From Alphaproteobacteria bacterium (GTDB taxonomy: Bacteria; Pseudomonadota; Alphaproteobacteria; UBA828): DNA of 64,000 nucleotides. The stretch covers positions 768,001-832,000 of the forward strand of contig CBDCRW010000006.1 of NCBI GenBank assembly GCA_965221125.1. Direction: 5' to 3'. The notes under the pieces are model-generated. The model was not told where the DNA came from. It did no database searches and saw only the letters and a program-made list of their open reading frames with translations. Positions 1 to 64,000 of the stretch are shown here, in pieces. Both the position numbers and the translations under genes were made by a program. How positions within the stretch are numbered: position 1 is the first letter of the stretch; every line of letters starts with the position of its first letter.

Positions 1-398
1 AATCCCGGCTCGATCGACCGCTCTCGATCAATTCCGTCGGACAGCTCTACGGAAGGCTGCGTTGCTCGGGCTGCGGCAGCACGAATATCCGCATCGGGGA
101 CGCGGCCGGGCGAACGCTGATCGACCCTGCCGGGATTACCCTGTGCCGTGCCTGCGGCCGCCCCATTCCCCTGCCGCGCCTGGAAGCGTTGCCGGATGCG
201 AACATATGCATGCCCTGCGCGGAAGACGGGGCGAAGCCGCCCGCCTCGCCTCCCTACCCCCAGCCGCCGGCCGACAAGCAAGAATGTCCGCGCTGCGGGC
301 GCCCGACGATCGTTCGCCAGAATAGCGAGGACCAGGGGTATTTCCTGGGCTGCACGTCCTTTCCGAAGTGCCGCTGGACCCGGCCCCTCGATGAATAA
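1..398 (+). CDS. 5'-truncated protein with several Cys4 zinc-finger modules (DksA/TraR-type finger followed by a topoisomerase-type C4 zinc ribbon)
   Basis: Frame open from base 3: ...RCSGCGS...CRACGRPIPLPRLEALPDANICMPC...CPRCGRPTIVRQNSEDQGYFLGCTSFPKCRW, stop at 398. Confidence 0.7.
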   Translation, partial: SRLDRPLSINSVGQLYGRLRCSGCGSTNIRIGDAAGRTLIDPAGITLCRACGRPIPLPRLEALPDANICMPCAEDGAKPPASPPYPQPPADKQECPRCGRPTIVRQNSEDQGYFLGCTSFPKCRWTRPLDE

Positions 399-530
399 TG
401 CCCGGAGCCGGCGACACGTCGATGCCTAGCTGTCAATCGGCTTTGAAGATTGACCCCCTATCGGCGTGCAAAATTGACCCCCCTGAGAGGCACGGCGGAG
501 GTTGTCCCGGTAGCCAATAGGGGGGACCCG

Positions 531-569
531 CGCGGCTTCGTGTAGCGTCTCACGCTACGCGAAGCCGCG
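531..569. other. Strong hairpin inside IS21, downstream of istB
   Basis: CGCGGCTTCGTGTAGCGT-CTC-ACGCTACGCGAAGCCGCG. Confidence 0.6.
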
Positions 570-626
570 TGGGGGGGTCCTGTTGGCCCACCGGGGCAAC
601 CGGGCCGCAGTGACTCCGATGCTGGT

Positions 627-1355
627 TCAGGAGCGGTTTTTGAAGCGCCAGCTCTCGTTTCCGGTCTCGATGATCTCGCAGTGATGGGTGAGACGATCGA
701 GGAGCGCCGTGGTCATCTTTGGGTCGCCGAAGACGGAGGGCCACTCGCCGAAGGCGAGGTTGGTGGTGATGACGGTTGATGTCCTCTCGTAGAGCCGGCT
801 CATGAGGTGGAAGAGGAGCTGCCCGCCGGCCTGGGCGAAGGGCAGGTATCCGAGCTCGTCGAGGATGACGAAGTCGCGGCGGGCGAGCTGCTCTGCGGTG
901 CGGCCCTGGCGGCCTGCGCGGAGCTCGGCCTCGAGGTGGTTGACCAGGTCGACGACGTTGTAGCACCGGCCCCGGGCGCCCTTTCGGATGCAGGAGCGCG
1001 TGACGGCGACGGCGAGATGGGTCTTGCCGGTGCCGGTTCCGCCGACGAGCACGATGTTGCGCTGGCCTTCGAGGAAGCCGCCCGTGGCGAGCTCCTGGAT
1101 CAGGGGCTCGTTGACGGGCGAGGCGGCGAAGTCGAAGTCGGCCAGCTCCTTGGCCGTCGGCAGCTTGGCGCTCTTCATCTGGTACTTGATCGAGCGTGCC
1201 TTCTTGTCGGCGATCTCGGCCTGGAGCAGCGTGCCGATGATCTGCTGCACCGGGTGACGGCGCTTGAGCCCGTCGGCAAGGATGTCGTCGTAGACGGCGC
1301 GCATGCCCGCGAGCTTGAGCGCCGTCATCATCTCGAGGACGTCATGGCGCTCCAT
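627..1355 (-). CDS. istB: IS21 helper ATPase IstB
   Basis: Walker A GGTGTGKT, Walker [17 protein letters not shown] and LLDRLTHH motifs; overlaps the end of istA. Confidence 0.95.
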
Positions 1356-2856
1356 GACCGGCCTCCCTCAGGCTGTCGTAGCGCTGACAGTCGGCCACCG
1401 GCTGGTGGCGGAGCTGCAGGCCCTCGGGCGTCGGGATGGTTGCCGCCGGCGCCGGCTGGCGCTGACGGGCGAGGATGTTGAGCACCACATCCGCGCTGCA
1501 GGCGCCGCAGTCGAGCGCTTCGGCGCAGGCCGCCTCGACCGCTTCCAGCCCGTCCTCCTGAACGGTAGCCAGGATTCTGACGAACTGGCGGTCGCCGTCG
1601 TCACGGCTCGCGAGCCGGGTCCGCATGCGGCCGAGGGCATTGGGCAGCCGCCAGCCCTTGAAGGGGGCACCGTTCCGAAGCGCGCCGGGCTTGCGCTCCA
1701 GGATCGGCACGTAGTGCCACGGGTCGTAGGCGATCTCGCCGCGCCCGAAGCTGCGGGGATGCTCGGCGACGATCTCGCCATCCTGGCGGATGACGATCCG
1801 ATCGGCGTAGGCCCGCACATCCACCGGCCGCCCGACCGCACGAGCGGCAACGCTGTACTGGTTGTTGTCGAAGCGCACCAGGCAGGTCTTCGACACCGAC
1901 GCCTCGGTGGCGTGGAAGCCGTCGAAAGGGCCGCGCCAGGCTATCAGGAAGGGCTGCTCCTCCTCGAACACTTGCCACACCGTCTTGCCCGGGATCGTCG
2001 GGTGCGGATGTTTCTTGGCCTCCTCGATGCATCGGTCCATCAACCACGCGTTGATCTCGGCGTATGAGCGGCCTCGAGGGATAGGCACGAACAGGCGGCC
2101 ACGGACGTCGCCCACCTGCTTCTCCACCTGCCCCTTCTCCCAGCCCGCGCCTGGCGTGCATGCCACGGGCTCCACCAGGTGGTGGGAGCACATCTCCTGG
2201 AAGCGGCGGTTGTAATCCCGCTTCTTGCCGGTGAAGACCGTGGTCACGGCCGTCTTCATGTTGTCGTAGATGCCCCGCCGGCAGACCCCGCCGAAGAAGC
2301 GGAAGGAGCGCTCGTGCGCCTCAAAGACCATCTCCTGGCCCTCGCGCGGAAAGATCTGGACCAGACGCATGCGGCTGTAGCAGAGCCGCATCTGTGCGGC
2401 CTTCACCCGGGTCGTCGCACCCGCCAGACGCGCGTACTCGTGGCTCCAGTCGAACTGGTAGGCCTCGCCCGGGTCGAAGCTCAGCGGCACGTAGGCCTGT
2501 GACGGCGACAACAGCCGGCGCCGCCGACGCCACGCCCTGGCGTAGCGACGAACCGCGTCATAGCCGCCCTCATAGCCCTGAGCCGCGAGGTCCTCGTAAA
2601 TCCGCAGCAAAGACAGCCGCAGTCGGCGTGGCGTCCTCTCGTTGGCCTCCAGCCGGCGCTCCAGCTCGTCCACCCACGGCCCAAGCTTCGGCAGCGGCTG
2701 GATCTTGCGCTCGTAGGTGTGCGAGGTCGCATCGCCCCGCACCACCTTGCGTATCGTGTTCTTCGAAACCCTCAAATCACGGGCCAGCTTCTTGATCGGA
2801 ACGCCCTTCACCAGATGATCCCGACGGATCCGCGCAATCGTCTCCACAACAAGCAT
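1342..2856 (-). CDS. istA: IS21 transposase IstA
   Basis: N-terminal [26 protein letters not shown] motifs, [12 protein letters not shown]; ATG at 2856 chosen as start. Confidence 0.95.
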
Positions 2857-3353
2857 CTCCCCCTCGCCCCGTCCGTCCAACGACGGGGCGTGTTCATGGA
2901 CACAATCCATGGGGGGTCAATTTTGGACGCCGATCACCCCCAATAGGGGGTCACTTTTCCACGCCTAACAACACTCCTTGTTCCTTTACACTGCGCGGCC
3001 GTCCCGACCTTAGATGCCTTGGCGCCGCTCTTGCCTTCCAACTTCCGGCTCAGGTATCGCAAGCGCAAGCTTGTGCAGGCGTGCAGCGGACAACTCACCA
3101 AACCGGGGTGCTCAACAGGACGGCTTCGAGCATCGCTGCTTGGCCGTTGAGGGTGACGCGGTGAGGTCGGCCGGGAGCGGGCCGGAGGCAGGGCCAGTGC
3201 GTTCTCGCCATTACACGGTGAGGCGCCGGTCGACCGTCTGGAGCCGGCCGCAGGAGCGGCGAGAGGCAGGGGAGCGGTCCATGATGGGGCGGCGGTCTCA
3301 ACTTGATCGGACGACGTGGACAAGAGGGATCCGAACCACGGCGGAGAGCAAGC

Positions 3354-3565
3354 ATGGGGCGTTGATACATTCGCAGCGACGGTCCCGATGCATTGCAGAC
3401 CTTCCTGGCCGATCCGGCCGAACGTTGGAAGACTGGCTATTCTGCCAAGACCCTGGCTCATTCCTGGGGGGTGATCGACTCCCCGACGAGGTTGCTTCGC
3501 TGATCGGAACCATTCCACGGTACAAGAGCGAAAAGCCTGAGTCGCTTATGGCCATGCACGAGTCA
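3354..3565 (+). pseudogene. Degraded N-terminal fragment of a probable DUF6946-like protein
   Basis: MGR*YIRSDGPDALQTFLADPAERWKTGYSAKTLAHSW, then after a frameshift in the G-run GDRLPDEVASLI...KPESLMAMHE; family assigned from memory of the LADP..WKTGYSA.LA.SW motif. Confidence 0.4.
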
Positions 3566-3705
3566 TGCCGAGCTGGCCGCCCGGCTCCGCTACGCTTCGC
3601 CGGCCACCCAGTTTGGTCGAGAAACCGTCGATGCACTAACATTCTACTCGCACCAGTCGACGGGGGCAGGTCGGGTCACCAGCGACGCATTGACGGAGGT
3701 TGCCC

Positions 3706-4422
3706 GTGGGTGGCGTTCTCGTTCTCGGCCTTCTGGTCGGCATGCGGCATGCGCTTGAAGCTGACCATGTCGCCGCCGTCGCCGCGCTGACTGCGCGCAG
3801 CCGGGGTCTGCTGAGCGCCCTTCGCCTCGGTGCGGCCTGGGGGCTGGGGCACACGCTGACGCTCTTCGCTGCAGGCACCGTGGTGCTCTCGCTCGACGGC
3901 GTCATGCCCGAGCGCATCGCGCACCTCTTCGAGTTTGCCGTCGGCATCATGCTGGTGCTGCTGGGAGCTGACCTTCTGCGGCGCCTGATCGCCGCGCGCG
4001 TTCATTTCCACATCCACCGCCACGGCAACGGCACGACCCACTTTCATGCCCACAGCCACGCCGGCGAGGTCGATCACGCCGGATCGCGCCATGACCACGT
4101 GCACGTGCGGGGGCTGCCCTTGCGTGCACTGGCAGTCGGGTTGATGCATGGTCTCGCGGGGTCTGCGGCGCTGATCCTGCTGACGGCAGGGCAGATCGAC
4201 TCGCTTCTTTGGGCGCTCGCATACCTTGCGCTCTTCGGCATCGGCTCGATGATCGGCATGGCCGCACTCTCGGTGGTCATCGCGTTTCCGCTGCAACGGA
4301 TGGCGCTCAGCCTATCCTGGGCGCACAACGCGCTGGGCGCCGCTGTCGGGCTTGGCACCATCGGTCTCGGCGCCTGGATTGCCTTCCGGATTGGCGTCGT
4401 CGAAGGGCTGACGCTTGGCTAG
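3706..4422 (+). CDS. UreH/HoxN-like nickel transporter-type membrane protein
   Basis: GMRHALEADH signature, His-rich loop, GLMHGLAGSAAL, several TM segments; GGAGG precedes GTG 3706. Confidence 0.8.
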   Translation: MGGVLVLGLLVGMRHALEADHVAAVAALTARSRGLLSALRLGAAWGLGHTLTLFAAGTVVLSLDGVMPERIAHLFEFAVGIMLVLLGADLLRRLIAARVHFHIHRHGNGTTHFHAHSHAGEVDHAGSRHDHVHVRGLPLRALAVGLMHGLAGSAALILLTAGQIDSLLWALAYLALFGIGSMIGMAALSVVIAFPLQRMALSLSWAHNALGAAVGLGTIGLGAWIAFRIGVVEGLTLG

Positions 4423-4429
4423 CTAGCGC

Positions 4430-4543
4430 ATGGTGATCGAGAAGCCAGACGGAACGAAGGTCTTGATTGTCGCGAGTGAAGCGAATGCCGAAGCCGAGCA
4501 CGATGACATCGACGCCATGATCGAGAAGGTGCCAGATCCATGA
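4430..4543 (+). CDS. 37-aa ORF translationally coupled to the integrase remnant (possibly truncated)
   Basis: MVIEKPDGTKVLIV...DP*, ATGA overlap at 4540-4543. Confidence 0.4.
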   Translation: MVIEKPDGTKVLIVASEANAEAEHDDIDAMIEKVPDP

Positions 4544-4938
4544 AGCGCCGAAAGAACCCCTTTCCGGGTGTCAACACCGTGGAGGACCGCCACGGCAAGC
4601 TGCGGTATCGGCTCCGCCGCACGATCAGAGGCCGCACCGTCGACACCTACGTGCCCGGCCCCTACGGCTCGCCCGAGTTTCGGGCCGCATACGAGGAAGC
4701 GTGTGAAGGCGCGCGGCTGGCGGAGCACGGCGCGACCGAATGGGAGGTCATGGCCTTCCTCGCGCACCGCACCGCGAAGGAGGCAAGCCGGTACACGGCG
4801 GCCGCGAACCGGGCGAAGCTGACCACCACTGGCATGGCGAAGCTGGGGGCGGAACCGGACAGGTTTTGTCCAACCCTTCCGAAAGGTTGGACAAACAGAG
4901 ATTCTAACCATGTGAAATATAAAGAGAAACGAGAATGA
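4540..4938 (+). pseudogene. Internally deleted tyrosine integrase
   Basis: N-terminal arm (DRHGKLRYRLRR..PGPYGSPEFRAAY) joined directly to C-terminal motifs (RLAEHGATEWEVMAFLAH.T..EASRY); core domain and HxxR absent; ends beside the att repeat. Confidence 0.75.
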
Positions 4939-4939
4939 A

Positions 4940-4954
4940 TGGTGACCCCTACGG
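4940..4954 (-). repeat. att core: copy of the tRNA-Glu 3' end
   Basis: TGGTGACCCCTACGG identical to 21496-21510. Confidence 0.9.
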
Positions 4955-5095
4955 TAACCATTCCAAGACTGCGTAAGACCGTATTGTACTTCTAACACTT
5001 TGTAATACCGTATAAACGTCGAGACGATGCGTCTCGGGTTGTCTTATTCTGTCGCATAGGTTATTACTTGAAAAGTCATAACTGGAGTCGCCGCC

Positions 5096-6283
5096 ATGGG
5101 TACGGAATGGAAGCCGGGACAGAAAAAGCCGGGAAGGCCCAAGACGCTTAGCGCCGCATTCGTTCGGACTGTAACCGCACCGGGGCGGTATGGCGACGGC
5201 CGGGGCGGGCACGGCCTGTCCCTGCTAGTCAAGCCCATGCGCAACGGCCGCACGTCGCGCTCGTGGGCACAGCGCATCATCATCAACGGCAAGGTGGCCA
5301 ACATTGGTCTCGGCGCCTATCCGGTGTTGGGCTTGGCCGACGCACGGGCCAAGGCGCTGGCCAATGCGCGGGAGGTTGCGGCCGGGCGCGACCCGCGCGG
5401 CAGTGGCATCCCCACCTTTGCCGAGGCGTCCGAGAAAGTCATCAAGCTGCATGAGCCGAAGTGGAAGAACGGCACGCGCACCGCTGCAACGTGGCGCCAG
5501 TCACTCAAGGACCATGCCGGACCGCAGTTAGGCAAGCGCCGGGTAGACGAGATTACCGTGGCGCATGTGCTGGCCGCGCTCACACCAATCTGGCACGAGA
5601 AACGCGAGGTCAGCCGCAAGGTGCGGCAACGCATTTCAACGGTGATGAAATGGGCCGTGGCGCAAGGTTACCGGCAGGATGACCCGGCCGGGCCGGCCAT
5701 CAACGCAGCCCTGCCACGCGGCGCCACCAATGGCAAGCATCACCGCGCGCTGCCCTACCGGGATGTGGCCCCGGCACTGGCAACCGTGGACGCCTCGGGC
5801 GCATGGGATGCAACCAAGCTGTGCATCCGCATGGTGGCGCTGACTGCCGTGCGCAGCATCGAGGCGCGGGGCGCCACGTGGGATGAGTTCGACCTGGAGG
5901 CGCGCGAGTGGCGCATACCTGCCAGCCGCATGAAAACCGGCATCGAGCACCGCGTGCCATTGAGCGCTGCGACCATGCAAGTGCTTGAGCAGGCCAAGGC
6001 GGCATACGGCGGCGACGGCCTTGTGTTCCCTGCGCAAAGCGGCCGGCCGTTGTCCGACAACACCCTGTCCAAGCTGTTCCGCACGAACGGCATCAACAGC
6101 ACCATCCACGGGCTGCGCTCCTCATTTCGCGACTGGTGCGCCGAAACGGGCCAGCCTCGCGAGATCGCCGAGGCGGCTCTGGCGCACATGGTAGGGGGTG
6201 TTGAAGGCGCCTATTTTCGCTCGGATTTGTTCGATCGCCGCCGTAAATTGATGCAGGAATGGGCCGACTACTTGAACACTTGA
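5096..6283 (+). CDS. P4-family tyrosine integrase
   Basis: Arm-binding domain (GRYGDG..GLSLLV..IGLGAYPVLGLADAR), catalytic R (TAVRSIE), HGLRSSFRDW, LAH, AY, RRKLMQEWADYL. Confidence 0.95.
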   Translation: MGTEWKPGQKKPGRPKTLSAAFVRTVTAPGRYGDGRGGHGLSLLVKPMRNGRTSRSWAQRIIINGKVANIGLGAYPVLGLADARAKALANAREVAAGRDPRGSGIPTFAEASEKVIKLHEPKWKNGTRTAATWRQSLKDHAGPQLGKRRVDEITVAHVLAALTPIWHEKREVSRKVRQRISTVMKWAVAQGYRQDDPAGPAINAALPRGATNGKHHRALPYRDVAPALATVDASGAWDATKLCIRMVALTAVRSIEARGATWDEFDLEAREWRIPASRMKTGIEHRVPLSAATMQVLEQAKAAYGGDGLVFPAQSGRPLSDNTLSKLFRTNGINSTIHGLRSSFRDWCAETGQPREIAEAALAHMVGGVEGAYFRSDLFDRRRKLMQEWADYLNT

Positions 6284-6361
6284 CCGTCAAAAGACCGCAT
6301 TGTAAATTACAAGACGATCACGTTATCTCCTGGCCGGGGTGGAGACTCTAAGCCCGGCGAC

Positions 6362-6421
6362 CTCCCGAGACGGGAGACCGACGCGCCCGAGATGGGCAAA
6401 ATCCCCGTCCACCAAGGGAGG
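6362..6421 (+). promoter_or_regulatory. Twin-hairpin leader motif, copy 1 (before alpA)
   Basis: CTCCC-GAGAC-GGGAG, ACCGACGC, GCCC-GAGAT-GGGC, then TCCCC...CAAGGGAGG; matches the motif at 13385-13443. Confidence 0.55.
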
Positions 6422-6423
6422 TC

Positions 6424-6618
6424 ATGATGACCCAGCCCGCACCGCAGTTTCTCCGCCTGCCGCAAGTCATGGCGCGCATCGGCTTGAGCAAGCCGAGCAT
6501 CTACAGGTTGATGAAGGCCGGCCAGTTCCCGAAGCCCGTGAAGCTCGGCAGTCGCGCATCCGGCTGGCGCGTTGACGAGTTGGACGAGTGGGCCAAGTCG
6601 CGCCCCCGTGCAGCCTGA
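6424..6618 (+). CDS. alpA: AlpA-family regulator/excisionase
   Basis: FLRLPQVMARIGLSKPSIYRLMKAGQFPKPVKLGSRASGW; GGGAGG RBS. Confidence 0.92.
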   Translation: MMTQPAPQFLRLPQVMARIGLSKPSIYRLMKAGQFPKPVKLGSRASGWRVDELDEWAKSRPRAA

Positions 6619-6620
6619 CC

Positions 6621-8474
6621 ATGCCGGGCGCCTTGGAGGCGCTGGCCGAGGCTGGCGCGCATTTCGTTCTGTGCAGGACGGACAAGCGGCCCCGAACGAA
6701 AGCTTGGCAGAAGACCCCGGCGGCGCTCGAAGCGGCCCGGCGGCACGAGGGGCCGGTCGGAGTGGTGCCAGCCTCGCTCGGCTGCATCGTGGTGGACGTG
6801 GACCAGGGGGGCGAGGCGGCGGTCGATGGCGTGATAAGGGCGCTCGGCCAGCCGCTGGCCCGCGTTCCCACGCGGCGCGAAGGTGGCGAGCACCTTTGGT
6901 ATCAGTGCCGCGACGCCGAAGAGGTCGGAAACCGCGCGTGGCGGCACGGCGACATTCGCGGCGGCCGGGGCTATGTGATCCTGTGGGACGCGGAGAGCGT
7001 CGCTGAGGGACTGGCCGACACCTCGCGCCCCTTGGCCGACCTCAACCTTGCGGACCTTGCCCAGCTCCCGCCCAAGGCGAACGGCGGGGTGGAGGGAGAG
7101 CGCAACGATACACTGAATCGGCGCGTCTATCTGGCCACGCGCAACGGCGCGCCCATCGAGCCGCACGTGGCGGCCGCGCGTGAGGCCGGGCTATCGGAGC
7201 GAGAGATTCAGGCCACGGCCGAGAGCGCCAAGAAGGCTGCTAAGCGCGACGGCGCGCGGGTGTTCATTGAGAATGCTCGCACCCCGGCCGGCCTCGCGGC
7301 GGCGTTCGACGCGGCAGGCGTCGGACTGCGGCTCAACTCTCGGGCCAAGCGCTACGAGTACCGGATCGACGGCGTCTGGGTGAATGCCCGCGACGAGGAA
7401 AGTGCGGATTTGTGCCGGACGCTATTCCCGAACACATGCAGCGCCAAGAAAGGGGAGAGCGTAGGCCCGCTGACGTATGGCAAGGACCTCTTCCTTGAGC
7501 TGCGTGCCGCGTTGGGAAGCCGGCGGGAGGTGGACCCGTTCCTGGCATGGGTGGAGGCGTTGCCCGAGTGGGACGGCCATCCTCGCATCGACAGCCTGCT
7601 AACGGCCATGTTCGGTGCCGAGGACGACGAGCTGTCCAGGTGGGGCGGCCGCTACATCAGCCTCGGCGCGATCCAGCGCGCCTATGAGCCGGGGTGCAAG
7701 CTCGACGAAATACCTGTGCTTCTCGGCGCCCAAGGGTGCGGTAAATCAGCCTTCGTCCGTGAATGGTTCACCGACGACCAGCACGAGTGGCACGGCGACG
7801 GCCTAGACCTTTCCGCCAAGGCAAAGGAACAAGCTGAACAAATGGCCGGCCGGGTGGTGGTCGAGTTGAGCGAGCTGGCCGGCATGCGCCGCGCCGAAAT
7901 CGAGCGCCTCAAATCTTTCATCACGCGCCGCGACGACGGCCAGTTCCGCTGGGCGTACAAAAGAGCCACCGAGACAAGTCCAAGGCGCTGCGTGCTCGTG
8001 GGCACGACGAACGACGGCGCCTGTCTCCCCGACGATCCTTCTGGCAACCGGCGCTTCGTCGTTGTCGAACTGCGGCATGGCTGTGATGTTCAAGCGGCCG
8101 CGTCCGAACGGGAGCAATGGTGGGCCGAGGCGCTGGCCCGTTACCGGCAGGGCGAGCGGGCCAACCTGCCTCGTGAGCTAATGCCCAAGGCGGCCGAGAG
8201 GGCGGAAGAGCACCGCGCGAGCGACGCCATGGAGGATGAAGTGCGGGAGGCGTTGGCCTGCTTGACCGACAAAAGTCCGGAGGGATTTACGATGAGCGAC
8301 TTGCACCAGGAAGTGGCCGGGGTGGGGTCGAGACCCGCAAGCAAGCTCGACCAGATGCGCTACGCGAGGGCGCTGCAACATCTCAAGTTTTCCAAGCAAC
8401 GAGTGCGGCGCGGCGGCGAGCGATTGATGCTGTGGGTCGGGCCACCCCCGCCGGTGCAGGAGGAGCCATTTTGA
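6621..8474 (+). CDS. Primase-helicase (N-terminal prim-pol-like domain plus VirE/VapE-type P-loop domain)
   Basis: VVDVD and TRREGGEHLWY in the N-terminal part, GERNDTL, Walker A GAQGCGKS, ELSEL, GTTN, DDPSGNRRF. Confidence 0.85.
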   Translation: MPGALEALAEAGAHFVLCRTDKRPRTKAWQKTPAALEAARRHEGPVGVVPASLGCIVVDVDQGGEAAVDGVIRALGQPLARVPTRREGGEHLWYQCRDAEEVGNRAWRHGDIRGGRGYVILWDAESVAEGLADTSRPLADLNLADLAQLPPKANGGVEGERNDTLNRRVYLATRNGAPIEPHVAAAREAGLSEREIQATAESAKKAAKRDGARVFIENARTPAGLAAAFDAAGVGLRLNSRAKRYEYRIDGVWVNARDEESADLCRTLFPNTCSAKKGESVGPLTYGKDLFLELRAALGSRREVDPFLAWVEALPEWDGHPRIDSLLTAMFGAEDDELSRWGGRYISLGAIQRAYEPGCKLDEIPVLLGAQGCGKSAFVREWFTDDQHEWHGDGLDLSAKAKEQAEQMAGRVVVELSELAGMRRAEIERLKSFITRRDDGQFRWAYKRATETSPRRCVLVGTTNDGACLPDDPSGNRRFVVVELRHGCDVQAAASEREQWWAEALARYRQGERANLPRELMPKAAERAEEHRASDAMEDEVREALACLTDKSPEGFTMSDLHQEVAGVGSRPASKLDQMRYARALQHLKFSKQRVRRGGERLMLWVGPPPPVQEEPF

Positions 8475-8480
8475 GGCTTC

Positions 8481-8571
8481 TGGCCACACCCGGCCACACC
8501 TCTACCTGCGTAGGGGTACTTTACGGGTGTAACGGTGTTTAGTGCAGGGGGAGGTGTGGCCAGTGTGGCCA
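8481..8571. repeat. Probable replication origin: inverted pairs of GGCCACAC iterons
   Basis: TGGCCACACCCGGCCACACCTC..CCTGC (8481-8509) mirrored by GCAGG..GAGGTGTGGCCAGTGTGGCCA (8544-8571), directly after the primase-helicase stop. Confidence 0.65.
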
Positions 8572-8612
8572 CGGCGCGTTCAACTGGCACAACAGAGGAA
8601 GGAGAACGAGGC

Positions 8613-8861
8613 ATGTTCGACGACGAAAACGAGGCGGCGCTGGTGTTCGCGGCGCAACTGGTGGCGGAGCTCTTGCGGACCTGCGGGATCAGCGAGCAAC
8701 GCACGAACGAGTGCGCGGCGGCGGCGATGGGGCGCATGTTCGCGGCCGAGCAGGGGGACGAGGAGGCCACGCGCACCGTCGCGGCGAACACAAGCGTCTG
8801 CGTGGCCCAGGTGCGGCAGGTGATCGACGCCCGCGCGGCGAAGGCCGCCAGCATCAACTAG
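8613..8861 (+). CDS. Hypothetical protein (82 aa)
   Basis: ATG 8613 preceded by a purine-rich RBS; Ala-rich helical sequence. Confidence 0.55.
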   Translation: MFDDENEAALVFAAQLVAELLRTCGISEQRTNECAAAAMGRMFAAEQGDEEATRTVAANTSVCVAQVRQVIDARAAKAASIN

Positions 8862-8870
8862 GAGGAAACG

Positions 8871-9050
8871 ATGGTTAGACTGAGCGTGAACATGCCGATG
8901 GACGTTGCCGAGAGTGGCGACGTTGTGACGGTAACGGTGGAGAGCGGGACGGGGGGCCAGGCCGTGGTCGAACTGCAGAAGGTGATGGACGCCGTGGCGA
9001 AGGCGCGCGACAACGGCAGGCTGACGGTGCCCGATGCTCCACGCGAATGA
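8871..9050 (+). CDS. Hypothetical protein (59 aa, not in the ORF track)
   Basis: GGAGG at 8861-8865, MVRLSVNMPMDVAESGDVVTVTVESG...DAPRE*. Confidence 0.55.
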   Translation: MVRLSVNMPMDVAESGDVVTVTVESGTGGQAVVELQKVMDAVAKARDNGRLTVPDAPRE

Positions 9051-9916
9051 CGTACGAGAGGGGGCGTTATGCTATGCACCTAACGCATGACATGCCCCCT
9101 TTATGGCACCGCCGGCCCGCTCTAAGGGGGCGTCCAGCGTCGGCGGTTCCTGTTGAGTGCACATCGATGAGGCAAAATAGGCCGAATTCGGCCCCTTCAG
9201 CCATACCAAAGGTGCATGGCGCATGACCGATTTGCGGCGCTTCCAGCGGGATTTCATTCGCGCCGCAATGGCGCCGGGGGTGGATACGGCCGCGTTATCC
9301 ATCCCGCGCGGCAACGGCAAGAGCTTCCTGGCGGCGCACCTCCTAACGCGCGTGATGACCGAAATAGACCCGTTATTCACGCCCGGAACTGAGAGTGTTT
9401 TGTGCGCGGCTTCTATCGAACAAGCGCGAATTGTTTTCAGATTCATGCGCGCTGCGCTGGAGCACGACGATAGCTATAAGCTGGTGGACAGCGCCAACCG
9501 TATCGGGGTGGTTCACAAGCCGACGAATACGCGCTTGCGCATCATCGGCTCAAGCGGGCGCACTGCAATGGGTCTGGTCAATACCCCTTGGGCGGTGTGC
9601 GATGAGCCCGGCAGTTGGGAAACGCTCGGCGGGCAGTTGATGCACGACGCCATACAGACGGCGCAGGGTAAGCCCGGCTCGCCGTTGAGAGCGGTTTATA
9701 TCGGCACTCTGGCGCCGGCTATGAGCGGCTGGTGGCACGATATGATCGCGGATGGCACCCGCGCCACAACCTACGTCCAAGCGCTCCAAGGCGACCCCGA
9801 GCGGTGGGACAACTGGCATGAGATACGGCGATGCAACCCGCTGGTCTCGGTGTCGCCCGAGTTTCGCCGCAAGCTGCTACAGGAGCGGGACGACGCGCGG
9901 CGGGATAGCCGCTTAA

Positions 9917-11529
9917 CCCGACCTATTCATGGACTGCCTTGCACTTGATGCTCGGTTGATTGGGCGCGTCGGGGCCTGACGCGGTTTGGCGTCGGGAACT
10001 GAGGATGGTCGTTATCGGGTTGATGGTTTATGGAGCCTGGGTGATTGGGGCACGCCGCCCCGTCGCTCATGGGCCTGCTGCGGCGAGGCGGCCTGCGAGC
10101 AGGCGGAAGAGGGCGGCGTCGGGGCAGGCCGAGGCGAAGTGGATGCGGATGCGGGTGGCCTTCTCGATGACGCGGGCACCGATCTTGAGGAGGCGCAGCC
10201 TGAGGGTTGCAAACTCTGCACGGGCGAGCGGCGCGGCGCGGGGAATGGCGTCGCGCAGCGCGAGCATGAGCCAGTAGGCTGCGGTGTGGAGGACCAGCCT
10301 GAGCTGATTGGCGAGCGGGCTCTGGCAGGAGGTGCGGTCCGAGGCGAGCTGGCCCTTGTGCATCTTGATCAGGTTCTCGGCCTGGCCGCGGGCGCAGTAG
10401 ATGTCTTCGTAGAGATGGCGGGGCTCGCCCTTGAGTGAGGTGACGACATAGCGGGCATCGAAGCCGCGGGTGCTCGCCTCGAGCCGGGCGACGACCCGGC
10501 GTTCGCAGCTCCAGGAGCGGGCGGCGTAGTCGAAGGCGGTGAAGCTGCGCATCCTGTCTGCGCCGGCCTTGGCGCGGCGCACCTTGAGATCGTCGGCCAT
10601 CTCGTATGCGAGCGCGTGCAGCGCGCGGTTGCCCGCGAGGCCGAAGATGTAGTCGACCCCGTTCTCCTCGCACCAGGCCATGGCTTCCGGGCGGCCGTAG
10701 TGGCTGTCTCCGCGGAAGACGATCCGGGTGTGCGGCCAGTGGCGGCGGATGCGGCGGACCAGATGCTTGATGAGGGTGCGGACCTCAGGGCCCGACGGCG
10801 TCTTGCCCGGGCGCAGGAGGACCGCCACCGGCTTGCCGCTTTCCACATGGTAGACGTGGACGGGCAGGAAGCAGCGCGTGTCGTAATGAGCGTTGAAGAG
10901 CGAGAGCTGCTGGTGGCCGTGCACCGCATCGCAGGTGTCGTCGATGTCAAGGGTTATGGCGGCGGGAGGGGCTTGGAAGCTGCGGCAGAAGAGATCGACC
11001 AGCGCCGCCGTCATGCGCGCCACCTCGATACGAGACGGCGCGTTCTCCAGGCGGCTCATGGTCGGCTGGGAGCAGAGTGCGCGGCCGCTCTCCGGCGCCT
11101 TGCCTGAGGCCAGCTTGAACAGAGGGTCCGCGCGCAGCGCGTCGCAGTCGTCGGCATCTTCGTAGCCACACGCAATGGCGAACATGCGGAAGCGCAGCAT
11201 GGCCGAGAGCGAGTGGATCACCTGCGCCTGCTTGCGCCGGTCGCGGATGCAGCCGGCCAGGGTCTCGGCCAGGCGCAAGCTGCGTTCCGCCTCACGAAGC
11301 AGGACGAGGCCGCCGTCAGACGAGATCAGGCCGCCGTCGAAGGCGGCGCTCACCTTCTTGCGTTGGACGCTTGGCAGATCGAAGGGAAGAAGACTATCGT
11401 CGGTCATGGCGGGCGTGGCATTTTCGTTGTTCGGAGAGGAAGACGCCTCGGCAACGAATTCCTACCCGATGGCAACGACTTACGCTACGTCCGCCACCCC
11501 AAAACCAGACCTGCCATGAATAATTCGGG
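9917..11529 (-). mobile_element. IS1380-family insertion sequence
   Basis: Terminal IRs CCCGACCTATTCATGG / CCCGAATTATTCATGG (14/16 match); TTAA duplication at 9913-9916 and 11530-11533. Confidence 0.93.
10067..11407 (-). CDS. IS1380-family DDE transposase
   Basis: FDGGLISSDGG, GYEDADD, SQPTMSRLEN, LDIDDT, RGDS, YCARGQAENLIK. Confidence 0.93.
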   Translation of the reverse strand: MTDDSLLPFDLPSVQRKKVSAAFDGGLISSDGGLVLLREAERSLRLAETLAGCIRDRRKQAQVIHSLSAMLRFRMFAIACGYEDADDCDALRADPLFKLASGKAPESGRALCSQPTMSRLENAPSRIEVARMTAALVDLFCRSFQAPPAAITLDIDDTCDAVHGHQQLSLFNAHYDTRCFLPVHVYHVESGKPVAVLLRPGKTPSGPEVRTLIKHLVRRIRRHWPHTRIVFRGDSHYGRPEAMAWCEENGVDYIFGLAGNRALHALAYEMADDLKVRRAKAGADRMRSFTAFDYAARSWSCERRVVARLEASTRGFDARYVVTSLKGEPRHLYEDIYCARGQAENLIKMHKGQLASDRTSCQSPLANQLRLVLHTAAYWLMLALRDAIPRAAPLARAEFATLRLRLLKIGARVIEKATRIRIHFASACPDAALFRLLAGRLAAAGP

Positions 11530-12355
11530 TTAAAGGCGCGGTTTCTGAGCTACCGCTTGAACGTGCCGAGCGGTGATGAGAGCACTATGTTGCTGACGGT
11601 GGACGACTGGGAGCGGGTGTGCGAACGGCCGGTGCCGCCGCGCGAGGGCCGGCCTTTGTTCGCCTACGATCTCGGGGGTGGAAGAGCGTGGTCGGCAGGC
11701 GTGGCGTTGTGGCGCAACGGTCGGGTGGAGGCGCTGGCACTGGCGCCCGGCATCCCTAGCCTTGCCGAGCAGGAGAAGCGGGATAGGGTGCCGGCTGGAA
11801 CGTATCGCAAGCTGGCACAGAGCGGCGCCCTGCTCGTTGCCGAGAGCTTGCGGGTGCAACCCCCGGCCGCGCTGCATCGCGCCTGCACGGCCGCCTGGGG
11901 GCGCCCAGAGGTGATTCTATGCGACCACTTCCGGGTGAACGACCTGCGCGACTGTGTCAACGGCGCCGAAATCGTGGCCCGTCGCACCCGGTGGAGCGAG
12001 GCGGCCGAGGATATCCGGGCGCTGCGCCAGATGGCAGCCGACGGCCCGCTGTCGTGCGAGCAAGGCAGCCGGGCGCTGTTGACCGCGTCGCTATCGGGGG
12101 CGCTGGTGCTCAACGACGACCAAGGCAACGTCCGGTTGCGGAAGAAAGGCGTAAACAACGAGGCGCGCGATGACGTGGCCGCTGCCCTGGTGCTAGCGGC
12201 GGGTGCCTACAGCCGGTCGCTGAGGACGCCCCGTCAGCGGTGGCGGTACGCAGGCATGGCGGCTTGAGCGGGAATCACCTAAAGATATCCGCGCGCACAG
12301 GTCTCGAGTCCGGTGGCGCTGTGAGGTGAACATGTCGCAAGGTAAGCCTTAGAGT

Positions 12356-13045
12356 ATGAAGCGTCTTACGAAGATCGGTCTTATCGTTACCGGGGCGTGG
12401 GCACTAGCGTTTGCCATCGTTATCTACTTTCGCGCCGGCGACGCGATCGGGATGGATTTGAATGAGTGGGGTGACTTTCTCGCAGGAGCGTTCGCCCCAT
12501 TGGCTCTGTTCTGGCTGGTAATTGGTTACTTCCAGCACGGACAAGAATTGCGACTCAATACAAAGGCACTGAAGACGCAAGAGGAAGAATTACGTCGGCA
12601 GGCAAAGGAAACAGCGCGCCTTGTAGACGCAACTCAGGAGGAGCTCGGGTTCATGCAAGAGCGCGAGCGGCGGGAAGCTATGCCCGATCTCGTACCCACG
12701 GGAGGAGGGGCGAGAACGTCAGACGGGGCATTGGTGACTGATTTGCAGAACCGTGGCGCAGAAGTGCGCGATATTGTGGTTATCTGTGAAGAATCGTACG
12801 GTCTCACCTTTAGTCCGTCCAAGATTTGGGAGCCGAATAAGATTGGACATCTTATATTACGTCATACAGAACACCCGTCACCAGACTACCCAATTTTGTT
12901 TAGCATAGAATGCGTCGACCTAGTCGGATACTTACATACTATCAATTGCGAACTCCTTGGAGACAATATGGTTCAAATACTCGGACATACTTCTAAAAAT
13001 CTGACAATGGCGGAATTAGATGAGGTCAGAGAGACTGTAGGTTGA
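12356..13045 (+). CDS. Membrane-anchored hypothetical cargo protein
   Basis: Two N-terminal TM segments, LNEWGDFLAGAFAPLALFWL, coiled coil; visibly more AT-rich than its neighbours. Confidence 0.75.
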   Translation: MKRLTKIGLIVTGAWALAFAIVIYFRAGDAIGMDLNEWGDFLAGAFAPLALFWLVIGYFQHGQELRLNTKALKTQEEELRRQAKETARLVDATQEELGFMQERERREAMPDLVPTGGGARTSDGALVTDLQNRGAEVRDIVVICEESYGLTFSPSKIWEPNKIGHLILRHTEHPSPDYPILFSIECVDLVGYLHTINCELLGDNMVQILGHTSKNLTMAELDEVRETVG

Positions 13046-13326
13046 GCCACCACCACACCCGCCTAGACCCGCGCCGCTCGCAGCGCGTGCGCCGCGCGGC
13101 GTTCCGCCGAGATGGCTACCGCTGCCGCCAGTGCGGCCGGGCCGGCCGGCTGGAGTGCGACCACATTGTGCCGCTTGACCGGGGTGGGGCGCCGTATGAC
13201 TTGGCCAACCTGCAAACGCTGTGCCGGGGGTGCCACATTGAGAAAACGGCGGGGGAGAACCGGCACCAGCCAAGCCCCGAGCAACAGGCTTGGCGGGAAT
13301 ACCTTGCGTGCATGACCAGAATGTAA
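13042..13326 (+). CDS. HNH endonuclease (packaging-associated type)
   Basis: RDGYRCRQCG..ECDHIVPL..GG..NLQTLCRGCH. Confidence 0.9.
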   Translation: MSHHHTRLDPRRSQRVRRAAFRRDGYRCRQCGRAGRLECDHIVPLDRGGAPYDLANLQTLCRGCHIEKTAGENRHQPSPEQQAWREYLACMTRM

Positions 13327-13384
13327 TACCAATACAGTTGGGTTGGTGCCGCCTGTTGGCTCCGGTCGCAGCAACCCAAGACTC

Positions 13385-13443
13385 GGGCGAGACGCCCACC
13401 GACTCGGCCGTGATGGCCTCCCCCTTCAACGCAACAAGGGAGG
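13385..13443 (+). promoter_or_regulatory. Twin-hairpin leader motif, copy 2 (before the capsid gene)
   Basis: GGGC-GAGAC-GCCC, ACCGACTC, GGCC-GTGAT-GGCC, then TCCCCC...CAAGGGAGG. Confidence 0.55.
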
Positions 13444-15097
13444 CCTCCGGCCGTGACCCCTGCACAAAGGAGACTTCGCGAATTGCGCGAGCGCCAATCG
13501 CGCGAGCGTGGCCGCATGGCCGAGCTTGGCATGGTCGATGCGCTGACCGACGAACAGCGCTCCGAACTCGACGCCATCGAAGCCGGCACGCCTGACCTGG
13601 AGCGCCAGATCAGGGCCGCCACCATCGCGGTCGATCAGGAAGATGCCGAGTAGCACACAGAGACCCGGACGCACGAGCCGGACGCCGAGCAGCGCGAGCG
13701 GATCGAACTGCGCAGCAAGGCGAGCCTGACCGAGTACCTGTTGGCGGCAGCACAAGGCCGGATGGTGGCCGGCGCGGAGGCGGAGCTACAGGCGGCTGCC
13801 GGCGTCAAAGGCATCCCCATTGAACTGTGGGACGTGCCAGAGACCCGTAACCGAGGCGACGGCCGCGAGACCCGTGCCATCACCGAGGCGCCCGGCACGG
13901 TCGGCGTCAACCTCGACCCCATCCGCCCCGCCGTCTTCGCCAACAGCATCGCGGCCCGGCTTGGCATCGACATGCCCAGGGTGGCAAGTGGCACCTATGC
14001 GACAGCGACCATCACCACGTCGCAGACTGCGGAGGCCAAGGCGAAGAGTGCTGCCATCGCCGCGACGGCGGGCGCCTTCACCCTCAGCACGGCGACGCCG
14101 AAGCGGGTGAGCGCGCGACTGGAACTCACGCTCGAGGACATCGCAGCCGTGGGGCAGGCCAACTTCGAGAGCATTCTCCGCGAGAACCTGTCGCTCGCGT
14201 TGTCCGATGAACTGGACGATCAGGCGATCAACGGCGCTGGCCAGAACAATGATCTCAACGGAATGTTCAAGGCGCTCACCGACCCGTCCGCACCGGCGGC
14301 GGGGGTGGCGAGCTTCGACACCTTCGTTGCCGCTTTCGCGGGTGGTATCGACGGTCTTTGGGCGAACACCGTCGGCGATGTGGCCATCGTCGCGGGGGTG
14401 GATACCTACCAGCTGTCTGCGAAGGTGTTCCGAGATGTGGGCACGAACAACGGCCATCGCGGCGACATCAGCTTTGCCGACTACGCCAAGGAACACTTCG
14501 GCGGCTTCTGGACGAATAAGAGGATGCCGGCGAAGGCGAACCATATCCAGCAGGCCATCCTGTACCGGAAGGGCCGGTCCATGATGGGCGGGGGCGGGGC
14601 GATGCGCACCGCCGTTTGCCCGCATTGGGGCGAGGTGTCCATTGATGACATCTACAGCGGCTCCGCGAAGGCGGAGCGCTACGTGACCATGCTGTTGTTT
14701 CGCACGTTATTTGACGCCGAATCTCCCAGATTATTTGACGTGATCGCTGCCCTGATTTCCCAGATTGCTCGGTCTTTTCCGGATCGAAGCGTAGGAGCTC
14801 ATGGTCTCTGCGGGCGGTCCGGGGTCGCTGTCTGATTGAGGTTTGGACTGGTGCTTGAGGAGAGCTGACGAGGTGTCGCGCGGCCGTCGGCGCGTCAAGC
14901 GGCTGCGCCGCTCCTGCGCTTCGCTTCGGCCCTTCGGGTGACTCGCCACCGTCCACACGACGAAGTGCTGCCATGGCCTGAAGCAAGCTTCCGGCCACGG
15001 ACTGGCCGCTCACCTGACGTAGTATCCCGGTGGAGGCGCAGCGCCTTCCGGACCGTTGGGGAAGGGTGGTTCCCGACGGCGGTTCCGGCTCGAACCC

Positions 15098-16138
15098 CTA
15101 GGCGTTGGCGGAACCGGGCTCCGGGAACCGCGGGGCCTGCGGCCGACTGCTGCCGTTGGCGGCGGCGGCCGCCGCCCGCTTGTCCGCTGCGCCTGCGACG
15201 ACGCTGTAGCCGCCCTCGGCGTTGCGCGCGACGCGACCCTCCTGGACGAGCTTTTGCAAGATTACGCCGACGGTCTTGTGCCGGGTCGCGGCGCGTTCCC
15301 GGATCTGGCGTTGCGAGAGCGGCGCCCCGGCGTCGGCGAGCGCCTTGAGAACGCGGCATTCGGGTGTTTCGGGCTGAGGCGCCCCGCCGCCGGCCGTGGG
15401 CGGCTGGCGCAGCCGGAAGGAGGGCTCCTCTCCGTCTTCCTTGAGCTCGATCTCGATGTCGTCGAGACCGCGTGCGGCGCGATGCTCGACGGTCATGAGG
15501 GTCTGCCGGTCCCGGCGGCGCAGGTAGAGGTTCGAGTCCCCCCAGGCGTGCAGCTCACTGCTGCCCCGCAGGGCCTGCCCCGGCCTCGTGGCCCCGCTCT
15601 TGCGGGCGTGGTGGACGAGGAGGACGGCGGTCTCGAAGCGGCGTTGCAGGTCGCGCAGGAAGCCGAGGATCGGGGCGACGTCCGCAACCGTGTTCTCGTC
15701 CACGCCGTGCAGGCGGACCAGGGGGTCGAGGACCACGAGGCGCGGTGCGATGCGCTCCACGGTCTGCTGCAGGCGGCGGCGGTCGTCGAGATGGTCGAGG
15801 CGCAGTGTGGGCACGTCGATGACGGCGATGTCGAGGGTCTCGAAGCGGGCGCCTGCGGCGCGGGCGATCCCCTGCAGGCGCTTGCGCACGAGGTGGCCGG
15901 CGTCTTCTGCGGCGAACAGCAGGACCGGGCCAGGCCGGGCCGGGGCGAAGTGCCGCAGGCATGGGACGCCGGCGGCGACTGCGACCGCGAGGTCCAGCGC
16001 CAGGATGGACTTGCCGCACTTCGGCTCGCCGCCGACGATGCCGACGGCCTGCTCGCCCCATAGCGTGTCCACCAGCCATTGCTGCTCGCGCGGCCGCTCC
16101 TCCAGCTCGATCGGGGCGCGGGTCGGGAAGCCGGTCAT
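15098..16138 (-). CDS. AAA_25 / RecA-RepA-like ATPase with a C-terminal winged helix
   Basis: Walker A GEPKCGKS, FAAED, LVVLDP, LLVHHARK, RGSS; C-terminal LSQRQIRERAATRHKTVGVILQKLVQEGRV; ATGA overlap with the upstream gene. Confidence 0.85.
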   Translation of the reverse strand: MTGFPTRAPIELEERPREQQWLVDTLWGEQAVGIVGGEPKCGKSILALDLAVAVAAGVPCLRHFAPARPGPVLLFAAEDAGHLVRKRLQGIARAAGARFETLDIAVIDVPTLRLDHLDDRRRLQQTVERIAPRLVVLDPLVRLHGVDENTVADVAPILGFLRDLQRRFETAVLLVHHARKSGATRPGQALRGSSELHAWGDSNLYLRRRDRQTLMTVEHRAARGLDDIEIELKEDGEEPSFRLRQPPTAGGGAPQPETPECRVLKALADAGAPLSQRQIRERAATRHKTVGVILQKLVQEGRVARNAEGGYSVVAGAADKRAAAAAANGSSRPQAPRFPEPGSANA

Positions 16139-16938
16139 GGCCGCAGTTCCTCGAGCGCGTGCTGCAGGTGGTCGGCACTGACGGTCCTCGCCTCGTCGAG
16201 AGCGGCGGCGGAGAGCGCGTAGTGGGCGATGCGGTTGATCTGGCGCGGCAGGCCGCGCGCGCCCTGGAACAGGGCCTCGACGGCGGGCTCTTCGAACAGC
16301 GGCAGTTCGCATCCCGCGAGCCTGAGGCGGTGCTTGATGTAAGCGTCGACCTCGTCGCGGTCGAGACCGCTCAGGTGGTGGCGGACGACGAGGCGCTGGC
16401 TGAGGGATTCGTGCATGGCCATGGCCAGGCGGCGCCTGAGCTCGGTCAGACCGACGAGGACGAGGCACAGGCGCTGCTCTGCATCCATGGCGAAGTTGGT
16501 GAGCAGGCGCAGGTCCTCAAGGACGTCGTTGCGCAGATGATGGGCCTCGTCGATGACGAGGACCGGCAGCTGCTTGGCCTCGGTGACGAGGCGGGAGATC
16601 TCGTTTCGGATGGCCTGATAGGCCGAGGCGCGGGAGCGCTCGATGGGCAGGCCGATCTCCCACGCGATCGCCTTGTACATGTCGAGCACGTTGCCCGTGG
16701 TCAGCGAGACGTAGTGGACCCGGTAGAGGCCTGGATGAAGCTGCGCGGTCAGATGCCGGCACACGGTGGTCTTGCCGGAGCCCACCTCGCCGGTGAGCAG
16801 GCCGATGCCGCGCAGGTCGATGAGGTGGCCGAGCCTGGCCTCGGCCTCGCGGCGCGCGTTGGACTCGAACAGCTCGTCGGTCTCTGCCGGGGTCTCGAAG
16901 GGCAGGCGGGTGAAGGCGAAGTGGCGCAGGTACATCAC
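16135..16938 (-). CDS. ExeA-type AAA+ ATPase (transposition helper)
   Basis: HFAFTRLPF, Walker A GEVGSGKT, Walker B VIDEAH, GLPRQIN; ATGA overlap with the transposase. Confidence 0.88.
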   Translation of the reverse strand: MMYLRHFAFTRLPFETPAETDELFESNARREAEARLGHLIDLRGIGLLTGEVGSGKTTVCRHLTAQLHPGLYRVHYVSLTTGNVLDMYKAIAWEIGLPIERSRASAYQAIRNEISRLVTEAKQLPVLVIDEAHHLRNDVLEDLRLLTNFAMDAEQRLCLVLVGLTELRRRLAMAMHESLSQRLVVRHHLSGLDRDEVDAYIKHRLRLAGCELPLFEEPAVEALFQGARGLPRQINRIAHYALSAAALDEARTVSADHLQHALEELRP

Positions 16939-18263
16939 TCGTCCTCCTTCTTGTCCTTGAGGTTGCGCATGGCCAGCGGCGAGGGCGGAGGCTCGGGCGC
17001 CGGATCTTCGGCCTCGATCTCCCTGGCCGGGTAGGTGCGCCTGACGGCGGTATTGGCGTAGGCGTCGAGAGGGCTGGCCTTGCCGGCCGGCTTGCCGTCA
17101 TGGACCACGTCGAGAGGGCGCGAGGGCGGCGCGGCCGGGTCGTAGCGCAGGATGACGTTCTGACCCACCAGGAGGGCGTCGACCTCGTAGACGCGGCCGT
17201 TCAGACTAACGGTGCGGTCCTTGTAGACACGGCGCCTGGCCTCGAAGAGGAACAGATCGTCGAGGTCCATGGTGGCGTCGGGATAGCGCACGCCGGCCGA
17301 GGCCAGCGCCCACTGCTCAAGCGGGGTGCGCCCCTCGTCGAGGCCACGATGCGGGCTGTTGTGATACTCCCCCTCGATCCAGGCCCAGAGGCTGCGGTTG
17401 AGCGCCTCCAGGCTGTCGACGTCATCGCCGAGGTGGCGGAGCCAGCCGGCCCGGAGGGTGCGGAAGAAGCGCTCGATCTTACCCTTTCCCGCTGGCTGGA
17501 ACGCCCTTGCGTGAATCAACGCAACGCCGAGCCTGGCGCAGACCAGGGAGAGATGACGGGAGCGGTAGGCGCTTCCGTTGTCGACGTACAAGCGGGCCGG
17601 GAGGCCGCGCCGGATCAGCGCGTCCTTGAACACCGGCAGGAACGCCGCAGTGTTCTCCGCCATGGCGAAGGCGGCGAACGGGATGACGCGGGTGGCGTCG
17701 TCGATGAAGGCGATCAGGTAGGTCTTGCGCCGGGTTCGGCCGTGCCGGACCTTGGGTCCGTGCATGACGTCGCTCATCCACATCTCGCCGGCATGCCGGA
17801 AGGCGAAGCGGCGGCGATCCGCCCCGTCGGGCGGCTTCTTGTCGAACAGGCCCTCGCGGCTGAAGAGGCGGTGCACGGTGGACGAGGCGAGCGGGTGGTC
17901 GATACCCTCCTCCTTGACCTTCTGGATGATGGCGCGAACCGACAATGCGTCGTTCTCGGTCTTCAGCGCGATGAGGCGCTCGGCGACCTCGGGCGGCAGC
18001 CGCCGGGGCTTCCCCCGGTCGGTGCGGGGCTTGGGGTAGAGCGCGTCGAAGCCGCCGTAGCGGTAGTCCTTGATCCAGCGCCGCATGGTCTCGGCGGCGA
18101 CCCGGGTCCTGGTGGTTCCGGGGATCGTGTAGGTCTTCTCGGCTTTGGCGCGCATCATCGCGCCGGCACCCGGTGCACCCACGGGCAGATGCACCAGATC
18201 GGCGATGACGTCGTATCGGAAGAGCGCGATCTGTTGGCGAAGGTCGTCGTCTGAGCTGTTCAT
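16935..18263 (-). CDS. DDE transposase (rve core, Mu-like C-terminal domain)
   Basis: N-terminal HTH, WMSD, YVDNGSAY, GKGKIERFF, YHNSPH, RRVYKDRTVSLNG. Confidence 0.92.
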   Translation of the reverse strand: MNSSDDDLRQQIALFRYDVIADLVHLPVGAPGAGAMMRAKAEKTYTIPGTTRTRVAAETMRRWIKDYRYGGFDALYPKPRTDRGKPRRLPPEVAERLIALKTENDALSVRAIIQKVKEEGIDHPLASSTVHRLFSREGLFDKKPPDGADRRRFAFRHAGEMWMSDVMHGPKVRHGRTRRKTYLIAFIDDATRVIPFAAFAMAENTAAFLPVFKDALIRRGLPARLYVDNGSAYRSRHLSLVCARLGVALIHARAFQPAGKGKIERFFRTLRAGWLRHLGDDVDSLEALNRSLWAWIEGEYHNSPHRGLDEGRTPLEQWALASAGVRYPDATMDLDDLFLFEARRRVYKDRTVSLNGRVYEVDALLVGQNVILRYDPAAPPSRPLDVVHDGKPAGKASPLDAYANTAVRRTYPAREIEAEDPAPEPPPSPLAMRNLKDKKEDE

Positions 18264-18308
18264 GGTGCGATCCTCGTTCAGGGACTCCCTGGCCCCGGGA
18301 TCGTCACG

Positions 18309-18944
18309 CTACGAACTCTCCGGCGGCGGGTCCGGCCCCGCCCGTTGTTGGAACTGCGGTTTGCGATTCCCCACGTCGATGCCGTGGGGTTGGAAGCCCA
18401 GAGGCGCGGGTAGCGTCCGGAGCTGCCCGGCGACCAGGCCGCGCAGTTCCATCAACGCGCTGTCGCTCTTCAGACGCTCGCGCACCGCGCTCATGGTGGG
18501 CGCGCAGCCCGCGAGCAGGTCGGGGATCAGGCCGATGACGCGCACAAGCGCGTCGTGCACAAGCTTCAGCCTGCGGCGGATCCAACGCACGGCGCCGGGA
18601 AGCTCGATGGCGTCCTCGTCCTCGGGGCAGCGCACCTCGTCCGCTGCCTCCTCCAGGCTGCCGGCCTCCTCCGCCACGACAACAACCGCTTCCAGCGCAT
18701 CGAGCGTGCCCGGCAGCCGCGCCGCCAGACAGTCGGCCAGCAGGCCGATGGTCGTATGGCTCTCACGGCAATACCAGCGAGGAACCCTTGCGCCGGGCGG
18801 GGTCTTCCGCTCGTAGGTGCCGTGGCTTGCCACAGAACATCCGCCGTGCGGGTGATTCGGGCAGCGCTCAAGCCTTGCGTCGCGCCACGCCTCGGTCTTA
18901 ACGTATTCCTCGCTGGTGAGCCCCGTTTCGTAGCGAAGCTGCAC
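18309..18944 (-). CDS. Transposon accessory protein with a putative Zn-binding motif (DUF6431-like)
   Basis: CPNHPHGGC..HGTYERK..RWYC..HTTIGLLADCLAARLPG; first gene of the transposon operon. Confidence 0.65.
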   Translation of the reverse strand: MQLRYETGLTSEEYVKTEAWRDARLERCPNHPHGGCSVASHGTYERKTPPGARVPRWYCRESHTTIGLLADCLAARLPGTLDALEAVVVVAEEAGSLEEAADEVRCPEDEDAIELPGAVRWIRRRLKLVHDALVRVIGLIPDLLAGCAPTMSAVRERLKSDSALMELRGLVAGQLRTLPAPLGFQPHGIDVGNRKPQFQQRAGPDPPPESS

Positions 18945-19413
18945 CGGCCCTGGCCCGGCGGGAGTTCCGTCCCCCGGGCCTCTCTTTGTCGTTCAGTGAG
19001 AGGCCAAGATTACGGACGCTCCCCGCCGCCGCCAAGCTGTGGAGCCGTGGACGCGTCCTGCGGACCGATCGGCGTCCTGCGGACCGTGTGGACAGCCCGT
19101 GGACAAGCTGGCGCTTGCCCACCGCCTGACCACACTCGCCGATCTCGCGCCCACCGCTCCACAGCTTCAACAGCAATGAGGATTCTGCTGAGGATCAAAA
19201 AAATGCCGCAGGCAGCGTCCTTCCCGCACTCGGCCACCATCCCGGGAAATCCACCAACCAATCAAAGTGAGAAAAAAACCCGTGCTTCTATCCGGCTAGA
19301 CCGGAAAACAACACATGCACGTCTTACTTGGTGACGTGATCCTCGTTCAGCCCGACGCCTACGCCCAGGTGGCATTCCGCGTCTCGACCTAAGCGGGCGC
19401 CCAGGGGGCGACC

Positions 19414-19986
19414 ATGGCCGAGTATCCGATCTTCGACGGGGCGCTGGAGCTGCGGCGCTCCGGAGGCGCCCGCACGCTCCACGGCCGTTTCAACTACGGC
19501 AGCACGGCGACTACCCGTGACCGGGGCCGAGTGCGGAAGGAGCGGTTTCAACCCCGCGCCTTTCGCTACGCCATCGACCAGGATCCAGAGCGACGCGTCG
19601 ACCTTCTGGTCGGACACGACTACGGGAAGCCGCTCGCGAGCCGGCAGGCGGGCACGCTCGACATCGCTGACGGCGACGACGCGGTGACGTTCACGGCGCG
19701 CCTGCCCGAAGACCCGCCGACATGGGTCCGCGATGCCGAGCTTGCCATCGCAGCCGGCTTGATGGTTGGGCTTAGCCCCGGCTTCACCGTGCCGCCGACA
19801 TCGGTGGTGCCGGACGCGGAGGTGCTTGAGGACGAGCCGGGCAACCCCGGCGTCCAGGTGCGCGTCATTCGCGAGGCGGTGCTGCGAGAGTTCAGCGTGG
19901 TGACATCGCCCGCCTACACGGACGCGGCGGTCGACATCCGGTCGGACCTTCTCACACCCCCTCGGAGGCGCCGGCTATGGCTGTAG
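19414..19986 (+). CDS. HK97-family prohead protease
   Basis: LLVGHD, GLSPGF, LREFSVVTSPAY. Confidence 0.9.
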   Translation: MAEYPIFDGALELRRSGGARTLHGRFNYGSTATTRDRGRVRKERFQPRAFRYAIDQDPERRVDLLVGHDYGKPLASRQAGTLDIADGDDAVTFTARLPEDPPTWVRDAELAIAAGLMVGLSPGFTVPPTSVVPDAEVLEDEPGNPGVQVRVIREAVLREFSVVTSPAYTDAAVDIRSDLLTPPRRRRLWL

Positions 19987-20333
19987 CAACGTTGTCGCCG
20001 TGGCCTACCACACCGGCTGCGCTCACGGCCGCGACGGCGTGCCTGAAAGCCGCCCTCGGCGAGGATGACGATGCGACAGCGCAGCGGCTCGGCGCATCCG
20101 CCGCTGCGCTGGTAGAGCGCTACGCGCCGGATGCGCCGCATCCCGTCAAGAACGAAGCGGTGATCCGTTGCGCGGGGTGGCTGCTCGGGGCGCCATCTAA
20201 CGGAGTGCGTCAAGAGGCGGTCGGGCCGCTGAGTGTGGAATACGCGCCTTCGATGTTTTCTGCCCTGCGTCATAGCGGCGCGATGGCGCTGCTCTCGCCG
20301 TTCAAGGTGCGGCGTGCGGGAGCCATTGGCTAA
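19977..20333 (+). CDS. Probable head-tail connector (gp6-like)
   Basis: 118 aa, AAALVERYAPDAP..VKNEAVIR..ALLSPFKVRR; lies between protease and portal. Confidence 0.6.
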   Translation: MAVATLSPWPTTPAALTAATACLKAALGEDDDATAQRLGASAAALVERYAPDAPHPVKNEAVIRCAGWLLGAPSNGVRQEAVGPLSVEYAPSMFSALRHSGAMALLSPFKVRRAGAIG

Positions 20334-21397
20334 TGCGTTGGCCTTGGCAGAAGCGAGAGACGCGGGACAGCGGCGGTGACTTCGCCGATGCCGTTGTGCG
20401 GCTGATCGAAGCACGGGCTGCCGGCACGGCTGCGGACGCATCGAGCACGGCGGCGGTCGAGGCGGCAGCGGGAGCGCTGTCTCGCGCGTTTGCGAGTGCC
20501 GAGGTGGTCGCGGAGGCTTGGGTTGCCGAGACCGTCACGCCGGCCGTGCTCGCGCAGATAGGGCGCGACCTGGTGCGCGACGGCGATAGCCTCCACGTCA
20601 TCCGCATGGGCGCGGACGGGGTGGCGAAGCTGATCCCGTGTTCCTCCTGGCATTGGGAGGGTTCGCACGACCCGGCCAGCTGGACCGTGCGAGCGACAGC
20701 CTACGGGCCGTCAACGTCCACGACTTGGAACTTGCCTGTCTCGTCCGTCGTCTTCGTCCGCTGGGGCGGCACACCGGGGCAGCCCTACATAGGGACATCG
20801 CCGCTGTCCTGGGCGCATACGACGGCGCGGCTACAGTCCGAGGCCGAGCGCAGTCTTGCGGACGAGGCCGGCGGGCCGGTCGCCCAGCTGCTCGCCGTGC
20901 CGCAGGACGGCGGTGACGGTGGCGAGGGAGACCCGCTCGCGACCCTCAAAGGCGACCTGGCCGGCGCGCGCGGTAAGGCGCTCCTTATCGAGACCGTGGC
21001 AGCAGCATGGGGCGAAGGCCGGACAGCGGCGCCGCAGCGAGACTGGATTGCGTCTCGCCTCGGGCCAGCGCCGCCGGACGCAATGGTGAAGGTGGCCGAT
21101 GCCGCGTTCGCGCGCGTGCTCGCCGCGTGCGGAGCGTCGCCAAGCCTATTCACTGACGCCGATGGCACGTCGCAGCGGGAGGCGTTGCGGCGCTGGCACC
21201 TTGGCACGGTGCTACCGCTGGCCAAGCTGCTCGAGCACGAGCTGTCGGCGAAGTTTGAAACGCCGGTGCGGCTCACCTTTGACAGCTACCCGAAGGACAT
21301 GGTTTCAAGGGCGCAGGTGTTCGCCAAGCTCATCGCGGCCGAAGGCGTGTCGGTTGAGAAGGCGCTAGAGGTCGCGGGGCTGGTGGACGCCGAGTAG
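20333..21397 (+). CDS. Phage portal protein
   Basis: 354 aa; DLVRDGDS, VVFVR..YIGTSPL, VLAACGASPSLF, TVLPLAKLLEHELSAK fit the HK97-type portal pattern. Confidence 0.75.
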   Translation: MRWPWQKRETRDSGGDFADAVVRLIEARAAGTAADASSTAAVEAAAGALSRAFASAEVVAEAWVAETVTPAVLAQIGRDLVRDGDSLHVIRMGADGVAKLIPCSSWHWEGSHDPASWTVRATAYGPSTSTTWNLPVSSVVFVRWGGTPGQPYIGTSPLSWAHTTARLQSEAERSLADEAGGPVAQLLAVPQDGGDGGEGDPLATLKGDLAGARGKALLIETVAAAWGEGRTAAPQRDWIASRLGPAPPDAMVKVADAAFARVLAACGASPSLFTDADGTSQREALRRWHLGTVLPLAKLLEHELSAKFETPVRLTFDSYPKDMVSRAQVFAKLIAAEGVSVEKALEVAGLVDAE

Positions 21398-21495
21398 GCC
21401 TTTTGCTGCGCTGGTGGCCCGTCGTAAACTAAGTCATAACTGAAAAAGGCCTGACCACGGTTTCTCTTATTTATCAATGAATTATGTCATAAGAG

Positions 21496-21570
21496 TGGTG
21501 ACCCCTACGGGAATCGAACCCGTGTCTCCACCTTGAAAGAGTGGTGTCCTAACCTCTAGACGAAGGGGTC
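21496..21570 (-). tRNA. tRNA-Glu(TTC)
   Basis: Cloverleaf GACCCCT...CCACT-CT-TTC-AA-GGTGG...GGTTCGATTCC...AGGGGTCACCA. Confidence 0.96.
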
Positions 21571-21624
21571 TCTGCCCTAGGCCGCGCTATGTAGCGGGCA
21601 GGGCGCGTCGAAATCAAGGGGCGA

Positions 21625-23427
21625 TCACGGGTCCTCCGCCGGGGGCGCAGGCACGCCGTCGTCGACGTGCAGCTCGACCGCGCGGGCGCCGCGGCGGCGG
21701 TCGAGACGGAGCCGGCCCGCGAGGTGGAAGGGCGCGCCCGTGCCCGCCAGCAGCGCATGGCCCAGCGCATTGTCGGCGGCGCGGAAGGCGATGCCCTTGA
21801 GCCGCTTGCCCGTGCGCCCCGCGAGCTGGCAGCGCACGTGGCCGCGGCCCACGATGTCGGCGCGCCGGAGCTGGGCGCTCGCGATGGCGAAGCGCGGCTC
21901 CGGGTTACCGGCACCGTAGGGGCCCGCCGCCTCCAGCATCTCCAATAAGTCCGCCGTCGCACCCTCGACGCCGAGCGCGCCGTCGAGGCCGATGCTCGGC
22001 GCAAGCGCCGCGTCGTTCGCTACATCGGCGAGGCGGGCGCGCAGGAAGTCGCCAAGCGCCTCCAGCTTCGCATGCTCGACCGTGAAGCCCGCCGCCATCG
22101 GGTGCCCGCCGCCGTTCACCAGCAGGTCCGCCTGCCGCGCCGCGGTGATGGCCGCGCCGATGTCCACGCCCGGCACCGAGCGGCAGGAGGCCTTGCCGAT
22201 GCCGTCCTCCCAGGCGACGACGATGGCGGGCCGGTTGTAGCGCTCCTTCAGCCGGCTCGCGACGATGCCGATGACGCCGGCGTGCCAGCGCTCGTCGTGC
22301 GCCAGCACCAGGGGCGCCGACGAGCGCTCTCCAACGCTGGCCGACTCGACCTGCTCGATGGCCTCCTCCAGCACCGCCTGCTCGATCTGCTGGCGCTCGC
22401 GGTTGAGCGCATCGAGGTGGCGGGCGATCTTCGTCGCCTCGTCCTCATCTGCCGTGGTCATGAGGCGCGCGCCCAAGGAGGCCTCGCCCACACGGCCGCC
22501 GGCGTTGACGCGGGGGCCGAGGATGAAGCCCAGGTGATAGACGCCTGGCGGCTCCTCCAGCCCGGCGACATCGCCGAGCGCCCGGAGCCCCGTGTTGCGG
22601 CGCTGGCGCATCACCGTGAGCCCCTGGCGGACGAAGGCGCGGTTGACGCCGGTGAGCGGCACCACGTCGCAAACGGTGCCGAGCGCCACCAGATCGAGCC
22701 ACTGCAGGAGGTCGGGCTCCGCCCGGTCGCCGCCGTACCAGCCGGCCTCCCTCAGATGCCGGTTGAGGCCGACGACGAGTAGGAAGGCCACGCCCACGGC
22801 GGCGAGCTGGCCGTGCGGGCTCGCGTCATCCAGCCGGTTGGGATCGATCACGGCGCACGCCCGGGGCAGCCGCGCCTCGGCCACGTGGTGGTCGACCACG
22901 ATCACGTCGAGGCCCGCCTCGGCGGCGTCCGCCAGCGCGTCGAAGGCGCTGATCCCGCAGTCGACGGTGACCACGACGCGCACGTCCTGCGCCGCGAGCG
23001 TGCGCATGGCGGTGGCGTTTGGGCCGTAGCCCTCGCGCAGGCGGTCGGGGATGTAGATGGTGGGCGCCTCGGCGACGGCGTCGAGGAAGCGGCTCAGCAG
23101 CGCCGCCGAGGTCGCGCCGTCCACGTCGTAGTCGCCGAAGATGGCGATCTTCTCGCCCGCCTCCAGCGCGCGGGCGAGCCGCGCGATGGCCGTCTCCATG
23201 TCCCGCAGGTGCAGCGGGTCGGGCAGGAGGCGGCGGAGGGTGGGCTCGAGGTAGTCGGGCGCATCTTCAGCCTCAATGCCGCGCGCCGCGAGCACGCGGC
23301 CGACCAGCTCCGGCACCTCGATGGCCTGGGCCAGCGTGAGGCCCGCCATGGCATCGGCGAGCCGCGCACGCCAGCGCTTGCCGAGCAGCGATCGCTCGAC
23401 ACCGAGCATCGCCGCTCCGTCGTTCAT
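21625..23427 (-). CDS. recJ: ssDNA exonuclease RecJ
   Basis: GDYDVDG, VDHH, GGGHPMAAG. Confidence 0.96.
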   Translation of the reverse strand: MNDGAAMLGVERSLLGKRWRARLADAMAGLTLAQAIEVPELVGRVLAARGIEAEDAPDYLEPTLRRLLPDPLHLRDMETAIARLARALEAGEKIAIFGDYDVDGATSAALLSRFLDAVAEAPTIYIPDRLREGYGPNATAMRTLAAQDVRVVVTVDCGISAFDALADAAEAGLDVIVVDHHVAEARLPRACAVIDPNRLDDASPHGQLAAVGVAFLLVVGLNRHLREAGWYGGDRAEPDLLQWLDLVALGTVCDVVPLTGVNRAFVRQGLTVMRQRRNTGLRALGDVAGLEEPPGVYHLGFILGPRVNAGGRVGEASLGARLMTTADEDEATKIARHLDALNRERQQIEQAVLEEAIEQVESASVGERSSAPLVLAHDERWHAGVIGIVASRLKERYNRPAIVVAWEDGIGKASCRSVPGVDIGAAITAARQADLLVNGGGHPMAAGFTVEHAKLEALGDFLRARLADVANDAALAPSIGLDGALGVEGATADLLEMLEAAGPYGAGNPEPRFAIASAQLRRADIVGRGHVRCQLAGRTGKRLKGIAFRAADNALGHALLAGTGAPFHLAGRLRLDRRRGARAVELHVDDGVPAPPAEDP

Positions 23428-23448
23428 TGCCTCATGCGGGGTGGCGGG

Positions 23449-24435
23449 TCACATGCCCACCCGCTCGGGCGCGCGCGTGAAGTCGTGCTCGGCTTCGATC
23501 ATGCGCAGGGTGCCGGTCTGGGAGCGCATGACCACCGAGCTGGTCCGCGCGCCGTTGGGCAGGCGCGAGACGCCGCGCAGCATGGCGCCGTCGGTCACCC
23601 CGGTCGCGCAGAACATCACGTTGCCGCCGGCGAGCTCGTGCAGGCCGTACTTGCGGGTGAGGTCGGTGACGCCCATCGCCCGCGCGCGCCTCTTCTCGTC
23701 GTCGTTGCGAAAGGCGAGCCGGCCCATCATCTGGCCGCCGATGCAGCGCAGCGCGGCGGCCGCGAGCACGCCCTCCGGCGCGCCGCCGATCCCCATGTAG
23801 ATGTCGACGGTGCGGTTGAGCCGGGTGGTCGCGATCACGCCCGCGACGTCGCCGTCCCGAATGAGCTGGATGCGGGCCTGCGTCTCGCGCACCCTGGCGA
23901 TCAGCTCCTCGTGCCGGGGCCGGTCCAGGATGAGCACGGTGAGCTCGTTCACGTCGCAGGCCTTGGCCTTGGCGAGCTTGGTGAGCGTCGTGGCCGGCGG
24001 GTCGTCGATATCAATCAGCTCGTCCGGCAGCCCGTCGCCGACGGCGATCTTGTCCATGTAGGTGTCGGGCGCGGCGAGGAAGCCGCCTTTCTCCGCCATG
24101 GCGAGCACGGCGAGCGCGTTGGGGCCGCCGGTCGCGCAGATCGTGGTGCCCTCCAGCGGGTCGAGCGCGACATCGAGGCTGGGTCCCCTGCCGGTGCCCA
24201 CGGTCTCGCCGATGTAGAGCATCGGGGCCTCGTCCCGCTCGCCCTCGCCGATTACCACGGTGCCGGCGATGTCGAGCGCATTGAGGCCGCGCCGCATGGC
24301 GTCGACGGCGGCCTGGTCCGCGGCCATCTCGTCGCCCCGGCCGATCAGCCGGGCCGCCGCGCGGGCCGCGGCCTCCGTCACGCGCACCGCATCCAGCGCC
24401 AGGTTGCGGTCGAGGGAGATGACGTCGTCGACCAC
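23449..24435 (-). CDS. glpX: Class II fructose-1,6-bisphosphatase
   Basis: VIGEGERDEAPML, DPLEGT, GIGGAPEGV. Confidence 0.96.
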   Translation of the reverse strand: MVDDVISLDRNLALDAVRVTEAAARAAARLIGRGDEMAADQAAVDAMRRGLNALDIAGTVVIGEGERDEAPMLYIGETVGTGRGPSLDVALDPLEGTTICATGGPNALAVLAMAEKGGFLAAPDTYMDKIAVGDGLPDELIDIDDPPATTLTKLAKAKACDVNELTVLILDRPRHEELIARVRETQARIQLIRDGDVAGVIATTRLNRTVDIYMGIGGAPEGVLAAAALRCIGGQMMGRLAFRNDDEKRRARAMGVTDLTRKYGLHELAGGNVMFCATGVTDGAMLRGVSRLPNGARTSSVVMRSQTGTLRMIEAEHDFTRAPERVGM

Positions 24436-24444
24436 GGACGCCCC

Positions 24445-25752
24445 CTAGAACGCTTCGATGCGGATCATGCGCGGCGGTTCCAGCACCGTCTCGAGCCGGT
24501 CGATCGCGGCGAGCGCGCGCACGACGGCTGCCTCCTGTGACTCGTGGGTGGTCAGCACCACCGGGACAAGCTCGCCGGGGTTCCGCCCGCGCTGCAGCAT
24601 TGCCTCGACGGAGACCTGCTCGTCGCGCAGGCAGGCGGCGATGCCGGCGATGACGCCCGGCTTGTCCACCACCATGAGCCGAATGTAGTAGGCGCCGACG
24701 TGGTGGTCCATGGGCTTCGCCGAGGGCCGGGGCGTGCCTGGAGCGGCCGCGGGGAAGGCCGGCATGATCGCGCCGCGGGCGATATCGACGAGGTCGGCCA
24801 CCACGGCCGACGCGGTCGGCCCCGCGCCCGCCCCCGGTCCCTCGAAGAGCGCGCTTCCGATCCGGTCGCCTTCCGCCACCACGGCGTTGAAGACGCCATC
24901 GACGCGGGCGATGGGCGCCGCTTCTCGGATCATGCAGGGGTGCACGCGCTGGGTGACGCCGGCCTCGCCGGTGCGGGCTACGCCCAAGAGCTTGACCCGG
25001 TAGCCGAGTTCGATGGCGAAGCCGATGTCGAGCGCGCTGACGTGGCGGATGCCCTCGACGTGGACGGCGTCGTAATCGACCGGGCAGCCGAACACGACGC
25101 TGGTCAGGATCGCGAGCTTGTGCGCGGTATCGACCCCGTCGATGTCGGTGGACGGGTCTGCCTCCGCATAGCCGAGCTCCTGCGCCTCCTGGAGCACGGA
25201 GTCGAAGTCCCGTGCCTGGCCGGCCTGCACGGATTCGTGCATCGCCGTCATGATGTAGTTGCAGGTGCCGTTCAGGATGCCGTAGACGCCGCCGATGCGG
25301 TTGCCCGCGAGGCCCTCGCGGAGCGCCTTGACGATGGGGATGCCGCCGGCGACGGCGGCCTCGTAGCCGAGATGGCGCTCCGCTCGGCGGGCGGCCTCGG
25401 CGAGCGCCGCGCCGTGGTGGGCGAGCAGCGCCTTGTTGGCCGTCACCAGGTGCTTGCCGTTGGCGAGCGCCGCCTCCGAGAGCGCCCGCGCGGTGCCTTC
25501 CGCCCCCCCGATCAGCTCGAGAACGACATCGGCGGCGGGATGGGCCGCGAGCTCACGGGCGTCGTCCCGCCAGTCGAGCCCGTCGAGCGCGACGCCGCGA
25601 TCCTTTCCCTTATCGCGCGCCGAGACCGCGACCACCTCGATCGAGCGCCCGGTCCGTTGCTCCAGCAGCGCGGCGTTGTCGCGCAGCAGCGCCAGCACCC
25701 CGCAGCCGACCGTGCCCAGCCCGGCAATCGCGATACGCAGCGGTTCAGGCAT
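24445..25752 (-). CDS. hom: Homoserine dehydrogenase
   Basis: GLGTVG, VTANKA, YEAAVAGGIP, GYAEADP, C-terminal ACT domain. Confidence 0.96.
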   Translation of the reverse strand: MPEPLRIAIAGLGTVGCGVLALLRDNAALLEQRTGRSIEVVAVSARDKGKDRGVALDGLDWRDDARELAAHPAADVVLELIGGAEGTARALSEAALANGKHLVTANKALLAHHGAALAEAARRAERHLGYEAAVAGGIPIVKALREGLAGNRIGGVYGILNGTCNYIMTAMHESVQAGQARDFDSVLQEAQELGYAEADPSTDIDGVDTAHKLAILTSVVFGCPVDYDAVHVEGIRHVSALDIGFAIELGYRVKLLGVARTGEAGVTQRVHPCMIREAAPIARVDGVFNAVVAEGDRIGSALFEGPGAGAGPTASAVVADLVDIARGAIMPAFPAAAPGTPRPSAKPMDHHVGAYYIRLMVVDKPGVIAGIAACLRDEQVSVEAMLQRGRNPGELVPVVLTTHESQEAAVVRALAAIDRLETVLEPPRMIRIEAF

Positions 25753-25949
25753 GGGCGTGTGCTTCTTGAGGCTTCGATCGTGGCGCAAGCGGCGGCCGGC
25801 CGGCCGATCCCTGGCCGGCCGGCGCATAGAGAGAGCGATCGGTCACGATGGAATGGTCGTCCGGGCGGGCAGGATGATTGACGGGCGGCGAGGCACGCCG
25901 GCGGAGGCCGGCGCGCCTTTAGTTCTTGCGTGCGGAACGGCCGCCGCGA

Positions 25950-26339
25950 TCATCCGCCGTTCGCCGCGGCGGGCTCGTCCGTCTCGTCCGCCGGCTGATA
26001 GACGGCGCGCACCTGCGACATCGGCTCTTCCGGGTCCACGCGCGCGCGCAGCTCTTCCGCCGTGTGCTGCGCCTTCTCCCGGTCCGCAACCAGGCCGGCG
26101 GTCAGCGCGGCGCGCTCTTCGGCACTCGACATGGCGGGCGCCTCGTCCGGCACCTCGCTCAACGAGCGGTAAGGCTCGTCGGCGCCGGGCACGCCGCCCT
26201 CGGCACGCATCTCCTCGTCTTCCTCGGCATAGCTGAACAGGTCGCCGATGTAGTCGGTCGTATCCTCGATCGCCGAGCATCCGCCGACGGCGAGGCCGAG
26301 AGCGAGCGGTCCAAGGGCGAGGAGCGTCAGGGGCCGCAT
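25950..26339 (-). CDS. Hypothetical lipoprotein
   Basis: Hydrophobic signal ending LAVGGC; acidic mature part; alternative start at 26390. Confidence 0.65.
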   Translation of the reverse strand: MRPLTLLALGPLALGLAVGGCSAIEDTTDYIGDLFSYAEEDEEMRAEGGVPGADEPYRSLSEVPDEAPAMSSAEERAALTAGLVADREKAQHTAEELRARVDPEEPMSQVRAVYQPADETDEPAAANGG

Positions 26340-26543
26340 CCGCCGCCTGCGAGTCAACTCAGTCGTCTGGGTGGTCTGCGACCGGGACATAGCGCATTCT
26401 CCTGGGTTGTTGGCGACGTTCGCCGACCGTCGGCGTTGAGAACGATCCGACTCGTTAGTAGCATATACCCTAATCTGATCAATCGCATTCGCGGGCGCCG
26501 GCCGGCCGGCGGGCCGCGGATTCTCACATGGATGCGGCTTGCA

Positions 26544-28337
26544 ATGACTGACGACCCTCCCGCCGCGGACGCGGCGGAAAACGACATGGCTGAGCAGCTC
26601 GCCGCCCTTGCGGCGCAGAGCCAGCGGATGGCTGCACGCTTCCTGAGCGGGGAGCGCGTGGCGGGCGCGGGATCGAACGCCGATCCGCTCAACCTCGCGG
26701 GCGCCTTCGGGGCGATGGCGCGGAGCCTCGCTGCCGACCCTTCGCCGCTGGTCGACGCCCAGATGAAGTGGTGGGACGGCTATCTCCGGCTGTGGCAGCA
26801 GAGCGCGCAGCGCCTGCAGGGGGAGGACCCGGCGGAGCCGGTCGCGGAGCCCGCGCCGGACGACCGGCGCTTTCGCGATCCGGCCTGGACCGAGAACTGG
26901 GTCTTCGATCACCTGAAGCAGTCCTACCTGCTCACCGCGGCCTGCGTTCAGTCGGCGGTGGCGGACGTTCAGGGGCTTGACGAGAAGGACGCCACGAAGC
27001 TCGCCTTTTACAGCCGGCAATTCGTCGACGCGCTGGCGCCCACGAATTTCCTGGCCACCAATCCCACGGCGCTGCGGGAGGCCGCCGAGACGAAAGGCGA
27101 GAGCCTGCTGCGGGGCCTGCGCAACGTGCTCGACGATCTCGAGCGGAACGAGGGCCGGTTCGCGCCGAAGATGTCCGACGAGGGGCACTTCACGCTCGGC
27201 GAGACCATCGCCACCACGGACGGAAAGATCGTCTTCCAGAACGACCTCATGCAGCTGATCCAGTATGCGCCCGGCACGGAGACCGCGTTCCGCCGGCCGC
27301 TCCTCATCGTGCCGCCCTGGATCAACAAGTACTACGTGCTGGATCTAAGGCCGAAGAACTCGTTCGTGAGCTGGGCGGTGTCGAAGGGCTACACGGTCTT
27401 CATGATCTCCTGGGTCAACCCGGACGAGACGCTGGCCGAGAAGACTTTTGAGGACTACATGCTGGAGGGGCCGCTGGCGGCGCTCGATGCCATCGAGCAG
27501 GCGACCGGCGAGCGCGATGTCGCGGCCATCGGCTACTGCCTCGGCGGCACGCTCACGGCGGCGACTCTGGCCTGCCTCGCGGCGCGGGGCGACAAGCGCA
27601 TCAGGAGCGCGACCTTCTTCGCCTCCCTCGTCGACTTCGCCGAGCCCGGTGACCTCGGCGTCTTCATCGACGATGCCCAGATCGAATCGCTCGAGGCCAT
27701 GATGGCGGAGACGGGCTACCTCGACGGCCGCAGCATGGCCGCGACCTTCAGCATGCTGCGCGCCAACGACCTGATCTGGTCGTTCGTCGTCAACAACTAC
27801 CTCCTCGGCCGCGAGCCGATGCCCTTCGACCTGCTGTTCTGGAATTCCGACTCCACGCGGATGCCGGCGGCGATGCACGCCTTCTACCTGCACAAGATGT
27901 ACCGGGAGAACCTGCTCGCCGAGCCGGGCGGCCTGAGCCTCGCCGGCGTCCCCATCGACCTCGGGCGCATCGACATCCCGACCTACATCGTGGCGACGCG
28001 GGAGGACCATATCGCGCCCTGGCAGTCCTGCTACGCCGCATGCGGGCTCTACGGCGGGCAGCGCCGCTTCATCCTCGGCGCCTCCGGCCACATCGCCGGC
28101 ATCATCAATCCGCCTGCAGGCGGCAAGTACGGCTACTGGACCGGGCCGGTGGTGGACGGGCAGGGCGCCGACACCTGGCTCGCCGCTGCCGAACGGCGCG
28201 ACGGCTCCTGGTGGAACGACTGGCACACCTGGCAAAGCAGGCGCACCGGCGGCAAAAAGGTGCCTGCGCGCGTGCCCGGCGCAGGCGGCCTCACACCGAT
28301 CGAGGACGCGCCCGGCTCCTACGTCCTGGCGTCGTGA
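26544..28337 (+). CDS. phaC: Class I PHA synthase
   Basis: DRRF, PPWINKYYVLDL, GYCLGG, DHIAPW, SGHIAG. Confidence 0.95.
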   Translation: MTDDPPAADAAENDMAEQLAALAAQSQRMAARFLSGERVAGAGSNADPLNLAGAFGAMARSLAADPSPLVDAQMKWWDGYLRLWQQSAQRLQGEDPAEPVAEPAPDDRRFRDPAWTENWVFDHLKQSYLLTAACVQSAVADVQGLDEKDATKLAFYSRQFVDALAPTNFLATNPTALREAAETKGESLLRGLRNVLDDLERNEGRFAPKMSDEGHFTLGETIATTDGKIVFQNDLMQLIQYAPGTETAFRRPLLIVPPWINKYYVLDLRPKNSFVSWAVSKGYTVFMISWVNPDETLAEKTFEDYMLEGPLAALDAIEQATGERDVAAIGYCLGGTLTAATLACLAARGDKRIRSATFFASLVDFAEPGDLGVFIDDAQIESLEAMMAETGYLDGRSMAATFSMLRANDLIWSFVVNNYLLGREPMPFDLLFWNSDSTRMPAAMHAFYLHKMYRENLLAEPGGLSLAGVPIDLGRIDIPTYIVATREDHIAPWQSCYAACGLYGGQRRFILGASGHIAGIINPPAGGKYGYWTGPVVDGQGADTWLAAAERRDGSWWNDWHTWQSRRTGGKKVPARVPGAGGLTPIEDAPGSYVLAS

Positions 28338-28884
28338 GCGCTGGGGCCCGCTGCGGCGGGCCCGACGACGCGCGGTACTCGCCGGCCCGGTTCGCGTAGC
28401 GCCGGGCGATGCTCACGATCGTCTCGCGCTCCGCATTGCTCACCATGCGCACGGCCTTTGCCGGCCGGCCCATCCACATCTCGCCGCTCTTGACCCGCTT
28501 GCCCGGCGTCACCAGTGCGCCGGCGGCGACCCAGGCGCCGGTCTCGACCACGGCATAGTCCATCACCGTGGCGCCCATGCCGATCATGCAGCCATCCTCC
28601 AGCACGCAGGCGTGGAGCAGGCACATGTGGCCCACTACAACGTCCTCGCCGATCAGCGTGGGGCCGTCGGCGGTGGCGGTGTGGACGATCGTGCCGTCCT
28701 GGACGTTGCTGCGCGCGCCCACGCGGATGTGGTTCACGTCGCCCCGCAGGACGCAGTTGAACCAGATGCTCGACTGCGCGCCGAGCACGACATCGCCGAT
28801 CACGTGGCTGCCGGCGGCGACGAAGGCGCTCGGCGCCACGTTGGGCCAGCGGTGGTGGTAGGGGAGCAGCAGGCCGGCGGACAT
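28291..28884 (-). CDS. Gamma-carbonic-anhydrase family protein
   Basis: IGDVVLG..SIWFNCVLRGDVN..NVQDG..H hexapeptide repeats. Confidence 0.9.
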   Translation of the reverse strand: MSAGLLLPYHHRWPNVAPSAFVAAGSHVIGDVVLGAQSSIWFNCVLRGDVNHIRVGARSNVQDGTIVHTATADGPTLIGEDVVVGHMCLLHACVLEDGCMIGMGATVMDYAVVETGAWVAAGALVTPGKRVKSGEMWMGRPAKAVRMVSNAERETIVSIARRYANRAGEYRASSGPPQRAPALTTPGRRSRARPRSV

Positions 28885-28898
28885 TCGCTCCGGCACTC

Positions 28899-29957
28899 CT
28901 ATGGGAACAGCGGCGCCTGCTCGAGCCCGGTCGTCTCCGGCAGGGCGTGTATCAGGTTCATGTTCTGGATCGCCTGGCCGGAGGCACCCTTCACCAGGTT
29001 GTCGATGGCCGAGATCAGGATGGCGCGTCCCTCGATGCGGTCGTCGAAGACCCCGATGAGGCAGTGGTTCGAGCCCCGCACGTGGCGGGTCGCGGGCGCC
29101 GCGCCCTCGGGCAGGACGCGCACGAAGGGCTCGTCCGCGTAGCGCCGGGCAAGCGCCTTGCGCAGGGCATCGGCGCCCTTGGTGGTGCGGACGTAGATCG
29201 TCGCCAGGATGCCCCGGTTCATCGGCATGAGGTGGGGCGTGAAGTTGACCCGCACGTCGCGCCCCGCCGCTGCCGCGAGGCCTTGCTCGATCTCCGGCGC
29301 ATGACGATGGCGGGCGACGCCGTAGGCATGCACGCCCTCGCCGACCTCGGCGAAGAGGCTCCCCTGCTTCGCCTCGCGGCCGGCGCCAGAGACCCCCGAC
29401 TTGGCGTCGATGATGATGTCCTCGCTCTCGATCAGCCCGTCTTCGAGCAGCGGCGCCAGCGGAAGCTGGGAGGCGGTCGGGTAGCAGCCGGGGTTGGCGA
29501 TGAGGCGCGCGCCGCGAATATTGTCCCGCGCAAGCTCGGTCAGCCCGTACACGGCCTCGCCCTGGAGCGCGACGGCGCCGTGCGCCCGCCCGTACCACGC
29601 GGCGTAGACCTCCGGGTCCGCGAGCCGGAAGTCGGCCGAGAGGTCCACCACCTTGAGATGGCCGGGCAGCGCCGCGACGACCTCTTGCGTGGTGCCGTGG
29701 GGCAGGCAGCAGAAGACCGCGTCGAGCGCGTCCCAGGCGGCGTCCCCGATCTTGACGAGGTCGGGGAAGCCCGCGCCGTCGAGGTGGGGAAAGACCGCGC
29801 CGAGCCTCTGGCCCGCGCGCCGCTCGGCGGTGAGCAGACCCACCGAGAAGCCGTCGTGGCCCGCCAGCAGGCGCAGCAGTTCGCCGCCGGTATAGCCGCT
29901 CGCGCCGAGCACGCCCACGCGCGCGGTGTTGCCCGTGCCGGTGGAGGAGGGGCTCAT
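28899..29957 (-). CDS. argC: N-acetyl-gamma-glutamyl-phosphate reductase
   Basis: GASGYTG, DLSADFR, NPGCYPT, DNLVKGASGQA. Confidence 0.96.
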   Translation of the reverse strand: MSPSSTGTGNTARVGVLGASGYTGGELLRLLAGHDGFSVGLLTAERRAGQRLGAVFPHLDGAGFPDLVKIGDAAWDALDAVFCCLPHGTTQEVVAALPGHLKVVDLSADFRLADPEVYAAWYGRAHGAVALQGEAVYGLTELARDNIRGARLIANPGCYPTASQLPLAPLLEDGLIESEDIIIDAKSGVSGAGREAKQGSLFAEVGEGVHAYGVARHRHAPEIEQGLAAAAGRDVRVNFTPHLMPMNRGILATIYVRTTKGADALRKALARRYADEPFVRVLPEGAAPATRHVRGSNHCLIGVFDDRIEGRAILISAIDNLVKGASGQAIQNMNLIHALPETTGLEQAPLFP

Positions 29958-30014
29958 GGGTCGCCTATTGCGGTCGCGAAAGCCGGAGGAAAAGGCGCGC
30001 CGGCAACGCCTGCC

Positions 30015-30497
30015 TCAGCGTTTGGAGAACTGGAAGCTCCGGCGGGCCTTGCGCTTGCCGTACTTCTTGCGCTCCACGACGCGGCTGTCGCGGGTGAGGA
30101 AGCCGCCGGACTTGAGCATCTTGCGGAGCTCCGGCTCGCGCGCGGCGAGCGCCCGGCTGATGCCGTGTCGAAGCGCACCTGCCTGGCCGGAGAGGCCGCC
30201 GCCCTTGACCGTGCAGATGACGTCGTACTGAGTGCGGCGCCCCACCAGCTCCGCCGGCTGGTTGATGATCATCCGGAGCGCAGGGCGGGCGAAATAGGTC
30301 TCCACCGCGCGCTTGTTGACCGTGATCGTGCCGATGCCGGGGCGCAGCCACACCCGGGCCACCGCGTCCTTGCGCTTGCCGGTCGCGTAGGTGCGGCCCA
30401 GGCGGTCGATCTGCGGCTCGGGCTCGATGTCCGCGTCGGGCCGGGCGACCTCGCCGAGCTCGGCAAGGCTGGTCAGGGTTTTCGGCTCGTCAGCCAC
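30015..30497 (-). CDS. rpsI: 30S ribosomal protein S9
   Basis: [27 protein letters not shown]. Confidence 0.98.
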
Positions 30498-30963
30498 GGA
30501 GCGTGCTCCTCGCGTTCTTCGGATTCATCGCGGCGATGTCGAGGGGTTCGGGTTGCTGCGCCTCGTGCGGATGGTCCGGGCCGGCATAGACCTTGAGGTT
30601 CGCCATCTGCTGGCGCCCCAAGGGGCCCTTGGGGATCATCCGCTGCACCGCCTTGATCACCACCGTCTCCGGCTTCTTGCCGCCGAGGATGCGCGCTGCG
30701 GTGCGGGTCTTGAGCCCGCCGGGGTAGCCGGTGTGGTGATGGTAGAGCTTGTCTTCCCGCTTGCGCCCGGTGAGCCGCACCTTGCCGGCATTGACGATGA
30801 TGATGTTGTCGCCGCAATCCATGTGCGGCGTGTAGCTCGGCTTGTGCTTGCCGCGCAGGCGGGTGGCGACGATGGACGCGAGCCTGCCGAGGACGATGTC
30901 CTCGGCGTCCACCAGCATCCACTTCTTCTCGATGGTGGCAGGCGTTGCCGAGAAGGTTTTCAT
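30490..30963 (-). CDS. rplM: 50S ribosomal protein L13
   Basis: [30 protein letters not shown]. Confidence 0.98.
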
Positions 30964-31119
30964 TGCGCTCACGACGGTGGGATTAGATGCAACGGCGCGC
31001 GGGTGTATCCGGCGAACGCCGGCCCGCGCGTCGGGGCGCAGTATGCCACAGGATCGGCCGCAGTCAACGGCGGCTTTGCGCGGCGCAGGGTCTGCTCTGG
31101 CGGTGCGTCAGTGGGCGTG

Positions 31120-33885
31120 TCAGTGGGCGTCGGCCCAGCTCCCGCCGGTGCCGACATCGACGGTGAGCGGCACGTCGAGATAGGCCGCGCCTTCCATCAC
31201 CCGCTTCACCACCGCGGCGGTCTCGTCCACCTCCGCTTCCGGCACCTCGAACACCAGCTCGTCGTGGACCTGCAGCAGCATCCGGGCGCCCAGGCCTTGG
31301 GCCTCCAGCGCGCCCTGCATGGGGATCATCGCGCGCTTGATGACGTCGGCCGCGGCCCCCTGGATCGGCGCGTTGATCGCCGCCCGCTCCGAGAACGCGC
31401 GGCGCGCCGGGTTGCGGTCGTTGATCCCCGGCAACCGGCACTTGCGGCCGAAGAGCGTGGTCACGAAGCCCTCCGCATGGGCCGCCTTCTTGGTGCGCTC
31501 CATGTAATCCCTTATGCCGGGATAGCGCGTGAAATAGGCCTCGATGTAGCCCTTGGCCTCGGCCTGCGGCACGCCGATCTGGCGCGCGAGCCCGAAGGGG
31601 CTGATGCCGTAGATGATACCGAAGTTGATCGCCTTGGCCGAGCGGCGGACCATCGGGTCCATGCCCTCCAGCGGCACGTCGAACACCTGGCTCGCGGTCA
31701 GCGCGTGGATGTCGATCCCCTCGCGGAAGGCGTCCTTCAGCGGGTCCACGCCGGCCACGTGGGCGAGGATGCGAAGCTCGATCTGCGAGTAGTCGGCGGA
31801 CATCAGCACGTGGCCCGGCGCGGCCACGAAGGCGCGGCGGATGCGGCGGCCCTCCTCGGTGCGGATCGGGATGTTCTGCAGGTTCGGGTCGTTGGACGAC
31901 AGCCTGCCGGTGTTGGCGGCGGTCATGGTGAAGGTCGTGTGCACGCGCCGGCTCCGGGGGTCGATGTGCTCAATCAGGGCATCGGTGTAAGTGCTCTTGA
32001 GCTTGGTGAGCTGGCGCCAGTCGAGCACCCGCGCCGGCAGGTCGTGGCCCTGCGCCGCCAGCTCCTCCAGGATGTCGGCGCCGGTGCTGTAGGCGCCCGA
32101 CTTGCCCTTGCGCCCGCTCTGCAGGCCCATCTCGTCGAACAGGACCTCGCCCAGCTGCTTGGGCGAGCCGATGGTGAAGGGATGGCCGGCGAGCGCGTGG
32201 ATCTCGCTCTCCAGCGCCTCGATCCGGCCCGCAAAATCCGCCGAGAGCGCGACCAGCTCGCCCTGGTCGACGAGGATGCCGGCGGCTTCCATCCGGGCGA
32301 GCACGCCGATCAGCGGGCGCTCGATCCGCTCGTACACCGTGGTGAGGCGGTCGGCGACGAGGCGCGGCCGGATGACCCGGTGCAGGCGGAGCGCGAGATC
32401 GGCGTGCGCCGCCGCGGTATCCCGCAGCGCCTCGGGCGAGAGCGCGTCGACGGAAACCTTGCTGCGCCCGCTGCCGAGCAGGTCGGCCAGCGCCGGCGCC
32501 GCGCGGTCGAGGTGGATGCGCGTGAGGTCGTCTAGCGCGTGGTTGTGCAGGCTGCCGTCGAGCACCCAGGAGCCCAGCATGGGATCGTCCACCGGGGCGA
32601 GCTTCGCGCCGCGCTTCGCCAGCAGGCGCACGGTCTGCTTGATGTCGAGGGCGAGCTTGAGCACGCCGGGGTCTCTCAGCACCGGGTCGAGAACCGCCAG
32701 CGCGTCGGCAAGGCCGAGTTGCGGGATCGCTTCTTCGGCACCCAACAGGTCGGGGCCGGCGTGGCCGAGGGGGACGTAACAGGCCTCCCCCGGCGCGGTG
32801 GCGAGCGCGAGGCCGGCGAGCCCGGCGCCCTCCGATGCCCCGGCCGCCCGGAACGGCTCCAGCGCGAGCACGCCGCTCTCGCGCGCCTTCTCCGCCCAGT
32901 CCGCGAGCGCGCCTGTATCCGTCACCAGCGGGTAGGCGGAGGGGAGCGGGGCCGCCTCCTCCGGCTCCGCCTCCTCCTCCGCGAGCCTCGTCTCTCCGTC
33001 GTCGCCATCTAGCCGTGCTGCGATCGAGCGGAAGCCGTTCTCCAGGAAGAAGGCGCGGAGCGCGCCCGGCTCCGGCTGCTTGCGCGCCAGTGCTTCGAGC
33101 GGCAGCGGCAGCGGCGCATCGCGGCGCAGCGTGACGAGTTCGCGCGAGACGCGCGCCATCTCGGCATGCTCGATCAGGTTCTGGCGCCGCTTGGGCTGCT
33201 TGATCTCCTCGGCGCGCGCCAACAGCGCGTCGAGGTCGCCATAGTCGTTGATGAGCTGCGCCGCCGTCTTGACCCCGATGCCGGGCACGCCCGGCACGTT
33301 GTCGGAGCTGTCGCCGGCCAGCGCCTGCACGTCGACCACCCGCTCGGGCCCGACGCCGAAGCGCTCCTGCACCTGGTCCGGTCCGATCTCCCGGTTCTTG
33401 AAGTAGTCGTACATGACCACCGAATCGCCTTCGACGAGCTGCATCAGGTCCTTGTCGGCGGAGACGATGGTGACCCGCGCACCTTGCGCCCGCGCGGCGA
33501 CAGCATAGGCCGCGATCAGGTCGTCGGCCTCGAAGCCTTCCAGCTCGATGGACGCGAGGTTGAAGGCGCCTGCGGCCTCCCGCACCAGCGGGAACTGCGG
33601 GATCAGCTCCTCCGGCGTCTCCCCCCGGTTTGCCTTGTAGGGCTCGTAGATATCGTTGCGGAAGGTCAGCCGTGCGGTGTCGAAGATCACCGCCGCGTGG
33701 TCCGCGTCGGTCTCCCGCAGGATCTTCCAGAGCATGTTGGTGAAGCCGAGCACCGCATTGACCGGCGTGCCGTCCGCGCGCGTCAGGGGGGGAAGCGCGT
33801 GGAAGGCGCGGAAGATGAAGCCCGAGCCGTCGATCAGGTAGAGATGGCGCAGGGCATTCGCGTCGTCGGGGGCGTCGTTGCTCAC
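31120..33885 (-). CDS. polA: DNA polymerase I
   Basis: LIDGS, GDSSDNVPGVPGIG, GRLSS.DPNLQNIP, DYSQIELR, LQVHDELV; start approximate. Confidence 0.97.
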   Translation of the reverse strand: MSNDAPDDANALRHLYLIDGSGFIFRAFHALPPLTRADGTPVNAVLGFTNMLWKILRETDADHAAVIFDTARLTFRNDIYEPYKANRGETPEELIPQFPLVREAAGAFNLASIELEGFEADDLIAAYAVAARAQGARVTIVSADKDLMQLVEGDSVVMYDYFKNREIGPDQVQERFGVGPERVVDVQALAGDSSDNVPGVPGIGVKTAAQLINDYGDLDALLARAEEIKQPKRRQNLIEHAEMARVSRELVTLRRDAPLPLPLEALARKQPEPGALRAFFLENGFRSIAARLDGDDGETRLAEEEAEPEEAAPLPSAYPLVTDTGALADWAEKARESGVLALEPFRAAGASEGAGLAGLALATAPGEACYVPLGHAGPDLLGAEEAIPQLGLADALAVLDPVLRDPGVLKLALDIKQTVRLLAKRGAKLAPVDDPMLGSWVLDGSLHNHALDDLTRIHLDRAAPALADLLGSGRSKVSVDALSPEALRDTAAAHADLALRLHRVIRPRLVADRLTTVYERIERPLIGVLARMEAAGILVDQGELVALSADFAGRIEALESEIHALAGHPFTIGSPKQLGEVLFDEMGLQSGRKGKSGAYSTGADILEELAAQGHDLPARVLDWRQLTKLKSTYTDALIEHIDPRSRRVHTTFTMTAANTGRLSSNDPNLQNIPIRTEEGRRIRRAFVAAPGHVLMSADYSQIELRILAHVAGVDPLKDAFREGIDIHALTASQVFDVPLEGMDPMVRRSAKAINFGIIYGISPFGLARQIGVPQAEAKGYIEAYFTRYPGIRDYMERTKKAAHAEGFVTTLFGRKCRLPGINDRNPARRAFSERAAINAPIQGAAADVIKRAMIPMQGALEAQGLGARMLLQVHDELVFEVPEAEVDETAAVVKRVMEGAAYLDVPLTVDVGTGGSWADAH

Positions 33886-34019
33886 GGTGGGCGTTCCGGC
33901 GTCAGGGTCGCGGGGCTCTTGCCCTCGGCGATGCGCGCCACTATGCCACGCAGGCCGGCCCTCGCACAGCGGGCGCCGCGCGGACGCTGCCATCCGTCGC
34001 CAACCGCGAGCCACCGCCC

Positions 34020-35189
34020 GTGTCTGCCCGCAGCGCTGCCACCGCTTACGCCGCGCCCCGCATCTCCGCCTTCTACGCGGCGTATTTCCTGGTGGCCGGC
34101 GTGGCGCTGCCGTTCTGGCCGCTCTTCCTGCAGGCGCGCGGCCTCTCGGTCACCGAGATCGGGCTGATGCTGGGCCTCACGCTCATGCTGCGGGCTGCCG
34201 TGGGTCCCTTCATCGGCCGCTTCGCCGACCGGCGCGACAGCACGCGCGGCCCGCTCGTCGCCTGCGCGTTCAGCGTGCTGCTGGTCGCTGCCGCCTTCTA
34301 CTGGACCTGGGGCTTCTGGCCGATCTTCGTCGTGAGCACCGTGTTCACGCTGGTCTACGCCGGCGTGCTGCCGTTGGGCGAGACCATCGCGCTCCGCACG
34401 GTCTCGGCGGAATCGGGCTACGGCCGCGTGCGGCTCTGGGGCTCGGTCTCCTACCTGCTGGCGGCGGCGGTAGGCGGCGCGGTGCTGGAAGTCGCCGCGG
34501 TGCCGTCGGCCGAGCTCATCGTCACCATGATCCTCGTCTGCATCGCGCTGATGATCGCAGGCTCCTGCGCCATGCCGGACAAGCGGGGCGGCGACGCGCC
34601 ACCTGCCGCGCCGATCCTGAGCGTGCTGGGCGACCGGCAGTTCCGCCTCATGCTCTACGCCACGACCGCGATTCACGGCGCGCATGCCGTCTTCTACGGC
34701 TTCTCGACGCTGCACTGGCTCGGCGCCGGGATCACGGAGTGGGTGGTCGGCATGCTCTGGGCGGGCGGCGTCATCGCCGAGGTGATCCTGTTCGCCTGCA
34801 ACGCGCCGTTGCTGCGGCGCATCGGCCCGGTAGGGCTGCTCGGCGCAGCGGCGGTTGCCGGCGTGATCCGTTGGGCGGTGCTGGCGCTGACGACGGAGGT
34901 CTGGGCGCTCGCGCTTGCCCAATGCCTGCACGCGCTCACCTTCGGCGCGATGCACCTGGGCGCGATGGTGTTCATCGCCCGCACGGTGCCCGCCGGGTCC
35001 TCCAACACGGCGCAGGCGCTCTTCGCCGCGCTCACCAACGGGCTCGGGCTGGGCGCCGGGCTGCTGATCGCGGGCCTGCTGTATGCCGCCTGGGGCGCGG
35101 GCGCCTACTGGGTGTGCGCGGCGGTCTCCGGCCTGGGCTTCGTCGCGGTGCTGGCGATGATGACAGGGGCTGGAAGAAAGACGGCTTAG
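34020..35189 (+). CDS. MFS transporter (HcaT-like)
   Basis: About 12 TM segments, YGRVRLWGS, LHALTFG. Confidence 0.85.
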   Translation: MSARSAATAYAAPRISAFYAAYFLVAGVALPFWPLFLQARGLSVTEIGLMLGLTLMLRAAVGPFIGRFADRRDSTRGPLVACAFSVLLVAAAFYWTWGFWPIFVVSTVFTLVYAGVLPLGETIALRTVSAESGYGRVRLWGSVSYLLAAAVGGAVLEVAAVPSAELIVTMILVCIALMIAGSCAMPDKRGGDAPPAAPILSVLGDRQFRLMLYATTAIHGAHAVFYGFSTLHWLGAGITEWVVGMLWAGGVIAEVILFACNAPLLRRIGPVGLLGAAAVAGVIRWAVLALTTEVWALALAQCLHALTFGAMHLGAMVFIARTVPAGSSNTAQALFAALTNGLGLGAGLLIAGLLYAAWGAGAYWVCAAVSGLGFVAVLAMMTGAGRKTA

Positions 35190-35371
35190 TGGCTGGCGGC
35201 CTTGGCCACCCTTTCCTTGAGCACGAAGCGGCGGTCGCAGTAGGGGCAGTCGACGGCGCCGTTCGTTTCCAGATTGAGGTACACGCGCGGGTGGCCCAGC
35301 GCGCCGCCGCCGCCGTCGCACGCGACGACCGTGTCTTCGACCTCGATGATCTCTGGCGGATCGATGGTCAC
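35186..35371 (-). CDS. CHCC zinc-finger protein
   Basis: VACDGGGGALGHPRVYL..CPYC. Confidence 0.9.
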   Translation of the reverse strand: MTIDPPEIIEVEDTVVACDGGGGALGHPRVYLNLETNGAVDCPYCDRRFVLKERVAKAASH

Positions 35372-35526
35372 CGGGTGTCCCTCGTCGTTGCTGGCGGCAC
35401 CACGCCGGGATTTGACCCCGGCGGCGGGGCGATGATACCCATTGCCCGCCGCCGTTCAACCGGGCGCCGCCACCAGCGGCGGCAGCATCCGCGCCACCGA
35501 TATCCACACCGCCGCGAGGCCGCGCC

Positions 35527-36420
35527 ATGAGCGAGCCGCTCCCCTACGTCCGTGAGCTCGAATTCACCTATGGCGCGGTGGCGCAGGTCTCGCCGCTGAT
35601 CCGCCGGGTCATCGCGCACAACCCGAGCGTCTTCACCTTCCACGGCACCGGCACCTACATCGTGGGCCGCGGCAAGGTGGCGATCATCGACGCCGGGCCG
35701 GACCTGGCCCAGCACGTCGACGCCGTGCTCGCGGCCGTGCACGGCGAGACAGTGACCCACCTCGTCGTGACCCACACTCACATCGACCACTCGCCGGCGA
35801 CGCGCCACATCAAGGCCGCGACCGGCGCGGCAAGCTACGGCTTCGGCCCGCACGGCGGCGGGGAGGGACCGGCCGTCGAGGAAGGCGCGGACCGCGACTT
35901 CGTGCCGGACCACCGGCTCGAGGACGGCGCGGTCGTCGAAGGCGCCGGCTGGACGCTGGAGGCCGTGCACACCCCCGGCCACACGTCGAACCACCTCTGC
36001 TTCACGCTGGCGGAGGAGAACGCGCTCTTCTCCGGCGATCACGTGATGGGGTGGTCGACCACCGTGGTCTCGCCCCCCGACGGCGACATGGGCGCCTACA
36101 TGGCCTCGCTGGACAAGCTCAAGGCGCGCGAGGAGACGACCTACTGGCCCACGCACGGGCCGCCGATCCCGAAGCCGCAGCGCTACGTCGGCAAGCTGCT
36201 CGCGCACCGGCGCCAGCGGGAAGCGGAGATCCTCTCGGCCGTCGCCGAGGGCGCTTCGACCATCCCGGAGGTCGTGGCGCTCCGCTACCGGGGGCTCGAC
36301 CCGCGGCTGCGCCCCGCCGCGGCGCGGACCGTGCTCGCCCACCTGATCCACCTGGTGGAAAGCGGCCGCGTCGCCTGCCCCGGCACGCCGGACGAGGACG
36401 CGCACTACCGCGCGACTTGA
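35527..36420 (+). CDS. Metallo-beta-lactamase-fold hydrolase
   Basis: THTHIDH, TPGHT, FSGDH, PTHG. Confidence 0.92.
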   Translation: MSEPLPYVRELEFTYGAVAQVSPLIRRVIAHNPSVFTFHGTGTYIVGRGKVAIIDAGPDLAQHVDAVLAAVHGETVTHLVVTHTHIDHSPATRHIKAATGAASYGFGPHGGGEGPAVEEGADRDFVPDHRLEDGAVVEGAGWTLEAVHTPGHTSNHLCFTLAEENALFSGDHVMGWSTTVVSPPDGDMGAYMASLDKLKAREETTYWPTHGPPIPKPQRYVGKLLAHRRQREAEILSAVAEGASTIPEVVALRYRGLDPRLRPAAARTVLAHLIHLVESGRVACPGTPDEDAHYRAT

Positions 36421-36464
36421 GCCCTTGCCGCCCGGCCCCTGTGGCGTGGGCAGCCGCTCCCGCC

Positions 36465-37253
36465 CTACCCCCGCTTCTTGGGCGGCGAGTCGCGGAACTC
36501 CTTGACCTGGGTCGCGGCCGCGCGCTGGAGCAGGCGCGCATCGCCGCCGGCGATGACCATATGGTAGCCGCGCTCGAAGGTCCAGTTGACGGACTTGCCG
36601 GGGCGGGTGACCGTGCCGAGCAGCTTGCCCGTCGCCCGCAACTTGCGCTCGGCCTTCTGGATGAGCCGGATCACCTTGGGCTCCTGCATGTCGAGCATGT
36701 GGTCGATGCTCGCCGACACGTCGCTCGGCCCGAGGAACAGCATGTCGACGCCGTCGACCGCCGCGATCTCCTCGATGTTGTCGATGGCCTCCTCGGTCTC
36801 GATCTGGCAGGCGACCAGCAGCTCATGCGGCATCGCGTCGAGGTAGGCCTTGAGTCGCGTGCCCCAGCCGGAGCAGCGGCCGGCGTGGGGCGCCACGCCA
36901 CGCACGCCCGTGGTGGGAAAGCGGCAGGCGGCGACCGCGGCTTCGGCCTCGGCGGCGTTCTGCACGTAGGGAATGATGATGCCCATCACGCCGATGTCGA
37001 GCGCGCGCTTGATGTAGACCATGTCGTTCCACGGCACGCGCATCATCGGCGTCGCCCCGGAGGCGCTCGCGGCCTGCATGAGGGTTACGGCGTTCAGGAG
37101 GTCGCCGGGGCCGTGCTCGTGATCCATGATGACCGCGTCGTAGCCGGCGTCGGCGACGATCTCGGCGGCGATGGGGCTGCCCATGGAGAGCCAGGCCCCG
37201 AGCGCGGGCTCGCCCGCGAGCATCTTTCTCTTGCAGCGGTTCTCGACGGTCAT
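36465..37253 (-). CDS. HpcH/HpaI aldolase family protein
   Basis: DHEHG, RVP, KRALDIG, QIET, FLGPSD. Confidence 0.9.
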   Translation of the reverse strand: MTVENRCKRKMLAGEPALGAWLSMGSPIAAEIVADAGYDAVIMDHEHGPGDLLNAVTLMQAASASGATPMMRVPWNDMVYIKRALDIGVMGIIIPYVQNAAEAEAAVAACRFPTTGVRGVAPHAGRCSGWGTRLKAYLDAMPHELLVACQIETEEAIDNIEEIAAVDGVDMLFLGPSDVSASIDHMLDMQEPKVIRLIQKAERKLRATGKLLGTVTRPGKSVNWTFERGYHMVIAGGDARLLQRAAATQVKEFRDSPPKKRG

Positions 37254-37419
37254 GCGCGGCGCCTCCGGATGATGAGTGGGTGAGAGGGGACGGCCATCGG
37301 TCCAGGACGGGCGGACCATGGGCGCGGCCGGTTCTACCACGCAGGGCGCGGGCGGGCGAGGGAGGCGGCGTGCTGCAGCGGGCGCGCAGGTCGCGCCGGC
37401 CGCAGCTCTGCGTCAGCGT

Positions 37420-39867
37420 TCAGGAAACAGGCGGCGGGACGGGCGCCTCGTGGCCGCCCAGCGGAGGCAGGACGCTCACGTCCGCGTCGTCGTCTGTGCC
37501 GAGCCCGTGGAGCGCCGCTTCGTCCGCGTCGGTCCACTCGATGGGCACGAGCGGGGCGACGAGCGCGTGCTTCAGGATGTCGTCCATCGACTCGACCGCG
37601 ATGATGGTGAGGTCCTTCTTCACGTTGTCCGGGATGTCGTCGAGGTCCTTCTCGTTCTCCTTCGGGATCAGGACCGTGGTGAGGCCCCCGCGCAGCGCCG
37701 CCAGCATCTTCTCCTTGAGGCCGCCGATCGGCAGCACGCGCCCGCGCAGCGTGATCTCGCCGGTCATGGCGATCGACTTGCGGACCGCGATTCCCGTCAG
37801 TACCGAGACGATGGAGGTCACCATGGCGACGCCGGCGGACGGGCCGTCCTTGGGTGTCGCCCCCTCCGGCACGTGGACGTGGATGTCGCGCTTGCTCAGG
37901 ATCGTCGGCCTGATGCCGAACTCGACCGCGCGCGACTTCACGTAGCTCTCGGCCGCCTGCACCGATTCCTTCATCACGTCGCCGAGCTTGCCGGTGGAGA
38001 TCACGCGGCCCTTGCCCGGCAGCGTCACCGACTCGATGGAGAGCAGCTCGCCGCCGAACTCGGTCCAGGCGAGGCCCGTGGTGACGCCCACCATGTCCTC
38101 GTGCTCGGCCTCGCCGTAGCGGAACTTGCGGATGCCGGCGAACTTCTTGAGGTTGCGCCGGGTGATGCGAACCTTCTCGCGGCCTTCCGCCACGATCTCC
38201 CGCGTCGCCTTGCGCGCGAGGTTGGCGAGCTCGCGCTCCAGATTGCGGACGCCGGCCTCGCGCGTGTAGTAGCGGATGAGATCGACCAGCGCCTCGTTCG
38301 AGATCGACCACTCGCCCTTCTTGAGCGCGTGCGCCTTGGCCTGCTTCGGAATCAGGTGGCGCTTGGCGATCTGAATCTTCTCGTCCTCGGTGTAGCCGGG
38401 GATGCGGATGGTCTCCATCCGGTCGAGCAGCGCCGGCGCCATGCGGAGCGTATTCGCCGTGGTGATGAACATCACGTCCGAGAGGTCGTAGTCGACCTCC
38501 AGGTAGTGGTCGTTGAACGTGTTGTTCTGCTCCGGGTCCAGCACCTCCAGCAGGGCGGAGGCGGGATCGCCCCGGAAGTCGGCGCCCATCTTGTCGACCT
38601 CGTCGAGGAGGAAGAGCGGGTTGGACGACTTCGCCTTCTTCATCGACTGGATGATCTTGCCGGGCAGCGAGCCGATGTAGGTGCGGCGGTGGCCCCGGAT
38701 CTCGGCCTCGTCGCGGACGCCGCCCAGGGAGAAGCGCACGAAGTTGCGCCCCGTTGCCCGCGCCACCGACTTGCCGAGGGAGGTCTTGCCCACGCCGGGC
38801 GGGCCCACCAGGCAGAGGATCGGCCCCTTCATCTTGCGCGAGCGCTGCTGCACCGCGAGGTACTCGAGGATCCGCTCCTTGACCTTCTGCAGCCCGTAGT
38901 GGTCGTCGTTCAGGATCTTCTCGGCGTTCCTGATGTCCTTCTTGATGCGGGTGCGCTTCTTCCACGGGATCGACAGCATCCAGTCGAGGTAGTTGCGGAC
39001 CACCGTGGCCTCGGCCGACATCGGGCTCATGGAGCGCAGCTTCTTCACTTCCGCCAGCGACTTCTCGCGCGCCTCCTTGGAGAGCTTGGTGGCCTTGATG
39101 CGCGCCTCGAACTCCGCCGCCTCGTCGCGCCCGTCCTCGCCTTCGCCCAGCTCCTTCTGGATCGCCTTCATCTGCTCGTTCAGGTAGTACTCGCGCTGCG
39201 TCTTCTCCATCTGGCGCTTGACGCGCGAGCGGATGCGCTTTTCCACCTGAAGCACCCCGATCTCGCCCTCCATCAGCGAGATCACGCGTTCCAGCCGGCC
39301 GCTGACCGAGCCGATCTCCAGCAGCTCCTGCTTCTCCTCCAGCTTGATGGAGAGGTGCGAGGCGATGGTGTCCGCGAGCTTGCTCGGCTCCTCGATCTGG
39401 TTCACCGAGACCAGGACCTCGGGCGGCACCTTCTTGTTGAGCTTCACGTACTGCTCGAACTGGCCCGCCACCGAGCGGCCGAGCGCCTCCAGCTCGCCGG
39501 GGTCGCCCTCTTCCTCCTCCATCTTCTCGGCCCGCGCCTCGAAGAACGCCGGGTTTTCGCGGAACTCGACGATCCGCGCGCGGGCGCCGCCTTCCACCAG
39601 CACCTTGACGGTGCCGTCCGGCAGCTTGAGGAGCTGAAGCACCGAGCCGACCACGCCGACGGAATGGATGTCCTTGGGCGCAGGCTCGTCCTGCGAGGCG
39701 TTCTTCTGCGCCACGAGGAGGATCTGCTTGTCGTCCTTCATGACGGTCTCGAGCGCCGCCACCGATTTCTCGCGGCCGACGAACAGCGGCACGATCATGT
39801 GCGGAAAGACGACGATGTCCCTGAGCGGCAGGACCGGGTAGCTCGGTATCGACGAGACGTCCAACAT
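37420..39867 (-). CDS. lon: Lon protease
   Basis: [33 protein letters not shown]. Confidence 0.98.
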
Positions 39868-39969
39868 TCTCCCTCGCGCGCCTTGGGATTGCGCTTCAGA
39901 GCGGTGACTCGCGCCACCGCCCCACCTCAGGCAAGGTAAGTACGATGGCGCTGTCGTTCAAGCGTCCGC

Positions 39970-41238
<1,269 letters not shown>

Positions 41239-41463
41239 GTCCGCTCCGTGCCGTCGCCCGTCGGGGCCTGCCTCAAAGAGCCGCCCTCAGGCTTCAGGGG
41301 CTCTTCTCCAGACAACCCTAACAGCGTGAGGTTGGCAAACAGCCCGGCCCGTGTCTAGGCCGAACATACGCTGTTTTCCAGCCCCAATATGTAGTGTTTC
41401 CTGGCCTGAATTCTCCAGCCGGACGTACCACGCGGAGGCCGCTTGTAGCGCCTGCCGCACTCT

Positions 41464-42123
41464 CTAGCCGCCCTTTTTCGCGCCGCCCTTGCCCTCCGAG
41501 TCGTCCGGAGTCTCCGGCCGGCGCGCCACCACGTCGTCCACGATGCCGAAGTCCTTGGCCTCGTCCGGCGTCATGAACTTGTCGCGCTCCAGGTTCTCCT
41601 CGATGACCGCGATGTCCTGGCCGGTATGGCTCACGTAGATGTCGTTGAGGCGCTGGCGCAGCAGCAGGATCTCCTTGGCGTGGATCTCGATGTCGCTGGC
41701 CTGGCCCTGAAAGCCGCCGGAGGGCTGGTGCAGCATGATGCGGGCGTTGGGCAGGGCGAAGCGCTGCCCCTCGGCGCCGGCCGCCAGCAGGAGCGAGCCC
41801 ATGGAGGCCGCCTGGCCGATGCAGAGCGTCGCCACCGCCGGGCGCACGTACTGCATCGTGTCGTAGATCGCGAGCCCCGACGTCACTAGGCCGCCGGGGC
41901 TGTTGATGTAGACCGAGATGTCCTTGGTCGGGTTCTCCGATTCCAGGAAGAGCAGCTGCGCCGTCACCAGGCTCGCGACCTCGTCGCCGATGCCGCCGGT
42001 GAGAAAGATGATCCGCTCCTTCAGCAGGCGCGAATAGATGTCGTAGGCGCGCTCGCCCCGGTTGGTCTGCTCCACGACCATGGGCACCAGGGTGTTGGCG
42101 TAGGTCTCGACGATGTCCGCCAT
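41464..42123 (-). CDS. clpP: Clp protease proteolytic subunit
   Basis: [26 protein letters not shown]. Confidence 0.98.
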
Positions 42124-42148
42124 GATGCTCTTCCTTCCGCCGAGGGGC

Positions 42149-43606
42149 TCAGTCCGACTTCTCGGGTGCGGCGCTCCCGTCCGCGGCGCCCGCGTCCGGC
42201 CCTGCATTCTCTTCCTCGCCTGCCTCGGCAGCCTCGGACTCCTCGGGCTCTTCGTCCTCGTCCGGGTCGCGCAGCAGGGTGTCGACGTCGACGACCTCGT
42301 CCGAGACCGTGGCGAGCTCGCTCAGAAAGGCGATCACCTTGTCCTCGAACACCGTGGGGCGGAAGCGCTCGAGCGCCTCCGGCTGGCCCCGGTAATACTC
42401 GAGCAGCCGCTGGGGCTCGGGATGCCCGCGCGCGCTCATCATGGCGGCGCGGAGCAGGTCCTCCTGCTCCACCGTGATCTCGTTGGACCCGCCGATTTCC
42501 GCGATCAGCAGGCCGAGGCGCACGCGGCGCTCGGCGATCTGGCGAAACTCCTCGCGCGCCTCCTCCTCCGGCTGGTCGAGCATCGCGGCGATATCCGACT
42601 CGGTCCTCTTGGCGTCGTTCTCGATCTGCTCCCAGACGGCCTCGAACTCCCGCTCGACCATGCCGGGCGGCACCTCGAAGCGGTAGCGCTCGTCGAGGAC
42701 ATCGAGCAGGGAACGCTTGAGCCGGGCCATCGAGGCCTGGTCGTACTGCTCCTGAATCTGATCCCGGATCACGCCGCGCAGCGCGTCGAGGTCGTCGGCG
42801 CCGCGCCGTTCGGCAAAGGCGTCGTCGACCGTCACGGGCTGCCGCTCCCGCACCTCCTTGACCGTGATCTTGAAGACCGTGACGGGCTCCGCCGCGCCGG
42901 CCTCGGCCGCTCCGGCTTCGGCCGCGTCGTCGCCTTCCTCCGACTCAGGCGGCGTGAGCGTCACCTCGCGCTCGTCGCCCGCCGCGGCGCCCACGAGCTG
43001 CTCCGTCATCTCCGGCAGGAGCGCTTCGGTGTCGAGCTCCAGCGGCAGGTCCTCGCCGCTGCGCTCCGGCGCGGGCGTGCCGTCGACCTCCACGGCGATG
43101 TCGACCATGAGCTGGTCGCCTTCCGCAGCGGGCCGTGGCGGGTCCACCGGCTCGAAGACCTTGTCGGCCTCGGCGAGGCGCGTGAGCGCGTCTTCGACGG
43201 AGTCGTCGCTCACCTCCGCCTTGAGCCGGGTGACCTCGAGCTCGGAGAAATCGCCGAGCTCGATGCTCGGCAGCACCTCCATCCCCATGGTGAACTCGAG
43301 GTCCTTGCCCTCGTCGAAGGCGGTGATCTCGATCTCCGGCTGCATGGCGGGGCGCAGCGCGCGCTCCTCGATGATCGCGCGCGAGCGGGTCTCGATCGTC
43401 TGCTGCAGCACCTCGCCCGTCACGCGCGGCTGGTAGTGCCGGCGCACGATCGAGAGCGGCACCTTGCCGCGCCGAAACCCTTTCATGGTGACCGTCTTGC
43501 GCAGCTCGTCGAGCCGCCCCTCGATATCGGCTTCGAGGTCGGCCGCCGGCACCGTCACCTTGAGCTCGCGCTTCAGTCCCTCGGAGAGGGTCTCCGTCAC
43601 CTGCAT
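42149..43606 (-). CDS. tig: Trigger factor
   Basis: [27 protein letters not shown]; upstream of clpP. Confidence 0.95.
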
Positions 43607-43671
43607 GGTCTAACGCTCATGTCGTACTCCGCGTGTCCGGCGAACGCCGGTCGGGATGGGCAGGTCGGCGA

Positions 43672-43756
43672 TGGTGCGGGCGAAGGGACTCGAACCCCCA
43701 CGGCCTTAGCCACGTGGTCCTAAACCACGCGCGTCTACCAATTCCGCCACGCCCGC
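43672..43756 (-). tRNA. tRNA-Leu(TAG)
   Basis: GCGGGCG...CGTGG-TT-TAG-GA-CCACG, variable arm, GGTTCGAGTCC, CCA. Confidence 0.96.
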
Positions 43757-43910
43757 GCGCCTGTCGCGCCCCCTTCGCTGGTGAACCGCCCCGGAGCGGA
43801 GCAGCGTGGAGCGCCCTATAGCATAGAAGGGCGGTGGCAAGTCAAAAAGGGGCCGCATGCCGGCGTTTCTGCCTTGAATGCCGGCGGGCGGGCTGTTGAT
43901 ATCCCGATGC

Positions 43911-44000
43911 GGATGGGTGGCCGAGCGGTCGAAGGCACCGGTCTTGAAAACCGGCAGGGGTGCAAGCCCCTCGTGGGTTCGAATCCCACCCCATCCGCCA
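43911..44000 (+). tRNA. tRNA-Ser(TGA)
   Basis: GGATGGG...CCGGT-CT-TGA-AA-ACCGG, long variable arm, GGTTCGAATCC, CCA. Confidence 0.96.
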
Positions 44001-44220
44001 TATGCTTATCGCAAATTATTGATTTATATTACGTATTTGCGATGTCTCAGAAATTATGTCCCTCAAGAATTCACGGCATGGAAGCCATTTGGCCTCCGGC
44101 CCCGCTGGTGCTCTCCAGAGCTGTTCGGTGTCGTCGTCCGACCCGAAGGGCGACGCTGACCATGACCTTGATGAGAAATGCGGGCTGAAGCGTTGCCGTT
44201 TTGCACGGATTGGCTTTAAA

Positions 44221-44344
44221 GCGGTCCATTCCGGTCTATACCGGTCCAAAGTGGTCCAAAGTGGCCCAAAGTGGTCCGAAACGAGCGGCCCAAAGTGGCC
44301 CAAAGTGGCCCAAGGCGGCTCATGGTGGCCCAAGCTGGCCCGTC
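44221..44344. repeat. Degenerate 10-bp tandem array, consensus GTGG(C/T)CCAAA, about 12 units
   Basis: Six units, a 4-nt insertion (ACGA), then six more units. Confidence 0.85.
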
Positions 44345-44509
44345 CCGGCGGCGGCTGGAGTCCGATGGACAAGCCCCCGGCCATCGGGCGGTTCTCCGGG
44401 GCCGCGCCGGCCTGGCTTTCAATGGAGGGGCGACGGTCTGCGCGCTGCATCCGCAGAGCCTGCCCCCGCCCGCCGGCCCCGTGCACCGCACCATGGTGCG
44501 GGCAAGCCC

Positions 44510-45295
44510 CTATAGCTCGACGTCGACTCCCACCGGGCAGTGGTCGGAGCCCATCCGGTCGGGCCACATGAAGGCGCCCTGCACCCGCTTCATCGCCGCC
44601 GGCGAGGCGAGCACGTAGTCGATCCGCCAGCCGACGTTGCGCTCCCGCGCGCCGCCCCGCTGCGACCACCAGGAGTAGCGGTCCGGCTCGTCCGGGTGGA
44701 ACGCGCGGAAGGCGTCGACCCAGCCGGCCTCCAGCCAGCGGTCGATCTCGGCCCGTTCCACGGGCAGGAAGCCGCTGTTCTTCTCGTTGGCCTTGGGCCG
44801 CGCCAGGTCGATCGCGCGGTGCGCGGTGTTGTAGTCGCCGATCACCAGCACCGGGCAGCGGCGGCGCATGCGCTGCACCCGCTCGAACACCGCGCGGTAG
44901 AAGTCGAGCTTGTAGGGGACCCGGCTGTTGTCCCGGTCCTTCCCGTCCCCCTTGGGGAAGTACGCGTTGACCACGGCGAAGCGCCCGCGCTCGGTGCGGA
45001 AGTGCCCGGCCATGTAGCGGCCCTCGACATCGAAGCGGGCGATGCCGAGCCCGGCTTCCACGCGCTCGGGCTGGAGCCTCGAGTAGAGGCCGACCCCGCT
45101 GTATCCCCTGCGCTCGGCCGCGACGAAGGCCGTGTGCCAGCCGGCCGGCATGCGTGCTTCCTCGGGAATCTCGTCGTAGAGCGCGCGGACCTCCTGCACG
45201 CCCACGATGTCGGCCTCCGCGCGGGCGAGGAAATCCGCGAAGCCCTTCTTCACGCAGGCCCTGATCCCGTTGACGTTCCAGCTCACGACGCGCAT
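44510..45295 (-). CDS. xth: Exodeoxyribonuclease III
   Basis: SWNVNGIRA, QE, GDYN, GWRIDY, SDHCP. Confidence 0.95.
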   Translation of the reverse strand: MRVVSWNVNGIRACVKKGFADFLARAEADIVGVQEVRALYDEIPEEARMPAGWHTAFVAAERRGYSGVGLYSRLQPERVEAGLGIARFDVEGRYMAGHFRTERGRFAVVNAYFPKGDGKDRDNSRVPYKLDFYRAVFERVQRMRRRCPVLVIGDYNTAHRAIDLARPKANEKNSGFLPVERAEIDRWLEAGWVDAFRAFHPDEPDRYSWWSQRGGARERNVGWRIDYVLASPAAMKRVQGAFMWPDRMGSDHCPVGVDVEL

Positions 45296-45633
45296 CGGCT
45301 GCCCCTCGGCCTCCCCTACGATAGCATGACCGCTCCGCGCTAAGGTGGGGCGGCGAACGCCGCGAGACAACGGTTCTGTCGCGAGAGAGGGAACAGGGCA
45401 TGGCGGGCGCGATCCCCTCGCGCGCCCGACGATCGCACTCCCGCCCTTCCGTCGCCGCCGGCCGTGGAACGCGACGTTCCTAGAACGCGACGTTCCTTGC
45501 CCGCGCTTCGGTGCGCCGCTACCGTTTCGCAAAGGGCCGGGACGCCGCGCCCCTCCCGATCCTGCGGACAAGAGCGCTGAAAGAGCGCCCGGACGCACGA
45601 GTCCGAGAAGGGCCGCGAGCGGGAGAGAAGGCG

Positions 45634-47073
45634 ATGAAGCTCACGGACTATGCCGCCCACGATGCCCTGGGTCTGGCCGCGCTGGTCAAGAGCGGCGAGG
45701 TGACGGCGGAGGAGTTGCTCACCTGCGCGCTCGAAGCGGCGGAGGCGCTCGACGGCGACCTCAACGCCATCGTCCGCTCGATGGAGGCGGAGGCACGGGC
45801 CGCCATCGCGAACGGCGTGCCCGACGGGCCGTTCGAAGGCGTGCCCTTCCTGCTCAAGGACATCACGCTCTCCTACGCGGGCGTGCCTACCGATTGCGGC
45901 AGCCGCTTCTTCAAGGGCTGGACCCGCGACTTCGACAGCGAGATGGTGGTGCGGTGGAAGCGCGCCGGGCTCGTGATGTTCGCCAAGACCAACACGCCGG
46001 AGGCAGGCTCCAGCGGCTCCACGGAGCCCGTGGCCAACGGCCCCACTCATAACCCGTGGAAGCTCGGCTACTCGCCCGGCGGCTCCAGCGGCGGCTCGGC
46101 GGCCGCGGTGGCGGCAGGCATCGCGCCGGCCGGCCACGCCAACGACGGCGGCGGCTCGATCCGCATCCCGGCGTCGGCCTGCGGCCTGGTCGGACTCAAG
46201 CTCAGCCGCGGGCGCACGCCCAACGGCCCCGACTTCGGCGAGCTCTGGAACGGCATCGCCATCGAGCACGTGGTGACGCGCAGCGTGCGCGATTGCGCCG
46301 CCCTGCTCGATGCGACCGCCGGCCCCGGCATCGGCGAGCCATACCACGCGCCGCCGCCGGCGCGGCCCTTCTTGGGCGAGGTGGGCGCCGATCCCGGCCG
46401 GCTCAGGATCGGGATCTCGACGAAGGCGCCGACGGGCACCCCGGTCGATGCCGATTGCGTCCGCGCGACGGAAGCGGCGGCGGCGCTGCTGGAGGACCTG
46501 GGCCATATCGTCGAGCCCGCCGCGCCCGCGTTCGACGTCGAGACCATGTTCGACGGCTGGACCAGGATCTTCCAGGCGAACGAGGCCTGGGCCTTCGACG
46601 GCCACGGCGAGGCGACCGGGCAGACGCCTTCAAGTGAGAACACCGAGGCCAACAACCTCCATTTGATCGAAGCGGGGCGCAAGCTGAGCGGCGCCGACGT
46701 GCTGCAGGGGATCGCCGACGTCCACGCGACGACGCGGGACTTCGCGCGCTTCTACGAGCATCACGACATCTGGCTGACGCCGACGCTCGGCACCGCGCCG
46801 CCGCCTCTGGGTCACCTCTTCGCCGACGATGACGCCGAGGTCTTCTTCGAGCGACTGATGGCGTTCATCCCGTTCACGCCGATCTTCAACTGCACCGGCA
46901 ACCCGGCGATCTCGCTACCGCTTCACTGGAACGCGGAGGGGCTGCCCATCGGCGTGCACTTCGGCGGCCGCATGGCCGACGAGGCGACGCTCTTCCGCCT
47001 CGCAGCCCAGCTGGAGGAAGCCCGCCCCTGGCGCGACCGTCACCCGGAAACGGGCGTCTGGTCCCTCGGCTAG
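45634..47073 (+). CDS. Amidase-signature family enzyme
   Basis: [28 protein letters not shown]. Confidence 0.93.
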
Positions 47074-47078
47074 ATCCC

Positions 47079-48146
47079 TTAGCTGGCTTCTCCCTCGTCC
47101 GGCGTAAGGCAGTCGGCGAACGAAGCGGCCATGTTGCTAAGCAGCGTGAAGTAGAGTTCCGGCCCGTCCTCGATCGACGCGCCCAGGGGGTCGACGGTGC
47201 CGGAGCGCACGTCGCTGCCTTCGATGACGGTCCGCACCAGGCGCCGGTCGAACTGCGGCTCGTCGAAGACGCAGACCACGCCCATCTCCTCCACCCTCTG
47301 GCGGAGTTGGAAGATGCGCCGCGCGCCGGGCGGGCGCTCCGGGCTCACGACCACCGAGCCTGCGGCGGAGAGGCCGAAGCGGTCCTCGAAGTAGCGGTAG
47401 CCGTCGTGGAAGACGATGAACGGCACGCCGCGCGCCGGCGCCACCCTCTCGGCGATGTCCCCGGTCAGGCTGTCCAGGCGCTGGAGCAGGGCGTCGACGT
47501 TGGCGTCGTAGGTGGCCGCGTTGGCGGGGTCGACCTCGCTCAGGGCGCCGGCGATCGCCCGCGCCATCGTCCAGCCGTTGATCGGGTCGAGCCAGACGTG
47601 CATGTCGTAGGGGCCGTGGGCATCGCCCTCGTCGGCATGGTCGTCGTGGCCGTGCCCGTGACCATGATCGTCGTCATGGTCGTCATGATGCATCGCTTCG
47701 TCGTCGTGGTCGTCGTGGTCCGCGTGGCCGTGGCTGCCGTGGTCGTGGTCCTCGAACGCGCCGCCCTCGCGGATCGTGCGCAACACCAGGCCCGGCGTGT
47801 CGGCGAGCCTGACCACGGGGGCGTCGCCTGCGAGCGAATCCACCGGGCCCGAGAGCGCGGTCTCCATCGTGTCGCCGACCATGAAGATGATGTCGGCATC
47901 CTCCAGCGCGGCCGCGTCCGAGGGGCGCATGGTGAAGGTATGCGGCGACGCGTTGCCCCGGATGATGAGGTGGGGCTCGCCGACGCCCGCCATCACGGCG
48001 CTCACCAGCGAGTGCACCGGCTTGATCGACGCGACCACCCGAAGCCCGTCGTCGCCCGCCGCCGGGCCGGCGGCGGCCCCGCCGAGGAATGCTGCCGTGG
48101 CGAGCGCAAGGGGGAGATGTCGTGCTGCCATCCGTGAACGATCCAT
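47079..48146 (-). CDS. znuA: Zinc ABC transporter substrate-binding protein
   Basis: VASIKPVHSL, SPH, His/Asp-rich loop, HVWLDP, FHDGY.YFE. Confidence 0.9.
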   Translation of the reverse strand: MDRSRMAARHLPLALATAAFLGGAAAGPAAGDDGLRVVASIKPVHSLVSAVMAGVGEPHLIIRGNASPHTFTMRPSDAAALEDADIIFMVGDTMETALSGPVDSLAGDAPVVRLADTPGLVLRTIREGGAFEDHDHGSHGHADHDDHDDEAMHHDDHDDDHGHGHGHDDHADEGDAHGPYDMHVWLDPINGWTMARAIAGALSEVDPANAATYDANVDALLQRLDSLTGDIAERVAPARGVPFIVFHDGYRYFEDRFGLSAAGSVVVSPERPPGARRIFQLRQRVEEMGVVCVFDEPQFDRRLVRTVIEGSDVRSGTVDPLGASIEDGPELYFTLLSNMAASFADCLTPDEGEAS

Positions 48147-48185
48147 GGTTGCGTCTCCGTCAATCGGGCGGGCGTGGTCAAGCGT

Positions 48186-48202
48186 ACGTTATAATATAAT
48201 GT
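48186..48202. promoter_or_regulatory. Probable Zur box
   Basis: AT-rich palindrome ACGTTATAATATAATGT about 40 bp upstream of znuA. Confidence 0.75.
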
Positions 48203-48243
48203 TCTGCTTGCATACCGGCGCGCTGAGGCCGGGTGCGGGCAAC

Positions 48244-49233
48244 TCAGCCGAGCGGCGTGTCGAGAAAGGCGATGAACGAGACCAGGCCGACGAGTGTGAC
48301 CAGGGCGGCGCCGGCGTAGTTCATGCCGTGGCGGAGGGTGCTGGCCCCGCCGCCGCCGGAGCGCTCCACGACCCGCATCGCGGCCTGCCGCGCGAGGATC
48401 GCGCCCACTCCCAGCACGCAGATGCTCGATCCGATGCCGAGCGACATCGCGGCCACCAGCAGCGTGCCGGGAACGATCATGTCGTTCGCCACCGCGTACA
48501 GCATGATCAGCACGGCGCCGGGGCAGGGGACCATGCCGGCCGCGAGCGCCAGGATGCCGCCTTCCGCCCGGCTGCCGTGGCCGTGGTGGTGATCGTGCCC
48601 GTGGTCATGATGGTGCCCATGACCGTGACCATGGGCGCGCCGTCCCAGCGACCCGCGCACGGCCCGATAGAGCATGTAGAGGCCGATGCCGACGATAATG
48701 AGGAAGCTCGCGGCGCGCACGCCCGGCACGTCCGCGAGCCCGAGCCCGAAGCCGCCGCGCAGCACGAGGTCGGCCAGCCAGACGATGACGATGGCGGCGA
48801 TGACGTGGACGATGGCGATCTGGACCGCCATCACCACGCCGCGCATCACCCGCGCCTCGCGCCCGAGGAAGTAGGACACGACGACGAACTTGCCGTGCCC
48901 CGGCCCGAACGCGTGCACGGCGCCGTAGGCGAACGCCACCGCAAGCGCGAGCAGGAAGGCGCCGAAATCCTCGCCGCGCTCGATGGCGTTCATGTGGAAG
49001 GCGACCTCGGTGTTGGCGCGGCGCTGGAAGTCCACCAGGACGTCCGTCGCCCTCTCGAAGAGGCCGCCGCCTTCGTCCACGATCTCGACCGCGACGGGGG
49101 CCGCCGCTCCCGCATTGTCTTGCGCGAGCGCGAGCGGTGCCGCGAAGAGGCTCGCCAGGAGGCCGATTCCGGCGACGAGCAGCAGCGTGAGCGGACCGCA
49201 GCCTCGTCGCCCGTGAAGCCGGAGGGGCGTCAC
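48244..49233 (-). CDS. RcnA/NiCoT-like metal transporter
   Basis: YGAVHAFGPGHGK, His-rich loop, GMVPCPGA. Confidence 0.85.
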   Translation of the reverse strand: MTPLRLHGRRGCGPLTLLLVAGIGLLASLFAAPLALAQDNAGAAAPVAVEIVDEGGGLFERATDVLVDFQRRANTEVAFHMNAIERGEDFGAFLLALAVAFAYGAVHAFGPGHGKFVVVSYFLGREARVMRGVVMAVQIAIVHVIAAIVIVWLADLVLRGGFGLGLADVPGVRAASFLIIVGIGLYMLYRAVRGSLGRRAHGHGHGHHHDHGHDHHHGHGSRAEGGILALAAGMVPCPGAVLIMLYAVANDMIVPGTLLVAAMSLGIGSSICVLGVGAILARQAAMRVVERSGGGGASTLRHGMNYAGAALVTLVGLVSFIAFLDTPLG

Positions 49234-49236
49234 CGC

Positions 49237-49827
49237 CTAGCCCTCGCAGGCGAGCGTGACCGGCCGCGGGTGGCCCGATTGCGCCCCCGTGCCGCGCGCG
49301 ACGCGGAACGAGCATCCGGGCCCCATCGCGCCGCTGGCCAGCACGAAATCCGAATCCGGGAAGCTGAAATCGACGACGTTTTCTCGATCGAACAGGCTGA
49401 CCGTCACGGGATCGCTCGTCGGGTCCAGCGGCGGCGCAAGGGGCACGGAAAACGCGTAGACCAGCGTTGCGTCCTCGATCCGCGCCGAGAATTGATCCAC
49501 GTCGACGCCGTGGCGTTTCTCGTCACCCGACCACACGTGCACGTGGTAGTCGGCGGCCGAGAGCGGATCGAAGGTCTCGGCCCGCAGCTTCCCGGCCTCG
49601 AGGGGATCGAGCGCGCCGTCCCCGTCCAGATCGTAGGTGCGGATGGCGTGGGCGCTGTAGAAGTCGTCGAAGGCCCAGGAGAACGTCAGCCCGCTGACCC
49701 GCCGATCGTCGAACGCCACGGCGATCGTGGTCTCGACCCAGACGTCCGGGTTCGCGCGCGCCTCGGTCGCCGCCAGCGACACGGCCACGGCGACACCCAT
49801 CGCCCCCATCCTGCCGATCGCCGCCAT
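49237..49827 (-). CDS. DUF1007-like periplasmic protein
   Basis: Signal peptide ending ARA-NPDVWV, WAFDDFYS, EF-hand-like DLDGDGALD; start uncertain. Confidence 0.7.
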   Translation of the reverse strand: MAAIGRMGAMGVAVAVSLAATEARANPDVWVETTIAVAFDDRRVSGLTFSWAFDDFYSAHAIRTYDLDGDGALDPLEAGKLRAETFDPLSAADYHVHVWSGDEKRHGVDVDQFSARIEDATLVYAFSVPLAPPLDPTSDPVTVSLFDRENVVDFSFPDSDFVLASGAMGPGCSFRVARGTGAQSGHPRPVTLACEG

Positions 49828-49926
49828 GGCCGAATTAAGTGACATGTAAGGCAACATGTCAATCGACCTGTGCGCGAATCAGGCGTCGCCAGAGACCGTA
49901 TCCGTGACCTCAGTAAGAAATTCGGG

Positions 49927-50673
49927 CTAAGGCTCGAGGTCCATCCGCGGCAGCGAGACGTGCGTCGTCGAGTCCGTCAGCGCCTCCATCACCTTCCGCT
50001 GGCTTCCCCGCAGGGCCCTCTCGGTCAGCCGCGCGGCGCGCTCCCCGTCGCCGTCGATCAGCGCCGTCACCAGATCGTCGTGGAAGTGGTGGAACTCGTG
50101 CTCCCGCCGCTGCATCGCGAGCCCTAAGTGCACGATGCGCTCGTGCTGCTCCATGAGGCCGACGACCAGCGTGACCAGGCGCTGGTTGCCTGTGCTCTCC
50201 GCGACATAGCGGTGGAACTCGCGGTTCGCCCGCAGGTACGCCGCCTGGCCGGCCTCGTCGCCCGCCGGATAGGCCGCATGAGCGGCTTCGTTCAGCGCGC
50301 GCAGCCGGGCCGCATCCACCTTGCCGGCGGCGAGCCGGACGGCGGTGACCTCGAGCACGAGGCGCAGCTGGAAGATCTCCTGGATGTCGCGCAGCGTGAC
50401 CGGGGAGACCGCGTTCCCCTGCCTGCCGCGCGAGACGATCAGTCCCTCCTGGCGGAGCCGCATCATGGCGCTGCGGATCGGCGCCTTGCTCATGCCGTAG
50501 CGCGCGAAGAGCAGGCCCTCGGAGATTTCCTCGCCGGGCTGCAGGGCGCAGGAGATGATGTCGTCCTTGATGCGCGCGTAGGCGATATCGTTCAGGCTTT
50601 GTGCGCTGGCCTCTTTACTGTCTCTTTTAGTGCCCGCATTTGGCCGGGCCTCGCGATGTCTTTCGGAACTCAT
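49927..50673 (-). CDS. GntR/FCD transcriptional regulator
   Basis: AYARIKDDII..PGEEISE..SKAPIRSAM..L..EGL; NREFH. Confidence 0.9.
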   Translation of the reverse strand: MSSERHREARPNAGTKRDSKEASAQSLNDIAYARIKDDIISCALQPGEEISEGLLFARYGMSKAPIRSAMMRLRQEGLIVSRGRQGNAVSPVTLRDIQEIFQLRLVLEVTAVRLAAGKVDAARLRALNEAAHAAYPAGDEAGQAAYLRANREFHRYVAESTGNQRLVTLVVGLMEQHERIVHLGLAMQRREHEFHHFHDDLVTALIDGDGERAARLTERALRGSQRKVMEALTDSTTHVSLPRMDLEP

Positions 50674-50789
50674 GGATGGCCGTGTCCCTGCCGGCGGCTT
50701 GCCGAGAAGGCGTCCGCGCGAAGTTCTGATGGTAGCACGGCACCGTGCATACGTTTGCCGTCTGCACGGGTGAGAAATGCGGGCTAGGG

Positions 50790-51254
50790 CTAGGCCGGCC
50801 CGTCGCGCGACGGGACCTGGGCCAGCGCGCGGCCGGAGAGGACCACCTGATCGCCGACCGAGCACGTGGTCTCGAACTCGACGCGGCGGCGCTCCGGGAT
50901 CAGCCGGTCCACAACTGCGCGCGCCACCACCTCGTCGCCGGGCCTGACCGGCGCGGTGAAGCGGAGCGTCTGCGAGAGGTAGATGCACCCCGGCCCCGGC
51001 ATGCGGGTGCCGATGACCGTCGAGATCAATGCTGCGGTGCACATGCCGTGCACGATGCGCCCGCCGAAGCGGGAGCGTTCGGCAAAGTCGTCGTCGAAGT
51101 GGAGCGGATTGTCGTCGCCGGTGAGGTCGGCGAAGAGCCGCATCTCCTCGTCGCCGATCGTGCGCCGGAATTCGGCGCTCATGCCGATCGCCAGATCCTC
51201 GAAACAGTAACCGGACCGGGCATCGTCCGGGGTCGCGACGGCAGCCTGCTCCAT
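50790..51254 (-). CDS. MaoC/PhaJ-like (R)-enoyl-CoA hydratase
   Basis: FADLTGDDNPLH, IVHGM, PGPG.IY.SQ.LRFTAPV. Confidence 0.9.
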   Translation of the reverse strand: MEQAAVATPDDARSGYCFEDLAIGMSAEFRRTIGDEEMRLFADLTGDDNPLHFDDDFAERSRFGGRIVHGMCTAALISTVIGTRMPGPGCIYLSQTLRFTAPVRPGDEVVARAVVDRLIPERRRVEFETTCSVGDQVVLSGRALAQVPSRDGPA

Positions 51255-51463
51255 GATCGAATCCCCTCCCTCGGCGTTGCGGAACGCCCGATTGTGCAGT
51301 GCAACATGACGCCTGTAAAGCGTGGGTCCGTGCCCCATCGCCACCGCCGCCCGTGCGTCTGCGCGGCCGCCCTGTTCGCCACCGCAGGCGCACGGTATAT
51401 GTGACGCTTCGGCCGGGGCGGCGGCGCGAGCCGTCGGCACGAGAGCAAGCGGGAGGAGAACCG

Positions 51464-52999
51464 ATGGCCAAGTTTCCGACGGTGCGCACACCGACGATCG
51501 AGGAGATCCTGGATATCGCCGAAGGCTACGGCATGACGATCACCGTTGAGGACGCGGAGTCCTATCGCGGGATCATGGCGGGGACGATCGCGTCCTATCA
51601 CCGGCTCGACGATCTCGACGAGCCGAAGCTTCCGGTGAAGTATCCGCGCAGCCCCGGCTACCGGCCGCCGCCGGAGGAGAACCCCTACCACGCCTGGTAC
51701 TGGAAATCCGAGGTCAAGGGCCGGAGCGGCGGCCCGCTCAAGGGCAAGAAGGTCGCGCTGAAGGACAACATCTGCCTCGCCGGCGTGCCGATGATGAACG
51801 GGGCCACGGTGCTCGAGGGCTACGTGCCCGATATCGACGCGACCGTGGTGACGCGCATTCTCGATGCCGGCGGCACCATCGTCGGCAAGGCCGCCAACAC
51901 CTACCTCTGCTTCGATGGCGGCAGCGCCACCACCGCCACCGGCATGGTCGATAACCCGCACAAGCCGGGCTACACCTGCGGCGGCTCGTCCGCCGGCAGC
52001 GGCGTGCTGGTGCTCACCGGCGAGGCCGACATGGCGCTCGGCGGCGACCAGGGCGGCTCGATCCGCATGCCCGCATGCTGGTCCGGCATCTACGGCCACA
52101 AGCCCACGCACGGGCTGGTCCCCTACACCGGGATCTTCCCCATCGAGCAGACCCTCGACCACACCGGCCCGATGGCGCGCTCGGTGGCGGACGTGGCGAG
52201 CCTGCTCCAGGTCATCGCCGGCCCCGACGGCCACGACCCGCGCCAGATCGGCACCAAGACCCAGCGCTACGTCAACGCGCTCGACAAGGGCGCGAACGGC
52301 ATGAAGATCGGCGTCGTCACCGAGGGCTTCGGCCACCCCGAGAGCGAGGACGCCGTCGACAACACGGTCAGGGCCGCGGTCCGCCGCTTCGCCGAGCTCG
52401 GTGCGGCGGTCGACGAGGTCTCCATCCCCATGCACCGCGACGGGCCGCATATCTGGAACGGCATCGCCGTCGAGGGTGCGACGTCGCTGATGCTGAAGGG
52501 CAACGGCCTCGGCACCAACTGGGAGGGCTACTACACGACCACGCTGCTCGACGCCTACGCCAGGGGCTGGCGCTCGCGGCCGGACGATCTCTCCGAGACG
52601 GTGAAGACGGTCATGATGCTGGGCGACTACATGCACCGCAACTACCACGGCCGCTATTACGCCAAGGCGCAGAACCTGAGCCGCAGGCTGCGCGATACCT
52701 ACGACGCGGCGCTGGCGGAGTACGACGTGCTCGCGATGCCGACGCTGCCGATGCTGGCGACCAAGCTGCCGGAGCCCGACTGCTCGCGCGAGGAATATGT
52801 CGATGTCGCGCTCAACATGCTGGCGAACACCTGCCCGTTCGACGCCACGGGCCATCCGGCCATGACGGTGCCCTGCGGCAAGGAGGACGATTCGCCCGTC
52901 GGCCTGATGCTGATCGGCAAGCGCTACGACGACGCGACCGTCATCCAGGCCGCGGCCGCGTTCGAGTCCCTCGGCGTCTACACGGTGTCGACCGTGTAG
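51464..52999 (+). CDS. Amidase (aliphatic amidase-like)
   Basis: ALKDN, GGSSAGS, GDQGGSIRMPA. Confidence 0.93.
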   Translation: MAKFPTVRTPTIEEILDIAEGYGMTITVEDAESYRGIMAGTIASYHRLDDLDEPKLPVKYPRSPGYRPPPEENPYHAWYWKSEVKGRSGGPLKGKKVALKDNICLAGVPMMNGATVLEGYVPDIDATVVTRILDAGGTIVGKAANTYLCFDGGSATTATGMVDNPHKPGYTCGGSSAGSGVLVLTGEADMALGGDQGGSIRMPACWSGIYGHKPTHGLVPYTGIFPIEQTLDHTGPMARSVADVASLLQVIAGPDGHDPRQIGTKTQRYVNALDKGANGMKIGVVTEGFGHPESEDAVDNTVRAAVRRFAELGAAVDEVSIPMHRDGPHIWNGIAVEGATSLMLKGNGLGTNWEGYYTTTLLDAYARGWRSRPDDLSETVKTVMMLGDYMHRNYHGRYYAKAQNLSRRLRDTYDAALAEYDVLAMPTLPMLATKLPEPDCSREEYVDVALNMLANTCPFDATGHPAMTVPCGKEDDSPVGLMLIGKRYDDATVIQAAAAFESLGVYTVSTV

Positions 53000-53394
53000 C
53001 GCGTATAGCGTGTATCGGGCAGCCGGCCCCGCCGCCGCCGATACCAGGGGCGCCTCCCATCGCGGGCGGCGCCCCACTCTTCCGTTGGGCGCACACCAGC
53101 AGAGCCGGCATGTATTTTGAGGGTGTTCGGCATAGAGCCGAGTGTGCAAGGATTCCCTCCGAGTCACCAAATGACCATCGTGTGGCACACGGCGTTACGG
53201 CGCGGAGGCGATGGTAGTGCGAGGCTTGAAGGTCAGCTACCCAGCTGCTCGCCAGTCCACCAGGATCGACATGGGAGAGAGTGTGAGCATCAACCCCACG
53301 CCAGCGGTGTTGGGGAGCGCCGATTTGCACGGCATGACCACACAGGGCAGGACGCAGAGACCACATTCGTGACGATTCAGTAGAACCTTACGCA

Positions 53395-53871
53395 GTGGCC
53401 ACTTCGTCCAAGGCTTTCGTGGTGGAGTTCAGGGTCGAAGATCCGACACGGATCCGGTCCTACGTGCGTATCGGCAGTCCGATTGGCAAGGACGACAAGA
53501 CCGGAAAACTTCGTCTGACCACATGGGATACGAAATTTACGGCCATCTGGGACACGGGTGCCCCCTTTACGCTTGTGGTTCCGCGTGTCGTACAAACAGC
53601 GAGCCTGAAGCAAAGAGGCTTTAGAAGGGTTGGAGGCATAGGATCGGAGCCGAAGCTACGACCAGCTTATCCGGCCAGCATCATGCTTCTCGCGCCCAAC
53701 TCGCTCGACTTGCAGTTCGTTGACGTGACCATGTTGGAGGATGACGACCAGCTCGATGGGGCCGACGTGCTGATCGGCATGGACATCATCGCGAAGGGAG
53801 AGACCAGAATCGGAAGGAGAAACGGGGAGCTTTGGTTCTCCTTCTCGCTGGAGCAGGATCATGGGCGATAG
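53395..53871 (+). CDS. Retropepsin-like (clan AA) aspartic protease
   Basis: AIWDTGA and DVLIGMDII motifs; 158 aa with no signal peptide. Confidence 0.8.
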
Positions 53872-54106
53872 GCAAGACTACGACCAGAACGCAGACTTCG
53901 ACTTCTTTGTCGAGCAGTTGCCTGCGCTCCTTGATGATCACCAAGGACAGGTGGTGCTCATCAATCGAAGGAAAATCGTGGGCTACTTCGATACGATGCA
54001 AGACGCAGTGGATGCGGGAATCGAGAGGTTTGGACCGGAGAGATTCATCGCTCAGGAAATCCTCAGCGATGATTCTGCGCCCATCGCGTATTCGCTCGCG
54101 TACTGA
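53861..54106 (+). CDS. Small acidic protein (DUF5678-like)
   Basis: [27 protein letters not shown]; overlaps the end of the protease gene. Confidence 0.65.
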
Positions 54107-54192
54107 AGGCCAGTCGGCCGCGAAGCCTCGGTGAGCCAGCCGCCCGCCGACCGCATCACAGCCGGTCGGCGTCTTGCGCTTTTCCGTCAGCC

Positions 54193-54597
54193 TCAGCCGA
54201 TGACGGCGGTGACCTCGACCTCGCAGCGGACGTCCGGCGAATAGAGGGCTTGCACGCCCATCAGCGTCATCGAGGGCGGCGTGAGGCCGGCGAAAAGCGT
54301 CCTGTTGGCCTCGTTCACCACCTCGCCTTCCTCGGGCACGTAGTTGGCGACGTAGGTGTTCAGCCGGACGATGTCGGCCACCGTCCCGCCCGCTTCGGCG
54401 AGCACGCGGCGGATGTTCTCGTGCGCCTGGGCGAGCTGGCTGGCGAGGTCCGCGCCCACCGACTCGCTCTTCTCGTTCCAGCCCACCTGGCCCGAGAGGT
54501 AGACGGTCTTGCCTCCCTCGGCCACGACCGCGTGGCTGAGGCCGTAGGTGAGATAGTCCGGCACGTTGTCGGGGTTGATGTGGGTGAGCTTGGCCAT
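54193..54597 (-). CDS. RidA/YjgF family protein
   Basis: [30 protein letters not shown]. Confidence 0.9.
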
Positions 54598-54636
54598 GGG
54601 ACTCTCCGTCGTTTGCGGGCGGCGCGCCGGCGCGCC

Positions 54637-56331
<1,695 letters not shown>

Positions 56332-56392
56332 CGTCCGTCCTCGCCTTGCCCGGTCGCAACGTCCGTCTGCCGACGCTGGCGCGAGGTGCCGG

Positions 56393-56465
<73 letters not shown>

Positions 56466-56542
56466 GTCCGCCGGCATAGGCGCCTGTGTATAGGGCAGAG
56501 AACGGCACCTGTCCATGCGCAGCCCGCCCTTTCGGGCCGGAA

Positions 56543-57508
56543 TTACAGGGTCAGATACTGCACCGCGGTGAAGGCGGCGTAGCCGAGCAGCAGAAGCACG
56601 CCGAAGGGCCGCCCCAGGCGCACGCCGGTGAGCGCCACCGCGATCACGAGCCCGGTTATGGCGGCCAGCACCCAGATGTCGAGGTGCAGGATTTCGTCCG
56701 GCACCGGCAGCGGCGTCACCACGGTGACGACGCCGAGGATCGCCAGGATGTTGAACAGGCTGGAGCCGAGCACGTTGCCGAGGGCCACGTCCGCGTGCTT
56801 GCGGTAGGCGGCCACCACGGTGGTCGCGAGCTCCGGCAGCGACGTGCCGACCGCGACGACCGTGATCCCGATCACCGTCTCGGTGATGCCGAGGCCGCGC
56901 GCGATGATCGTCGCGGCGCCGACCATGAGGTGGGCGCCGACGCTGACGCCTGCGAGCCCGGCCAGCGCGAGCAGCCCGGCGAGCCAGGCGGATCGCGGCA
57001 GGTGCTGGCGTTCCTCCGCCTCATGCCGATGGAGGGCTCCCACGTGGCCCCCCAGCCGGCGCTCGTGCCAGTAGGAGGCGCAGGTGAGAATCCCGAGGAG
57101 GATCAGCATCACCGCGCCCTGCCAGGCGACGAGCGTGCCCATGTAGACGAACACGGTGAGCAGCGCGGTGGCCCCGACCAGCGCCCCGCCATCGCGCATA
57201 ACTGCCCGCTTCGAGACCATGACCGGCGTGATCACGATGGCGAGGCCGAAGATGAGCATGAGGTTCGCGACGTTGCTGCCGATCACGTTGCCGAAGGCGA
57301 TGCCGGTCGAGCCCCGGAGCGCGGCCTGCAGGGTGACCACCAGCTCCGGCATCGAGGTGCCGAAGGCCACGACAGTGGCGCCGATCAGCAGCGGCGAGAC
57401 GTTCAGCCGCTGGGCCAGCGAGACCGCGCCCCGCACCAGCGCCTCGCCGCCCGCGAAAAGCAGGATGAAGCCGCCGACGAGCTGGATATGGGTGAGCGGT
57501 TCGAGCAT
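56543..57508 (-). CDS. Ca2+/Na+ antiporter (YrbG family)
   Basis: Duplicated GTS(M/L)PEL and GNV(I/L)GS motifs. Confidence 0.92.
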   Translation of the reverse strand: MLEPLTHIQLVGGFILLFAGGEALVRGAVSLAQRLNVSPLLIGATVVAFGTSMPELVVTLQAALRGSTGIAFGNVIGSNVANLMLIFGLAIVITPVMVSKRAVMRDGGALVGATALLTVFVYMGTLVAWQGAVMLILLGILTCASYWHERRLGGHVGALHRHEAEERQHLPRSAWLAGLLALAGLAGVSVGAHLMVGAATIIARGLGITETVIGITVVAVGTSLPELATTVVAAYRKHADVALGNVLGSSLFNILAILGVVTVVTPLPVPDEILHLDIWVLAAITGLVIAVALTGVRLGRPFGVLLLLGYAAFTAVQYLTL

Positions 57509-57526
57509 CCGTGCCTGCGGCCTCGT

Positions 57527-58885
57527 TCAGCCTCGCTCGACGGCGAAGCGGCCGTGCGGCCGCGCCGGATCGGCGATGAGCCTGAGCGGCACGCCGAGCC
57601 AGCGCTGCAGCACGCCGTCGCCGGGGGCCGCGAGCGCGTCGAGCAGGGCGGGGCCGGCCCGCAGCGTGAGCGCCCGTGCGCCGCTCGCTGCTTCGCGCCG
57701 CGCGGCGGCCGCCGCCTCGTGGGCTGCTGCCTCCAGCCGCATCCTGCGCCCGCTGAAGGCGCTGCCCGCGGGCTCCGTGAGCGCCTGACGCAGGCTCGGG
57801 CCGAGCCGCCGGCGGTTGACCTCCACCACGCCGCCGGCGGTGACGCCGAGCACGCGGTGGGGAGTCCGGTCCGCCTTCAGCGCACGCCCGAGGGCGGCAA
57901 GCTGGGCCTCGCGCCGGCGGGCGCCGCCCCGGCCCGCGAAGTCGATGGCGATCAGTCCGCCCAGATTGCGGAGCACGATCTCGTGGCCGGCGGCCTCGGC
58001 GGTCTCCGCCGCGGCGGCACCTGTGGCCTGGCTCGTGTCCACGTCGATCGCGGTGAGCGCGCGCGTCTCCTCGATGGTGAGCCGCGCGCCGCCGGAGAGC
58101 GCGACCTCGGGCTCCAGCGCCGCCGCCAGCCGGCCCGCGCAATCGTGACGCTCGAAGAGCGGCGGCGACGCATCGGCGAGCGCGAGCGCGGGCACGAGGT
58201 CCGGCGCCTCGCGCGCGGCCAGCGCGCCGGCCCGGTCGAGCGAAGCGCGGTCGTCGATGGCGATGGTCGTCGTTCCGGGCCGCGCCACGTCGCGCAGCAG
58301 GCGCCCGAGCAGGCCGCCCCCCTGCCAGAGGCGCCGGGGCGTCCGGTCGCGCCGGGCCTCGGCCTCGATGTCTCGCCAGCGTGCCGCCAGCGCAGCCGCG
58401 GCGGCCGGCACCTCGTTCGGGCGCGCAGCCGCGGCGGCCCTGATCGTCACCGCGCCGCCGGTTACAGCGGCCTCGTCGAGTGACGCGCCGATCGCACGCC
58501 GCGTCTCGGGGTCACGGAGGCGGCGCGAATACGCGATGCCCTGGCCGCCGGGGCGGAACGTGGCGAAGCGGCCCGCCAGCACCGGCCGCCGCGTGACCCT
58601 GGCGCGCTTGCCCTCGTAGGCGTCGCAGACGACCTGCACGACGGGCAGCGCACCGTCCGCGTCGAGCCCGCGCGCTCCCTGGAGGAACGCCTCCTCGCCG
58701 TCGCCGATCTCGACGATGCAGGCGTCGATCCCCGTCAGCCTGCCGAGCGGCCGCGCCACGTGCAGGTCGCCGATGCGGCTCGGCCTCGTGCTCCACTCGA
58801 CGAAGAACGCGACCGGCCGGCCGCCGGCGATCGCCGCCGCCTGCATGCCATAGGGGGTCGCGGTGATGAGTAACGCGTCGCCCAT
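57527..58885 (-). CDS. RNase E/G family protein
   Basis: S1-like N-terminus, IEETRALTAIDVD, LRNLGGLIAIDF. Confidence 0.85.
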   Translation of the reverse strand: MGDALLITATPYGMQAAAIAGGRPVAFFVEWSTRPSRIGDLHVARPLGRLTGIDACIVEIGDGEEAFLQGARGLDADGALPVVQVVCDAYEGKRARVTRRPVLAGRFATFRPGGQGIAYSRRLRDPETRRAIGASLDEAAVTGGAVTIRAAAAARPNEVPAAAAALAARWRDIEAEARRDRTPRRLWQGGGLLGRLLRDVARPGTTTIAIDDRASLDRAGALAAREAPDLVPALALADASPPLFERHDCAGRLAAALEPEVALSGGARLTIEETRALTAIDVDTSQATGAAAAETAEAAGHEIVLRNLGGLIAIDFAGRGGARRREAQLAALGRALKADRTPHRVLGVTAGGVVEVNRRRLGPSLRQALTEPAGSAFSGRRMRLEAAAHEAAAAARREAASGARALTLRAGPALLDALAAPGDGVLQRWLGVPLRLIADPARPHGRFAVERG

Positions 58886-58893
58886 CGCCCCGA

Positions 58894-59502
58894 TCAGATG
58901 GTGCTCGGCGACCTGGGCGGCAAGCCGAGACCGACCAGCATCCGGTAGGTCTCGTGCAGCGGCAGCCCCACGACGTTGCTGTAGGAGCCGCCGACGAAGC
59001 GGATGTACGCCGCCGCCCGGCCCTGGATCGCATAGCCGCCGGCCTTCCCCCGCCACTCGCCGCAGGCGAGGTAGGCGGCCACCTCCTCCGCCGAGAGCCG
59101 CTTGAACGTCACCGCGGTCCGCACCAGCCGGCTCGCCGCACGGCCCGAGGGGTCGATCGCCGTCACCCCGCCGAAGACCCGGTGGCGCCGCCCGGAGAGG
59201 AGGGAGAGGCAGCGCCGCGCCTCCTCCTCCGTTTCCGCCTTGCCGAGGATTCGCCGCCCGCACGCCACCACCGTGTCGGCGCCAAGGACGAACGCCCCCG
59301 GATGGCGGGCCGCGACGGCCTCCGCTTTGGCGTGAGCGAGCCGGGCCGCGTGCGCCTCCGGCCGCTCGCCGGGGCGCGCCGCCTCGTCGAGTTGCGCAGG
59401 CTCCACCACGTCCGGCGCATAGCCGATCTGCTCCAGCAGCGCGCGGCGGCGGGGCGATGCCGAGGCGAGCACCAAGGGCGGGCGGGGCGCGGCGGCGGGC
59501 AC
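58894..59502 (-). CDS. maf: Maf nucleotide pyrophosphatase
   Basis: LASASPRR, GADTVV, KAGGYAIQG, YSNVVGLP. Confidence 0.95.
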   Translation of the reverse strand: MPAAAPRPPLVLASASPRRRALLEQIGYAPDVVEPAQLDEAARPGERPEAHAARLAHAKAEAVAARHPGAFVLGADTVVACGRRILGKAETEEEARRCLSLLSGRRHRVFGGVTAIDPSGRAASRLVRTAVTFKRLSAEEVAAYLACGEWRGKAGGYAIQGRAAAYIRFVGGSYSNVVGLPLHETYRMLVGLGLPPRSPSTI

Positions 59503-59504
59503 GC

Positions 59505-59951
59505 TCAGACCACCGGCGGGCGGGGCGCGCCGAAGCGCTCCCGCAGCCTCTCCAGGAGCCCGTCGCGCACCTCGCGGTAGGCGAACAGCCGGGCCTCGCG
59601 GTTGCCCTCGACGACGCTGGGATCGAGGGTGTGCCAGAACTCCACCTTGCAGTGGGCCGTGCGGGTGAGCTCGATGGCCCTGTGCTGGGCCTCCGGCGAG
59701 AGCGAGACGACCATGTCGAAGGCGTCGCTTTCGAGATCGTCGAAGGTCTTGGGCCGGTGGCTGCCGATGTCGATCCCGATTTCCTCCATGACGAGGACCG
59801 CGAAGGGATCACGCCCGCCGCCGCTGCGCACGCCCGCCGAATCCACGAAGAGCCGGGTGCCGAAGAGGCTCTTCATCAGGCCCTCCGCCATGGGCGAGCG
59901 CACCGAGTTCCACGTGCACGCGAAGAGGATGCTGCCGGGTAGCGTGCCCAT
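59505..59951 (-). CDS. Low-molecular-weight phosphatase / ArsC-like protein
   Basis: CTWNSVRSPMAE, DSAG, DP. Confidence 0.88.
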   Translation of the reverse strand: MGTLPGSILFACTWNSVRSPMAEGLMKSLFGTRLFVDSAGVRSGGGRDPFAVLVMEEIGIDIGSHRPKTFDDLESDAFDMVVSLSPEAQHRAIELTRTAHCKVEFWHTLDPSVVEGNREARLFAYREVRDGLLERLRERFGAPRPPVV

Positions 59952-59959
59952 GGCCGCGG

Positions 59960-60445
59960 CTACGCCCGGACATGGAGTGCATGGACGAGCGTGAACAGCT
60001 GCCGCGCCGTCGTCTCGTCGATAGCGATGGCGCCGGCAAGCTCGCGGCGGATGATCTCGGCGCCGTCGTTGTGGCAGGCACGCCGGCCCATGTCGATCGC
60101 CTCGATGCGGGACCGCGGCGCGGTCCTGATCGCCTCGTGGTAGGTGTCGCAGATGGTCGCGTAATCGCGCAGCGTCTGGCGGAGCGAGCCGAGGTGCAGC
60201 ACGGCATGGACCTGCGGCACGCCCAGGTCGTTCTCGACATCGAGGAGGAGCCGCCCCTCCTCGCGGCCGATGCGCAGCCGATAGGGGCCGCCCGATCCGC
60301 CGGCCGGGGCGAAGGTGTTCTCCTCCAGCAGGTCGTGGATGGCGATGCGGCGCTCGTGCTCGTAGTCCGGGCCGCGCCGGAATCCCGCACTGGGGTCCAG
60401 CACGACCTCGACCAGCCGGTCCGTGCCGGCCGGGTCCCGGTCCAC
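59960..60445 (-). CDS. UPF0262 family protein
   Basis: EHERRIAI.DLLEEN.F, IEAIDMGRR..HN; downstream of hisD. Confidence 0.88.
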   Translation of the reverse strand: MDRDPAGTDRLVEVVLDPSAGFRRGPDYEHERRIAIHDLLEENTFAPAGGSGGPYRLRIGREEGRLLLDVENDLGVPQVHAVLHLGSLRQTLRDYATICDTYHEAIRTAPRSRIEAIDMGRRACHNDGAEIIRRELAGAIAIDETTARQLFTLVHALHVRA

Positions 60446-60449
60446 GGGC

Positions 60450-61751
60450 TCACTCCGACCCGCCGCCGAGCCTGAGCGCCACCGAGAGCGCGTGGGCGTC
60501 GAGGCCCTCGGCTTCGGCGAGCGTCACGGCCGCCGGGCCGATCCGCGCGAGGCTCGCGGCGTCGCAGCCGACGAAGGTCGTGCGCTTGAGGAAATCCAGG
60601 GGTGAAAGGCCTGAGGAGAAGCGGGCGCTGCGGGCCGTCGGCAGCACGTGGTTGGGGCCCGCCACGTAGTCGCCGATCGCTTCAGGCGTGTGCCGGCCGA
60701 GGAAGATGGCGCCGGCGCTGGTCACGGCCTCGGCCAGGCGCTCCGGCTCGGCCACCGCAAGCTCCAGGTGCTCCGGCGCCAGGCGATTGATGAGCGCCGG
60801 CGCTTCGTCGAGCGCGCCCACGACGATCACCGCGCCGTGCTCCCGCCAGCTCGCGGCCGCGATGGCGGCGCGCGGCAGCCGCGCCAGATGCCCCGCCACC
60901 GCGTGCCTCACGCGGGCGGCGAAGGCGCGATCGTCCGTGATCAGGATCGCCTGCGCGTCCTCGTCGTGTTCGGCCTGGGAGAGCAGGTCCGCCGCGATCC
61001 ATTCCGGCTCGTTGGCAGAATCGGCGACCACCAGGATCTCGGAGGGGCCCGCGATCATGTCGATGCCGACGGTGCCGAAGACGAGGCGCTTGGCGGCGGC
61101 CACGTAGGCGTTGCCGGGCCCTACGATCTTGTCCACCGGCCGGATGGTCTCGGTGCCCCAGGCGAGCGCGGCGACGGCCTGCGCGCCGCCCACGCGGTAG
61201 ATTTCCGCCACGCCGGCGACCTCGGCGGCGGCCATGACCGCAGGGTCCAATGCACCGTCCGGCGTCGGCACCGCCATGGCGATGCGCTCCACGCCCGCGA
61301 CCCGCGCGGGGATGGCGTTCATCAGCACGGTGCTGGGATAGGCGGCCGTGCCGCCCGGCACGTAGAGCCCGACCGCATCCAGCGGCCGCCAGCGGGCGCC
61401 CAGCCTCACGCCGGCTGTGTCGCGGTAGTCGAGATCGGCCGGCATGAGGCGGCGGTGGAAGGCCTCGATGCGCTCCGCCGCCTGCACCAGCGCGTCCCGC
61501 ACCGCGTTGGGCGCGGCTGCGGCAGCGGCGGCACGCTCGTCCTCCGACAGCCGGATCGTGCCGGGCGTGAGCGCGATGCGGTCGAAGCGCGCCGTGTAGT
61601 CCAGCAGCGCCGCGTCGCCGCCGTCGCGCACCGCGCCCACGATCGCCGCCGCCTCGCGGTCGACGTTTTCCGCCACGCCGCGCCGGGCCGCGAGCAGGGC
61701 GTCGAAGGCCGCCGAGAAACCCGCGCCGGCGCTATCGAGCGTGCGCGCCAT
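60450..61751 (-). CDS. hisD: Histidinol dehydrogenase
   Basis: [29 protein letters not shown]. Confidence 0.97.
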
Positions 61752-62397
61752 TCACCGCCTCGCCGAAGCGCTCGATCCAGGTCTGGAGCTCGCCGGCCCG
61801 GGTCTTGAGCGCCGTGCGGTTGACCACGAGCCGCGACGAGATGTCGGCGATGTGCTCGACCTCGACCAGGCCGTTGGCCCGGAGCGTCGCCCCGGATTCC
61901 ACGAGATCGACGATTCGGCGGCAAAGGCCGAGCCCCGGCGCCAGCTCTATCGCGCCGTTGAGCTTGATGCACTCCGCCTGGACGCCGCGGGCCGCGAAGT
62001 GCCGGCGGGTCACGTGCGGATACTTGGTGGCCACCCGCACGTGGCTCCAGCGCGAGGGATCGTCGCCCGTCGCCAGCGCCGCCGGCTCCGCCACCACCAT
62101 GCGGCAGAGCCCGATGCCGAGGTCCAGCGGCGCGTAGATTTCCCGGTAGTCGAACTCCATCAGCACGTCGTTGCCGACCACGCCGAGCTGGGCCGCGCCG
62201 AAGGCGACGAAGGTGGCGACGTCGAAGCTGCGCACCCGAATCAGCCCGAGCCCCGGCTCCGAGGTCGAGAAGCGGAGTTGCCGCGCGTCATCATCCGCGA
62301 ACGCAGGCTCCGGCTCGATTCCGGCGCGCGCAAGCAGGGGGCCAAGCTCGCGCGCGATCCTGCCCTTGGGCAGCGCCAGCAGCAGGCCGTCGCTCAT
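61732..62397 (-). CDS. hisG: ATP phosphoribosyltransferase (short form)
   Basis: [35 protein letters not shown]. Confidence 0.95.
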
Positions 62398-62837
62398 GGG
62401 GCGGACTCCGGCTCCGCCGGCAACGCCGGCCAGGGCTCCTCCAGGTCCTGGAAGAGGCACGCGAGGTGCCCGGTCTCGATCCACACCTCGCCGCCGTCCT
62501 GGAACAGGAGCCGCACCACCGTCGCCGACCGGCCGGGCTCGGCGACAATGCCCGCGAGCTTGAGCAGCCGCGCAGGCTCCGTGCGGTCGATCCCGCGCAG
62601 CTTGACCGCGCACACGTCGTCGAAGTGGATCGCCGCCTTCGCCTGGCCGGCGGGGCCGCCCGCGGCCGCGCGGCAGCGGCGCACGACGATGGCCGCGAAG
62701 CGGTTGTCGGCGGGCTCGAAGGCCATCTCGCCCACCGCGAAGACCGCGTCCTCGAGGCACGCCGAGATCACGGCGAGATCGCCGGCGTCTTCCGCCCGCA
62801 GCTTGAGACGCGCCGATGCAGTCGCCGATGCAGTCAA
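62394..62837 (-). CDS. DUF2948 family protein
   Basis: [20 protein letters not shown]; downstream of murA; TTG start assumed. Confidence 0.8.
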
Positions 62838-64000
62838 TGATGGACCCGGTCGATGTCGGCGCCGCAAGCCGCGAGCTTGTCCTCGATCCGCTCGTAGCCG
62901 CGATCGAGGTGGTAGACGCGGTGCACCACGGTCTCGCCCGCAGCGGCGAGCCCGGCGATGACCAGCGACGACGAGGCCCGCAGGTCGGTCGCCATCACCT
63001 GCGCGCCGGTGAGCGACGGGACGCCGCGCACCAGCGCGCTGCCGCCGCGCACCGCGATATCCGCGCCCATGCGGCGCAGCTCTTGTACGTGCATGAAGCG
63101 GTTCTCGAAGATCGTCTCGGTGATCATGGCGGCGCCGTCGGCAACCGTCATGAGCGCCATCGCCTGGGCCTGGAGGTCGGTGGGAAAGCCGGGATAGGGC
63201 TGCGTCGTCACGTCCGTGGCGTTGGGTCGGCCGTTGCCGCGCACCCTGAGCCCGCGCGGGGTCTCGGCGACGGCGACGCCGCTGGCCTCCAGGTAGTCGA
63301 GCAGGGAGCGCAGGAGCGCCGCCGGCGCGCCGGCAAGCTCGACGTCGCCGCCGACGATGGCCGCGGCCAGCGCGTAGGTTCCGGCCTCGATCCTGTCGCT
63401 CACCACGTGGTGCTCGGCGCCGGACAGCGTCTCCCGGCCCTGGATCACCAGCTCGTCGCTGCCGACCCCGGCGATGTCGGCGCCCATCGCGTTGAGGCAG
63501 AGGGCGAGATCGGCGATCTCGGGCTCCCGCGCCGCGTTGCGGATGACCGTCTCGCCGTCGGCCAGCGTCGCCGCCATCATCAGGTTCTCGGTGGCGCCCA
63601 CCGAGGCGAAGGGCAGCCTGATCTCGGCGCCCCGCAGCCGGCCGCGCACGTGGGCGCGGATGTCGCCGTCCTCCAGCACGACCTGGGCGCCCAGCCGGGT
63701 GAGCCCGTCTATGTGCAGGTCCACGGGGCGGGAGCCGATGGCGCAGCCGCCGGGGAGCGAGACGGTGGCCCGCCCGGTGCGGGCGAGCAGCGGCCCCAGC
63801 ACCAGGATGGAGGCGCGCATGCGGCTCACCAGCTCGTAGGGCGCCCGGGTGTCGCTGATCTGGCGGGCGCGGAGCGAGAGCACGCGGCCCGCGTTGCCGC
63901 CGCGGCGCGCATTCCCTTCCATGCCGATCTCGACGCCGTGCTGGGCGAGGAGGTGGGCCAGCGTGGTGATGTCGGTGAGGTGAGGGATGTTCGAGAGCGT
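62834..64000 (-). CDS. murA: UDP-N-acetylglucosamine 1-carboxyvinyltransferase (5' end outside the window)
   Basis: [38 protein letters not shown]. Confidence 0.97.

Follow-up and report, generated by a model that had tools for sequence, protein, structure and literature searches.

A putative RepA-like helicase in an exchangeable fourth gene slot of a Tn6049-type transposon

The element at positions 14693-19313 of the window (the whole 64,000-nucleotide stretch of alphaproteobacterial DNA analysed here) raises the question of what a second, helicase-like ATPase contributes to a compact transposon that already encodes a DDE transposase and an AAA+ partner. The original prediction of a 4621-bp element with these coordinates, TGT...ACA ends and a CATGC duplication was correct and agrees with the 20 copies found in the 4.58-Mb genome, which share 100% identity and identical ends (17 uninterrupted, three split by a 1453-bp IS). 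Given that these 20 identical copies occur in one genome, the boundaries are independently fixed. The terminal inverted repeat is perfect over 8 bp (TGTTGTTT at 14693-14700, AAACAACA at 19306-19313), and the two copies of the CATGC target-site duplication, read directly from the sequence, lie at 14688-14692 and 19314-19318. A perfect 5-bp duplication flanks 15 of the 20 copies, two show a 4-bp duplication, and the flanks of one match at four of five positions, indicating a staggered cut at insertion of 5 bp, rarely 4 bp. The flanks of the last two copies are exchanged with each other (GAGGG/CCCCG), the pattern expected after inversion between two copies; intramolecular replicative transposition and homologous recombination of two independent insertions explain this pair equally well. 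The element is an autonomous DDE transposon that is active now or was active very recently.

Beyond the tips, the end on the helicase side (14693-14770) contains the subterminal repeats TTATTTGACG and TCCCAGATT, each present twice, and the end on the side of the Zn-motif ORF (19240-19313) contains a GGATTTCCCGGG site ~62 bp in. GATTTCCC occurs 61/62 bp from both tips, and GGATTTCCC(G/A)G-like sites keep equal distances from the ends in five related elements, which bears out the subterminal repeats noted earlier. These repeats are likely the binding sites of the transposase.

The four ORFs, all on the minus strand, carry the domains originally described. The first encodes a Zn-motif protein (18309-18944, 211 a.a.), with an N-terminal Cys/His beta domain followed by a helical, possibly HTH, domain. 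While a Pfam search gave no match, even at E ≤ 10, the protein is matched by 961 representative clusters and aligns with the DUF6431 proteins of plasmid-borne relatives (hhalign probability 96.8%, E = 2.8e-10, 145 columns), consistent with a divergent DUF6431-type protein. Its AF2 model is confident (pLDDT 91.2) and gave weak HTH-like fold matches (Z ≤ 4.4); it probably binds DNA as a regulator or serves to recognise the element ends. The DDE transposase (16935-18263, 442 a.a.), 45 nt away, displays HTH_32, rve, and Mu-transpos_C domains and matches the TnsB of a CRISPR-associated transposon (CAST; PDB 7svw, E = 5.2e-7). The adjoining ATPase gene (16135-16938, 267 a.a.; hereafter A22) encodes an ExeA/MuB/TnsC-like AAA+ protein (PF13401, E = 5.7e-27), for which MuB is the best solved match (PDB 8xvb, E = 1e-3), with similarity to the PADLOC TnsC model (E = 9.5e-4) and to TniB (20.8 bits, under the TniB cut-off). 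No TnsA, TniQ, second nuclease, or resolvase domain was found among the four ORFs.

These Pfam, PDB, and PADLOC matches confirm a transposase and AAA+ partner of the Mu/Tn7/Tn5053-like group. The element resembles phage Mu in these two proteins, as well as in its 5-bp duplications, TG...CA tips, several subterminal sites, and asymmetric ends. In Mu, replication of the transposition intermediate depends on host restart proteins (PriA, DnaB/DnaC); unlike Mu, the element carries a helicase of its own, lacks phage genes, and encodes much smaller proteins. Tn7, Tn5053, and Tn552 share with it the 5-bp duplication, the TnsB-like transposase, and, weakly, the TnsC- and TniB-like ATPase, but differ in that the four ORFs lack TnsA, TniQ, and resolvase domains and that site-specific targeting left no sign. 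The best NCBIfam match of the transposase is the IS481 model, under which some plasmid relatives are annotated; however, its score of 201.9 bits misses the cut-off of 224, and IS481 elements are single-gene insertion sequences, whereas here the ATPase partner looks obligatory and two further genes are present.

The closest fit lies elsewhere. All 10 plasmid-borne relatives share the gene order of DUF6431-like ORF, DDE transposase, and ExeA-type ATPase, with transposases at most 39.6% identical to that studied here. As outlined in parts of two published accounts, Tn6049 (Cupriavidus metallidurans CH34; P. aeruginosa pHS87a) is a 3.5-kb element with 12 copies, a 'gspA' ATPase gene, inverted repeats beginning TGTG, and 4-bp direct repeats (PMC2864759, PMC4739549). 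Like it, the element in the window is compact and multi-copy, with a 'gspA'/ExeA-type ATPase gene, short inverted repeats starting TGT, and direct repeats of 4-5 bp; the likeness in the DDE transposase and the upstream DUF6431-type ORF comes from the plasmid relatives rather than from the descriptions of Tn6049. Tn6049-type transposons have been named, yet are uncategorised (PMC6210171). They have received little study and are common on plasmids. By sequence comparison with the relatives, and with Tn6049 itself by its published description, we assign the element to the Tn6049 type, and the original prediction of a possibly undescribed family does not hold for the core layout. It differs from Tn6049 in length (4.6 kb) and, where the relatives have a slot ORF of 65-86 a.a., it has a 346-a.a. 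RepA-like helicase and a structured motif.

This helicase gene (15098-16138; hereafter A25) encodes a predicted ATPase/helicase of the RSF1010 RepA-like (AAA_25) type with a C-terminal winged helix (PF13481, E = 9.4e-37; MarR_2, 24.8 bits). It aligns with RepA (PDB 1g8y, E = 9.6e-10) over the GKS, AED, LVVLD, HHARK, and RGSS motifs, which we take to be the Walker A motif, catalytic Glu, Walker B motif, His sensor, and Arg finger region, respectively. In a single-sequence fold, the winged helix (residues 257-315) was the sole confident part. A published description of a helicase in such transposons was not found in the literature searched, in line with the original statement, which knew of no described member with a second, helicase-like ATPase. 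The A25 start codon lies on the A22 stop codon in an ATGA overlap; of the ATGA coupling originally proposed for three genes, this junction stands, while the transposase/A22 junction reads GTGATG (a GTGA or TGATG overlap). We also noted a 597-a.a. protein in which AAA_22 and AAA_25 domains are fused (P0004). The gene is intact in 20 of 20 genome copies with a dN/dS of 0.27-0.31, similar to the core genes, and appears to be under purifying selection equal to theirs.

One role proposed for the extra proteins was target selection. The copy in this window interrupts a prophage gene, an HK97-type major capsid gene whose 5′ part (13741-14692, plus strand; PF05065) aligns with an uninterrupted homologue and whose last 24 codons and stop follow the element (19319-19392, plus strand). 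As had been claimed, excision restores the frame: once the element and one CATGC are deleted in silico, the ORF continues to the stop at 19390-19392 and aligns end-to-end with an intact capsid gene from a genome of the same genus (57% identity, 349 columns). If A25 acted in target choice or target immunity, for example by steering insertion to replication forks or other mobile DNA, the prophage location would fit, and Tn7-like elements do use accessory proteins for targeting. Against this, comparison of 20 insertion sites revealed no clear common motif apart from a slight bias towards G at positions 4 and 5 of the duplication (11 and 8 of the 15 perfect-duplication sites, respectively), a crude ORF test could not distinguish the 20 sites from random positions (85% vs. 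91% in open frames of at least 300 codons), and the closest solved relative of A25 is a replicative helicase rather than a target selector. The element shows little target preference at these 20 sites in this crude test, with no sign of target selection by the extra proteins, and we regard such a role for A25 as very improbable.

A tblastn search of 72,556 plasmids returned zero matches, and the gene is absent from all 10 plasmid-borne relatives; the helicase is not required by the family as a whole. Among the loci analysed, it lies directly after the AAA_22 gene in 96 of 97 copies (32 of type 1 and 64 of type 2; the other locus is cut off), in two backbones whose transposases and A22 ATPases are 25-29% identical. 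Between types, A25 proteins are 67-80% identical. Similarity at the DNA level starts 6 nt upstream of the A25 start codon and runs to 226 bp past its stop codon, leaving ~180 bp to the end of the element. Among type 1 elements, divergence is even across the four genes (79-83% identity, dN/dS 0.22-0.32). A25 and the ~226 bp behind it, which carry a structured motif, form a separately exchanged module that moves between backbones.

In other elements, this fourth slot is occupied by a small ORF, by a primase-like Toprim gene, or by helicase and Toprim together, the last in 22 of 64 type 2 copies. In one type 1-like element (L083), a DUF3991+Toprim gene fills the slot and overlaps the ATPase stop codon. 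The Toprim protein matches a DnaG-like model (E = 3e-9) and is weakly DnaG-like by TIGR01391 (15.6 bits), with no match among PDB sequences. The small slot ORFs of the proteobacterial plasmid relatives end in PF in four of four cases, preceded by acidic residues in three of four, presumably resembling the C-terminal tip of SSB.

Could the module instead be cargo, whether selfish or beneficial, that plays no role in transposition? It might be a cassette that is mobile in its own right, a factor that counters defence or manipulates the host, or the remnant of a plasmid or phage replication module hitch-hiking at the element end. The module's absence from the plasmids and plasmid relatives, its transfer between backbones as a unit, and the occurrence of the motif without the helicase would agree with this. 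The overlapping start codon, the fusion protein, purifying selection equal to that of the core genes, and intactness in all 20 copies speak against it, as do the PADLOC defence models, which gave no defence match to the element, and the slot alternatives among the sampled loci, which are Toprim genes or small ORFs only and not typical cargo. We thus consider cargo unlikely. The same evidence divides the suggestion that AAA_25 is a merely sporadic passenger: A25 is not a family-wide core gene and is exchanged as a module, yet its conservation and overlap are not those of a casual passenger.

The structured motif (R1; 14868-15016, minus strand, ~150 nt) consists of a hairpin followed by an 18-bp long-range stem around three mini-hairpins with GNA/GAA loops. 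Its DNA is 84-86% identical across the two backbone types, 95.9% of cells in the covariation analysis are paired, compensatory changes occur at nine pairs, and none of 500 shuffled controls attained any of five measures. Rfam holds no family for it, and in its own genome only the 20 element copies match. R1 is missing from an element (L011) whose A25 is 93% identical, and it occurs in five to six genomes of the genus that have no A25 match; it is dispensable and not tied to the helicase. It also follows a tyrosine recombinase gene in L011 and a RecD2-like helicase gene in G428. In each of the three contexts that could be read (A25 included), it has the orientation of the gene upstream of it, and its G-U wobbles fall on the sense strand. 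Given this constant co-orientation and the sense-strand wobbles, R1 is no less compatible with a 3′-UTR RNA than with a DNA site. That such an RNA, acquired by several unrelated mobile genes as a stabiliser, processing site, or small regulatory RNA, is the key to the module is a serious possibility, if a somewhat less than even one; the covariation and the genomes without A25 argue for it. The lack of an Rfam family counts against it, and GCGNAGC mini-hairpins are equally well known as stable structures in DNA. Moreover, none of nine Toprim-bearing loci contains R1, and one genome (G434) with 27 helicase and Toprim copies has a single R1 match: R1 and the Toprim gene replace each other, an alternation that a pure mRNA stabiliser does not explain.

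Overall, we lean modestly towards a Tn6049-type element whose fourth slot supplies or recruits replication machinery for copy-in transposition. Since no TnsA-like second nuclease is encoded, the transposase would nick the 3′ ends only; these would be joined, as in Mu, to target DNA presented by the AAA+ ATPase, and the branched intermediate would then be copied. Copy-in transposition would also be in keeping with the bursts seen in four other genomes of the genus, each with 13-68 helicase-gene matches. The slot would provide or recruit replication fork machinery at the intermediate: here a self-loading helicase with the winged helix as its DNA-recognition part, partnered by the structured cis element or, in sister elements, by the Toprim primase-like protein, and in classical Tn6049-type elements a small protein. 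Of the two roles originally proposed, replication or repair of the intermediate is the better fit: the slot elsewhere holds Toprim primase-like genes, and the crude test revealed no target preference at the 20 sites.

RSF1010 replicates with the RepA helicase, the RepB′ primase (not a Toprim primase), and ssi (single-strand initiation) sites. The alignment of A25 with RepA covers every ATPase motif, and in sister elements the helicase is similarly accompanied by a Toprim protein or a hairpin-rich cis element. The element differs from RSF1010 in lacking a RepC-type initiator, in the extra winged helix of A25, in its transposon context, and in that the Toprim protein of sister elements is not RepB′-like. 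The kinship with a plasmid replicative helicase and the helicase-Toprim pairs would also suit a plasmid-like phase, in which an excised circle rises in copy number before reintegration. A25 would then both initiate replication and unwind DNA at a cis origin (R1 or nearby repeats), and in sister elements Toprim would act as the primase. The fusion of a helicase to a DNA-binding winged helix is reminiscent of initiator-helicases such as phage P4 alpha. However, neither iterons nor an initiator of a known family were seen, the 20 copies are all integrated with target duplications, some intact elements lack R1, and MuA/TnsB-type transposases are not known to form circles. A plasmid-like phase therefore seems quite improbable.

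Casposons, Polintons, and Helitrons are mobile elements whose replication machinery is partly self-encoded; they combine Cas1, retroviral-type integrases, or HUH nucleases with a polymerase or SF1 helicase. The present element instead combines a Mu-type DDE transposase with an SF4-type helicase, with or without Toprim and with no polymerase. A replication-type helicase swapped between unrelated transposon backbones hints that such elements may bring part of their own copying machinery. Finally, the region upstream of the operon (19034-19167) contains a 22-nt inverted repeat (19034-19055 and 19146-19167) and a 15-bp direct repeat (19053-19067 and 19072-19086), and is a candidate promoter/operator region.

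The element occupies nt. 14693-19313 of the window, starting with TGTTGTTT, which also forms an 8-bp terminal inverted repeat, and ending with AAACAACA, with CATGC at both flanks. Its own genome (4.58-Mb assembly, 7 contigs) contains 20 copies of the 4621-bp element at 100% identity, of which 17 are uninterrupted and three contain a 1453-bp IS256-like insertion sequence (IS). Because the same 4621 bp were found 20 times, the limits of the element are independent of the window copy, and the length, CATGC duplication, and fixed boundaries of the original prediction were borne out. The target duplication is perfect (5 bp) at 15/20 copies, 4 bp long at two copies, and a 4-of-5 match at one. Two copies, both on contig 4, bear one another's flanks (GAGGG/CCCCG), implying a ~40-kb inversion. 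This exchanged-flank pair consists of inverted copies (C4:671960-676580 and C4:716887-721507), and the cause of the inversion was either recombination between them or intramolecular replicative transposition, as the flanks fit both alike. The element is active, has Mu-type ends with 5-bp staggered insertion, and shows little target preference.

In silico removal of the element plus one CATGC restored the interrupted capsid frame, as had been claimed, with the frame running to a stop codon at nt. 19390-19392 and the product aligning end to end with the uninterrupted capsid gene of a same-genus genome. The neighbors of the capsid gene encode an HNH endonuclease, a prohead protease, and a portal-like protein (29 bits, below the Pfam cut-off), and the target is therefore a prophage-like region. 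The gene order in this region (nt. 11557-21397, plus strand) is unusual, comprising the HNH gene, interrupted capsid gene, prohead protease gene, a 118-aa ORF, and the portal-like gene.

The element carries four genes on the minus strand: the Zn-ORF, a DDE transposase (Tnp), an AAA_22/ExeA-type ATPase (A22), and an AAA_25 RepA-like helicase (A25). The predicted coupling of the last three by ATGA overlaps holds at the A22/A25 junction, while the Tnp/A22 junction instead reads GTGATG. The interval that separates the Zn-ORF from the element tip contains an inverted repeat (22 nt with a 90-nt spacer, nt. 19034-19167) and a 15-bp direct repeat (nt. 19053-19067 and 19072-19086), which are candidate operator or promoter elements of the four-gene operon.

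The transposase (442 aa) contains HTH_32, rve, and Mu-transpos_C domains, the last of these well above its cut-off (PF09299, 31.6 bits versus 21.7), and its closest solved relative is the CAST TnsB protein (7svw, E 5.2e-7). The rve core and Mu-transpos_C domain are shared with the Mu/Tn7/Tn5053 group, but matches to the TnsA endonuclease, TniQ/TnsD selector, or TniR resolvase of Tn7- and Tn5053-like elements were absent from all four ORFs (Pfam, NCBIfam, and PADLOC). The top NCBIfam model is IS481 (NF033577), although the score of 201.9 bits falls below the cut-off of 224 and sets the transposase apart from that family. It also falls below the cut-off for the IS21 family (NF033546, 43.1 bits versus 160), and A22 has no IstB_IS21 match. 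The AAA_22 assignment of A22 (267 aa) is clear, with weak matches to MuB (E 1e-3), TnsC (E 9.5e-4), and TniB (20.8 bits, below the 22.4 cut-off).

A25 (346 aa), an AAA_25 protein, can be aligned with RepA, the helicase of RSF1010 (E 9.6e-10). In the alignment with 1g8y, its GKS, AED, LVVLD, HHARK, and RGSS stand opposite the RepA motifs, and we take these to be the Walker A, catalytic Glu, Walker B, His sensor, and Arg finger, respectively. The C-terminal end forms a winged helix, the one part for which the single-sequence AF2 fold (computed without an alignment; pLDDT 42.8) is usable. Prediction of an A22-A25 complex, with each protein given its own alignment and without controls, scored 0.00, a value which weighs neither way on binding.

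The Zn-ORF (211 aa) belongs to a family of 961 representative clusters and has no match in Pfam, while 4 of 38 family members match PF20020 weakly. A profile of these 38 sequences matched the DUF6431 proteins encoded upstream of the transposases in plasmid relatives (probability 96.8%, E 2.8e-10). Profiles were needed for this link because BLASTP of the Zn-ORF gave nothing significant against either a DUF6431 protein or the Zn-ORF of the second transposon backbone described below. The modeled structure of the Zn-ORF (pLDDT 91.2) has a beta domain bearing Cys/His residues and a second, helical domain; a Foldseek search returned no match at E<=0.001, and the best VIA-align hits (Z 4.4, assorted HTH domains) are too weak to name a fold.

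Relatives of the transposase, at most 39.6% identical, occur on many plasmids, and we inspected 10 such loci from Proteobacteria, Firmicutes, and Actinobacteria. In these, a DUF6431-type or similar-sized ORF precedes the DDE transposase and then the AAA ATPase, and in 5/10 loci (pBB2, Pandoraea, Burkholderia, Acidithiobacillus, and Metabacillus) an ORF of 65-86 aa comes next. This resembles Tn6049, which is reported to be 3.5 kb long and to have 12 copies in Cupriavidus metallidurans CH34, a 'gspA' ATPase gene being present in every copy (PMC2864759). On pHS87a, Tn6049 has a 12-bp inverted repeat (TGTGCaTaAGCA, TGTG...) and a 4-bp direct repeat (PMC4739549), and its transposition module 'could not be categorized' (PMC6210171). 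Similarly, the window element is compact, has short inverted repeats starting with TGT and direct repeats of 4-5 bp, and places a DUF6431-type ORF (by profile-profile comparison) upstream of a transposase gene that precedes a 'gspA'/ExeA-type ATPase gene. Its layout fits the Tn6049 outline, the link being drawn through the plasmid relatives (<=39.6% identity) and the published description of Tn6049. The 12-nt inverted repeats of Tn6049 found only partial, chance-like matches in three plasmid relatives, and the element (megablast) and A25 (tblastn) had no match among plasmids. The proposal of a possibly undescribed family did not survive in full, as the kind is already named, if essentially unstudied. 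What differs is the place after the A22 gene (the fourth slot), which holds a 346-aa AAA_25 gene in the window rather than an ORF of 65-86 aa.

In a Streptomyces plasmid relative, an additional 92-aa ORF separates the transposase gene from that of the ATPase (L096:4856-5134), so actinobacterial members of the family differ in layout. We rejected the raw count of 93 records from the A22 tblastn search as a measure of family size, given that it includes non-transposon ExeA genes in XrtA/PEP-CTERM loci.

Across 80 loci from public genomes and the loci from genus relatives, which together hold 97 copies of the A25 gene, 96 copies directly follow an AAA_22 gene and the remaining locus is cut off. 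The plasmid relatives (0/10 loci) have no AAA_25 gene. The A25 copies ride on two backbones. Type 1 is window-like, with 73-99% identity in the Zn-ORF, Tnp, and A22; type 2 is distinguished by ends of the form TGAGCG...CTCA, 4-6-bp duplications, and its own Zn-ORF. The type 2 Tnp and A22 are 25-29% identical to those of the window, against 67-80% for A25 across the two types (dS 0.58-0.64, dN/dS 0.27-0.31). We dropped the explanation that A25 is simply under stronger conservation than the core, because divergence within type 1 is the same for all four genes (79-83% identity, dN/dS 0.22-0.32); slow A25 evolution hence cannot explain the between-type contrast. Similarity between the types at the DNA level runs from 6 nt upstream of the A25 start codon to 226 bp past its stop, ending ~180 bp short of the element tip, and the module therefore consists of the A25 gene and the non-coding stretch downstream of it. 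This exchanged module has the ATPase gene on one side and, on the other, the end that belongs to the backbone. One of the main rival readings holds that the module is cargo; the helicase retains intact motifs and evolves under purifying selection, with selective constraint equal to that on the core genes. A metagenomic protein of 597 aa (P0004) joins AAA_22 and AAA_25 parts, owing either to a genuine gene fusion at the ATGA overlap or to a frameshift introduced by sequencing.

A structured non-coding motif (nt. 14868-15016, minus strand; 84-86% identity across types) makes up the final 140-150 nt of the stretch common to both types. The consensus of 16 distinct aligned copies comprises a hairpin and an 18-bp long-range stem enclosing three mini-hairpins with GAA/GNA loops. 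In the alignment, 95.9% of cells are paired and 9 pairs show compensatory changes; 0/500 shuffles reached any of five measures, and slid controls paired at 25-48%. Single-sequence folding of the 408-nt end region (z 0.36 and -0.12 as RNA and DNA, respectively) gave no signal without such comparison. The motif is a new, well-supported structured element. Rfam contains no family for it, and an Rfam search over the element gave two chance-level matches only. The G-U pairs fall on the gene-sense strand, and a reading of the motif as a 3'-UTR RNA is about as likely as that of a DNA site, independently of the other rival explanations.

In its own genome, the covariance model of the motif matches solely the 20 element copies. 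It matches in 13/21 genomes of the genus, 5-6 of which have no A25 match. In one of the genus genomes (G428; L123:2047-4419), the motif follows a RecD2-like SF1 helicase gene at a distance of ~245 bp, within a repeat of at least 5.4 kb. Elsewhere, a type 1 (Tn6049-type) element has lost its own copy of the motif 3 kb from a stand-alone copy (L011:681-830, minus strand). Overall, we conclude that the motif is real, structured, mobile in its own right, and not strictly needed. The stand-alone copy is located 160 bp past a tyrosine recombinase gene (L011:989-2041, minus strand). The G428 repeat is present twice (99.98% identical, with the inverted twin in L124) in this genome, which lacks an A25 match; gyrA directly adjoins one of the two copies.

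The slot also holds other genes. In a type-1-like element (L083; Tnp 53% identical), the fourth place is taken by a 295-aa DUF3991+Toprim gene that overlaps the ATPase stop, and in 22 of 64 type 2 copies, from at least seven assemblies, the helicase gene is followed by a Toprim gene to give a five-gene element of ~5.2 kb. The Toprim protein matches a DnaG-like model (PADLOC) at E 3e-9, is otherwise weakly primase-like, and had no match among PDB sequences. The motif was found in 0/9 Toprim-bearing loci, and one genus genome (G434) has 27 helicase+Toprim copies versus one motif match; Toprim and motif alternate in the slot. Among the small fourth ORFs, PF is the terminal dipeptide in all four from proteobacterial plasmid relatives, with acidic residues before it in three (L089:6161-6358, ...LDLPF; L095:5600-5824, ...IDDPF; L118:3295-3531, ...IDDPF; L119:3294-3491, ...PHPPF). 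These tails resemble the acidic tip at the C-terminus of SSB, to which proteins of replication and repair dock, and may be docking peptides for such proteins themselves. In the sampled loci, the slot is thus occupied by a small ORF, helicase and motif, helicase and Toprim, or Toprim alone, with replication-type genes recurring. At L083:7001-12080, two family members are nested: a type 1 element is truncated inside the A25 gene by another Tn6049-type element, which bears Toprim and has itself inserted in a solute-binding-protein gene.

Taken together, these data suggest how such a transposon may work. By homology, the core genes correspond to a transposase paired with a target activator. The transposase would nick the 3' ends only, since the element has no TnsA-like nuclease, and strand transfer would be followed by copy-in replication, with the slot product providing or recruiting a fork helicase and primase at the strand-transfer intermediate. 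We consider this picture as a whole somewhat probable. More speculative, and rather doubtful at present, is the idea that Tn6049-type DDE transposons have a dedicated replisome slot, filled in sponge-associated lineages by a private primosome (a self-loading RepA-like helicase with a Toprim primase or a structured priming/loading signal). They would then be bacterial Mu-type transposons able to initiate replication of their strand-transfer intermediate independently of host restart, which would explain bursts to tens of copies per genome. Besides cargo, the main rivals are that the module supports an episomal phase or acts in targeting; against the latter, the insertion sites reveal little preference for any target.

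What is understood of how a branched Mu-type product passes to a replication fork comes mainly from phage Mu, where restart proteins are borrowed from the host. Small transposons with a helicase, a primase-like protein, or both in an exchangeable slot would, if the proposed role is true, be a natural experiment on this step and a bacterial counterpart to self-synthesizing transposons. No description of a helicase or primase gene in the Tn6049 kind was found in the literature consulted (PMC2864759, PMC4739549, PMC6210171, PMC3414803, and PMC13192273), and literature searches on the ATPase pairings, DUF6431, helicases and primases encoded by transposons, and transposases of sponge symbionts brought up nothing relevant.

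The element is patchy in distribution, with the transposase (E<=1e-30) present in two genomes, its own included, of a class-wide sample of 401, and A25 in 9/21 genomes of the genus. Related loci came from assemblies titled Alphaproteobacteria, Dehalococcoidia, Poribacteria, Acidobacteria, Gemmatimonadota, Acidimicrobiales, and Chloroflexota, a range which implies horizontal spread. Helicase-gene matches reach 68, 27, 25, and 13 in four other genomes of the genus, and the elements disrupt genes at near-random sites; at such copy numbers, they therefore shape genomes and complicate assembly and annotation.

The IS256-like IS that splits three element copies (C6:194952-196404, C5:758404-759856, and C7:276233-277685) is itself present in 14 identical copies in the genome, with 8-bp duplications. 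Its insertion points within the element are at positions ~58-65, 81-94, and 4443-4450, so that 3/14 copies lie <180 bp from transposon tips (binomial P 0.0026 when all element DNA is considered and ~2e-6 when only its terminal 200 bp are, the latter calculated post hoc), which suggests that this IS favors the end regions of the transposon.
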